Assembly (NCBI GenBank): GCA_963557435.1
Contig: CAUWEK010000001.1
Coordinates: forward strand, 1 to 48,188
Source: an uncultured Dysosmobacter sp.
GTDB lineage: Bacteria > Bacillota > Clostridia > Oscillospirales > Oscillospiraceae
Direction: 5' to 3'
DNA length: 48,188 nucleotides
Part shown: in pieces, positions 1 through 48,188 of the stretch
How the letters are laid out: every line of letters begins with the position of its first letter
Numbering within the stretch: the first letter of the stretch is position 1
Made by a program: the position numbers and the translations under genes
Notes under the pieces: model-generated
Database searches by the model: none
What the model saw: only the letters and a program-made list of their open reading frames with translations
Told to the model about the DNA's origin: nothing

Positions 1-776
1 ACGCCATGGTGGCCTACAAGCAGAAGAACACCGAGCCGGTGCAGAAGATCACCATCGTCCCCCACACCCAGGGCTCTCTGGGCTACACCCTGCTGATGCC
101 CGAGGAGGACAAGACCGAGCTGCGCACCCGGGACGAGCTGATGGCCAAGATCACCGTGTCCATGGGCGGCCGCGCCGCCGAGGAGGTGGTCATGAACACC
201 ATGACCAACGGCGCCTCCCAGGACATTCAGGACGCCACCAACGTGGCCCGCAACATGGTGGCCATGTTCGGTATGAGCGAGGAGTTCGGCATGATGGCCC
301 TGGCCTCCCGCCGCAACCAGTACCTGGACGGCGGCTACGGCATGGACTGCGCCCAGGACACCGCCGCCCGCATGGACCAGGCGGTCAAGGAGATCCTGGA
401 CCAGTGCTACAAGTCCGCCGTGGAGGTCATCCGGGAAAACCGGGAGGACATGGACAAGGTGGTGGCCTACCTGATGGAAAAGGAAACCATTACCGGCGCG
501 GAGATGGTGGCCATTATCGAGGGCCGGGACCCGGCCACCGTGGAGGACGCCTACGCCTCCACCAAGTCCTCCGAGCAGGGCTTCCGCCCCTCCTCCCCGG
601 AGGTGATCGAGCCCGCCGCCAAGAAGGTGCACATGATCTCCCAGAAGATCGAGGCGCCGGAGGACACTTCCCAGGCACCGGAGGGCCCCGCCGTCCCTGC
701 GGAAGAACCCTCTCAGCCGGAAGATCCCGCCAAGCCGGAATCCTCTGGTGACGGACAGACTCCGCCCCAGCCGTAA
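1..776 (+). CDS. ftsH: ATP-dependent zinc metalloprotease FtsH, C-terminal peptidase M41 part (5'-truncated by window edge)
   Basis: Reads (H)AMVA...KITIVP...GSLGYT...MGGRAAEE...TNGASQDIQDAT..AR.MV..FGMS, all M41 hallmarks; ends in an acidic Pro-rich tail. Confidence 0.95.
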   Translation, partial: AMVAYKQKNTEPVQKITIVPHTQGSLGYTLLMPEEDKTELRTRDELMAKITVSMGGRAAEEVVMNTMTNGASQDIQDATNVARNMVAMFGMSEEFGMMALASRRNQYLDGGYGMDCAQDTAARMDQAVKEILDQCYKSAVEVIRENREDMDKVVAYLMEKETITGAEMVAIIEGRDPATVEDAYASTKSSEQGFRPSSPEVIEPAAKKVHMISQKIEAPEDTSQAPEGPAVPAEEPSQPEDPAKPESSGDGQTPPQP

Positions 777-787
777 ACGAAAACCGC

Positions 788-819
788 AAAACGGCACGCC
801 TCCCGGCGTGCCGTTTTTT
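788..819 (+). terminator. Intrinsic terminator of ftsH
   Basis: AAAACGGCACGCC-TCCC-GGCGTGCCGTTTTTT hairpin with U-tract. Confidence 0.85.
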
Positions 820-842
820 GTAAGAAGAAAGGAGCATCCATC

Positions 843-1367
843 ATGATCCGTCCCGCAACCCAACAAGACCTTGCCCAGGTGAGCGCCATCTACGACGCCA
901 TTTTGGACCAGGAGGCCGCCACCGGCGTGGTGTACACCAACTGGCGCAAAGGAGCTTACCCCACACTGGACACCGCCCGCACCGTCCTGGCGGCAGGCAC
1001 CCTCTATGTAGGCGAGGAAAACGGCCGCCTCTGGGGCGTGGTGAACCTCAACGGCGAGCAGCTGCCGGAGTACGACGCCATCCCCTGGTCCATTCCCGCC
1101 CGGCGGGAACAGGTGGGCGTCATCCACACCCTCTGCATTCATCCCGACCAGGCCGGCAAAGGCCGGGGCCGGGAGATGGTAGCTTTCTGTGAGGCCACCG
1201 CCCGGGCCCAGGGCAAAACCGTCATCCGGCTGGATACCTGGGAGCACAATGTCCCTGCCAACCACCTCTACCCCTCCCTGGGCTATCACTTTGCCGGGGC
1301 CACGGAGTTCTTCTTCCAGGGCTACATCCACGAGATTTTGAACTGCTACGAAAAGTCGCTGGTCTGA
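843..1367 (+). CDS. GNAT-family N-acetyltransferase
   Basis: MIRPAT start; motif A LCIHPDQAGKGRG; motif B N.PA..LY.SLGY; SD AAAGGAG. Confidence 0.9.
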   Translation: MIRPATQQDLAQVSAIYDAILDQEAATGVVYTNWRKGAYPTLDTARTVLAAGTLYVGEENGRLWGVVNLNGEQLPEYDAIPWSIPARREQVGVIHTLCIHPDQAGKGRGREMVAFCEATARAQGKTVIRLDTWEHNVPANHLYPSLGYHFAGATEFFFQGYIHEILNCYEKSLV

Positions 1368-1399
1368 ATCCCTTGCGCCCCAAGGCGTTCCGGGCGCTG

Positions 1400-1436
1400 C
1401 TAACCGTGGGTTGACACCATTCCACCCCCCGGTTGG
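1400..1436. promoter_or_regulatory. Two tandem 15-bp imperfect palindromes, putative XRE operators
   Basis: CTAAC-CGTGG-GTTGA (1400-1414) and CCACC-CCCCG-GTTGG (1422-1436), 22 bp apart, upstream of -10 TATACT (1461-1466). Confidence 0.4.
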
Positions 1437-1490
1437 TGGCGCCCCTGCCCTGCAAGGCGCTATACTCTCCCCAGGAAAGGAGGGCTGCCC

Positions 1491-2804
1491 ATGACCATCG
1501 GACAGCGCATTGCCCTAAAACGAAAAGAGCGGTCCCTCAGCCAGGAGGCCCTGGGGCAGGAGGTGGGCGTGTCCCGCCAGTCCATCTACAAGTGGGAATC
1601 CGACGCGGCGGTGCCGGAGATTGACAAGCTCATTGCCCTCTCCCGCCTGTTCGGCGTATCCGTGGGGTGGCTGCTGGGGGTGGAGGAATCGCCGGAAGCG
1701 GACGGCACAGGTGAAGCAGCATCCCCATCCTCCGCCCCGGAGGAGCTGACGCAGGCCCAGCTGAAGATGGTGGAGAGAATCGTGGAGCGGTATACCGCCG
1801 CACTGCCCAAGCCACCCTCCCCCAGACGCCGCCGCTGGAACCTGCTGGGAATCGCCGCCGGGGCGCTGTGCCTTTTCGCGGTGCTGGTCAGCCTCTTCAG
1901 CCGTCTGGACGGGCTGGACCGGCAGTATAGCGACCTGCAAAATGACCTTGCCCAGGTGGAATCCAGCGTCAACAGCCAGATGGGCTCCGCTACCGGCCGG
2001 ATCGAGGACATTCTCAAAGCCCAGAACAGCCTGACGGCAGATTACAGCGTGGAGCTGGTTCCCACCGCCTCCAGTGCAAAGGAAAACCAGGTGGTATTCT
2101 CCGTCCATGCGGTTCCCAAGTCCTATACGGAAGGCACGGAAATAACATTCTCCGTGGACAATGGCACCGGTGCCACGATTTACACGCCGGGCGCAGCTGC
2201 TCCGGACGGCGGATTCGCCACGACCCTGTCCTGCCAGCTCACCGATTCGATCGCCATCTCCGTCGTCTTTGAAACGCCTGACGGCACCTGCTCTACCCAG
2301 CTCCTGGAGCGCTTTGACGGGCTGTACAGCAGCACAATGCCCGAAGTCCAGATATATGGCGGAGAACAGCTTTTGTGGCAGCAGCCGGACGGAAGCGGGC
2401 GTTTCACCCTCCCGGAACTCATACTTTCGACGTGGCCCGGCAGCACTGCCTCCGCGGTCGATGCGCCCCTGGGCCAATCGGAGATCTCCTCCGTCCAGCT
2501 GGGGCTGTTCCTCAACCGCTGCCTTCTTACCTGGCTGGAGCCCTGTGACGCCCCAGAGGACGAGACCAGCGCCAATGCCCGGTACTTCCGCCTGGACGAG
2601 GGGACCACCCTCACCATGGTGGAGGAGACGGACCAACTGGTCTTTGCCGCCGTGGTGACGGACCAATATGGCCGTCAGGCGGTGTACAGCGACATTCCCT
2701 ATGTCCTCTCGGGCGGGGAGCTGGGCTGGGTCTCCGCCTCGGACACCTCCGATCACGACGTGGCAAAATGGAGCTTGGACCCATACAAAAAAGCGTCCCC
2801 GTAA
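1491..2804 (+). CDS. XRE/HTH_3 regulator with one transmembrane helix, a coiled coil and a large extracytoplasmic domain
   Basis: N-terminal HTH (LSQEALGQEVGVSRQSIYKWESD..P); RRRR followed by hydrophobic TM (WNLLGIAAGALCLFAVLVSLF); heptad segment; SD AAAGGAGG. Confidence 0.85.
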   Translation: MTIGQRIALKRKERSLSQEALGQEVGVSRQSIYKWESDAAVPEIDKLIALSRLFGVSVGWLLGVEESPEADGTGEAASPSSAPEELTQAQLKMVERIVERYTAALPKPPSPRRRRWNLLGIAAGALCLFAVLVSLFSRLDGLDRQYSDLQNDLAQVESSVNSQMGSATGRIEDILKAQNSLTADYSVELVPTASSAKENQVVFSVHAVPKSYTEGTEITFSVDNGTGATIYTPGAAAPDGGFATTLSCQLTDSIAISVVFETPDGTCSTQLLERFDGLYSSTMPEVQIYGGEQLLWQQPDGSGRFTLPELILSTWPGSTASAVDAPLGQSEISSVQLGLFLNRCLLTWLEPCDAPEDETSANARYFRLDEGTTLTMVEETDQLVFAAVVTDQYGRQAVYSDIPYVLSGGELGWVSASDTSDHDVAKWSLDPYKKASP

Positions 2805-2821
2805 AACGGGGACGCTTTTTT
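2787..2821. terminator. Bidirectional terminator overlapping both convergent gene ends
   Basis: AAAAAAGCGTCCCCG-TAAAA-CGGGGACGCTTTTTT. Confidence 0.85.
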
Positions 2822-3693
2822 TACTGATTGTTGGCGGAAAACACATCGGCCACCTCGCTGATGGCGATGTAGGCGCCCGGGTCGATCTCGTGGACCAGGT
2901 CCTTCATCTTCGTCACCTGGAAGCGGTTGACGATAAAGTAGACCATGGTCTTGGGGGCGTTGGAGTAGCCGCCCCGGGCCTCCATGCGGGTCACGCCGCA
3001 CTCGAAGGCCTCGGAGAGCTCCCGGCAGATGGCGTCGGGCTCCACCGTGATGATCATGGCGCACTTGGCCCGGTCCAGGCCGTCGACGATGAAATCCACG
3101 GTCTTGAGGGCCGCCGCGTAGGTGACGATGGAATAGAGGGGCAAAATCCAGTTTTGCAGCACGATGCCGCAGATGATATAGAGCACCACATTGTAGATCA
3201 TCACGAAGGTGCCCACCGTCACCCCCAGGCGCTTGGCAAAGATGACCGCCATGACTTCGATGCCGTCCATGGCGCCGCCGAAGCGGATGGCCATACCGCT
3301 GCCCACACCGGAGATCAGTCCGCCGAAGAGGGCACACAGCAGCAGGTCCTGTCCCGCCAGGGGCGAGGCAAAGCTCACGTCCACCGGCAGCACATCGGTG
3401 ATGAGCCACGCCGTCAGGGAGTAGATGCAAACGGTGTAGATGGCGTAGAGGGTAAAAAGAAGCCCCTGCTTTTTCAAGCCGTACAAAAACAGCGGAATAT
3501 TCAGCACCAGCAAAAAGACAGACAATGTCATCCACTCCGGCGTCACCTGGGCCAAAAGCATGGACGTGCCGGAGATGCCGCTGTCGTAGAGCTTCACCGG
3601 GGCGAGGAAAATGGTCACGCCCACGGCGTTGATGATGCCCGCCGCCGTCAGGGCGAGCAGATTGGTCAGACGAATTTTTTTCAGCTTGGACAT
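2821..3693 (-). CDS. YitT family membrane protein (DUF2179 C-terminus)
   Basis: SGISG, LNIPLF, GGAMDG repeats; C-terminal GVT...ARGGYS...IDPGAYI; ATG at 3693 behind SD AAGAGGTG. Confidence 0.9.
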   Translation of the reverse strand: MSKLKKIRLTNLLALTAAGIINAVGVTIFLAPVKLYDSGISGTSMLLAQVTPEWMTLSVFLLVLNIPLFLYGLKKQGLLFTLYAIYTVCIYSLTAWLITDVLPVDVSFASPLAGQDLLLCALFGGLISGVGSGMAIRFGGAMDGIEVMAVIFAKRLGVTVGTFVMIYNVVLYIICGIVLQNWILPLYSIVTYAAALKTVDFIVDGLDRAKCAMIITVEPDAICRELSEAFECGVTRMEARGGYSNAPKTMVYFIVNRFQVTKMKDLVHEIDPGAYIAISEVADVFSANNQ

Positions 3694-3727
3694 ACCCACC
3701 TCTTTTCCTGTCGAACAGGCGGCGTGC

Positions 3728-5641
3728 TCAGGAGAGCTCCGCCTGTCCGGTGTACAGTTGATAATAGCGGCCCTTCTGGGCGATCAGGTCGTCGTGGTCG
3801 CCCCGCTCGATGATGCTGCCCTGCTCCAGCACCATGATGGCCTTGGCGTTGCGGACAGTGGACAGGCGATGGGCGATGACGAACACGGTACGTCCGGCCA
3901 TGAGCCGGTCCATACCCTTTTCAATGATCTTTTCCGTGCGGGTATCGATGGAGCTGGTGGCCTCATCCAGAATGAGCACCGGCGGATTGGCACACGCCGC
4001 CCGGGCGATGTTCAAAAGCTGGCGCTCGCCCTGGCTGAGGTTGCCGCCGTCGCCGGAGAGGACCGTGTCGTATCCGTGAGGCAGATGGCGAATGAAGGTA
4101 TCCGCGCCGGCCAGGCGGGCTGCCGCCTCCACCTCCTCGTCGGTGGCGTCCAGGCGGCCGTAGCGGATATTGTCGGCCACGGTGCCGGTAAAGAGGTGCG
4201 TATCCTGGAGCACCACGCCCAAAGAGCGGCGCAGGGAGTCCTTTTCAATGTCCCGCACGTCGATGCCGTCGTAGGTGATGGTGCCGGACTGGATCTCGTA
4301 GAAGCGGTTGATGAGGCTGGTGATGGTGGTCTTGCCGGCGCCGGTGGAGCCCACGAAGGCGATCTTCTGGCCCGGCTTTGCGTACAGGGAGATATCGTGG
4401 AGGATGGTCTTGCGGGGATCGTAGCCGAATACCACATGGTCGAACCGCACATCGCCCCGCAGAGGCACCAGGGTGCCGTCGGGCTTTTTCCAGGCCCACT
4501 CGCCGGTATCGTAGCTGGCTTCCTGCAGCGCGCCGCTGCGATCCTCCGTGACCCGCACCAGCTTGACCTTGCCCTCGTCCACCTCGGGCTCCGTCTCCAT
4601 GACCTCGAACACCCGCTCGGCGCCGGCCACGGCCGCCAGGATGGTGTTGACCTGCTGGGAGATCTGGGTGATGGGCTGGCTCACCTGCCGGGTGTACTGC
4701 AAAAATGCGCCCAGGTCGCCCAGGCCGAACGTGCTGCCGCCAATGGCCATCATGGCGCCCACGCAGCAGGTGATGGCATAGTTGATATAGCTGAGGTTAC
4801 CCATGGCGGGCATCATGGCGCCGGCGTAAGCCTGGGCACGGGTGGCGGCCTGCCGGTAGTTTTCATTGAGTCCGGCAAAGCCGGCCACGGCTGCCTCCTC
4901 GTGGTTGAAGACCTTGATGACCTTCTGGCCCTCGATCATCTCTTCGATATAGCCGTTCACAGCGCCGATGGCCGCCTGCTGGCTGGCAAAGTACCGGCGG
5001 GAACGTCCGCCGATCACCTTCACCACGCCCAGCATCACCACCAGCATGATAAAGGTGATGAGCGTCAGCGTGGGGCTCAGGACGATCATCATGGCGATGG
5101 TGCCCACAAAGTTGAGCGTGCAGGAAATGAGGCTTCCGAAGCTGTTGTTCAGCGCCTCGGACACCGTCTCGATATCGTTGGTATAGCGGCTCATGAGCTC
5201 GCCGTGGGTATGGGTGTCGAAGTACTTGAGTGGCAGGGACTGCATGCGGTCGAACAGGTCGCTGCGGATCTTGGCCACCGTGTTCTGGGACACGTGGACC
5301 ATGATCCGGGCGTAGCCGAAGGAGCAGACCGCGCCCACCACATACACACAGCCCATGAACGCCAGCATTTTGGCAAGGCCCGGGAAGTCGCCGGGCAGGA
5401 TATAGTCGTTGATGAGGGGCTTGATGAGGTAGGACCCGCCCACGGTGCACGCGGAGCTGATGACCAGCAGCACCGCCACCAGGCACAGCGCCGCCTTGTA
5501 GCGGCCCAGATAGCGCATGAGCTTTGCCAGGGTGCCCTTGAGATCCTTGGGCTTTTGATAGCCGTGGCGGCCGGGACCGCCGCCGGGCCCATGCCCCGCT
5601 CCGCCGGGACGCTGTACGGAAATCGGTTTTTTCTCAGCCAC
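3728..5641 (-). CDS. Heterodimeric ABC exporter subunit with consensus NBD (TM288-like)
   Basis: TMD plus NBD; Walker A GSTGAGKTT, signature LSQGERQ, Walker B ILDEATS, H-switch IAHR. Confidence 0.93.
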   Translation of the reverse strand: MAEKKPISVQRPGGAGHGPGGGPGRHGYQKPKDLKGTLAKLMRYLGRYKAALCLVAVLLVISSACTVGGSYLIKPLINDYILPGDFPGLAKMLAFMGCVYVVGAVCSFGYARIMVHVSQNTVAKIRSDLFDRMQSLPLKYFDTHTHGELMSRYTNDIETVSEALNNSFGSLISCTLNFVGTIAMMIVLSPTLTLITFIMLVVMLGVVKVIGGRSRRYFASQQAAIGAVNGYIEEMIEGQKVIKVFNHEEAAVAGFAGLNENYRQAATRAQAYAGAMMPAMGNLSYINYAITCCVGAMMAIGGSTFGLGDLGAFLQYTRQVSQPITQISQQVNTILAAVAGAERVFEVMETEPEVDEGKVKLVRVTEDRSGALQEASYDTGEWAWKKPDGTLVPLRGDVRFDHVVFGYDPRKTILHDISLYAKPGQKIAFVGSTGAGKTTITSLINRFYEIQSGTITYDGIDVRDIEKDSLRRSLGVVLQDTHLFTGTVADNIRYGRLDATDEEVEAAARLAGADTFIRHLPHGYDTVLSGDGGNLSQGERQLLNIARAACANPPVLILDEATSSIDTRTEKIIEKGMDRLMAGRTVFVIAHRLSTVRNAKAIMVLEQGSIIERGDHDDLIAQKGRYYQLYTGQAELS

Positions 5642-7397
5642 CGATGCTCACTCCTTCCTGCTGTGCCGTATAGACCTCGCGATAGATCTCGCTGTTTTTC
5701 ATCAGTTCTTCATGGGTGCCCTGGGCCACCACACGGCCCCCGTCCATGACCAGAATGAGATCCGCCTGGCAGATGGAGCTCACCCGCTGGGCAATGATGA
5801 TCTTGGTGGTGTCCCCCAACTCCGTGGCAAAGGCCTGGCGGATCTTGGCGTCTGTGGCCGTGTCCACGGCGCTGGTGGAGTCATCCAGGATCAGCACGCG
5901 GGGCTGCTTCAAAATGGCACGGGCGATGCACAGCCGCTGCTTCTGGCCGCCGGAGACATTGACGCCGCCCTGTCCCAGGTCGGTGTCCAGCCCGTCGGGC
6001 ATGCGCTCCAGGAACTCATCGGCGCAGGCACTGCGGCAGGCTTCCCAGAGCTGTTCGTCCGTGGCGTTGGGATTGCCCCAGAGGAGATTTTCCCGGATGG
6101 TGCCGGAAAAAAGGGTGTTCTTTTGCAGCACCACGCTCACCGCGTCCCGCAGATGCTCCATGGTGTAGTCCTTTACAGGGCGGCCGCCCACGCGTACCGT
6201 GCCCTCCGTGGCCTCATACAGCCGGGGGATCAGGGACACCAGCGTGGTCTTGGCGCTGCCGGTGCCGCCCAGAATGCCCACGGTCTGGCCGGAGCGGATG
6301 TGCAGGTCCACATCCCGCAAGATCCACTCGGGGCTGCTGCGGTCATACTTAAAGGATACATGGTCAAAGTCGATGCTGCCGTCCCGAACGGTGGCGGGGA
6401 CCGCCTTGCCGTTCTCGTCCTGCTCCGTGACCGCCGCCTCGTTGGTGATGGCGGGCACCTCCTGCAGCACCTCCACGATCCGCTTGGCGCAGGCCACAGA
6501 CCGGGTCATCATCATGAACATCATGGAAACCATCATCAGCGAGATCATGATCTGGGTGATATAGGTGAAGTAGGTCAGAAGCTTGCCGGCTTCCAGGGTG
6601 CCGGCGTAGACCATCTGGCCGCCGAACCACATGACGGCGATGATGGTGCCGTAGATGATGAGCATCATCACCGGCATATTGATGACCACCATGCCGAAGG
6701 CCTTCTGAGAGGTGGCACGCAGGTCGTTGTTGCGCTTGGCGAACTTCTCCCGCTCATAGTCCTCCTGGACGAAGGACTTCACCACCCGGATGCCCGTCAG
6801 GTTCTCCTGCACCACCAGGTTCAGCGCGTCGGTCTTTTCCTGGAGGGAGCGGAACAGGGGGCTGGCCTTGGTCAAAATGAGGGCCACCACCACGATCAAA
6901 AGGGGCAGCGCCACCAGGAAGACGTTGCTGAGCTGATAGCTGATGCGGATGGACAAAAACAATGCCGCCACCAGCATCACCGGGGCGCGCACCAGAAGGC
7001 GCATGCCCATCATCAGCGTCATCTGCATGTTGTTGACGTCGTTGGTCAGGCGGGTCACGAGAGAGGCCGTGGAAAACTTCTCGATGTTGGAAAAGGCAAA
7101 CTCCTGGATATGGCCGTACTGGGCGGCGCGCAGATTGGCGCCGAAGCCCTGGCCGGCAATGGCGGAGCAGGCCGCGCCGCCCAGGCCGAAGCACAGCGAC
7201 ACCATGGCCATGATCACCATCTGGATGCCCTTCCGGGTCACATAGGACTGATCGGCATTTGCGATGCCGATGTCCACGATATCGCTCATCACCAGGGGGA
7301 TGAGCAGCTCAAAGATGGCCTCCATGGCGCTGCACGCAACGCCCAGGACGATCCACCGGCTGTATGGCCGCAGATGCGGCCAAAGTGTTTTTCTCAT
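5634..7397 (-). CDS. Heterodimeric ABC exporter subunit with degenerate NBD (TM287-like)
   Basis: Start MRKTLWPHL overlaps the marR stop (ATGA); Walker A GGTGSAKT, VSGGQKQ, ILDDSTS (E to D), IAQR (H to Q). Confidence 0.93.
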   Translation of the reverse strand: MRKTLWPHLRPYSRWIVLGVACSAMEAIFELLIPLVMSDIVDIGIANADQSYVTRKGIQMVIMAMVSLCFGLGGAACSAIAGQGFGANLRAAQYGHIQEFAFSNIEKFSTASLVTRLTNDVNNMQMTLMMGMRLLVRAPVMLVAALFLSIRISYQLSNVFLVALPLLIVVVALILTKASPLFRSLQEKTDALNLVVQENLTGIRVVKSFVQEDYEREKFAKRNNDLRATSQKAFGMVVINMPVMMLIIYGTIIAVMWFGGQMVYAGTLEAGKLLTYFTYITQIMISLMMVSMMFMMMTRSVACAKRIVEVLQEVPAITNEAAVTEQDENGKAVPATVRDGSIDFDHVSFKYDRSSPEWILRDVDLHIRSGQTVGILGGTGSAKTTLVSLIPRLYEATEGTVRVGGRPVKDYTMEHLRDAVSVVLQKNTLFSGTIRENLLWGNPNATDEQLWEACRSACADEFLERMPDGLDTDLGQGGVNVSGGQKQRLCIARAILKQPRVLILDDSTSAVDTATDAKIRQAFATELGDTTKIIIAQRVSSICQADLILVMDGGRVVAQGTHEELMKNSEIYREVYTAQQEGVSIGG

Positions 7398-7831
7398 GTG
7401 ATCTGATCCTCCTCCAGATTTTGTATGATGCGCCCCAGCAGGGAGCGGAACGTCTCCACTTCCTCCGGGGTCAAGCCCCGCAGCATGCACTCCTCCGCCG
7501 CCCGAAAGTTCTTGCGGAACAGGGCCTGCTGTTCTCTTCCCTTGTCTGTGAGGGTAATGAAGCGGCGGCGTGCGTCCGCGCCGCTGACGCTGCGCTCCAC
7601 CATTCCCTTTTCCTCCAGCCGGTCCAAAATCCCGTTGGCCGTGGACGGCTTCACCTTTAAAAACGCGGTCAGCTGACACTGAGGTGCCTGCCCGCCGTGG
7701 TGGGCCAGGTACAGCAGCACGTGGGTCTGCACCGGCGTTACGTCGTACTGACTCAGTCGTGCCTCCAGTCTGCTCCTTGCCAGTTGGACTGCATGCCCCA
7801 TCTGTGGCGCCAGCGCGTTGATCTGCTGCAT
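7394..7831 (-). CDS. MarR-family transcriptional regulator
   Basis: VTPVQTHVL..., ILDRLEEKGMVER...DARRRFITLTDKG winged helix; SD GGGAGG. Confidence 0.92.
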   Translation of the reverse strand: MQQINALAPQMGHAVQLARSRLEARLSQYDVTPVQTHVLLYLAHHGGQAPQCQLTAFLKVKPSTANGILDRLEEKGMVERSVSGADARRRFITLTDKGREQQALFRKNFRAAEECMLRGLTPEEVETFRSLLGRIIQNLEEDQIT

Positions 7832-7848
7832 GACGCACCTCCCGTTTC

Positions 7849-7880
7849 ATTTAGCCTGCTAAATATTAGCATGCTAAATA
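7849..7880. promoter_or_regulatory. Tandem palindromic MarR operators
   Basis: ATTTAGC-CT-GCTAAAT followed by ATTAGC-AT-GCTAAAT, overlapping the -10/TSS of the marR promoter. Confidence 0.75.
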
Positions 7881-7906
7881 CTACCATGGAGCCGGAGAAA
7901 ATGCAA
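7878..7906 (-). promoter_or_regulatory. SigA promoter of marR-ABC operon
   Basis: TTGCAT-17 bp-TAGTAT on the minus strand. Confidence 0.6.
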
Positions 7907-8000
7907 TGTTCATATTGCCAATATTTTTGAACAGTTTATGAATGAAATTCCGGAAAAACGCATGGGTTGTAAACAAATTGTGAAGCTTATCCCGGACCTG

Positions 8001-8029
8001 TTGACTTTCGCTTCCGGTGTGGGTATCAT
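8001..8029 (+). promoter_or_regulatory. SigA promoter of candidate sRNA
   Basis: TTGACT-17 bp-TATCAT; direct repeat TGTAAA-N5-TGTGAA upstream at 7968-7984. Confidence 0.7.
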
Positions 8030-8035
8030 GAACTC

Positions 8036-8139
8036 ATCAAGCACAGATGCTTGTGATCCAGGCAACATTTTCCCTCTCCTTTCTCTATATCATACAGGAA
8101 AGCGGGCAGCCGTTGGGCTGCCCGCTTTCCTGTTTTTTT
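8036..8139 (+). ncRNA. Candidate small regulatory RNA (~105 nt) with anti-Shine-Dalgarno loop
   Basis: Own promoter; 5' hairpin CAAGCA-CAGA-TGCTTG; CU-rich stretch CAACATTTTCCCTCTCCTTTCTCT; perfect 18-bp terminator stem 8094-8133 with T-tract; no SD-preceded ORF on this strand. Confidence 0.65.
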
Positions 8140-8173
8140 GCCCTGGACGATGCATCTGCATCTCACCTGTATT

Positions 8174-8226
8174 TTATTGAAAAACGATAAAAAAAGATTG
8201 ACTTTCGATATGCTCCGTGCTACGAT
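8174..8226 (+). promoter_or_regulatory. Promoter and putative Cro/XRE operator of the DUF2975 operon
   Basis: TTATTG-AAAAA-CGATAA imperfect palindrome (8174-8190); TTGACT-17 bp-TACGAT (8198-8226). Confidence 0.6.
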
Positions 8227-8250
8227 GCCCATAGTAAAGGAGGAATGTCC

Positions 8251-8847
8251 ATGGAATCTTCCCGTATCTATAAAATTGCCCGGATACTCAACGCCCTGGT
8301 CCTGGTCGCCCTGGTGTGCAACATCGTCATTTTATATCTGGTCCCCGTGGCGGTGGTGTCCCTGGAGCTGTCGGACGGGTACGGTCTTCTGGCAGGCGTG
8401 GCGGCCTATCTGGGGGACTTCTTCCGCCCCGGTCAAAACGATGTCCTGACCGCCGGCGCCGCCGCCAGCTTTCTTGCCTGGTTTTGGTGCTGGAAGAGCC
8501 CCAAGGCATTGATGCTGACGCTGTTTCTGGTGGTTTCCGGCATCTGCACGGCTGTCATCCTCTGGCAGGGACGGCGGGTGCTGCGGACTATCCTGCGGGG
8601 CACCCCCTTCTCGGCGGAAAACGCCGTCTCATTGCGCCGGGCAGCGATCTGCTGCTTTGTGATCGCCGGAGCGGCGGCGGTACGGGTCGGGTGGAGCATC
8701 TGGTTTTTCCGTTCTCTCTTCCCTCTGGTCACTTATAATGCCCTCTTCGTCCCCATCTTTGCCATGGCGGGGCTTTTGTGCCTGGTCATGTCGGCTCTGT
8801 TCCGTCAGGCCGCCGAAATGAAGGCGGAGAACGACCTGACGATCTAA
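8251..8847 (+). CDS. DUF2975 (YoaS-like) membrane protein
   Basis: About 4 TM helices; G.PFS.EN..SLR and C-terminal LFRQAAEMKAENDLTI signature; SD AAGGAGG. Confidence 0.85.
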   Translation: MESSRIYKIARILNALVLVALVCNIVILYLVPVAVVSLELSDGYGLLAGVAAYLGDFFRPGQNDVLTAGAAASFLAWFWCWKSPKALMLTLFLVVSGICTAVILWQGRRVLRTILRGTPFSAENAVSLRRAAICCFVIAGAAAVRVGWSIWFFRSLFPLVTYNALFVPIFAMAGLLCLVMSALFRQAAEMKAENDLTI

Positions 8848-8858
8848 GGAGGGTCTGC

Positions 8859-9077
8859 ATGGCGATCGTGGTGAATCTGGACGTGATGCTGGCCCGGCGG
8901 AAGATGACCCTCTCCCAGCTTTCGGAGAAAGTGGACATCACCCTGGCCAATCTCTCCATCCTGAAAAACAGCAAGGCAAAAGCCATCCGCTTTTCCACCC
9001 TGGAGGCCATCTGTGACGCGCTGGAGTGCCAGCCCGGGGATCTGTTGGAATATGTACCGGACGAGAAAGCCCCCTGA
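8859..9077 (+). CDS. YozG-like Cro/C1 HTH regulator
   Basis: MAIVVNLDVMLARRKMTL...ITLANLSILK..KAKAIRFSTL.AIC.AL.CQPGDLLEY is the YozG/HTH_26 pattern; usual partner of DUF2975. Confidence 0.92.
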   Translation: MAIVVNLDVMLARRKMTLSQLSEKVDITLANLSILKNSKAKAIRFSTLEAICDALECQPGDLLEYVPDEKAP

Positions 9078-9142
9078 GAGCCGGTCCCGTAAACGTGCCG
9101 CTGTCCTTATTTGACGGACAGCTTTGAAAAGGAGAATTGCAT

Positions 9143-10678
9143 ATGTCTCAATTTGAACAAGCCCTGCCGCCGGGAGGGCCGGCGAAGCCTACCCCAAAAG
9201 CCCCCCTTCCCCTGTCCATCACCGCCCGCGAGCGGGCGCTTCTGCCTCTCACCTTCCTCTGGTGTTTTCTGGCGGAGGACACCATCCTCTGGGCCTGGCC
9301 CCATGGCCTCGGCATCTTCGCATCTGTGCTGGGCTGGTACGGCCTGCTGGCCCTGGCCCTGGGCCGCCGGGCCTTCAGCGGACGGAACCACCTGTTGCTG
9401 CTGGGCATGAACCTGGCTTTGGGCGTGTCCTTCGCCATCGGCTCCAACCTCTATTTTCGGCTGTGGAATTTTCTGGCGCTGCTGCTCCTCCTGCCTCTGC
9501 ACGCCCTGTCTCTTTCCGGCTGCTGCCACCTGCCCTGGTGGCGGATCGGCATGCTGGGCGAGCGGTTTTTGCTGCTGATCTGGGGACTGTTCAGCCACTT
9601 AGGCGCGGCCTGGGCCGCCCTGGTGCCTCCCAAGGAGCACCGCTCCCGCCGCCTGGGGGCCGCAGCCGCCGGGATGGTCATGGCACTGGTACTGGTGGTG
9701 ATTCTGGTGCCCGTTCTCTCCTCCGCCGACGCGCTGTTCGCCGCCGCCACAGCCAGTCTGCGCACCTTCGTCTCCTCGCACCTGAGCGAGACGCTGTGGA
9801 AGCTGGTACTGGCCCTGGCTGCCCTTCCCTTCATCTTCAGCCTGCTCTACGCTCTGGGCCACCCCACACCGCTGAAGGCCGCCCAGAGCAAGGCCGTCTC
9901 CGCTGATCCCCTGGCGCCCGCCCTGGTGCTGGCGGCGCTGGACGCGCTGTATCTGGCGTTTTTGGGGGTGCAGTCTGCGGGGCTTTTCGGCGGGGCGGAG
10001 TACCTTGCCAGCCGGGGACTGAGCTACGCCCAATGGGCCCGCAGCGGCTTTTTCCAGATGACCGGCGTCACCGTGGTAAACCTGTCTGTGCTGCTGGCGG
10101 CTCTGGCCGTGAGCCGCCGTGGCGGCCGGGTGTGGACAGCGGTGCGGGCCCTGGGCGCCGTGCTGATCCTGGAGAGCTTCCTGCTTTTGGCCTCTGCCGC
10201 CTGGCGCATGGGGCTGTATATCGGCGCCTACGGTCTTTCCTTCAAGCGATTTCTCACCGGCTGGGGCATGGTCATGATGGCCCTCTTCTTCCTGTGTGCC
10301 CTGTGGAAGCTGCGCCGTCCCGAGCGGTATTTTATGCGCCGGGCAGTGCCTATTGCCCTTTGCGGCTGGCTGGTACTCAACTGTATCCCCGTGGACTACC
10401 TGGTGGCCAAAGACCAGGTGGACCGCTATCTGGACGGCGAGAGCCCTTCGCTCAGCGTTTTTTACCTGGCTGAGTCCCTCTCCTACGACGCCCTGGCCCA
10501 GCTGGAGCGGCTGGACGGGAGCCGTCCCGCCTGGACCTACGAGGCAGAGGGCCTCTATGCCTCCGACGGCGAGACGCTGGCGGACGTGATCGCCCGGCGG
10601 CAGGCCCAGGCCCGAGCGGACTGTACCGACTGGCGCAGCTGGTCTCTGTCCGCTTATCTTGCCGGAGGCGGATCATGA
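9143..10678 (+). CDS. DUF4153/DUF4173-like polytopic membrane protein
   Basis: Many TM helices; LSSADALF, SYAQWARSGFFQM, SA.WRM.LYI.AYGLS.KR, YL..LSYDA motifs. Confidence 0.8.
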   Translation: MSQFEQALPPGGPAKPTPKAPLPLSITARERALLPLTFLWCFLAEDTILWAWPHGLGIFASVLGWYGLLALALGRRAFSGRNHLLLLGMNLALGVSFAIGSNLYFRLWNFLALLLLLPLHALSLSGCCHLPWWRIGMLGERFLLLIWGLFSHLGAAWAALVPPKEHRSRRLGAAAAGMVMALVLVVILVPVLSSADALFAAATASLRTFVSSHLSETLWKLVLALAALPFIFSLLYALGHPTPLKAAQSKAVSADPLAPALVLAALDALYLAFLGVQSAGLFGGAEYLASRGLSYAQWARSGFFQMTGVTVVNLSVLLAALAVSRRGGRVWTAVRALGAVLILESFLLLASAAWRMGLYIGAYGLSFKRFLTGWGMVMMALFFLCALWKLRRPERYFMRRAVPIALCGWLVLNCIPVDYLVAKDQVDRYLDGESPSLSVFYLAESLSYDALAQLERLDGSRPAWTYEAEGLYASDGETLADVIARRQAQARADCTDWRSWSLSAYLAGGGS

Positions 10679-11169
10679 GCGCCCGGCAGCTGCGTGCCCG
10701 AATCCGAAGGACCTTGGGCCTGGCCGCTCTGGGCGCGGCGGTCCTGACCGTCGGCGCTCTGGCATCGCTCCTGCTGCTGACCGGCGGCAGTCTTCGCCCG
10801 CTGCTGGAGCGCAGGGACTACACCGCGACGGTGGAGCTAAACTGGGATCTCTCCCTGCCGGAGAGCAGCGAGGCGGTCTACGAGACGGACTCCGGCCCCA
10901 GTTTCCACGGGGACGGCGAGCGGTATCACGTTCTGCAATACGCCGTGGGCAGCGGCATCGAGTCCGCCCTTTCCTGGCAGGCCCCGCCGGTGGACACAGC
11001 TACGGCGGAGGCGCTGATGGACGATCTGGACGTTCCGGAGCGGCAGCGGCCGGACCTGGCCGAGTGCCTCTGGTACACTGCCGTGGATCCCTCGGACAGC
11101 CGCAATCACCTGTACCTGCTGTTCGACCCCTCCACCCTGGAGCTGTATATCCTGGAGTCCTTTTTCTGA
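10675..11169 (+). CDS. Hypothetical protein with N-terminal membrane anchor
   Basis: ATGA overlap with upstream gene; TM helix, then acidic domain with SFHGDGERY. Confidence 0.7.
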   Translation: MSARQLRARIRRTLGLAALGAAVLTVGALASLLLLTGGSLRPLLERRDYTATVELNWDLSLPESSEAVYETDSGPSFHGDGERYHVLQYAVGSGIESALSWQAPPVDTATAEALMDDLDVPERQRPDLAECLWYTAVDPSDSRNHLYLLFDPSTLELYILESFF

Positions 11170-11170
11170 T

Positions 11171-11202
11171 AAAAAAGCGTCCGCCTGAGCGGACGCTTTT
11201 TT
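11171..11202. terminator. Bidirectional terminator
   Basis: AAAAAAGCGTCCGC-CTGA-GCGGACGCTTTTTT between convergent genes. Confidence 0.85.
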
Positions 11203-11208
11203 ATGCAC

Positions 11209-11976
11209 TTACAGCCGGTAGCCCAGCAGGCGGGAAATATTGGCGGCCGTCTGCCGCACCTCCCGGATCATGTCCTCCTGGTCCTGGCGCATGCGGTAAT
11301 CCGGGCCGGAAATGCTCACCGCCGCCACCACCCGGCGGTTCATGTCGTACACCGGCGCTGCCACGCAGATCAGGCCGATCTCGATCTCCCCCACGTCCAT
11401 GGCATAGCCGTTGAGGCGGGCCTGGACCAGCTCGTCCCGCAGCCGGTCGGGGTCGGTGATGGTGCTGTCCGTCAAAGGCTTGGCCTTGCGGCGCATCCAC
11501 TCACAGTAGTCGTCGATAAAAGCGGCATCCTGGCACGAGAGCATCACCTTGCCGCTGCTGGTGGCATAAGCCGGCGCCAGGCCGCCGATCTGCGTGTTGC
11601 AGACGATGGACCGGTGGGTCTCCACCTTGTCCAGATAAAAGATATCCCGCTCCAGCAGCACGCTGTGGTTGATGGTCTCCTGTACCGTATCGCTCAGGTG
11701 CTCCAGCTCCGGCCGGGCCACCCGCCGAAGATCGGACTGCCCCAAAATGGCGCTGGCCAGCAGCATCAGCCGCGGTCCCACCCGGTAGCTTTTGCGGACG
11801 GGGTCCTGCACCAGATACTGCCGGTCCGCCAGAGTGGATACCTGCCGGAACACCGTGGTGGAGGGCATATCCAAATGCTCCACCAGCTCCTTGAGCGTCC
11901 ACTCCGTCTCCCGATCCATGAAGCACTCCAGGATCTGCAAGGCCCGGAGGATGCTGGACACCTGTTCTTTCGCCAT
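11209..11976 (-). CDS. IclR-family transcriptional regulator
   Basis: VSSILRALQILE HTH, STTVFRQVSTL, YRVGP, ATSSGK, GYAMD.GE...GLICVAAPV...AAVSISGP. Confidence 0.95.
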   Translation of the reverse strand: MAKEQVSSILRALQILECFMDRETEWTLKELVEHLDMPSTTVFRQVSTLADRQYLVQDPVRKSYRVGPRLMLLASAILGQSDLRRVARPELEHLSDTVQETINHSVLLERDIFYLDKVETHRSIVCNTQIGGLAPAYATSSGKVMLSCQDAAFIDDYCEWMRRKAKPLTDSTITDPDRLRDELVQARLNGYAMDVGEIEIGLICVAAPVYDMNRRVVAAVSISGPDYRMRQDQEDMIREVRQTAANISRLLGYRL

Positions 11977-12110
11977 GGCCGCGATTCCTTCCCTTCTCCG
12001 TAAACTCAATGACACTCCCGCTTGACAAGGCGGGGATTCCTGCTTATGGTAAGAGTATACCATAAGCCTGCGGGCTTGTGAATCTTTTATAGCACATTTT
12101 CGGAATTTTG

Positions 12111-12125
12111 TTCCACAGTGCGGAA
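12111..12125. promoter_or_regulatory. Putative IclR operator
   Basis: 15-bp near-palindrome TTCCACAGTGCGGAA between divergent iclR and the fabZ-like gene. Confidence 0.6.
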
Positions 12126-12166
12126 AACGTGCCCTGCCGGCACAGATCGATCCAGGAGGCATCTCT

Positions 12167-12610
12167 ATGTGTAAAGCAATTTCCCTGACCCATCAGCAGG
12201 TGATGGACATTCTTCCCCACCGGGACCCCATGCTGCTGATCGACGAAGCCAGTGAGCTGGTACCCGGCGAGTCCATCACGGCCACCTTTTGGGCAGACCC
12301 CCAGCGGGATATTTTCCGGGGCCACTTTCCCGGCGAGCCGGTGCTGCCCGGGGTGTACACGGTGGAGGCCACGGCCCAGGCCACCGATCTGGTGCTCATG
12401 AGCAAGCCGGTCTACGCAGGCAAGATCCCTCTGTTTCTGGGGCTCAACAATGTGCGCTTCCTGCGCAAGATCCTCCCCGGCGACACGCTGGAGATCCGCG
12501 CACAGCTCCTCAGTGAGCGGCCGGAAAAGGCCATCGCCACCTGCCGCTGCACCGTCCACGTCCACGGCGAGCTGGCAGCGGAGACGGACGTCACCATTGC
12601 CATGCGCTGA
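12167..12610 (+). CDS. FabZ/FabA-like hotdog-fold dehydratase (paralog outside the fab operon)
   Basis: LPHRDPMLLID, FRGHFPGEPVLPGV..VEATAQ, RF...ILPGD; SD AGGAGG. Confidence 0.88.
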   Translation: MCKAISLTHQQVMDILPHRDPMLLIDEASELVPGESITATFWADPQRDIFRGHFPGEPVLPGVYTVEATAQATDLVLMSKPVYAGKIPLFLGLNNVRFLRKILPGDTLEIRAQLLSERPEKAIATCRCTVHVHGELAAETDVTIAMR

Positions 12611-12659
12611 CAAGAAAAACCCCGTTCCCTACCGGGAACGGGGTTCTTTTCTGTGTTTT

Positions 12660-13835
<1,176 letters not shown>

Positions 13836-13906
13836 GGTCATCTTCTCCTTTTATGATAAATTTCCTCTAAACCGTTTTTCGGTGATGGGATGTTTCTCTG
13901 GTCTAA

Positions 13907-15166
13907 TTATGTCTCCAGGTCGCCGGTCCAGGGCAGCGTGGAGCCGCCGTAGGGCATGGCCAGCACCGTGGCGCCGCTGCCGCAGCGCCGCGCCGCGGCG
14001 TCGTAGGCCTCCTGTACCGTGTGGAACGGCGTCATAAAGAGGCTGCGCACCAGGTCGTCCTCCAGGTCGCTGACCAGGTAAATGTCCGCCTGCTCCAGCA
14101 CCATGGCGATGGCCGCCGCCTTGTGGCCCCCCAGCCGGAACTCCTTTTGGATGCGGTCGATGAGAGAATGAGGCGTGGGCGCCTGGGTGAGCCACTCCTC
14201 GAACACCTTCTCCCCCAGGCCCTCCCGGCACGAGCCAATCAGCACCACCACGCCGCCGGGACTCACAGCATGCTTGGCATTGTCCAGGGCCTTCTGGGTC
14301 TGATACAGGTTCAGGTCCTTGGGCGCGCCCCCCTGGCTCACCAGCACGATATCCGCCCGCCGGGAAAGCTCCTTGCGGTAGAGGGTGTCCAAAAAGGCGC
14401 AGCCGATCCGGTGGGCCTTCGTCACGTCGCCTGCCACCGCCCGGATGATCTCCTTGTGGGCGTCCAGCACCACGTTGACGATGAAGTCCACCCCCACCAT
14501 GGCGGCGGCTTCCTCGATATCCTCCCGGACAGGATTGCCGTCAAGCTTCCCCGCGCAGGCGGCGGATTCCACCATGCGGCAGTGGTTGGCCTGGATGGCG
14601 TCCCGGGTGGAGACGCCGGGCATGATGGCCTTGGCGCCGCCGGAGTAGCCTGCAAAGTAGTGGTACTCAATGTTGCCCAGGCAGATGCGCCGGTCCGCCT
14701 CCGCCACCCGCCGGTCGATGTCCACCGGCGTGCCCCGGGACGTGGTGCCCACATGGACGCAGTTCCCTACGTCCAGATCCACGCAGCGGATCTGCCCCCA
14801 GGCCTGCTCCCCGGCAAGATGCGCCATCTCCTCCGGAGTATGCTTTCGGTGGCTGCCCAGTGCAAACACCAGCGTGATGTCCTCCGGGCGCACACCGGCG
14901 CCGTACAGCTCCTCCAAAACCGGCGGCAGCACGGTCCAGGTGGGCATGGGACGGGTAATATCGCTGGTGACGATGGCCACCTTTTCGCCGGGCCGGACGA
15001 TCTCCCGGAGCCGGGGCGTTCCGATGGGCTCCGCCAGCGCCCGGCGCACCTCCGCCTGACCGGTCAGTCCCACCGGCACGTCGTTGGGCTCCAGCACGCC
15101 CAGCACCGCTTCATCCGGTACACGGACGGTTTCGGTGCGCGTGCCGATCTTGAATGAGAGCTCCAT
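13907..15166 (-). CDS. LarA-family nickel-pincer-dependent 2-hydroxyacid racemase (candidate malate racemase)
   Basis: SDITRP, ALGSHR, HYFAGYSGGAK, ANH, NLYQTQK motifs of the LarA family; directly upstream of malic enzyme, same strand. Confidence 0.9.
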   Translation of the reverse strand: MELSFKIGTRTETVRVPDEAVLGVLEPNDVPVGLTGQAEVRRALAEPIGTPRLREIVRPGEKVAIVTSDITRPMPTWTVLPPVLEELYGAGVRPEDITLVFALGSHRKHTPEEMAHLAGEQAWGQIRCVDLDVGNCVHVGTTSRGTPVDIDRRVAEADRRICLGNIEYHYFAGYSGGAKAIMPGVSTRDAIQANHCRMVESAACAGKLDGNPVREDIEEAAAMVGVDFIVNVVLDAHKEIIRAVAGDVTKAHRIGCAFLDTLYRKELSRRADIVLVSQGGAPKDLNLYQTQKALDNAKHAVSPGGVVVLIGSCREGLGEKVFEEWLTQAPTPHSLIDRIQKEFRLGGHKAAAIAMVLEQADIYLVSDLEDDLVRSLFMTPFHTVQEAYDAAARRCGSGATVLAMPYGGSTLPWTGDLET

Positions 15167-15194
15167 GACGCCACCTCCTTTTTTCATTGGTTTC

Positions 15195-15223
15195 ATTGTA
15201 AAATCTACGGTACGGCTTGTCAA
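15195..15223 (-). promoter_or_regulatory. SigA promoter of the racemase-malic enzyme operon
   Basis: TTGACA-17 bp-TACAAT; adjoining AT-rich region 15224-15265 probably holds LysR boxes. Confidence 0.75.
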
Positions 15224-15297
15224 ATATAGTTTTTCTTGATTTATATCAATAAATTTTATATGATCAAAGCAGCGCTCTGAATTTGGAGGTTTTGCCT

Positions 15298-16173
15298 ATG
15301 AAATTGCAGCAGCTTCGCTACTTCTGCGCCGCCTGCCGGATGCGCAGCCTGTCCCGGGCGGCGGAGTCGCTCCATGTGTCCCAGCCGTCGGTATCCATGG
15401 CCATCCGGGAGCTGGAGCGGGAATTCGGCGTGTCCCTCATCGCCCGGCGCTATCAGGGCTTTGCCCTGACGGAGGAGGGCACTGCCCTGTGGGAGATGGC
15501 GGAAAGTCTTCTGCGTCATGCCGACCATGTGCAGGCCCAGATGCAGGCCCTGGGTCAGCGGCGCCGGCCCGTGCGGCTGGGCGTACCGCCCATGATCGGC
15601 ACCGTGCTGCTGCCCCGGCTGTATCGGGAGATGGACCGCCGGTGCCCGGAGCTGCTGCTGGAAACGGAAGAACTGGGTACAAAAACACTGCTGCGGGACC
15701 TCAGGGAAAATGTGCTGGACCTGGCCTTCGTGTCCCATCACGAGTCGCTGGAGCCGGACTTTGACGCCCTGCCCATCACCACACTGGAGATCGTCTGGTG
15801 CGCCCGGCGGAGCCATCGGCTGGCCGGGCAGGCCTCCATTGCCCCGGCTCAGCTGGAAGGAGAACCGCTGGTGCTGTTCCAAACCGGGTTCTCTCTGCGG
15901 GAGCTGGTGACGGACGCCTTTGAAAAAGCCGGGGTAGTGCCCCGGGTGCTCCACACATCGGAGCAGCTCTCCACGGTGGAGAGCCTGATCCGAAGCGGCA
16001 CCGCCAGCGGCTTTTTGCTCCGTCCTCTGGCCTGCGGCGATGCATCGCTGGCGGCCATCCCCCTGACTCCGCCGGTGTGCGTCCAGGTGAGTCTGGTATG
16101 GCGCCGCAGCCGCAAGCCCTTTCGTGATATGGCACGGCTCATGGACCTGTGCCGCACGGCGCAGCTGTTTTGA
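15298..16173 (+). CDS. LysR-family transcriptional regulator
   Basis: MKLQQLRYF...SLSRAAESLHVSQPSVSMAIRELEREFGVSL; divergent from the larA-family gene. Confidence 0.95.
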   Translation: MKLQQLRYFCAACRMRSLSRAAESLHVSQPSVSMAIRELEREFGVSLIARRYQGFALTEEGTALWEMAESLLRHADHVQAQMQALGQRRRPVRLGVPPMIGTVLLPRLYREMDRRCPELLLETEELGTKTLLRDLRENVLDLAFVSHHESLEPDFDALPITTLEIVWCARRSHRLAGQASIAPAQLEGEPLVLFQTGFSLRELVTDAFEKAGVVPRVLHTSEQLSTVESLIRSGTASGFLLRPLACGDASLAAIPLTPPVCVQVSLVWRRSRKPFRDMARLMDLCRTAQLF

Positions 16174-16179
16174 TCCCAG

Positions 16180-16214
16180 AAAAAACTGCCTCCGGCAAAA
16201 GCCGGAGGCAGTTC
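16180..16214. terminator. Terminator between lysR and DASS copy 1
   Basis: AAAAAACTGCCTCCGGC-AAAA-GCCGGAGGCAGTT. Confidence 0.8.
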
Positions 16215-16248
16215 TTGGTAGAAACTCTGTATGCGCGGATGCAGAACA

Positions 16249-17691
16249 TCAGGTACCGATGCCGAAGATGCCCATGGTCCCGCCGTCGAGCCTGATGCGG
16301 AACACCCCCCGGCCTATAATCTTCAGACCCAGGCCGCAGGTGACCAGATCCTTCATGGTGATCTCGCCGGTACCATAAGCGATGGCATTGGGGGGAGTGG
16401 CGGGGGGCAGCATAAAGGCGAAGTTGCACGCCAGCATGGTGGCGATCATCATGGCGAAGGGGCTCACGCCGATAGCCTCGCCCACGCCGGCCAGCACGGG
16501 GATGAAGGCGGCCACCACCACAGCGTTGGTGGTCAGCTCGGTCAGCAGAGCGGTGACGATACCCACGATGATGCAGATGACCACGGCGTTCATGCCTTCC
16601 AGGCCGGAGAGCATGTTGGCGACCCAGCCAGCCACGCCGGCATCCTTGAAGGCGTTGCCCATGACCATGGAGCCGCCCAGCAGGATGACCGCGTTCCAGG
16701 GAATGTCATTGAAGCCGGTCTTCCAGTCGCAGACATACTCGCCTTCCTTGTAGTCCACAGGGATGGCCATGACCAGGAAAGCGCCCAGCATAGCCACGGT
16801 CTCGTCAGTGGCGAAGGGGACCCAGTCGCCCCAGACCAGAGAACGGGTGACCCACAGCACAACGCAGAAGGAGAACACGATAGCAGTCCACTTCTCGCCC
16901 TTGTTCATGGGGCCCAGCTCCTCATACTGCTTGCGGGCGATGGAGATGTCGATGGAGGGCATCTTGTCCACCTTGAAGAACTTGACCATGTAGATCCACA
17001 TCAGGGGGATCAGCACGATGGTGAAGGGCAGGCCGATCTTCAGCCAGTCCAAAAAGTCGATCTCAATGCCGATGGTGGACTGGATCAGGCCGATGCCGGT
17101 AGGGTTGGTGGTGGTGCCGATGGTGGTGGCCATGCCGCCGATGGTGGCAGCATAGGGAATGCACAGCACCATGGCCTTGCGCAGGCCCTTGGCATCCTCA
17201 CCCAGCGTGCTGGCGATGGCCAGAGCCACAGGCAGCATCATGACGGTGGCAGCGGTGTTGGACATCCACATGGACACGAAAGCAACAGCAAGAATGAAGC
17301 CCAGGATCAGCGTGGTGGGCTTTTTGCCGATCTTGGAGACGATGCCCAGGCTGATGCGCTTGTGCAGGCCATGCTTGACCATGGCGCCGGACATGAAGCC
17401 CACGCCAACCAGCAGGTAGCAGGTGGAATAGGCGTAGTGGGTGAACAGCTGCACATCATTTTCACCCTTGGCGCCGGTGATCCCCATCAAGGGGAACAAA
17501 AGAATCGGAAGCAGTGCAGTGAACGGGATGGGCATGGCCTCAGTGATCCAGAAGACCACCATCAGCACGGTGACCGCCAGCACCCGCTGGCCCACCAGTG
17601 TCAATCCCTCGGGGGTGGGCATGAAGCCGATGATCAGCATCAGCAAAATGCCCACGATGAATCCGATTTTGCGAATCTTGTATTTACCCAT
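16249..17691 (-). CDS. DASS/SLC13 dicarboxylate transporter, copy 1 (480 aa)
   Basis: WITEAMP, GLHKRI, SMWMSNTA, IGGMAT.IGT..N, FMLPP.TPPNAI. Confidence 0.92.
   Translation of the reverse strand: MGKYKIRKIGFIVGILLMLIIGFMPTPEGLTLVGQRVLAVTVLMVVFWITEAMPIPFTALLPILLFPLMGITGAKGENDVQLFTHYAYSTCYLLVGVGFMSGAMVKHGLHKRISLGIVSKIGKKPTTLILGFILAVAFVSMWMSNTAATVMMLPVALAIASTLGEDAKGLRKAMVLCIPYAATIGGMATTIGTTTNPTGIGLIQSTIGIEIDFLDWLKIGLPFTIVLIPLMWIYMVKFFKVDKMPSIDISIARKQYEELGPMNKGEKWTAIVFSFCVVLWVTRSLVWGDWVPFATDETVAMLGAFLVMAIPVDYKEGEYVCDWKTGFNDIPWNAVILLGGSMVMGNAFKDAGVAGWVANMLSGLEGMNAVVICIIVGIVTALLTELTTNAVVVAAFIPVLAGVGEAIGVSPFAMMIATMLACNFAFMLPPATPPNAIAYGTGEITMKDLVTCGLGLKIIGRGVFRIRLDGGTMGIFGIGT
16648..16983. repeat. 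336-bp tract identical to 18530-18865
   Basis: Base-by-base comparison of the two DASS genes (offset 1882) shows no mismatch in this interval. Confidence 0.9.
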
Positions 17692-17786
17692 CGAATCTCC
17701 TCCTCATAGTATTTGGATCAGACGGCATTTTCCCCCTCCATCCGATCCGTGGGTTGCTCCACAGAGCTTCATCGCCAAAATATTAT

Positions 17787-17803
17787 AGCAAAATTCGTGC
17801 CAA
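17787..17803 (-). promoter_or_regulatory. Sigma54 -24/-12 promoter of DASS copy 1
   Basis: TTGGCACGAATTTTGCT on the minus strand, 96 nt upstream of the ATG. Confidence 0.85.
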
Positions 17804-18040
17804 CCAGTCAAATCTCGCGGTTTTATTTTTTTGATTTTTTGTACAAACCCATTTTCAAAAAATCAGCCTCTTCCACAAACCGACAAAGAAAACCGCCGAA
17901 AACCGCCAAATAAAACCCCAGCATTTTCCAGATGTATTAGCGGTTTGTTTCCGCCTCGTTCTGGATTTTTAACAAAAACGTTACACTTTGTTCATCCGTT
18001 CAAAAAGCCGATATTGCTTTGAAAAAATGCGTTTTTCAGG

Positions 18041-18074
18041 AAAATCCCCCCTGCCGTCCGGCAGGGGGGATTTT
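18041..18074 (-). terminator. Terminator of DASS copy 2
   Basis: AAAATCCCCCCTGCCG-TC-CGGCAGGGGGGATTTT hairpin. Confidence 0.8.
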
Positions 18075-18130
18075 AAGGGATGTAACACCCCGGTTTCAAA
18101 TGTTACGCGTCAGGTCTGTGGGGGCGGCCA

Positions 18131-19573
18131 TCAGGTGCCGATCCCAAAAACGCCCATGGTAATGAAGTAGAGCACGATGGGGAACACCACCAGGGCGATG
18201 ATCTTCAATCCCAGGCCGCATTTCATCAGATCCTTCATGGTGATCTCGCCGGTACCGTAGGCAATGGCGTTGGGCGGCGTGCCCGGAGGCAGCATGAAGG
18301 CAAAGTTGCACGCCAGCATGCAGGCGATCATCATGGCGAAGGGGCTCACGCCGATGGCCTGGCCCACACCGGCCAGCACGGGGATGAAGGCGGCCACCAC
18401 CACGGCGTTGGTGGTCAGCTCCGTCAGCAGCGCGGTGATGATGCCCACGATGATGACGATGACCACGGAGTTCATGCCCGCAAGGCCGGAGAGCTTCTCC
18501 GCCACCCAGCCGGCCACGCCGGCATCCCGGAAGGCGTTGCCCATGACCATGGAGCCGCCCAGCAGGATGACCGCGTTCCAGGGAATGTCATTGAAGCCGG
18601 TCTTCCAGTCGCAGACATACTCGCCTTCCTTGTAGTCCACAGGGATGGCCATGACCAGGAAAGCGCCCAGCATAGCCACGGTCTCGTCAGTGGCGAAGGG
18701 GACCCAGTCGCCCCAGACCAGAGAACGGGTGACCCACAGCACAACGCAGAAGGAGAACACGATAGCAGTCCACTTCTCGCCCTTGTTCATGGGGCCCAGC
18801 TCCTCATACTGCTTGCGGGCGATGGAGATGTCGATGGAGGGCATCTTGTCCACCTTGAAGAACTTCACCATGTAGATCCACATCAGGGGGACCAGCACGA
18901 TGGTGAAGGGCAGGCCGATCTTCAGCCAGTCCAAAAAGTCGATCTCGATGCCGATGGACTCTTTGATCAATCCGATGCCGGTGGGGTTGGTGGTGGTGCC
19001 GATGACCGTGGCCATACCGCCGATGGTGGCGGCATAGGGGATGCACAGCACCATGGCCTTGCGCAATCCCTTGGCCTCGTCTCCCATGGTGCTGGCGATG
19101 GCCAGGGCCACAGGCAGCATCATAACGGTGGCGGCGGTGTTGGACATCCACATGGAAACGAAGGAAACGGCGATGATGAAGCCCAGGATCAGCGTGGTGG
19201 GCTTTTTGCCGATCTTGGAGACAATGCCCAGGCTGATGCGCTTGTGCAGACCGTGCTTGACCATGGACCCGGACAAGAAGCCCACGCCAACCAGCAGGTA
19301 GCAGGTGGAATAGGCGTAGTGAGTGAACAGCTGCACGTCATTTTGTCCCTTGGAGCCGGTAATGCCCATGAGCGGGAACAGCAAAATGGGCAGCAATGCG
19401 GTAAACGGGATCGGCATGGCCTCGGTGATCCAGAAGACCACCATCAGCACGGTGACCGCCAGCACCCGCTGGCCCACCAGTGTCAATCCCTCAGGGGTGG
19501 GCATGAAGCCGATGATGAGCATCAGCACAACGCCCACGATAAACCCGATCTTTTGGACCTTTGTTTTACCCAT
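18131..19573 (-). CDS. DASS/SLC13 dicarboxylate transporter, copy 2 (480 aa)
   Basis: Same motifs as copy 1; start MGKTKVQK behind SD AGGAGGAG; about 40 of 480 residues differ from copy 1 (hand count). Confidence 0.93.
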   Translation of the reverse strand: MGKTKVQKIGFIVGVVLMLIIGFMPTPEGLTLVGQRVLAVTVLMVVFWITEAMPIPFTALLPILLFPLMGITGSKGQNDVQLFTHYAYSTCYLLVGVGFLSGSMVKHGLHKRISLGIVSKIGKKPTTLILGFIIAVSFVSMWMSNTAATVMMLPVALAIASTMGDEAKGLRKAMVLCIPYAATIGGMATVIGTTTNPTGIGLIKESIGIEIDFLDWLKIGLPFTIVLVPLMWIYMVKFFKVDKMPSIDISIARKQYEELGPMNKGEKWTAIVFSFCVVLWVTRSLVWGDWVPFATDETVAMLGAFLVMAIPVDYKEGEYVCDWKTGFNDIPWNAVILLGGSMVMGNAFRDAGVAGWVAEKLSGLAGMNSVVIVIIVGIITALLTELTTNAVVVAAFIPVLAGVGQAIGVSPFAMMIACMLACNFAFMLPPGTPPNAIAYGTGEITMKDLMKCGLGLKIIALVVFPIVLYFITMGVFGIGT

Positions 19574-19629
19574 GGATTCTCCTCCTCTATTGCGTTGCGT
19601 TTTTCCGGCCGAATTTGTCAAAATATACA

Positions 19630-19646
19630 AGCATTTTCCGTGCCAA
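19630..19646 (-). promoter_or_regulatory. Sigma54 -24/-12 promoter of DASS copy 2
   Basis: TTGGCACGGAAAATGCT on the minus strand. Confidence 0.8.
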
Positions 19647-19799
19647 GCCCCGCGTTTTTGTCGAACTTTGCGGGATTTAAACGGTTTTCCATTTGGTAAA
19701 AACAAAGGTTTAACAGTATACAGAGCCTCATTAACAGCATCTTTCCTCTTTGCTGCGGGGCAGCGGCACCGCTTCCGTTGCACCGTTGCGGCATGTTGC

Positions 19800-19836
19800 A
19801 AAAAAAGGGAGAGGCTGCAACAAGCAGCCTCTCCCC
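19800..19836 (-). terminator. Terminator of the sigma54 activator gene
   Basis: GGGAGAGGCTGC-AACAA-GCAGCCTCTCCC preceded by an A-tract (U-tract on the minus strand). Confidence 0.75.
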
Positions 19837-19842
19837 CGCTGT

Positions 19843-21801
<1,959 letters not shown>

Positions 21802-21870
21802 ATGTTCCACCTCGACTTTAACACTTGCAACAATATAGCACGATTCCGGCAAAAAAGGAAGCGTTTCGGC

Positions 21871-21901
21871 AAAAAAAGAGCCGGCCCGCGGCCGGCTCTT
21901 T
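21871..21901 (-). terminator. Terminator after the lyase gene
   Basis: AAAAAAAGAGCCGGC-CCGCG-GCCGGCTCTTT. Confidence 0.75.
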
Positions 21902-21906
21902 CTCCC

Positions 21907-22821
21907 TTACACGCAGGGAGCCTTTTTGTACAGCGGCGTCAGATGGCTGACGATGTTGGCATGGACGTTGGCCTGGATCAGCTCCACCGCCTCATGGAGC
22001 ACGTCGTTGTCGATGCCGGTGGCGATGCCCATCTCGCTCATCATGTTCAGCACGTCCTCGGTGGCCACGTTGCCGGCGGCGCCGGGAGCGAAGGGGCAGC
22101 CGCCCAGGCCGCCGGCGGCGGACTCGAACTTGTGCACGCCCAGCTGCATGCAGGCCAGGGTGTTGGCCAGGGCCAGGCCCCGGGTATCGTGCAGGTGCAT
22201 AACGAAGCGCTCGGGGCCGAACTCCTTGACCAGAGCCTCCATGAGGTCATAGGTGCGCTTGGGGTTGGACATGCCCACCGTGTCGGCGATCATGACCTCC
22301 TCGCAGCCCTGCTCCAGGCCGAAGCGCACCATTTCCGCCACCCGCTCCGTGCGGATCTCCTCGCCGAAGGGGCAGCCCAGGGCCGTGGCCAGAGCCAGGC
22401 GGAAGCGCATCTGGTGGCCATATTGGCCGGCCAGCTCCTTGAACTGGGCCAGGGACTCGTCCGGCGTGCGGCGGACGTTGGCCATGTTGTGCTTTTCGCT
22501 GACGCTGACCACATATGTCAGCTCGTCCACGCCGCACTCCAGAGCCGTCTCCACGCCCCGGGCATTGGGCACCAGGGCCACGGAGCGGACGCCGTGGGCC
22601 TTGAGGGTATCCTTCACCGCCAGCATCACGTCCTTGGCGTCGGCCATCTGGGGAATGGCCTTGGGACTGACGAAGGACACGGCCTCGATGCGCTTGAATC
22701 CGGCCTCCGCCAGCTTCTTGATGATGGCGACCTTGGCGTCGAAGGGGATCAGATCATGCACGTTCTGGAATCCGTCACGAGGACATACCTCGATCAGTTC
22801 CACACTTTCGGGCAGCTTCAT
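21907..22821 (-). CDS. HMG-CoA lyase family (DRE-TIM) acyl-CoA lyase
   Basis: EVCPRDGFQN, SFVSPKAIPQMAD, ADTVG, HLHDTRG..LAN, GLGGCPFAPGAAGNVATED. Confidence 0.93.
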   Translation of the reverse strand: MKLPESVELIEVCPRDGFQNVHDLIPFDAKVAIIKKLAEAGFKRIEAVSFVSPKAIPQMADAKDVMLAVKDTLKAHGVRSVALVPNARGVETALECGVDELTYVVSVSEKHNMANVRRTPDESLAQFKELAGQYGHQMRFRLALATALGCPFGEEIRTERVAEMVRFGLEQGCEEVMIADTVGMSNPKRTYDLMEALVKEFGPERFVMHLHDTRGLALANTLACMQLGVHKFESAAGGLGGCPFAPGAAGNVATEDVLNMMSEMGIATGIDNDVLHEAVELIQANVHANIVSHLTPLYKKAPCV

Positions 22822-22884
22822 ATGCAAAACTCCTTTCAAAAAATAACAGGATATCTTTTGCGTCCCGGAGGGCGCCGTTTGGCT

Positions 22885-24084
22885 TCAGATGACGCCCTGC
22901 TCCTTCAGCTCCGCCAGGCGCTCCGGGCTCAGGCCGAACACGTCTTCATACACGGCCTCGTTGTCCTGGCCCAGGGTGGGCGCGGGCGTACGCAGGCGGG
23001 GCATGCTGTCCATGAGCTTGACGGGGTTGCCGTTGAGCCGCAGGTGTCCCGCCACGGGATGCTCGCAGTCCAGGAACATCTCCCGGGCCTTGGCGATGTG
23101 CTCGTCATTCATGACGGCGGGGATGTCGTTGATGGGGGCGGCAGGCACGCCGGCGGCAAGCACCGCCTCTACCGCCTCGGCGATGGTGTGCTGTGTGGAC
23201 CACTCCTCCACGATCACCTTCAGCTCCGCCTGGTTGGCAAGGCGGTTCACCGGCGTATCGTAGCGGGGGTCTCCCACCAGCTCCGGCCGGTGGAGCACCT
23301 CATTGCACAAAAGGGCGAAGAGCTTGTCGTTGCCACAGCCGATGACAAATTCACCGTCCTTGGCCTTGAAGGAGTCGTAGGGAGCCGCGGAGGGATAGCG
23401 GTTGCCCATGCGCTCGGGCTGGCGGCCGTCCACCTGATAGCGCTGGGTGTTGGTCTCCAGGAAGGAGACCAGGCCGTCCACCAGGGCCACGTCCACCCGC
23501 TGGCCCTTGCCGGTGAACTGCCGGGCGTTCAGGGCGGCCAGGATGCCGATGCAAAGGTTCAGTCCGCCCACCAGGTCGCCGATGGCGCTGCCGGTGCGCA
23601 GAGGGCCGCCGCCGGCCTCGCCGGTCAGGCTCATGATGCCGCTGGTGGCCTGGGCGATGATGTCATAGCCGGGGCGCTGGTGCTTGGGGCCGTAGCTACC
23701 GAAGCCGGACACCGCCGCGTACACGATGCGGGGATTGACCTCCTTCAAAACGTCATAGCCAAGGCCCAGCTTGTCCATAACGCCGGGGCGGTAATTTTCC
23801 ACCACCACGTCGGCGTTTTTCACCATTTCCTTGAAAAGCTCCTTGCCCTCGGGCTTTTTCAGGTTTAATGTAACACCCTTTTTGTTACGGTTCATGTTAC
23901 AGTAATACAGGCTCTCTCCGTTTTTGAAGGGCGGGAATTTGCGGGTGTCGTCTCCAGAGCCGGGGATCTCGATCTTGATGACCTCGGCACCCAGATCCGC
24001 AAGATACATGGTGCAGTAGGGGCCCGCCATGACGCGGGTCAGATCCAGCACCCGGATGTTGCTCAATGCCATGTTGTTTTCCAT
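22885..24084 (-). CDS. CaiB/BaiF (family III) CoA-transferase
   Basis: IRVLDLTRVMAGP, LADLGAEVIKIE, GDDTR, NRNKK, DVVVENYRPG, SGFG..GP, YD..AQA, catalytic Asp in AIGDLVGG. Confidence 0.95.
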   Translation of the reverse strand: MENNMALSNIRVLDLTRVMAGPYCTMYLADLGAEVIKIEIPGSGDDTRKFPPFKNGESLYYCNMNRNKKGVTLNLKKPEGKELFKEMVKNADVVVENYRPGVMDKLGLGYDVLKEVNPRIVYAAVSGFGSYGPKHQRPGYDIIAQATSGIMSLTGEAGGGPLRTGSAIGDLVGGLNLCIGILAALNARQFTGKGQRVDVALVDGLVSFLETNTQRYQVDGRQPERMGNRYPSAAPYDSFKAKDGEFVIGCGNDKLFALLCNEVLHRPELVGDPRYDTPVNRLANQAELKVIVEEWSTQHTIAEAVEAVLAAGVPAAPINDIPAVMNDEHIAKAREMFLDCEHPVAGHLRLNGNPVKLMDSMPRLRTPAPTLGQDNEAVYEDVFGLSPERLAELKEQGVI

Positions 24085-24144
24085 TTCTCGTTCCTCCGAT
24101 CGTTTCAGCGGCAGAATCCGCAGACTGCATTTTCCCTGTTATAA

Positions 24145-24161
24145 AGCAAATCACATGCCAA
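24145..24161 (-). promoter_or_regulatory. Sigma54 -24/-12 promoter of CoA-transferase/lyase operon
   Basis: TTGGCATGTGATTTGCT on the minus strand, 4 nt after the AEC stop codon. Confidence 0.8.
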
Positions 24162-24165
24162 TTTT

Positions 24166-25110
24166 TCAAATGAGTCCCGCGCTGCGCAGGATGAACACCA
24201 CGCCCGTCATGGTGAACAGGGACAAAAGGTGCGTCACCACCACGGCGCCGCAGGCGGTCTTTCCGTTGCCGCCCAGCTTGTCGGTAATGATATAGACGTT
24301 GACGGCCGCAGGCATGGAGCCCACAATGGTCAGCGTCACGATCTGCTCGGCGCTCAGCCCCGCCGCAACGGCCATCACGCCCCAGATGGCGGGCATGACC
24401 AGCAGCTTGATGCCCGACACCCGCAGCAGCAGCGGAAGATCCTCCCGGATGGCGTCCAGCTTGATGCTGGCACCCACCACCAGAAGGGCCATGGTGCTGG
24501 TGGCCACCTGGAGATAGCTCAGGCTCTTGGAGGCCACATAGGGCAGCTCGATGTGGAAATAGGCAAAGGGGAGCCCCGCCAGGATGGCCAGCACCATGGG
24601 GTTTTTCAGCACGCCCAGCAGGATCTTTCCCACGTGGATGCCGCCCTCCCCCTCTTTGACGGTCATCAAAATGACGCCCTGGATGTTGTACAGGGGCAGC
24701 ACCAGAGCCAGGATCACCGCCGTGCTGGCCACGGTATCGCTGTTGTAGATATTTTGCAGCAGGGCCATGCCAAGATAGGCGAAATTGCCCCGGAAGCAGG
24801 CGTGGGCAAAGGCGCTTTGCTTGCTCTTGTCCCGGCACAGCAGGTTGGCGCAGAGCCAGGCCAGAATAAACTGGACCACCACGCCCACCACGGTCACGCC
24901 CACATACCGGGGGTCAAAGGCGGCGGTCAGGTCCGTCTCGCAGATATCCAGAAACAGCTTGGCCGGCAGCATCACATAGTAGACCAGGTTGGTGGTCCTG
25001 GACACATAGTCATCGGAAAAAAGCCCCTTGCGGGCCAGCACATATCCCAGGCCCAGCAGGATGAACAGCGGCAGACTCATATTGAGACTGAAGAGCAGAT
25101 TTTCAAGCAA
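24166..25110 (-). CDS. AEC (auxin efflux carrier/malate permease) family transporter
   Basis: About 10 TM helices; LPAKLF, RGNFAYLG, KNPMV, GIKLLVMP, MPAAVN motifs; TTG start. Confidence 0.88.
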   Translation of the reverse strand: MLENLLFSLNMSLPLFILLGLGYVLARKGLFSDDYVSRTTNLVYYVMLPAKLFLDICETDLTAAFDPRYVGVTVVGVVVQFILAWLCANLLCRDKSKQSAFAHACFRGNFAYLGMALLQNIYNSDTVASTAVILALVLPLYNIQGVILMTVKEGEGGIHVGKILLGVLKNPMVLAILAGLPFAYFHIELPYVASKSLSYLQVATSTMALLVVGASIKLDAIREDLPLLLRVSGIKLLVMPAIWGVMAVAAGLSAEQIVTLTIVGSMPAAVNVYIITDKLGGNGKTACGAVVVTHLLSLFTMTGVVFILRSAGLI

Positions 25111-25157
25111 GCGAATCGTCCCCTTTTCTTAGCGAAGTTTTAACATTTAAAAATACA

Positions 25158-25174
25158 AGCAAATTTCCTGCCAG
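25158..25174 (-). promoter_or_regulatory. Sigma54 -24/-12 promoter of the AEC transporter
   Basis: CTGGCAGGAAATTTGCT on the minus strand. Confidence 0.7.
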
Positions 25175-25185
25175 CTTTTCGCAGG

Positions 25186-25216
25186 AAAACGCGCGGTCGC
25201 CAGGACCGCGCGTTTT
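25186..25216 (-). terminator. Terminator of trkH
   Basis: AAAACGCGCGGTC-GCCAG-GACCGCGCGTTTT. Confidence 0.7.
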
Positions 25217-25219
25217 GCA

Positions 25220-26665
25220 TCAGCCCCGCAGAGAGGGCAGCTTGCGTTTCCAGATAGACGGCGCCAACAGCAGCAGCATGGGGAACAGCTCCAGCCGCCC
25301 GGCCAGCATGTCAAAAGACAGCAGCAACTTAGAGGCATAGGAGAACGAGGAGAAGTTGCCCATGGGGCCCACGATCTCCAGGCCGGGTCCGATGTTGTTC
25401 ATACACGAGGCCACCGCCGTAAAGGTGGTGACGAGGTCCGTATGTTCCAAAGAAAGCAGCAGGCAGGAGATCACAAACAGCGCCAGGTACACCGTGAGAA
25501 ACAGGTGCACGCTGCGGATCTGCTTGTCGCCCAGGGCCTTGCCCTCCATGCGCACGGTAGCCACCGCGTTGGGATGGAGCATCTTGCGCATATCCCCGAA
25601 GGACGTCTTGGCCAGGATGACGATCCGCGCCACCTTGATGCCGCCGCCGGTGGATCCGGCGCAGGCGCCGATAAACATCAGCGTGACCAAAATGGCCTTG
25701 GAAAAAGTGGGCCACTGGTTGAAGTCCACGGTGGCGTAGCCGGTGGTGGTGATGATGGAGGAAACCTGGAAAAACGCGTGGCGCAGGCTCTCTCCCAAAG
25801 ACTCATACAGATGGGCGATGTTGATGGTGATGGCCCCCACCGCCGCCGCCACAATCACGATGTAGGCCCGCAGCTCCTCGGAGCGGAACACATCCCGGAA
25901 CCGGCGGATGAGCAGGAAGTAATAGAGGTTGAAGTTCACACCGAACAGCAGCATGAAAATGCCGATGACCACATCGAAGTAGGCGCTCTGATAGGCGCCC
26001 ACGCTCAGGTTCCGGCAGCTGAAGCCGCCGGTGCCGGCAGTGCCGAAGGCATGGATGCAGGCATCGAACAAGGGCATGCCGCCCAGCAGCAAAAGGACGA
26101 TCTCGATGACGGTCATGACCAGATAGATGCCATAGAGGATCTTGGCCGAGTCGCTCATGCGGCTGACCAGCTTGCCCACGGTGGGGCCGGGCACCTCCGC
26201 CCGCAGCAGGTGCATGCCGTGGCCGTCGCTCATGGGCAGAATGGCCATGACGAACACCAGCACGCCCATGCCGCCCACCCAGTGGGTGAAGCTGCGCCAG
26301 AACAGGCCGCTGCGGCTCAGGGACTCCACCTCCGTGAGGATGCTGGCGCCGGTGGTGGTAAAGCCGGACACCGTTTCAAAAAAGGCGTCCACAAAGTGGG
26401 GGATGTCCCCGGAGATGCAAAAGGGCAGCGCGCCGAAGGCGGACATGGCGATCCACGCCATGGCCACCACGGCCAGGCCGTCTCTTGCAAACAAAGCCAG
26501 GCTCTTGGGCTTTCTGGCGCTCATCAGGGCGCCGCACACCGCCAGCGCCAGGGCCGGCAGCAAAAAGGGCAGAACGGACTCTCCGTACAAAACGGCCACC
26601 AGCATCGGCAAAAGCAGCAGCGCCGCCTCCGTCAGCAGGATCCTGCCCAATATAAAGACGATCAT
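25220..26665 (-). CDS. trkH: TrkH potassium uptake channel
   Basis: Four pore loops FTTTGAS, AGTGGFS, ITTTGYA, NNIGPG; GSTGGGIK; GRLELFP. Confidence 0.95.
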   Translation of the reverse strand: MIVFILGRILLTEAALLLLPMLVAVLYGESVLPFLLPALALAVCGALMSARKPKSLALFARDGLAVVAMAWIAMSAFGALPFCISGDIPHFVDAFFETVSGFTTTGASILTEVESLSRSGLFWRSFTHWVGGMGVLVFVMAILPMSDGHGMHLLRAEVPGPTVGKLVSRMSDSAKILYGIYLVMTVIEIVLLLLGGMPLFDACIHAFGTAGTGGFSCRNLSVGAYQSAYFDVVIGIFMLLFGVNFNLYYFLLIRRFRDVFRSEELRAYIVIVAAAVGAITINIAHLYESLGESLRHAFFQVSSIITTTGYATVDFNQWPTFSKAILVTLMFIGACAGSTGGGIKVARIVILAKTSFGDMRKMLHPNAVATVRMEGKALGDKQIRSVHLFLTVYLALFVISCLLLSLEHTDLVTTFTAVASCMNNIGPGLEIVGPMGNFSSFSYASKLLLSFDMLAGRLELFPMLLLLAPSIWKRKLPSLRG

Positions 26666-26690
26666 GTTGGATGACTCTCCTTCTTCCCGC

Positions 26691-28052
26691 TCAGCGCAGG
26701 ATATCCTGGATATCCCGCAGGGAGGTATCCGTGGTGACGACGATCACGTCGTCATGCAGCCGCAGCACATCCTCGCCGGAGGGAATGATGATCTGCCCGT
26801 TCTGCCGGACGATGCCCGCCAGCAAAATGCCGCTTTTGAGCTGCAGATCCTTCAGCGGCACGCCGATGTAGGGCGCCTCGTGGGTCACGCCGAATTCCAC
26901 GGCCTCCACGGTCTCCCCCGCCACACGGTGCAGCGTTTTGATCTGGGAGCCGGTGGCGTTCTGCATGGCGCGCACATACTGCAAAATGAGCTCCGCGGTC
27001 ACCGAACCGGCGGACACCACACTGTCGATCATGCTCTCGTCCGACACCAGGTCCACCAGCTGCTTGCGGTTGATCTTGGCCACCACCTTGCACGAGCCGG
27101 TCAGCTTGGCGGCGCTCATGGCCATAAGGATATTGGCCTCGTCCAGGCCCGTAAGCGCCACGAAGGCGTCCGTCTGGCGGATGCCCTCCTCATGGAGCAG
27201 CTCGCCGTCGGTACCGTCGCCCACGATGACCAGCGCCCGGGGCAGCCGCTCGCCCATTTCCACGCAGCGCCGCTCATCCCGGTCGATGATCTTCACCGAC
27301 ATCCCCATCTCCAAAAGCTCCTTGGCAAGATAGTAGCACATCTTGCTGGCGCCCACGATCATGACGGAGGACGCCTTGCCCCGGAACACGCCCAGATGCC
27401 GGAAGAACTGCTCCAGCTGGGCGGGAGAGGAGGTCAGGTAGATCTTGTCGCCTGTCCGCAGCTCAAAATCGCCGGAGGGAATGATGGTCTCTCCCTTGCG
27501 GGCCACGGCGCAGATCAGCACCCGCACCCTCAGGTTCCGGTACAGATCGGAAAGCCGCACCCCGTGGAGCATGCTGCCCTCCGGGATCCGGTACTCCACC
27601 AGCTCCATGCGGCCTTTGGAAAAGGACTCCAGCTTGATGGCGTTGGGGAAGCGCAGCACGCGGGCGATCTCGCGGGCCGTGGCCTTCTCCGGGTTGATGA
27701 CCATGGAAAGGCCCAGGTCCTCCCGCATAAAGCGCAGCTGCTTTTCATATTCCGGGTTGCGGATCCGGGCGATGGTATGGCGCACACCCATCTTCTTGGC
27801 CACAAGGCAGGCCACGATGTTGATCTCATCGCTGGACGTGGTGGCGATCAGCAGGTCGGCCTTGTCCGTCTCCGCCTCTTTCTGCACCTCGTAGATGGCG
27901 CCGTTGCCGCACACGCCCATGACGTCATGAATATTAATGATGTTATCAATGAGATGGTAATTGTGGTCGATGACCGTCACCTGATTTTCCTTGGACAGCT
28001 GCTGCGTCAGCGCCAGGCCCACTTTGCCCGCGCCCACGATAATGATTCTCAT
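26691..28052 (-). CDS. trkA: TrkA potassium transport regulatory subunit (two RCK pairs)
   Basis: MRIIIVGAGKVG, DEINIVAC, IARIRNPEY, INPE, second RCK with GDGTD. Confidence 0.95.
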   Translation of the reverse strand: MRIIIVGAGKVGLALTQQLSKENQVTVIDHNYHLIDNIINIHDVMGVCGNGAIYEVQKEAETDKADLLIATTSSDEINIVACLVAKKMGVRHTIARIRNPEYEKQLRFMREDLGLSMVINPEKATAREIARVLRFPNAIKLESFSKGRMELVEYRIPEGSMLHGVRLSDLYRNLRVRVLICAVARKGETIIPSGDFELRTGDKIYLTSSPAQLEQFFRHLGVFRGKASSVMIVGASKMCYYLAKELLEMGMSVKIIDRDERRCVEMGERLPRALVIVGDGTDGELLHEEGIRQTDAFVALTGLDEANILMAMSAAKLTGSCKVVAKINRKQLVDLVSDESMIDSVVSAGSVTAELILQYVRAMQNATGSQIKTLHRVAGETVEAVEFGVTHEAPYIGVPLKDLQLKSGILLAGIVRQNGQIIIPSGEDVLRLHDDVIVVTTDTSLRDIQDILR

Positions 28053-28222
28053 GGTGCTTCCTTTCGTCTTAGCAAGACTGCTCTTCATAAAAGTGTCCGG
28101 GCTTGGCCCGGCAAAGGTCGTGTATTAAGGAATTATAAAGGATATTCTTGTAAAATGGAATACCTTCCAGCCCTTATTGGCACAAATTTTATAGCAGCTT
28201 CCAAAACCCGCCCAGATTTTCC

Positions 28223-28251
28223 TTGACAAACCCTCTGTGCCTGCGTAAAAT
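28223..28251 (+). promoter_or_regulatory. SigA promoter of the fatty-acid synthesis operon
   Basis: TTGACA-17 bp-TAAAAT. Confidence 0.8.
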
Positions 28252-28258
28252 AAGTTCG

Positions 28259-28292
28259 ATTATTTTAGTTAAATATTTTTAATTAAAATAAT
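28259..28292. promoter_or_regulatory. AT-rich 15-4-15 inverted repeat, putative fab operon operator
   Basis: ATTATTTTAGTTAAA-TATT-TTTAATTAAAATAAT (one mismatch) just after the predicted TSS. Confidence 0.6.
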
Positions 28293-28323
28293 TTACATTT
28301 CGACAAAATAAGGAGTACCGTAT

Positions 28324-28554
28324 ATGGAATTCGAGAAAGTACGCGACATCATCGTGGAGACTCTGGGCTGCGAGGCCGATCAGGTGACCCCCGAGGCCAG
28401 CCTGGCTGATGACCTGGGCGCCGACTCCCTGGCTTCTGTGGAGCTGGTGATGGCTCTGGAGGAGGCCACCGGCATCTCCATCGATGACGCCGATGTGGCC
28501 GGTCTGAAGACCGTGGGCGACATCCTCACCTATCTGAAGGCCCACCAGAACTGA
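28324..28554 (+). CDS. acpP: Acyl carrier protein
   Basis: DDLGADSL phosphopantetheine motif; acidic, 76 aa. Confidence 0.97.
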   Translation: MEFEKVRDIIVETLGCEADQVTPEASLADDLGADSLASVELVMALEEATGISIDDADVAGLKTVGDILTYLKAHQN

Positions 28555-28621
28555 CTGTGATCCCCCGCCGGTGAGCCCAGCTCCCCGGCGGGGAAAATCT
28601 TTCCGCCCAGAAAGGAACAAC

Positions 28622-29062
28622 ATGACCAATCAAGAGATTTTTGATCTGATGGACCGCTTCGAGCGCAGCAAGCTGCAATCCATGAAGCTCACCTGTCAGG
28701 ATTTTTCCATAGAGCTGTGCCGGCCGGAGCCGGCGCCTGTATACGCCGCACCTGCGGCGGCCATGCCGGTCCCCGCAGCCCCCGCCGCGCCGGCTGCACC
28801 CTCCGCCGCGCCCGCCGAGGAGGCCCCCGCCATCACCGCGCCCCTGGTGGGCACCTACTATGCCGCCTCCGCCCCGGATCAGGCCCCCTTTGTGGCCGTG
28901 GGTGACAAGGTCTCCAAAGGTCAGACCGTGTGCCTCATCGAGGCCATGAAGATGATGAGCGAGGTGCCCGCCCCCTGCGACTGCGTGATCGAAGAGGTGC
29001 TCAAGGCCAACGGCGAGCTGGTCTCCTTCGGCGAGCCTCTGTTCCGTTACAAGCCATGCTGA
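28622..29062 (+). CDS. accB: Acetyl-CoA carboxylase biotin carboxyl carrier protein
   Basis: Ala/Pro linker, APLVGT, EAMKMM biotinylation motif. Confidence 0.96.
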   Translation: MTNQEIFDLMDRFERSKLQSMKLTCQDFSIELCRPEPAPVYAAPAAAMPVPAAPAAPAAPSAAPAEEAPAITAPLVGTYYAASAPDQAPFVAVGDKVSKGQTVCLIEAMKMMSEVPAPCDCVIEEVLKANGELVSFGEPLFRYKPC

Positions 29063-30447
29063 AGCGGGTATTGATCGCCAACCGGGGCGAGATCGCTCTG
29101 CGGGTGCTGCGGGCCTGCCGGGAGATGGACATCGAGACCGTGGCTGTCTACTCCCAGCCGGACGCAGATGCGCTCCACGTGCAGCTGGCCGGCCAGGCGG
29201 TGTGCATCGGACCGGCCAAGGCCGCGGAGAGTTATCTGAATCAGGACGCCCTTTTGACCGTGGCCAAGGCCACCGGCTGTGACGCCCTGCACCCCGGTTA
29301 CGGCTTTTTGTCTGAAAACGCCGACTTTGCCGACAAATGCGCGGAAGCCGGCATCAAATTCATCGGCCCCAGCGGGGACACCATCCGCAAGGCCGGGTCC
29401 AAGTCCGCCGCCCGGGAATTGATGAAGGCCGCCGGCGTGCCGGTGACCCCCGGCTCCGACGGTCCCGTCTCCTCCGTTCAGGAGGCGCTGGAGGCCGCGC
29501 AGGCCGTGGGCTATCCCGTGCTGCTCAAGGCCAGCGCCGGCGGCGGCGGCCGGGGCATCCGCCGCTGCAACAGCCCCGAGGACCTGCCCTCCGCGTTCGC
29601 CGAGGCAAAGGCGGAGGCCCAGGCGTGCTTCGGCAACGACGAGATGTATCTTGAAAAGCTGGTGCTCTGCCCCCGCCACATCGAGTTTCAGGTGCTGGCG
29701 GACCAGGCGGGCCATGTGATCCATCTGGGTGACCGGGACTGCTCCGTTCAGCGGCGCAACCAAAAGCTCATTGAGGAGGCTCCCGCCCGGTGCCTGACGC
29801 CGCAGCTGCGGGAGAAGATGGGCGAGGCCGCCGTCCGGGCCGCCCGGGCCGTGGGCTACGAGAACGCCGGCACCGTGGAATTTCTCCTGGACGCCGACGG
29901 AGAGCACTTCTATTTCATGGAGATGAACACCCGCATCCAGGTGGAGCACGGCATCACGGAGCTCGTCACCGGTGTGGATCTGGTGCGCCAGCAGCTGCGC
30001 ATCGCCTCCGGCCTCTCCCTGGACATGACCCAGGACGACGTGCGCCTGGAGGGCCATGCCATCGAGTGCCGCATCAACGCCGAGGACCCGTCCAAGGGCT
30101 TCCAGCCCTGCCCGGGCACCGTCTCCTTCCTGCATTTCCCCGGCGGCGCCGGTGTGCGGGTGGATTCCTGCCTCTACAATGGCTGCACCCTCTCCCCCTA
30201 CTATGATTCCATGGCCGCCAAGCTCCTGGTCCACGCGCCCACCCGGCTGGAGGCCATCCGCAAAATGCGCCGCTGCCTGGAGGAATTCACGCTGGAGGGC
30301 TTCCCCACCAACGCGGAGCTGAGCTACCAGATTCTCTACCACCCTGTTTTCGTCCGGGGCAACTGCACCACCGCCTTTTTGGATGAGAACCTGCCGTCGC
30401 TGCTGGACTTCAACCGGCGGCTGAGTGAAAGTGAGGAGCAGGCATGA
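29056..30447 (+). CDS. accC: Acetyl-CoA carboxylase biotin carboxylase
   Basis: [48 protein letters not shown]. Confidence 0.96.
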
Positions 30448-31298
30448 ACACGATCTTTGCCAAGCGCCGGGCCCGGCTCCTGGCCATGAAGGCCATGCGG
30501 GACAACTACATTCCCGGCGACAAGCTCGTCACCTGCCCCAAGTGCGGACAGGAGAGTGAGCGGCGCACGGTGGCCCAGGGGCTGTCCGTGTGCCCCAAGT
30601 GCGGCTACCACTTCCCCATCGGCGCCTACTATCGCCTCAGCACCATTCTCGACCCCGGCTCGTTCCGGGAACTGAACCCCAAGCTGGCCGCGGGCGATCC
30701 CCTGCATTTCCCCGGCTATCCGGAAAAGCTCCGCGCCGCCCAGCGCAAAACCGGTCTGAGTGAGGCCGCCGTCACCGCCACGGGCACCATCGGCGGCCAT
30801 AAATGTGTGGTCGGCGTGCTGGACAGCCGGTTTTTCATGGGCTCCATGAGCGCCGCCGTGGGAGAGAAGATCACCCTGGCCATTGAATTTGCCGCGAAAA
30901 ACAAGCTGCCCCTCATCCTCTTTTCCGCCAGCGGCGGTGCCCGCATGCAGGAGGGCATTCTCTCGCTGATGCAGATGGCCAAAACCTCCGCCGCCCTGGC
31001 CCGGTTTTCCGAAAAGGGGCTTTTGTATATCTCCGTGCTGACGGACCCCACCACCGGCGGCGTCACCGCCAGCTTCGCCTCCCTGGGCGACATCATCCTG
31101 GCCGAGCCCGGCGCCCTCATCGGCTTTGCGGGTCCCCGGGTCATCCAGCAGACCATCGGCGAAACGCTGCCCGAGGGCTTTCAGCGCGCGGAGTTCCAGA
31201 TGGAACACGGCTTTGTGGACCAGGTGGTCTGCCGGACGGACATGCGGGACACCCTGGCGCAGCTGCTGCGGCTCCACGAGAAAGGAGGCCGTCCATGA
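30444..31298 (+). CDS. accD: Acetyl-CoA carboxylase carboxyltransferase beta
   Basis: CPKC...CPKC zinc finger, [33 protein letters not shown]. Confidence 0.96.
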
Positions 31299-32116
31299 CC
31301 AATACGCTCACCGCCGCCGAGCGGGTGGCCATTGCCCGCCATCCCCAGCGGCCCAACATCACCGACTTCATCGGCGCGCTGTTCACCGACTTTTTTGAGC
31401 AGCGGGGCGACCGCCTTGCCGGCGAGGACGCCGCCATTTTGGGCGGCGTGGCCCTCTACCACGGCCGGCCCGTCACCGTCATCGGCACCCGCAAGGGCAA
31501 GACCCTGGAGGAAAACCTCAAGTGCAACTTCGGCATGCCCGGTCCCGAGGGCTATCGCAAGGCCCTGCGGCTCATGCGCCAGGCGGAGAAGTTCCGCCGC
31601 CCCATCCTCACCTTCATCGATACCTCCGGCGCCTATCCCGGTCTGGAGGCCGAGGAACGGGGCCAGGGCGAGGCCATCGCCCGCAACCTCTTTGAGATGA
31701 GCCGGCTGGAGGTGCCCGTCATCGCCGTCATCACCGGCGAGGGCAACAGCGGCGGCGCATTGGCCCTGGGCGTTGCCAACCGGGTGCTCATGCTGGAAAA
31801 CGCCGTGTACGCCATCCTCTCCCCGGAGGGCTTCGCCTCCATTTTGTGGAAGGACTCCGCCCGCAGCGCCGAGGCCTGCGAGCTCATGAAGCTGACGGCG
31901 CCGGACCTTTTGTCCCTGGGCGTCATCGACGACATCGTGCCCGAGCCGGAGGGCGGCGCCCATCTGGCCAGTGCCATTGCCTTCCGACAGCTGGACCGGG
32001 CGCTCACCCGCCATCTGGCGGAGCTGGACAAGCTGGGCGGCAAGGCCCTTGCCGCCGAGCGCTATCAGAAATTCAGAAGCATGGGGGCCGCAGCTCCCAA
32101 CAAGGAGGAGCTATGA
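31295..32116 (+). CDS. accA: Acetyl-CoA carboxylase carboxyltransferase alpha
   Basis: [59 protein letters not shown]. Confidence 0.96.
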
Positions 32117-33063
32117 ACGGAATCAAGATTCTGGGGACCGGCCGCGGCGTCCCCTCCAAGCTGGTCACCAACCAGGATATGGCCAAGATCGTGGAAACCA
32201 ACGACGAGTGGATCACCACCCGCACCGGCATCACCCACCGCCACCATCTGGCGGAGGGAGAGACCATCACCGACATGACCGTGCTGGCGGCCCGCCGGGC
32301 CCTGGAGAGCGCCGGCATCACCGCTGAACAGGTGGGCGTTTGCATCGTGGCCACTCTGACGCCGGACACCCTGGTGCCCTCCGCCGCCTGCGTGCTGCAG
32401 CGGGAGCTGGGACTGCCCCACGACACCGTGTGCTTCGACCTTAATGCGGCCTGCACCGGCTTTTTATACGCCCTGCACACCGTGGAATGCCTGCTCTGCG
32501 CCTCCGAGCGCAAGTTCGGTCTGGTGATCGGCGCGGAAAACCTCAGCCGCATCACCAACTGGTCCGACCGGGGCACCTGCATCCTCTTCGGCGACGGCGC
32601 CGGCGCCGTGGTGGTGGAGTCCCGGCCGGAGTGGCCCTCCATCTCCGCCATTCTGGGCTGCCACGGCACCGACCAGATGCTGCGGGTCCCCGGCGTGGAG
32701 AAGGGTGTGCCCAGCCTTATCTATATGGAGGGCACCAAGGTCTTCAAGTTCGCCGTGGAGGCCGTGCCCTACTGCATCGACCAGGTGCTCTCCAGGACCG
32801 GCAAGACCGTGGACGACGTGGACTTTTTCGTGTTCCACCAGGCCAATGCCCGGATCATCGATCTGGCCGTGCGGAAATACCACATTCCCCAGGAGAAATA
32901 CTATAAGAACATCTGCGAGTACGGCAACACCTCCGCCGCCAGCATCCCGCTGGTCATCAGCGAGTTGCACGAGATGGGCAAGGTGGGCCACGGTTCCCGG
33001 GTTCTGGTCGTGGGCTTCGGCGGCGGCCTGACCTGGGGCGGTGCCCTGGTGGAGTTTGCGTAA
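32113..33063 (+). CDS. fabH: Beta-ketoacyl-ACP synthase III
   Basis: WITTRTGI, AACTGF, FGDGAG, HQAN, GNTSAASIP, FGGGLTWG. Confidence 0.96.
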   Translation: MNGIKILGTGRGVPSKLVTNQDMAKIVETNDEWITTRTGITHRHHLAEGETITDMTVLAARRALESAGITAEQVGVCIVATLTPDTLVPSAACVLQRELGLPHDTVCFDLNAACTGFLYALHTVECLLCASERKFGLVIGAENLSRITNWSDRGTCILFGDGAGAVVVESRPEWPSISAILGCHGTDQMLRVPGVEKGVPSLIYMEGTKVFKFAVEAVPYCIDQVLSRTGKTVDDVDFFVFHQANARIIDLAVRKYHIPQEKYYKNICEYGNTSAASIPLVISELHEMGKVGHGSRVLVVGFGGGLTWGGALVEFA

Positions 33064-33075
33064 GAGGAGCAATAC

Positions 33076-34014
33076 ATGAAAAAGCTGAACGAAATCCTGG
33101 GGACGGAGTTCCCCATCATCCAGGGCGGCATGGCCAACATCGCCACCGGTGAGTTCGCCGCCGCCTGTTCCAATGCCGGTGCCCTGGGCATGATCGCCAC
33201 CGGCGCCTGGGACGGTGCGCGCCTGCGCCAGGAGATCCGCCGGGCCAAGGAGCTGACCGACAAGCCTTTCGGCGTGAACCTGATGCTCATGAACCCCTGC
33301 GCCGACGAGATCGCCCAGGTCATCATCGACGAGGGCGTCCAGGTAGTCACCACCGGCGCCGGCAACCCCGGTAAGTATGTCCCCGCCTGGAAAGAGCACG
33401 GCATCAAGGTGCTGCCCGTGGTGGCGGCCTCCGTGCTGGCAAAGCGCCTGGTGCGCCTGGGCGTGGACGCCGTCATCGCAGAGGGCACGGAGTCCGGCGG
33501 CCATGTGGGCGAGATGACCACCATGGCCCTGGTGCCCCAGGTCATCGACGCCGTGGACGTGCCCGTGGTGGCCGCCGGCGGCATTGCCGACGGACGTCAG
33601 GCGGCAGCGGCCTTCGCCCTGGGCGCCTGCGGCATCCAGGTGGGCACGTGCCTGCTGGCAAGCGTGGAGTGCCCCATCCACGAAAATTATAAGCAGGCCA
33701 TCCTCAAGGCCAAAGACTCTGACACCACCGTCACCGGCCGCTCCATCGGCGGCCCTGTGCGGGTGCTGAAAAACAAGATGGCCCGGGAATACCTGGCCCT
33801 GGAAAAGCGCGGCGCCTCTTTGGAGGAGCTGGAAGCCGTCACGCTGGGAGGCCTCCGCCGGGCCGTGCTGGAAGGTGACGTGGAGCACGGCAGCGTCATG
33901 AGCGGCCAGGTGGCCGGCATGCTCCACGAGATCCGTCCCCTGCGGCAGATCTTTGAAGAACTGTACTGCGGCGGACGCGCCGTGCTGGAGGCAACGGCGA
34001 AGGAATGGGCCTGA
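33076..34014 (+). CDS. fabK: Enoyl-ACP reductase FabK
   Basis: PIIQGGMA, TDKPFGVN, TGAGNP, EGTESGGHVG, AAGGIADG, MSGQVAG; located in the fab operon. Confidence 0.9.
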   Translation: MKKLNEILGTEFPIIQGGMANIATGEFAAACSNAGALGMIATGAWDGARLRQEIRRAKELTDKPFGVNLMLMNPCADEIAQVIIDEGVQVVTTGAGNPGKYVPAWKEHGIKVLPVVAASVLAKRLVRLGVDAVIAEGTESGGHVGEMTTMALVPQVIDAVDVPVVAAGGIADGRQAAAAFALGACGIQVGTCLLASVECPIHENYKQAILKAKDSDTTVTGRSIGGPVRVLKNKMAREYLALEKRGASLEELEAVTLGGLRRAVLEGDVEHGSVMSGQVAGMLHEIRPLRQIFEELYCGGRAVLEATAKEWA

Positions 34015-35093
34015 CGATCCGGGGCAAGCACCTGCCCCTCCCCATTTTGCAGGGCGGCATGGGTGTGGGCGTGAGCCTGGACCGCCTGGCCGGTGCCGTG
34101 GCTGCCTGCGGCGGCATGGGCACCATCTCCACTGCCGTGTGCGGCTTTGATGAGCCGGACTTCGCCGCCGATCCCCGGGGCGCCAACCTGCGCTCCCTGG
34201 CCGCCCAGGTGCGCCGGGCCAAGGAAGCGGCCCATGGGGCGGGACTGGTGGCCATCAACGCCATGGTGGCCACCACCCAATACGCCGAAAGCGTCCGCAC
34301 CGCCCTGCGCGCCGGCGTGGACGCGGTGGTCTGCGGTGCGGGACTGCCCCGGGACCTGCCTGCCATCGCAGCGGAGGTCCCCGAAAGCGACGCCGCCCTG
34401 GCCCCGGTGGTCAGCGGCGGACGGGCGGCGGGCCTCATTTGCCGCCTGTGGGATAAGCACCATCACCGCATCCCCGATTTCATCGTGCTGGAGGGTCCTC
34501 TGGCCGGCGGCCACTTGGGCTTTTCCAAGGAAGAAGCCCGGGAGGCCCAGGCGGGGCGTCCCAAGCCCCTCTCCGACCTTCTGCGTGAGGTACTGGAGGC
34601 CATCGCCCCCTACCGGGACAAGTACGGCCGGGATATCCCCGTGTTCGTGGCCGGCGGCATTTCTGACGGCGCGGAGATGGCCCGCTACATGAAAGAGGGT
34701 GCCGCCGGCGCCCAGTTCGCCACCCGCTTCATCGCCACAGAGGAGTGCGACGCCGCCCCGGCCTACAAGCAGCGCCTGCTGGACGCCCGGGACGAGGACA
34801 TCGCCATCGTGCAAAGCCCCGTGGGCCTGCCGGGCCGCGCCCTGCGCTCTCCCCTCATCCAGCGGGTGGAGGCGGGCACGCAGCCGCCGGTGGAGCGGTG
34901 CATGAAGTGCCTTTCCGCCTGCGACTATAAAACCGCTCCCTACTGCATCTCCCGGGCGCTCATCGCCGCCGTGCGGGGCGACTGGGAAAACGGGCTCTTT
35001 TTCTGCGGCGCCGGTGCCGGGAAGGTCAACCGCCTTTCCACCGTCCGGGCCCAGATGGAGCAGATCATGAACGAATGGAGGGCCGCGCAATGA
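34005..35093 (+). CDS. Nitronate-monooxygenase/FabK-family flavoprotein with C-terminal Cys cluster (FabX-like)
   Basis: QGGMGVGVS, GAGLP, EGPLAGGHLG, SPVGLPGRA, CMKCLSAC-x7-C. Confidence 0.85.
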   Translation: MGLTIRGKHLPLPILQGGMGVGVSLDRLAGAVAACGGMGTISTAVCGFDEPDFAADPRGANLRSLAAQVRRAKEAAHGAGLVAINAMVATTQYAESVRTALRAGVDAVVCGAGLPRDLPAIAAEVPESDAALAPVVSGGRAAGLICRLWDKHHHRIPDFIVLEGPLAGGHLGFSKEEAREAQAGRPKPLSDLLREVLEAIAPYRDKYGRDIPVFVAGGISDGAEMARYMKEGAAGAQFATRFIATEECDAAPAYKQRLLDARDEDIAIVQSPVGLPGRALRSPLIQRVEAGTQPPVERCMKCLSACDYKTAPYCISRALIAAVRGDWENGLFFCGAGAGKVNRLSTVRAQMEQIMNEWRAAQ

Positions 35094-36019
35094 AGCTTGG
35101 CTTTTTATACGCCGGACAGGGCAGCCAGCACCCGGGCATGGGTGCCGACCTGTACCGGACCTTTGACGCCTTCCGCGCCGTACTGGACAGCGCGGAGGTG
35201 GACTTTGATTTGAAGAAGGTGTCCTTTGAGGACCCCGACGGCATTTTAAATGAGACCCGCTACACCCAGCCGTGCATGGTGGCGTTTGCCGCGGGCCTTA
35301 CCGCTGTGCTGCGCCAGGAGGGCATCGAACCCGCCGTGGCCGCCGGTCTTTCCCTGGGCGAGTACTCCGCTCTCCACGCCGCCGGCGTGTTCGACGCCGC
35401 CACGGCGGTAAAGCTGGTGGCCTTCCGCGGCCGGGCCATGGAGGAGGCGGCCGCCGGGCGTGAGAGCGCCATGATGGCCGTGCTGAACCTGGACCGTGCG
35501 CCCTTGCAGGCATGCTGCGACGAGGCCAGCGATCTTGGCTGCGTGGTCATCGCCAACTACAACTGTCCCGGCCAGCTGGTCATCGGCGGAGAAAAAGCCG
35601 CCGTGGAGAAGGCCGCCGCCCTGGCCAAGGAAAAGGGCGCCCGCCGGTGCCTGCCTCTGAAGGTCAGCGGCCCCTTCCACACGCCCCTCATGGCCCCCGC
35701 CGGCGACGCGCTGCGCAATTATTTCCAGGGCGTGGACTTCGCCCAGCCCCGGATCCCCGTGATCTTCAACTGCCTGGGCGACGTGAAGGACGAGTCCGTC
35801 ACCATCCAGGACCTGCTGGTGCGTCAGGTGCAAAGCAGCGTCTTTATGGAGGACTCCATCCGCAAGATGGCCGCCATGGGCGTGGACGGCATTGTGGAGA
35901 TCGGCCCGGGCAAGGCCCTGGCCGGGTTTGTGAAGAAAACCGTGCCGGAGATGCCCGTTCTCAGCGTGGAGACCGTGGAGGACGTGGAGAAGCTCAAGGC
36001 CTGGATCAAGGAGAGATAA
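35090..36019 (+). CDS. fabD: Malonyl-CoA:ACP transacylase
   Basis: GQGSQ..GMG, TQP, GLSLGEY, N.PGQ, VSGPFHT, EIGPG. Confidence 0.96.
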   Translation: MKLGFLYAGQGSQHPGMGADLYRTFDAFRAVLDSAEVDFDLKKVSFEDPDGILNETRYTQPCMVAFAAGLTAVLRQEGIEPAVAAGLSLGEYSALHAAGVFDAATAVKLVAFRGRAMEEAAAGRESAMMAVLNLDRAPLQACCDEASDLGCVVIANYNCPGQLVIGGEKAAVEKAAALAKEKGARRCLPLKVSGPFHTPLMAPAGDALRNYFQGVDFAQPRIPVIFNCLGDVKDESVTIQDLLVRQVQSSVFMEDSIRKMAAMGVDGIVEIGPGKALAGFVKKTVPEMPVLSVETVEDVEKLKAWIKER

Positions 36020-36020
36020 T

Positions 36021-36764
36021 ATGAACTTTACAGGAAAGACTGCCGTGGTCACCGGCGGAAGCCGGGGCATCGGCAAGGCCGTGTGCCTGGAGCTGGCCCG
36101 CGGCGGCGCCAACGTGGTGCTGTGCTACGCGGGCAACGCCGCCTCCGCCGCCGAGACCGTGGCGGAGTGCGAGGCCCTGGGCGCCAAGGCCCTGGCCGTT
36201 CAGTGCAACGTAGCCAACGCCGAGGAGGTCAAGGCCCTGGTGGATACCGCTATCTCCACCTTCGGCGCCGTGCACATTCTGGTCAACAACGCGGGCATCA
36301 CCCGGGACGGTCTGCTCATGACCATGAAGGATGCGGACTTCGACGCGGTGGTGGACACCAATCTCAAAGGCGCGTTCTACTGCATGCGGGCGGTGGCCCG
36401 GCCCATGATGCGCCAGCGCTACGGCCGCATCGTCAACCTCTCCAGCGTGGTGGGCCTGCGTGGCAACGCCGGCCAGATCAACTACGCCGCCAGCAAGGCC
36501 GGCGTCATCGGCATGACCAAGTCCATGGCCAAGGAGCTGGCCACCCGGGGCGTCACCGTCAACGCCGTGGCCCCCGGCTTCATCGAGACCGATATGACCG
36601 CCGCCATGACCGACGCGGCCAAGACCGCCACCCTGGCCTCCATCCCCATGGGCCGGCTGGGCGCGGCGGAGGACGTGGCCCAGGCCATCGCCTTCCTGGC
36701 AAGCGACGAGGCATGCTACATCACCGGCCAGGTGCTGGCGGTGGACGGCGGCATGGCCATGTAA
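36021..36764 (+). CDS. fabG: 3-oxoacyl-ACP reductase
   Basis: TGGSRGIG, NNAGITRD, YAASK, PGFIETDMT. Confidence 0.96.
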   Translation: MNFTGKTAVVTGGSRGIGKAVCLELARGGANVVLCYAGNAASAAETVAECEALGAKALAVQCNVANAEEVKALVDTAISTFGAVHILVNNAGITRDGLLMTMKDADFDAVVDTNLKGAFYCMRAVARPMMRQRYGRIVNLSSVVGLRGNAGQINYAASKAGVIGMTKSMAKELATRGVTVNAVAPGFIETDMTAAMTDAAKTATLASIPMGRLGAAEDVAQAIAFLASDEACYITGQVLAVDGGMAM

Positions 36765-36851
36765 AAATACCGCGGGGCATTCTCCCCCGGCGCTCCGTTC
36801 CCCCTGAAGGCACGGAGCCGCTTTGAATTGAACGAATTTGGAGGTTACAAT

Positions 36852-38093
36852 ATGGATCGACGCAGAGTCGTCATCACCGGCCTGGGGGCTGTCACCCCCG
36901 TGGGCCTTACCGCGCCGGAGAGCTGGCAGGCCGTCAAAGACGGCGTGTGCGGCGTGGCGCCCATCACCCAGTTTGATACGGAGGGCATGAAGGTGTCCCT
37001 GGCCGCCGAGGTCAAGGGCTTTGTGCCGGAGGACCACCTGGGCAAGCCCGAGGCCAAGCGCATGGGCCGCTTCACCCAGTTTGCCGTGGTGTGCGCCCGG
37101 GAGGCCATGGCTGACAGCGGCCTTGTGACCGAGGACGAGGATCTGGACCGCTGCGGTGTCATCATCTCCAGCGGCATCGGCGGCCTCTCCATCACGGAGG
37201 CCGAGCACGACCGGGGCCTTGCCCGGGGCTGGGACCGGGTGTCTCCTTTCTATATCCCCACCGCCATTTCCAATATGGCGGCAGGCCAGGTGGCCATTGA
37301 CACGGGCTTTCGGGGCATGTGCACCTGCCCGGTGACCGCCTGCGCCGGCGGCACCAACGCCGTGGGCGACGCGTTCCACTATGTGCGCGACGGCTACGCC
37401 GACGTGATGCTCTGCGGCGGCACGGAGGCGGCGGTGACCCCCCTGGCCATCGGCGGCTTCACCTCCATGAAGGCTCTGAGCCAAGCCACCGATCCCGCCC
37501 GTGCCTCCATCCCCTTTGACGCTGAGCGCAGCGGCTTCGTGCTGGGCGAGGGCGCCGGTGTGCTGGTGCTGGAGGAGCTGGAGCACGCCCGCAAGCGAGG
37601 CGCGCATATCTACGCCGAGATCGTGGGCTACGGCGTCACCTGTGATGCCTATCACATGACCGCTCCCCGTCCCGACGGTTCCGGCGGTGCCAAGGCCATG
37701 GCCATGGCCATCGCCGACGCGGGCATCGAGGCGGAGGAAGTGGGCTATATCAATGCCCACGGCACCTCCACCCACCTCAACGACGCCGGTGAAACCGCCG
37801 CCGTCAAGACCGTGTTCGGCGACCACGCCCACAAGCTCGCCATGAGCTCCACCAAGTCCATGACCGGCCACATGCTGGGCGCCGCAGGCGCTGTGGAGGC
37901 CATTTTCACCGCTCTGACGCTGAAGGACGGCTATCTGCCCGCCACCATCCACTACGCCGTGCCCGATCCCGAGTGCGATCTGGACGTGGTGCCCAACGTG
38001 GGACGCAGCGCCGACGTGCGCTACGCCCTGTCCAACTCCCTGGGCTTCGGCGGCCACAACGGCAGCATCCTGCTGAAGAAATGGGAGGCGTAA
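36852..38093 (+). CDS. fabF: Beta-ketoacyl-ACP synthase II
   Basis: RRVVITGLG, TACA, GEGAG, NAHGTST, KSMTGH.LGAAG, GFGGHN. Confidence 0.96.
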   Translation: MDRRRVVITGLGAVTPVGLTAPESWQAVKDGVCGVAPITQFDTEGMKVSLAAEVKGFVPEDHLGKPEAKRMGRFTQFAVVCAREAMADSGLVTEDEDLDRCGVIISSGIGGLSITEAEHDRGLARGWDRVSPFYIPTAISNMAAGQVAIDTGFRGMCTCPVTACAGGTNAVGDAFHYVRDGYADVMLCGGTEAAVTPLAIGGFTSMKALSQATDPARASIPFDAERSGFVLGEGAGVLVLEELEHARKRGAHIYAEIVGYGVTCDAYHMTAPRPDGSGGAKAMAMAIADAGIEAEEVGYINAHGTSTHLNDAGETAAVKTVFGDHAHKLAMSSTKSMTGHMLGAAGAVEAIFTALTLKDGYLPATIHYAVPDPECDLDVVPNVGRSADVRYALSNSLGFGGHNGSILLKKWEA

Positions 38094-38095
38094 CC

Positions 38096-38533
38096 ATGGG
38101 ACTCAAGCTCAACTCCAATGAGATCGCCCAGATCCTGCCCCACCGCTATCCCTTCGCCCTGGTGGACCGGATCATCGACGGCGAGCCGGGTCAGTGGGCC
38201 AAGGGCATCAAGTGCGTCAGCGTGGGCGAGCCTGTGTTCTGCGGTCACTTCCCCCAGGAGCATGTCATGCCCGGCGTGCTGCTGATCGAGGCCATGGCCC
38301 AGGTGGGCGCGGTGGCCATTTTGTCCCTGCCTGAGTACCAGGGCAAGACCGCCTACTTCGGCGGCATCAAAAACGCCCGCTTCAAGTCCAAGGTCACCCC
38401 CGGCGACGTGGTGGAGCTGGAATGCGTCCTCACCAAGCGGCGGGGCCCCGTGGGCGTGGGCGAGGCCAAGGCCACGGTGGACGGTAAGGTGGTCGCCACC
38501 GCGGAGCTGACCTTTGCCATTGGTGCAAACTGA
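38096..38533 (+). CDS. fabZ: 3-hydroxyacyl-ACP dehydratase
   Basis: LPHRYPFALVD, GHFP...MPGVLLIEAMAQ, V.PGD. Confidence 0.95.
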   Translation: MGLKLNSNEIAQILPHRYPFALVDRIIDGEPGQWAKGIKCVSVGEPVFCGHFPQEHVMPGVLLIEAMAQVGAVAILSLPEYQGKTAYFGGIKNARFKSKVTPGDVVELECVLTKRRGPVGVGEAKATVDGKVVATAELTFAIGAN

Positions 38534-38607
38534 CGGTTGCGGATTTCCCGCAGGATTGCTATACTGTGGAAAAAAGAAAAATTTGCGGGAAAGTGAGCGC
38601 ACGTGCT

Positions 38608-39069
38608 ATGCTGGAACAGGCTTTCTTTAACGTGTATACAAAATTCAAACTCCATTTTTATCAGGAGATCTTTCGCCGCTTCCAGGACCGTGAGGCAAGC
38701 CTGACCACCGTGGAGACCTTCTGCATGGAGACCATCCAGGCACTGGGCACTCCCACGGTCAACGAATTTGCCACTTTCATGCGGATCTCCCCGCCCAACG
38801 CCGCCTATAAAGTCAACAGTCTGGTGAAAAAGGGCTACATCCGCAAGGTGCAGTCCCACGAGGACAAGCGGGAATATCACCTGGAGGTCACCCAGAAATA
38901 TATCGATTACTACAATATCTCCACCTCCTATATGGTGGAGGTCATGCACCGTATCGCCGATCGCTTTACGCCGGAGGAGTGCGCCAAGCTGGAGGAGATG
39001 CTCACCGTTGTCAGCCGGGAGCTGATGCCGGAGGTGGATATCCCCGAGGCGCGGATGCCGGGCAACTGA
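38608..39069 (+). CDS. MarR-family regulator (candidate fab operon regulator)
   Basis: ISPPNAAYKVNSLVKKGYIRK.QS.EDKREYHL winged helix; own promoter TTGCGG-17-TATACT with extended TG (38537-38565). Confidence 0.85.
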   Translation: MLEQAFFNVYTKFKLHFYQEIFRRFQDREASLTTVETFCMETIQALGTPTVNEFATFMRISPPNAAYKVNSLVKKGYIRKVQSHEDKREYHLEVTQKYIDYYNISTSYMVEVMHRIADRFTPEECAKLEEMLTVVSRELMPEVDIPEARMPGN

Positions 39070-39099
39070 CACCCTATCTGTTTTTAGTACAATCAGTAC

Positions 39100-39137
39100 A
39101 AAAAGAGGCCGCAGGCAATGCCTGCGGCCTCTTTTTT
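39100..39137. terminator. Bidirectional terminator
   Basis: AAAAAGAGGCCGCAGGCA-A-TGCCTGCGGCCTCTTTTTT. Confidence 0.85.
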
Positions 39138-39149
39138 CATGTGTGTTTT

Positions 39150-40091
39150 TCAGTCAAACAGTCCTTCGGGAATGGAGATGTCTTCCCGTGGAACCCTGTC
39201 CCAGTCGAATTCCGCCAGCAGTTCCCCGGCGGACGCCGCAGCGGCGGAGGGGTGAAATCCGCCCAGATAGGCCAGCTTGCCCAGAATCTCCTCGGGACTC
39301 AGCCGGGTCATGAGGGTCTCCAACCCCGCATCCGCGTCCCGTTTGCTGAGACGGCGGCCATCGTGGCTCAGCAACAGCGGAAAGTGGCAGAACCGGGGGG
39401 CGGGCAGGTCCAGCAGCCGGTAGAGCAGCAGCTGCCGGGGGGTGGAATCCAGCAGATCAGACCCACGCACCACCTCCGTCACGCCCATGGCCGCGTCATC
39501 CACCACCACGGCCAGCTGGTAGGCGAACATGCCGTCGGACCGGCGCAGGAGAAAGTCCCCGCAGTCTTGAGCCAGGTTCTCCGCATAGGGCCCCATGTGC
39601 CGGTCCGTAAAGGTGAGCGTTTCATCCGGCACCCGCAGCCGCAGGGCCGGAGCGCGGACCCTGGCCCGCTCCGCCGCCTGCTCCGCCGTAAGATGCCGGC
39701 AGGTGCCCGGGTAGATGACCTGCCCGTCGCTCCGGTGGGGCGCACTGGCGGCGTGGAGCTCCGCCCGGGTGCAAAAGCAGGGGTACACCAGCCCCATGCC
39801 CTCCAGCTTTTGAAGTGCCGCACGATAAAGCTCCGTCCGCTCACTCTGAAAATAGGGGCCATGGCCGCCGTCGGCGCCGGGCCCTTCGTCCCAGGTGAGT
39901 CCCAGCCAGCGAAGATCCTCCATGGCCTGGAGGGCATACCGCCGGGGACAGCGGGCCGTGTCCAGATCCTCGATCCGCAGCACCACCCGCCCCTCCCGCT
40001 GCCGGGCACTGAGCCAGGCCAGAAGACAGCAAAAAAGATTGCCCAGATGCAGCCGCCCGCTGGGAGAGGGGGCAAACCGTCCCACCACCAT
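39150..40091 (-). CDS. gluQ: Glutamyl-Q tRNA(Asp) synthetase
   Basis: GRFAPSPSG.LHLGN, RIEDLD, YPCFCTR...YPGTC, AYQLAVVVDD, VRGSDL, RLSKR; no anticodon-binding domain. Confidence 0.93.
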   Translation of the reverse strand: MVVGRFAPSPSGRLHLGNLFCCLLAWLSARQREGRVVLRIEDLDTARCPRRYALQAMEDLRWLGLTWDEGPGADGGHGPYFQSERTELYRAALQKLEGMGLVYPCFCTRAELHAASAPHRSDGQVIYPGTCRHLTAEQAAERARVRAPALRLRVPDETLTFTDRHMGPYAENLAQDCGDFLLRRSDGMFAYQLAVVVDDAAMGVTEVVRGSDLLDSTPRQLLLYRLLDLPAPRFCHFPLLLSHDGRRLSKRDADAGLETLMTRLSPEEILGKLAYLGGFHPSAAAASAGELLAEFDWDRVPREDISIPEGLFD

Positions 40092-40135
40092 ATGCGTTCC
40101 TCCTTCCGCAAAAGGAAGCGGGCTGCCCCGCTTCC

Positions 40136-41515
40136 TCAGATATTGATCTTCTCCTTGTTCACGGCCCGGAACAGTGTCATCAGCAGGATCTTCACGTCAA
40201 ACAGGATGTTCCAGTTTTCAATGTAGTAGAGGTCGTGCTCGATCCGCTCCCGAATAGAGGTATCGCCCCGCAGCCCGTTCACCTGGGCCCAGCCGGTAAT
40301 GCCGGGACGCACCTGGTGCTTGACCATATAGCGGGGGATCTCCTCTTTGAACTGCTCCACAAAGTGGGGAACCTCCGGCCGGGGGCCCACCAGGCTCATG
40401 TCTCCTTTGAGCACGTTGAAAAACTGGGGCAGCTCATCGATGGAAAACTTGCGGATAAAGGAGCCGAAAGCCGTCTTGCGGGGGTCCACATCCCGGCTCC
40501 AGCCGGTCTGCTCCTTGGCGTTGACCCGCATGGAGCGGAATTTATACATGTAGAATTCTTTTTTGTTCTTTCCCACCCGTACCTGGCGGAAAATGATGGG
40601 GCCCGGAGACGAGAGCTTCACGCCCACGGCAGCCAGGAGCATCAGCGGCGAGGTCAGCACAATGAGTACGGACGCTCCCACAATGTCAAAAGCACGCTTC
40701 AAAAATGCGTTGCCCAGATTCTCCAGGGGGATACGCCTGAGGTTGATCATGGGCAGACCGTCGATGTTGTCCACCTGCGGATTGGAGGGGATGTAGGCCG
40801 CATAGAACGGAATGACAGAGGCCTTGGTTCCGGTTTTTTCACAGGCGGCGATGATCCGGGGCAGCCATGCCTCGTCGGCCGCCCGGACCGCCACCACCAC
40901 CTCGTCAGGCACCAGAGAATCCAGCACCTGCTCCAGTTGGTCGTAGCGTCCAAGATTGGCCAGAGCCTTCCAGGTCAGGCTGTCGGACACATAGCCGTCC
41001 ACCTGGAACCCCAGGTTGCGGTCCATGGTCACCCGTTTCAAATAGGTCTCCGCCATAGGGCCGTCTCCCACCAGCACCACGTGCTTTTGGTTGTAGCCCA
41101 TGCGCCGGTACCGCCGCAGCAGGATGCGCATGGCCGCCCGCTTGCTCAAAAGCAGGAAAGAGCTGACCAGGAAGAAGAACACCAGCGTCCAGCGGGACAT
41201 GTGCTCCAGGCGGAACACGAACAGCACGCTGGTCAGGGCCATGGTATCCAGGGCGTTGGCGCTCAGAAAACGAGCAGCCTCCCGGTGGAAGCGGATGGTC
41301 CGGTAGGAGCTGTACAGTCCCGCCATGCCATAGGAAATGAGGCACAGCACCACCGCCAGCAAGCCCAGATACACATAATAGGCAAATGGGACGCCCTCGA
41401 TGCCGGAGAATACATAAAAGCGGATGAAATAGGCGATCATCATGGAGATAAACACCAGCACACCGTCTGAAATGACGTGCAGCTGATTGAGCAGATGCTG
41501 ATTTTCCTTGATCAT
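40136..41515 (-). CDS. Undecaprenyl-phosphate hexose phosphotransferase (WcaJ/CpsE-like)
   Basis: N-terminal TM helices; KRAFD, KFRSM, DPR, SIDELPQFFNVLKGDMSLVGPRP, PGITGWAQ. Confidence 0.93.
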   Translation of the reverse strand: MIKENQHLLNQLHVISDGVLVFISMMIAYFIRFYVFSGIEGVPFAYYVYLGLLAVVLCLISYGMAGLYSSYRTIRFHREAARFLSANALDTMALTSVLFVFRLEHMSRWTLVFFFLVSSFLLLSKRAAMRILLRRYRRMGYNQKHVVLVGDGPMAETYLKRVTMDRNLGFQVDGYVSDSLTWKALANLGRYDQLEQVLDSLVPDEVVVAVRAADEAWLPRIIAACEKTGTKASVIPFYAAYIPSNPQVDNIDGLPMINLRRIPLENLGNAFLKRAFDIVGASVLIVLTSPLMLLAAVGVKLSSPGPIIFRQVRVGKNKKEFYMYKFRSMRVNAKEQTGWSRDVDPRKTAFGSFIRKFSIDELPQFFNVLKGDMSLVGPRPEVPHFVEQFKEEIPRYMVKHQVRPGITGWAQVNGLRGDTSIRERIEHDLYYIENWNILFDVKILLMTLFRAVNKEKINI

Positions 41516-41550
41516 GTCACCAATCCTCCGCGGTGTCGAACTTTGACCCT

Positions 41551-41613
41551 ATTGTACCGATTCCGTCCGCCGCTGTCAATTTCCTTGCAATGACACTTTC
41601 TTCCCCCTATAAT
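41551..41613. promoter_or_regulatory. Back-to-back divergent SigA promoters
   Basis: Minus strand TTGACA-17-TACAAT (41579-41551); plus strand TTGCAA-17-TATAAT (41585-41613). Confidence 0.75.
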
Positions 41614-41642
41614 AAATACATCCTGTTTCGGGAGGTACTGCC

Positions 41643-42749
41643 ATGCCGGCTGTCTTGTTCACCGCCTCCACCTGGTCCCATATCGCCCACTTCCACCGTC
41701 CTTACCTGCGTGCCTTTCATGATCTTGGCTGGCAGGTACACGCGGCCTGCGGCGGCGCTTCCCTGACCATCCCGGAGGCGGACGCCTGCTTTTCCGTTCC
41801 GTTTGAAAAAAAGATGACCGCCCCGGCCAATTTCCGCGCCCAGGCCTGTCTGCGTGCCCTTATGACACAGCATCACTATGATCTGGTCATCACCCACACG
41901 TCCCTGGCCGCCTTTTTCACCCGCCGGGCTGCCTCCGCTCTGCGCTCTCGTCCGGCTGTGGTAAACGTGGCCCACGGATATCTCTTCGATGACGAAACAC
42001 CGCCGGTGAAAAAAGCCGTCCTCGCATTGGCCGAGCGCCTGACCGCCTCTCAGACGGATCTGCTTTTGACCATGAACGACTACGACACCCGCTTTGCCCG
42101 GCGCTATCGCCTGGGGTGCCGGGTGGAGCAGATCCCCGGCATGGGCGTGGATTTTTCCCGCTTCCCGGCGGTCTCTTCCCAGGAGCGCCGGTCCTTGCGT
42201 CAGGAGCGCGGCATTGCGCCGGACGCCTTTGTCCTGCTCTATGCGGCGGAATTTTCCAAACGCAAAAGTCAGTCCACCCTGCTGCGGGCCATGTCCCTTC
42301 TGCCAAAGCGCGTGGTCCTGGCCCTGCCCGGCCAGGGGACGCTTCTGGACGAGTGCCGGCATCTTGCCCGGGACCTCGGCCTGAAGGACCGGGTGCTCTT
42401 TCCCGGTTACTGTGCCGATATGGCCCCCTGGTATGCCCTGGCGGACTGTGCTGTCTCCGCCAGCCGGTCAGAGGGACTGCCCTTCAATATCATGGAGGCC
42501 ATGCACGCCTCGCTCCCGGTGGTGGCCACTGCTGTCAAGGGCCATACGGACCTGGTGACGCCGGGCCAAACAGGCTTTTTGTTCCCCTACGGCGACGAAA
42601 CGTCCTTCGCCGGGGCCATTGAGCAGCTCCTAAGCCATCCGGACCGCACCGCAGCCATGGGCCGTGCCGCCGCCCGTTCCGCTGAACCCTATGCACTCGA
42701 CCGTGTACTGCCCCAGGTCATGGAGCTGTATCTTTCCGCTGTGCAGTAA
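41643..42749 (+). CDS. GT4 glycosyltransferase (EpsD-like)
   Basis: HI.HFH.PYL, AHGY, GMGVD, S.SEGLPFNIMEAM (EX7E motif). Confidence 0.9.
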   Translation: MPAVLFTASTWSHIAHFHRPYLRAFHDLGWQVHAACGGASLTIPEADACFSVPFEKKMTAPANFRAQACLRALMTQHHYDLVITHTSLAAFFTRRAASALRSRPAVVNVAHGYLFDDETPPVKKAVLALAERLTASQTDLLLTMNDYDTRFARRYRLGCRVEQIPGMGVDFSRFPAVSSQERRSLRQERGIAPDAFVLLYAAEFSKRKSQSTLLRAMSLLPKRVVLALPGQGTLLDECRHLARDLGLKDRVLFPGYCADMAPWYALADCAVSASRSEGLPFNIMEAMHASLPVVATAVKGHTDLVTPGQTGFLFPYGDETSFAGAIEQLLSHPDRTAAMGRAAARSAEPYALDRVLPQVMELYLSAVQ

Positions 42750-42785
42750 AAAAGGTCCCGCGCCTTTCGGCGCGGGACCTTTTTT
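42748..42785. terminator. Bidirectional terminator
   Basis: AAAAAAGGTCCCGCGCC-TTTC-GGCGCGGGACCTTTTTT. Confidence 0.85.
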
Positions 42786-42900
42786 ACTGCGGTGCCTCGA
42801 CTTCTTCTGCCTTGGAAACAGGCAGATAGCCCTCCGGAACTTCCCGCGTTTCCACGCGCTGAGAACCGTCTGCTCCGCAGACCAACACTCTGATCGTCAT
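42784..42900 (-). CDS. 38-aa small ORF (MTIRVLVCGADGSQRVETREVPEGYLPVSKAEEVEAPQ), absent from the ORF track
   Basis: ATGA overlap with the upstream gene stop; SD-like GGGGTG; stop codon sits at the terminator. Confidence 0.65.
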   Translation of the reverse strand: MTIRVLVCGADGSQRVETREVPEGYLPVSKAEEVEAPQ

Positions 42901-43640
42901 CGTTTCACCCCATAGATCTGAATTTCGCTGCCCGGCTGGACCAGCTCACCCTCTTCTCCCACAAAATTGATGGTCTGCATCTGGGATGCCTCCAACACGC
43001 TCTTTTTCATCGCGCTGCCGGATAGATTGGCCTTGCTATCGGAGCTGATACTGCAGTTCATCGCTTTGATCTCTCCGTCCAGCTCCATCAGATCGAGCCT
43101 GTAAAAAATCCCCATTTTCATATTGCGGCAGGTCGTCAAACAGTCCTGGCTGCTGCCCAATTCCTCGTAGCCTCCATCCGCGACCTGGTTGATCCGCACA
43201 TAGAAAATCGATGAGGTTGCGGTTTCGCTGCCCTTCAGTCTGGGCACGATCACAAGATAGCTGTACGTATTCAAAGAGATATCCCTCATATCCACATCCA
43301 CCTGGTTGACCGCCTGACTGACCGTGACCGCCCGCAGCTTCACAAAAGGCATGGCATCCACCAGCGCCTGGAGCTGCGCCAGGACCGTCTTGTCTGCCTT
43401 GCTGCTCTCCAGCGCAGCCAACCCCTCAGATGCCTCCTGCTTGGCAGCGGCGACTGCCTGGGCGGCCTCCTGCTTGGCAGCCGAGACCGCTTCTTCCCGG
43501 CTTCTCGTCTCCGTCTCCAGCCCTTGCTTCAGCGTGGACAGGCCGCTTTCCACATTGGCGTTGTCCCGGTTGAAGTCCTCCCGGAGGATCCGGTCTTCCG
43601 CATCCCACTGATTGAGCCGGTAGTTTTCGGTATAGTTCAT
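42897..43640 (-). CDS. Hypothetical protein: phage-tail-fibre-like N-terminus, coiled coil, beta-rich C-terminal domain
   Basis: T.NY.LNQW...D.I.REDFN.DN..V start; 11-aa repeat AV.AAKQEA; SD GGAGGGGGTG. Confidence 0.7.
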   Translation of the reverse strand: MNYTENYRLNQWDAEDRILREDFNRDNANVESGLSTLKQGLETETRSREEAVSAAKQEAAQAVAAAKQEASEGLAALESSKADKTVLAQLQALVDAMPFVKLRAVTVSQAVNQVDVDMRDISLNTYSYLVIVPRLKGSETATSSIFYVRINQVADGGYEELGSSQDCLTTCRNMKMGIFYRLDLMELDGEIKAMNCSISSDSKANLSGSAMKKSVLEASQMQTINFVGEEGELVQPGSEIQIYGVKR

Positions 43641-43691
43641 TCGCTCACCCCCTCCCCATCCCCGTTGGATTCACCCTTTCCCTCCCAACGC

Positions 43692-43723
43692 ATAAAACGT
43701 GCACCTTCATGTGCACGTTTTAT
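43692..43723. repeat. Perfect 13-6-13 inverted repeat
   Basis: ATAAAACGTGCAC-CTTCAT-GTGCACGTTTTAT. Confidence 0.85.
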
Positions 43724-43760
43724 AAAAAAACACGCGGGAGCTGATCTCCCGCGTGTTTTT
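43724..43760 (-). terminator. Terminator of the O-antigen-ligase-like gene
   Basis: AAAAAAACACGCGGGAG-CTGAT-CTCCCGCGTGTTTTT. Confidence 0.8.
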
Positions 43761-43778
43761 CCCGGTTTTTCAGAGCCG

Positions 43779-46181
43779 TTACTGGAAATAGTCCTGCAAG
43801 GCATCGTAAGCGCTCTGCCCGTCGGTACCCACCTGGGCCACCGCGGCATCCAAAAACGCCTGGTTTTCCTCGCTGAGCTGGATCTGCTCCATCCGCCCGC
43901 TGTCATTGAAGTCCGTCAGCAGCTGCGCAAAGCGCGCCACGCTGTCCAGATACGCCTCCATCTCCTCGGGCTCCAGCTGGGCGCCCGCCTGGGCATAAAG
44001 GTGCGCGACACTGTTCCAGGCGCCCGGATTGGACGCCTCCTGCTCCAGGCCTGTCCGGCAGGCATCAAAGAAGCCGTCAAAGTCCCGCAGGGGCAGGTAG
44101 TAGTAAGCCGCCACATAGTAGCAATTGTTGAACTCCTCCGATGCCAGCAGCGTCTTGGCATATCGGTTGGCGATGCCCCTGCCCGTGGTGTTGCCCAGCT
44201 GCAGGGCATTGACCATGGCGTTGGCCTGGTAAGCGGAGTCATCGTATACCTCCATCCGGTCCAGCATCTGCAGCTTGGAGACAAACTGGGAACGGGTCAG
44301 CTCCTGGTCCTCCAGTCCGCGGAACATAGCGGACGCCGTCAGGGAGCTGACCTGCAGCGCTGTGAACACCACCGCCACAGCCCAAAGGCCCGCCGCCAGG
44401 CATGCCGTGCCCCGCTGGGCACGGCGGGTCTCGCCGGCGGCGTGATAACGGATGACCATAGCGGCCAGGAGAAGGAATACCACCACCTGGTACATCTGCG
44501 CAGACCAGACCACCTCCGTCATGGAGTGGGCGATCATCATGGTCAGGCAGGCGGCAAAGAGCGCGAACTCCCCGCCCCGGTCGGCGTCCTTCCGGCGCCG
44601 GACCAGCAGTGCAATGGCGCTGCCCAGCAAAAACAAGAACGCCGCCAGGCCCACGATACCGGCCTCGTCCATGATCTGAATGAACTGGTTGTGGATATAT
44701 TTGGACTCATAGTAGAAGCTCTGCACAGCCGTCAGACGGCCTTCCACGCCGCCCACGCCCCAGCCGATCACGGGGCTTTGCTGCCACAGCTTCAGTCCGT
44801 CCCGGAAGAACACCAGCCGCTGGATGAAGTTCTGGTTGGCCCACAGGCCCTGGAGACGGTTGGCCGCAAAGCCCGGCAGCAGCTTGTAGCCAAGCGGCAG
44901 CTTTGTGCCGTCGGAGAGGGTCACGGATTCCACACGGCCCTCGCCGGTCAGCTGGAACCACACCACCCGGGTCCCTTCTTCCACGGTGATCTCCGCCTGG
45001 GACAACGTGCCCTCATAGAGCACCGTCTCCGTGTGCATCATCAGCTGGGCCTCATTCTGCGCATAGATCCGCACCTGGGGATCCGCCCCTTCCACGGAGA
45101 CGGTGTAGGTCCCCGCATCAGGGTAAACGGCACGGGACACCGTCTCGCCTGCGGTCAGCTGCAGCGCGCCGGTGAGGTTGAACGCCAGCACCACATAAAG
45201 CACCGCCGCGCCGGCCAATACAGCGCCTGCAATGGCCACCGCCCGGCTCCGGCCCTCCATGGCCCGCACCAGCTTCTGGCCCACGAAGCGGTCCAGCGCC
45301 CAAATGAGGACGCCGCACACCACCGCCAGCAGCACCGGCACCACGCTGCCCGTTCCCAAAAAGCCGTAGGCGCCAAAGGAGCACACCAGCGTCACCAGCA
45401 CGCACTCCAGCATCAGCACAAAGGCCTCCAGCCGGGCGCCCCGGCCCACGCAGACGAGATACACCACGCACGTCAGAGCAAAAGCAGCCATGGCGCCCAT
45501 GGAGAAAGAGAGGAAGAACGCCAGAGCGTCCACACCCAAGGTCACCGCGGCTGCGGCGCGCTCTTTCCCGCAGCCGGCCGTACGGTAGAGATACAGTCCC
45601 AGCACCAGTCCAAACGCGATGAGGCCTGCGGAGACATTGGCGTTGGAGAAAATACCGGTGATCCGCACGCCCTCCTCATAGCCCATGGTCTCCAGAGGGT
45701 AGCTGCAGCCCAGCAGCTTCATCAGTGCGGAAAAGCCTCGGGTCAGCAGCTGAGAGCTGCTCGCCTCGATACACAAAAGCGACACCGCAGCCACGACGCC
45801 GTGGAGCGACCACAAGAGCGTGCGCAAACGGCCTTCCTCTGTCCGCGCCAGGGCCAGGCCGAAGGCCGCCAGCGCCGCCAGCATCTTCGTGCTCTCCTGG
45901 GCGGCATAGGCGCCGAAATCGCACCAAAGTCCAGAGAGCAGATAGACCAGGGCGTAGGCCACGACGGCCAGCGTCACCCAGCCGCCCCGCGCACGCAGAT
46001 TTCCCCAGGGCGTCCGGCCCACAGACAGCACCAGAGCCACCACCACGAGGCCCACCACCGCCTGCCGGCTGATGCCGGTAATGGCCAGGAAGAGAAACAG
46101 CGGCAGCAAATACGGATACACAGACCCCAGCACACTCCGGGACGGCGTCCCGCTTTGAGCCGGGCGTTGAAATTTAGCCAA
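43779..46181 (-). CDS. O-antigen ligase (Wzy_C)-like large membrane protein
   Basis: RITGIFSNAN, SFSMGA, QR..FF.DGLKL...SP.IGWG.GG, YIHNQFIQ...E.GIVG, HS..E; TTG start; promoter TTGAAA-17-TATAAT (46245-46217). Confidence 0.8.
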   Translation of the reverse strand: MAKFQRPAQSGTPSRSVLGSVYPYLLPLFLFLAITGISRQAVVGLVVVALVLSVGRTPWGNLRARGGWVTLAVVAYALVYLLSGLWCDFGAYAAQESTKMLAALAAFGLALARTEEGRLRTLLWSLHGVVAAVSLLCIEASSSQLLTRGFSALMKLLGCSYPLETMGYEEGVRITGIFSNANVSAGLIAFGLVLGLYLYRTAGCGKERAAAAVTLGVDALAFFLSFSMGAMAAFALTCVVYLVCVGRGARLEAFVLMLECVLVTLVCSFGAYGFLGTGSVVPVLLAVVCGVLIWALDRFVGQKLVRAMEGRSRAVAIAGAVLAGAAVLYVVLAFNLTGALQLTAGETVSRAVYPDAGTYTVSVEGADPQVRIYAQNEAQLMMHTETVLYEGTLSQAEITVEEGTRVVWFQLTGEGRVESVTLSDGTKLPLGYKLLPGFAANRLQGLWANQNFIQRLVFFRDGLKLWQQSPVIGWGVGGVEGRLTAVQSFYYESKYIHNQFIQIMDEAGIVGLAAFLFLLGSAIALLVRRRKDADRGGEFALFAACLTMMIAHSMTEVVWSAQMYQVVVFLLLAAMVIRYHAAGETRRAQRGTACLAAGLWAVAVVFTALQVSSLTASAMFRGLEDQELTRSQFVSKLQMLDRMEVYDDSAYQANAMVNALQLGNTTGRGIANRYAKTLLASEEFNNCYYVAAYYYLPLRDFDGFFDACRTGLEQEASNPGAWNSVAHLYAQAGAQLEPEEMEAYLDSVARFAQLLTDFNDSGRMEQIQLSEENQAFLDAAVAQVGTDGQSAYDALQDYFQ

Positions 46182-46282
46182 GGAACTTCACTCCCATACA
46201 TAATAATCGCGGAGGTATTATACATGCTTTCACCTATATTTTCAACCATTTCCAGCAAAACCATACCTTGCCGAAAAAATGA

Positions 46283-46311
46283 AAGCGCCTCCGGCGGTGC
46301 CGGAGGCGCTT
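46283..46311 (-). terminator. Terminator of pyk
   Basis: AAGCGCCTCCGGC-GGT-GCCGGAGGCGCTT. Confidence 0.7.
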
Positions 46312-46324
46312 GAGTTTCTCTCTA

Positions 46325-48064
46325 TTACTCCGGCAGCGTCTGCACCCCGCCGCGCCCGCAGTCCCCAGACACCCGGGTACCGTCCTTGAGGCGGCGCGTG
46401 GCGTCCGCAGCGCCCACGATCACCGGCTTATCCAGCGTCAGTCCCACGGTGGCCGTGTGGCAGTCGGCGCTGGCCTCCTCGCTGATGACGGCAGAAGCCT
46501 GCCGGATATAGGGCAGCAGGTCGTTGGTGGTGTAGGGCACCACCAGCACGTCGCCCTCCCGGAACTTCTCCGCCACTTCCTCCAGTGTACGGCACACGCA
46601 CAGCCGGCCGCTGGCCTTCTTGTCGCCGATGCCGATGGCGTTGATGAGGGAGCCGCCCACCTGCTGGACCCGGATCATGTTGGTGGTGCCGGCCACGCCC
46701 ACGGGCACGCCGGCGGTGACCACCACCAGGTCGCCCTGGTGGACGATGCCCGCTTTTTCCGCGGCGGTGACGGCAAACTCCACCAGCTCGTCGGTATTGC
46801 TGGCGTAAGGCATGGTCACCGGCTCCACGCCCCAGTAAAGGGCCATCTGCCGGCGCACCTGCTCATCCAGCAGCAGCGCCACGATGGTGGTGCGGGGACG
46901 GAACCGGCTGACCATCTGGGCGGTGACGCCCCGCTGGCTGACGGTGAGGATGGCGTCGGCGCCGATGTCCATGGCGGTAGTGCAGGCGGCATGGGCCATG
47001 GCGGTGGTAACAGACAGCCGCTCCTTGCCGGAGACCTTCAGGGGCTTGGCCCGGTCGATGTTGGCCTCCGTCCGGCGGGCGATGGCGTCCATGGTGTGGA
47101 CGGCCTCCACCGGGTACTTGCCTGCGGCGGTCTCGCCGGAGAGCATGATGGCGGAGGTGCCGTCATAGATGGCATTGGCCACGTCGGTGATCTCCGCTCG
47201 GGTGGGCCGGGGATTTTCGATCATGGAATCCAGCATCTGGGTGGCGGTGATGACGGGCTTGCCGCAGGCCACGCACTGGGCGATCATGTCCTTTTGGATC
47301 ACGGGGATCTCCGTAAAGTCGATCTCCACGCCCATGTCGCCCCGGGCCACCATGATGCCGTCGGCCACGTTGAGGATGTCCGGCAGGTTGCTGACGCCCT
47401 CCCGGTTTTCGATCTTGGCGATGATGCGGATATGGGAATCCTCCTGGTCCAGGATCTGCCGCAGCTCCCGGATGTCGGCGGCGGTGCGGACGAAACTGGC
47501 GGCAATGTAGTCAAACCCCTCCCGGATGCCGAAGAGGATGTCCTCCCGGTCCCGCTGGCTCACGTAGGGCATGGACAGCCGCACGCCGGGGATGTTGACA
47601 CCCTTGTTGTTTTTCATGATGCCGCTGTTTTCCACATGGCAGCGGATGTCTGTGTCGGTGGTATCCAGGACCGTCATGCGCACCAGTCCGTCATCCAGCA
47701 AAATGGTATCGCCGGCCTTCACGTCGCCGGGCAAGTCGTTGTAGGTGATGGAACAGCACGTCTCATCGCCCACCACCTCCCGGGTGGTCAGGGTGAACTC
47801 CGTATCGGCCTTGAGCTCCACAGAGCCGCCCGCGAAGGACTTCAGCCGCACCTCGGGACCCTTGGTGTCCAGCATGGCGGCAATGGGCAGATTCAGCTCC
47901 TGGCGCAGGGCCGTCAGTGCATCCAGCCGGGCCTTGTGGCCTTCATGGGTGCCGTGGGAAAAGTTGAAGCGAGCCACGTTCATGCCCGCCAGCGCCATCT
48001 CCCGCAGGACGCCCTCTCCGTCCGTAGCGGGGCCCAACGTGCACACGATCTTCGTTTTTCTCAT
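46325..48064 (-). CDS. pyk: Pyruvate kinase with C-terminal PEP-utiliser swivel domain
   Basis: RKTKIVCTLGPA, RFNFSHG, DTKGPE, IIAKIEN, MVARGDMG, TATQML, PTRAE, MLSGETA. Confidence 0.97.
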   Translation of the reverse strand: MRKTKIVCTLGPATDGEGVLREMALAGMNVARFNFSHGTHEGHKARLDALTALRQELNLPIAAMLDTKGPEVRLKSFAGGSVELKADTEFTLTTREVVGDETCCSITYNDLPGDVKAGDTILLDDGLVRMTVLDTTDTDIRCHVENSGIMKNNKGVNIPGVRLSMPYVSQRDREDILFGIREGFDYIAASFVRTAADIRELRQILDQEDSHIRIIAKIENREGVSNLPDILNVADGIMVARGDMGVEIDFTEIPVIQKDMIAQCVACGKPVITATQMLDSMIENPRPTRAEITDVANAIYDGTSAIMLSGETAAGKYPVEAVHTMDAIARRTEANIDRAKPLKVSGKERLSVTTAMAHAACTTAMDIGADAILTVSQRGVTAQMVSRFRPRTTIVALLLDEQVRRQMALYWGVEPVTMPYASNTDELVEFAVTAAEKAGIVHQGDLVVVTAGVPVGVAGTTNMIRVQQVGGSLINAIGIGDKKASGRLCVCRTLEEVAEKFREGDVLVVPYTTNDLLPYIRQASAVISEEASADCHTATVGLTLDKPVIVGAADATRRLKDGTRVSGDCGRGGVQTLPE

Positions 48065-48087
48065 CGATATAAACCACCTTTCTTAAA

Positions 48088-48101
48088 GGTAATCGTTTTC
48101 T
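48088..48101. promoter_or_regulatory. LacI/CcpA-type operator candidate upstream of pyk
   Basis: GGTAATCGTTTTCT (GNAANCGNTTNC pattern) between extended -10 TGcTAGAAT and the SD. Confidence 0.45.
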
Positions 48102-48188
48102 CAACGGAGTTAATTCTAGCACAAGCCGCGGCTCCACGAAAGAGGACATTTCGTAAAATTTGCGTGAACAGGTTTGGGGAAAAAGTCA

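Follow-up and report, generated by a model that had tools for sequence, protein, structure and literature searches.

The gap between a marR-ABC operon on the minus strand and a DUF2975 operon on the plus strand raises the question of whether it holds a gene of its own and, if so, what that gene does and what controls it. A preliminary description of this DNA had proposed a self-contained small RNA (sRNA) with an anti-SD and anti-AUG tract, placed under a single OmpR-type box. We analysed the whole stretch (hereafter the window; 48,188 nt) together with related genomes. The box, promoter, hairpin, tract, 18-pair stem and T-run described earlier are all confirmed in place, as are the divergent flanks (Table 1). 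We are confident that the locus is a real, stand-alone small-RNA gene of about 105 nt conserved in Oscillibacter-type gut bacteria, with transcription predicted to run from about 8036 to 8139. The sRNA family is undescribed, the class of mechanism itself being already known.

Table 1. Coordinates of the RNA gene, its boxes and its flanks in the window, and of the sister RNA elsewhere in the genome
Feature	Position	Strand	Remarks
Box 1, TTTGAA-N5-TATGAA	7926..7942		42 nt upstream of box 2
Box 2, TGTAAA-N5-TGTGAA (minus strand TTCACA-N5-TTTACA)	7968..7984		Centre near -60 of the predicted start
Sigma-A-type promoter, TTGACT-17-TATCAT	8001..8029	+	TTGACT 8001-8006, 17 nt, TATCAT 8024-8029; 10/12 match
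Predicted sRNA, ~105 nt	8036..8139	+	Start from promoter spacing and a conserved A
5′ hairpin, CAAGCA/UGCUUG	8038..8053	+	
Anti-start codon, CAU	8066..8068	+	
Unpaired, nearly invariant C/U tract	8069..8093	+	
Intrinsic terminator	8094..8139	+	18-bp stem (8094-8133), 4-nt loop, U-tract to 8139
marR and two fused ABC exporter genes	3728..7831	-	Usual divergent neighbour; Pfam
Divergent marR promoter, TTGCAT-17-TAGTAT	7878..7906	-	Sequence reading only
Palindrome TTAGCATGCTAA	7866..7877		Two TTAGCA(T/G)GCTAA repeats over the marR start, 7850-7877; likely MarR operator; outside the RNA gene
Promoter of the DUF2975 / HTH_26 / DUF4153 operon, TTGACT-17-TACGAT	8198..8226	+	The operon's own promoter; operon start 8251
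Sister RNA, second undescribed anti-SD sRNA	G000:C29, ~3651-3749 (with box 3591-3749)	+	Between rnhA and an ArgZ-like gene; L170, L173-L202

The -35 element of the RNA promoter reads TTGACT in 55 and TTGACA in 31 of 87 loci, and the -10 element TATGAT in 60 and TATCAT in 16. Upstream, marR-ABC is the neighbour in 82 of 91 loci, and in 82 of 91 no plus-strand gene ends upstream of the RNA; downstream, the DUF2975 operon follows in just 50 of the 85 loci with enough sequence. Box 2 lies 15-17 nt before the -35 element in 91/91 loci, including all nine that lack marR-ABC, where box-1-like repeats are visible too. Since the boxes stay with the RNA while the gene that follows it differs between loci, the RNA is not a leader, and its independence of the operon at 8251, which has its own promoter, stands as first described. 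A palindrome similar to that over the marR start is seen at locus L069. Elsewhere in the window, two near-identical adjacent membrane transporter genes (16249-17691 and 18131-19573, minus strand) adjoin larA-like, malic-enzyme and sigma-54-type activator-like genes.

Searches with blastn found the RNA unit in 28 of 36 same-genus genomes, with promoter, hairpin, tract and terminator kept together as the preliminary description would have them; the 24 genomes that belong to other families of the order yielded no match. The genomes behind our conservation counts are kin and not independent. When five of the eight missed genomes were searched again with the covariance model R1, two gave 56-58 bits, and the same model matched five out of five further genus genomes (64-101 bits). 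An exact 27-nt tract pattern occurs at no fewer than 80 loci in species-representative genomes, whose titles are mostly Oscillibacter, Dysosmobacter and unclassified Oscillospiraceae/Clostridia, one being labelled Lachnospiraceae. Carriers of the RNA include O. ruminantium GH1 and O. valericigenes Sjm18-20, the latter with a complete genome.

The fold is conserved as well. An alignment of 24 RNAs has two-sided changes at 16 of the 19 terminator pairs and 96.6% of cells paired, and these covariation measures were reached by 0 of 500 shuffles, a result that kinship among the sequences inflates. Pair counts from a further alignment, A3, were left out, as it contained 42 reverse-strand terminator matches. 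A terminator of at least 14 bp folds in all 87 distinct homologues, the U-tract being weak in some. The 105-nt RNA has a fold z of -8.05; its centroid gives both hairpins described earlier, and its MFE structure takes an isoenergetic alternative to the 5′ hairpin. This hairpin aligns poorly (71% paired), yet 83 of the 87 homologues form at least 5 bp within the first 26 nt. The C/U tract has a median unpaired probability of 0.97 across homologues. Freely changing stems around a fixed single-stranded core give the molecule the look of a base-pairing sRNA. Longer versions of the RNA also occur, with about 100 extra nt in L206 (G231:C1:1942024-1942300) and about 25 in L034, inserted between start and tract; promoter, boxes and tract are all intact in both.

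No Rfam family fits the RNA, as the preliminary description had supposed: tRNAs aside, Rfam covariance models gave no match at gathering score in the window, at the sister locus or at 11 other-genus loci, and the best sub-threshold scores, at most 22.5 bits against cut-offs of 42-140, were at chance level by E-value. As for paralogous copies, neither blastn nor the covariance model found a close paralogue in the own genome; what does exist there is a non-homologous sister RNA under the same box. There were 0 exact tract matches in IMG/VR, the source of phage and viral sequences. A long, perfect antisense partner of the antitoxin type was rejected, the longest match elsewhere in the genome being 13 nt. 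A full-text literature search, with most subscription journals outside its reach, found no description of the RNA or of the regulon discussed below. The tract strings are absent from the text-searchable supplements of Fremin and Bhatt 2021 (PMC8040213), which are separate from its sequence and alignment files, and no Oscillibacter row in those supplements names DUF2975 or DUF4153; the candidates of that study may nevertheless include this RNA.

What the RNA might do is suggested by its tract. The reverse complement of 8063-8086 reads AGAAAGGAG, 7 nt, ATG, which confirms the earlier observation that it complements a whole ribosome-binding site. Of the 29 loci found by blastn, a set not picked by the tract, 27 contain its core CUCCUUUCU (8076-8084), and these nine bases equal the last nine of the 16S rRNA tail in the relative G231. 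A UCCC at 8071-8074, a C-rich motif complementary to the SD, also sits within the unpaired tract. The anti-start codon takes the form CAU at 74 and CAC at two of the 93 distinct loci, and 17 have neither; thus, of the anti-SD and anti-AUG pairing first proposed, the former stands and the latter is common but dispensable. On these features the RNA is probably an anti-SD repressor of translation.

The single box first described, box 2, is matched by a second, equally conserved box upstream that had been overlooked. TGTAAA-N5-TGTGAA has a sole match in the window at up to one mismatch (0.01 expected). Box 2 is found in 87/87 distinct loci, 16 nt before the -35 element in 85, and a strict pattern detects box 1 in 81 of the 87, the two boxes being 40-43 nt apart in 79. 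Each consists of two half-sites with an 11-bp period, and these direct repeats of hexamers, in phase with the promoter, agree with the OmpR-type assignment made at the outset; their orientation is opposite to that at the sister RNA, htrA and groES. Box 2 is a predicted OmpR-family activator site, and control of the RNA by a regulator of this family is likely. The suggested link to WalR is not supported. The WalR consensus is TGTWAH-N5-TGTWAH; TGTWAH describes the first half of box 2 at 105 of 107 loci and the second half at 0 of 107 (loci not de-duplicated), and the genes sharing the box are htrA, groES and ctsR, not wall hydrolases. Two further consensus sequences were absent from the same 107 loci, again not de-duplicated: the Rex inverted repeat TTGTGAA-N4-TTCACAA and the CiaR box NTTAAG-N5-TTTAAG placed ten nt before the -10 element each occurred in 0/107.

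A scan with the box also yielded the sister RNA, which an anti-SD-plus-hairpin scan had overlooked, so the latter scan is not exhaustive. The sister RNA occurs in 57 of 60 genus genomes and is non-homologous to the RNA at 8036-8139. Its promoter carries TTYACA-N5-TTCAYA at an activator position, the first half-site lying 48 nt before a bare -10 element in 29 of 30 loci, and the phase of this box matches that of the htrA array in 19/20. The transcript would have a UCCC loop (30/30), an unpaired CUCCCUCCU (28/30) and a terminator; the csRNA nonamer [A/C]UCCUAAA[A/C] is found in 28 of the 30 loci, and the RNA has no Rfam match.

Beyond the genus, model R1 gave weak matches in 51 of 150 genomes (one of them same-genus), many being mere terminators. 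Among the 28 best other-genus loci, 11 carry a box scoring at least 10, compared with 20 of 600 background windows; 10 of these 11 have it in the sense orientation, with the -10 element at 37, 48 or 59-60 nt. The eleventh, locus L126 from another genus, is syntenic, with the same box layout beside the RNA and marR-ABC as neighbour. Boxed pyrimidine-tract RNAs thus appear to be a family-level trait, a statement that does not extend to their mutual homology. A strict pattern of box, -10 element and anti-SD occurred in 10 of 150 family-level genomes against two control matches; by eye, seven of 11 such loci resemble terminated sRNAs and four do not. Model matches at L122, L123, L129, L132, L140, L141 and L154 lie just past stop codons and lack a box; these pyrimidine tracts with CCCUC/CUCC and strong terminators are either ordinary 3′ UTRs or 3′-derived sRNAs.

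Which genes share the box was examined with a matrix and gene calls from our own caller. In the genome, 29 intergenic sites score at least 13, compared with 4-6 in mononucleotide-shuffled intergenic DNA. The top sites precede cstA, hrcA, ctsR, htrA, rodA-like and S-layer-like genes and the sister RNA, the hrcA, rodA-like and S-layer-like genes being identified by reading of their sequences. A comparison with G231, of which 2.4 of 2.82 Mb was taken in, gave six of 533 orthologue pairs scoring at least 12 in both genomes (permutations: mean 0.8, maximum 5, n = 500). These six pairs represent four independent sites, at ctsR, htrA, a GntR-TrkA gene and groES. Upstream regions scoring at least 12 were found for htrA in 18 of 20 genomes (4/100 mononucleotide shuffles) and for groES in 16 of 20 (0/100), the 20 genomes being drawn in each case from those with a gene match (39 for htrA, 35 for groES). 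The box before ctsR was seen in two genomes and that before hrcA in the own genome only.

At groES, hrcA and ctsR the box lies upstream of the -35 element (G000:C240:704-900, C234:1902-2100 and C5:16556-16835; L396-L415). The further repeats in these promoters are presumably CIRCE-like or CtsR-like, and the box beside them hints at positive control of heat-shock operons. The htrA promoter (G000:C57:7993-8180; L376-L395) holds an array of four half-sites. Its proximal pair, TTCAG-N6-TTAAG, lies ten nt before the -10 element, a CiaR-box geometry kept in 19 of 20 loci, and no other strict CiaR-type box was found ahead of a gene in this genome. Such a pair within the array suggests input from two regulators. 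The highest box score of the genome, 23.8, precedes a leader of about 300 nt upstream of cstA (G000:C37:11096-11454, plus strand; L172); the leader contains several TTTAACAA repeats and has no Rfam match at gathering score.

Fifteen Trans_reg_C matches (the OmpR-type DNA-binding domain) are encoded in the genome. One belongs to an OmpR-family regulator at G000:C44:4891-5604, followed by a HAMP kinase and an HtrA-like protease in an operon at 4700-8355 (plus strand; L212-L241). This C44 regulator is highly conserved: 39 of 40 genus genomes encode it, as do 142 of 150 genomes of the family. In its own promoter, TTYACA-N5-TTCAACA stands in for the -35 element at 26 of 30 loci, its phase agreeing to within 1 nt with that of the second and third half-sites of the sister RNA; the second half-site is deviant (TTCAAC), and the matrix score is 4.8 in the own genome and 15.8 in G231. 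No NCBIfam model passes its cut-off for the protein. Among solved structures, SaeR comes closest to it in the DNA-binding domain, and its C-terminus appears ResD/SrrA-like. From this sequence evidence we consider the chances about even that the C44 product is the regulator in question. The pstS promoter carries TTTACA-N5-TTTACA, outside the sites scoring at least 13; this repeat indicates that several regulators use similar half-sites and makes PhoP a possible regulator. A further regulator, C204 (G000:C204:7705-9329), has a CiaR-like recognition helix when set beside Table 1 of PMC3091779, and is divergent from a third trypsin-like protease. On each strand of the intergenic region there, TTCAG-type repeats precede -10-like hexamers at a distance of ten nt. 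A TTCAG-type box accounts for the promoter-proximal half of the htrA array and is absent at both RNAs.

Target predictions were then weighed against controls. The sequence GAAAGGAG lies 5-11 nt before the start in 127 of 2350 genes. In single-genome rankings of duplexes and helices, the best were no better than controls with the core kept and the flanks shuffled. When 927 orthologue pairs were ranked jointly, an ECF sigma factor gave the top duplex (-26.0 kcal/mol), which was matched by 7 of 62 controls; the value at rank 5 was reached by 2 of 62 and that at rank 10 by 4 of 62. The ECF sigma / DUF4179 anti-sigma operon (G000:C54:4828-6650, minus strand; L302, L416-L435) has two ribosome sites that are unusually purine-rich throughout the genus, that of the anti-sigma gene overlapping the sigma coding sequence. 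In 20 genomes, with two or three starts mis-picked, the start ranked in the top 5% of binding for sigma in 13/20 and for anti-sigma in 13/19. This outcome was equalled by 19 of 300 flank-shuffled RNAs, for a gene picked post hoc from the 927 pairs, and the operon is thus a weak candidate target. Membrane or secreted proteins were not enriched among the top-ranked mRNAs (p 0.19 and 1.0), and the neighbours marR, ABC and DUF2975 reached only the 49th-67th percentile. Genes sharing the box bind poorly to moderately (groES 91st percentile, ctsR 61st, htrA 56th, hrcA 18th). Hfq is encoded in the genome.

Taken together, these data lead us to favour, with some reserve, a model in which the anti-SD sRNA represses translation of other mRNAs and is switched on, under protein-folding or envelope stress, by an OmpR-family two-component regulator that also drives htrA, groES, ctsR, hrcA and the sister RNA. 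Stress would lead the phosphorylated regulator to bind near -60 and -102, raising transcription from an otherwise consensus promoter. This regulator would be the C44 product, encoded with its kinase and an HtrA-like protease and having a related box, in phase, in its own promoter. The RNA would seed on GGAG/AGGG and extend over the spacer and start codon where possible, perhaps assisted by Hfq, and would thereby block 30S loading at a set of purine-rich ribosome sites rather than at one perfect partner. The divergent efflux operon may be co-activated.

The same anti-SD sRNA might have its boxes read by a different protein (the PhoB/PhoP-like C17 regulator beside pst, the WalR-like C73 regulator, another OmpR-type or a non-two-component regulator), or the regulator might repress. 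The 15 Trans_reg_C matches, the pstS repeat and the good fit of the first half of box 2 to TGTWAH speak for this, and the RNA promoter is so near to consensus that it may need no activator. Against it, the conserved co-members of the box are htrA, groES and ctsR rather than phosphate or wall-hydrolase genes, pstS does not reach 13, and the WalR second half, the Rex repeat and the CiaR box are each found at none of the 107 loci. A conserved self-box has been shown for C44 alone, the sole regulator compared across genomes. We judge these variants to be rather unlikely. It seems improbable that the RNA is real and yet mainly binds a protein or another RNA, as an Hfq decoy, a sponge for purine-rich sRNAs or a general mimic of the 16S tail, instead of selected mRNAs. 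In that case one could understand why about 25 nt are nearly invariant, beyond what SD pairing needs, with no conserved mRNA partner standing out, and why the core equals the 16S tail; the accessible text of PMC3091779 raises protein binding for the conserved C-rich nonamer of the csRNAs. Against this, 76 of 93 loci have CAU or CAC at the right distance from the anti-SD to preserve SD-to-start spacing. In a target test that covered 84% of the own genome and 85% of G231, natural flanks also had a slight advantage over shuffled flanks at ranks 5 and 10, target prediction being weak by nature for anti-SD RNAs.

Two further readings are less probable still. The tract could serve a small gene on the minus strand as its ribosome-binding site, and the own genome does offer TATGAT, AGAAAGGAG, 7 nt, ATG and a 52-codon frame. 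Across 78 loci, however, the frame runs from 1 to 225 codons with no common sequence and is thus not a conserved gene; the start codon is gone in 17 of 93 loci and TATGAT often becomes TATGGT or TTTGAT. Nor does the element behave as a cis leader or mere terminator for its neighbours, given the varying downstream gene with its own promoter and the 82 of 91 loci in which no plus-strand gene ends upstream. We regard this whole group of explanations as very improbable. Even less credible is the notion of a constitutive RNA whose neighbouring boxes act for the divergent marR-ABC efflux operon. The boxes are in sense orientation for marR, box 1 ends 19 nt before its -35 element, and the operon adjoins the RNA in most loci; but in 9/9 loci without marR-ABC box 2 stays 15-17 nt from the -35 element of the RNA, and the syntenic locus of another genus, L126, keeps box 2 beside the RNA.

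If the favoured model of a stress-activated anti-SD repressor is extended, one can speculate about a folding-stress circuit common to the Oscillospiraceae. One conserved OmpR-type system would activate htrA together with at least two anti-SD sRNAs, and would add activation of the groESL, dnaK and clp operons to their repression by HrcA and CtsR. The RNA described here, an exact mimic of the 16S tail, would damp initiation at many strong sites, including the ECF sigma/anti-sigma operon, so that chaperones rise as protein synthesis falls. Such a circuit, a clostridial and independently evolved counterpart of CiaR-csRNA and LisR-LhrC, is a tentative idea that we hold to be possible but doubtful. 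Oscillibacter and Dysosmobacter are common gut bacteria, in which the literature search found no described sRNA regulation. The present work adds two sRNA families that are conserved, a consensus for the binding site, and candidates for both the sensor pair and the regulon, each of which can be tested in cultured strains. It is also a clean case in which to ask how target choice works for RNAs whose pairing partner is a generic SD.

The closest known parallels are the CiaRH-dependent csRNAs of Streptococcus (Rfam RF02379), which are 87-151 nt long and in which an unpaired anti-SD and anti-AUG separate the 5′ stem-loop from the 3′ one (PMC3091779, accessible part). CAU is present in 53 of 61 (PMC3091779, same part), and their genes, several per genome, carry an OmpR-family direct repeat and belong to a regulon that includes htrA (accessible parts of PMC3091779 and PMC4152353). 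The csRNA-like layout claimed in the preliminary description is indeed present, with two stem-loops, an unpaired anti-SD between them and an anti-start beside it. The two differ in several respects. The box here is TTYAHA-N5-TTYAHA, not NTTAAG-N5-TTTAAG; the promoter has a consensus -35 element, with boxes upstream and reversed; and the nonamer is missing in 29/29 loci of the RNA. The tract is strongly conserved whereas the csRNA anti-TIR regions are variable, and Hfq is present here and reported lacking in streptococci. A search of the whole genome with RF02379 gave nothing at E values up to 1.

LhrC1-5 of Listeria monocytogenes depend on LisRK, an envelope-stress two-component system, through an element upstream of -53 and are RNAs of about 110 nt with two hairpins, a CU-rich single strand and UCCC pairing to SD regions (PMC4132741, accessible part); LisR also controls htrA (PMC6305404, likewise). 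Our RNA resembles them in size, in its CU-rich single-stranded stretch and in the UCCC motif. It has one such stretch rather than three and loops that are not C-rich, and it occurs as a single copy with one non-homologous sister, unlike the five near-identical copies of LhrC, and has no match to the Rfam models. RoxS and RsaE, dependent on ResDE and SrrAB, also pair C-rich regions with the SD, with an activator site at about -65 and a promoter having its own -35 element (PMC4409812, accessible part). They differ in having four C-rich regions against one here; the inferred regulon here is one of chaperones and proteases rather than redox functions, and Rfam again gives no match.

As to the box, the autoregulated OmpR-family system CssRS of Bacillus subtilis activates htrA via TTTTCACA boxes just upstream of the -35 element (PMC6749698, accessible part), and the half-sites TTCACA, TTCATA and TTTACA found here resemble these. 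The present box differs in also preceding groES, hrcA and ctsR, and an sRNA is not mentioned for CssR in that part of PMC6749698. These comparisons suggest that the design seen in streptococci and Listeria, a stress two-component system with HtrA and anti-SD RNAs, evolved a second time in Clostridia, around a different regulator and RNAs that are not related. On our best reading, the RNA would act like the csRNAs, LhrC and RoxS/RsaE, yet without homology to the csRNAs or LhrC.
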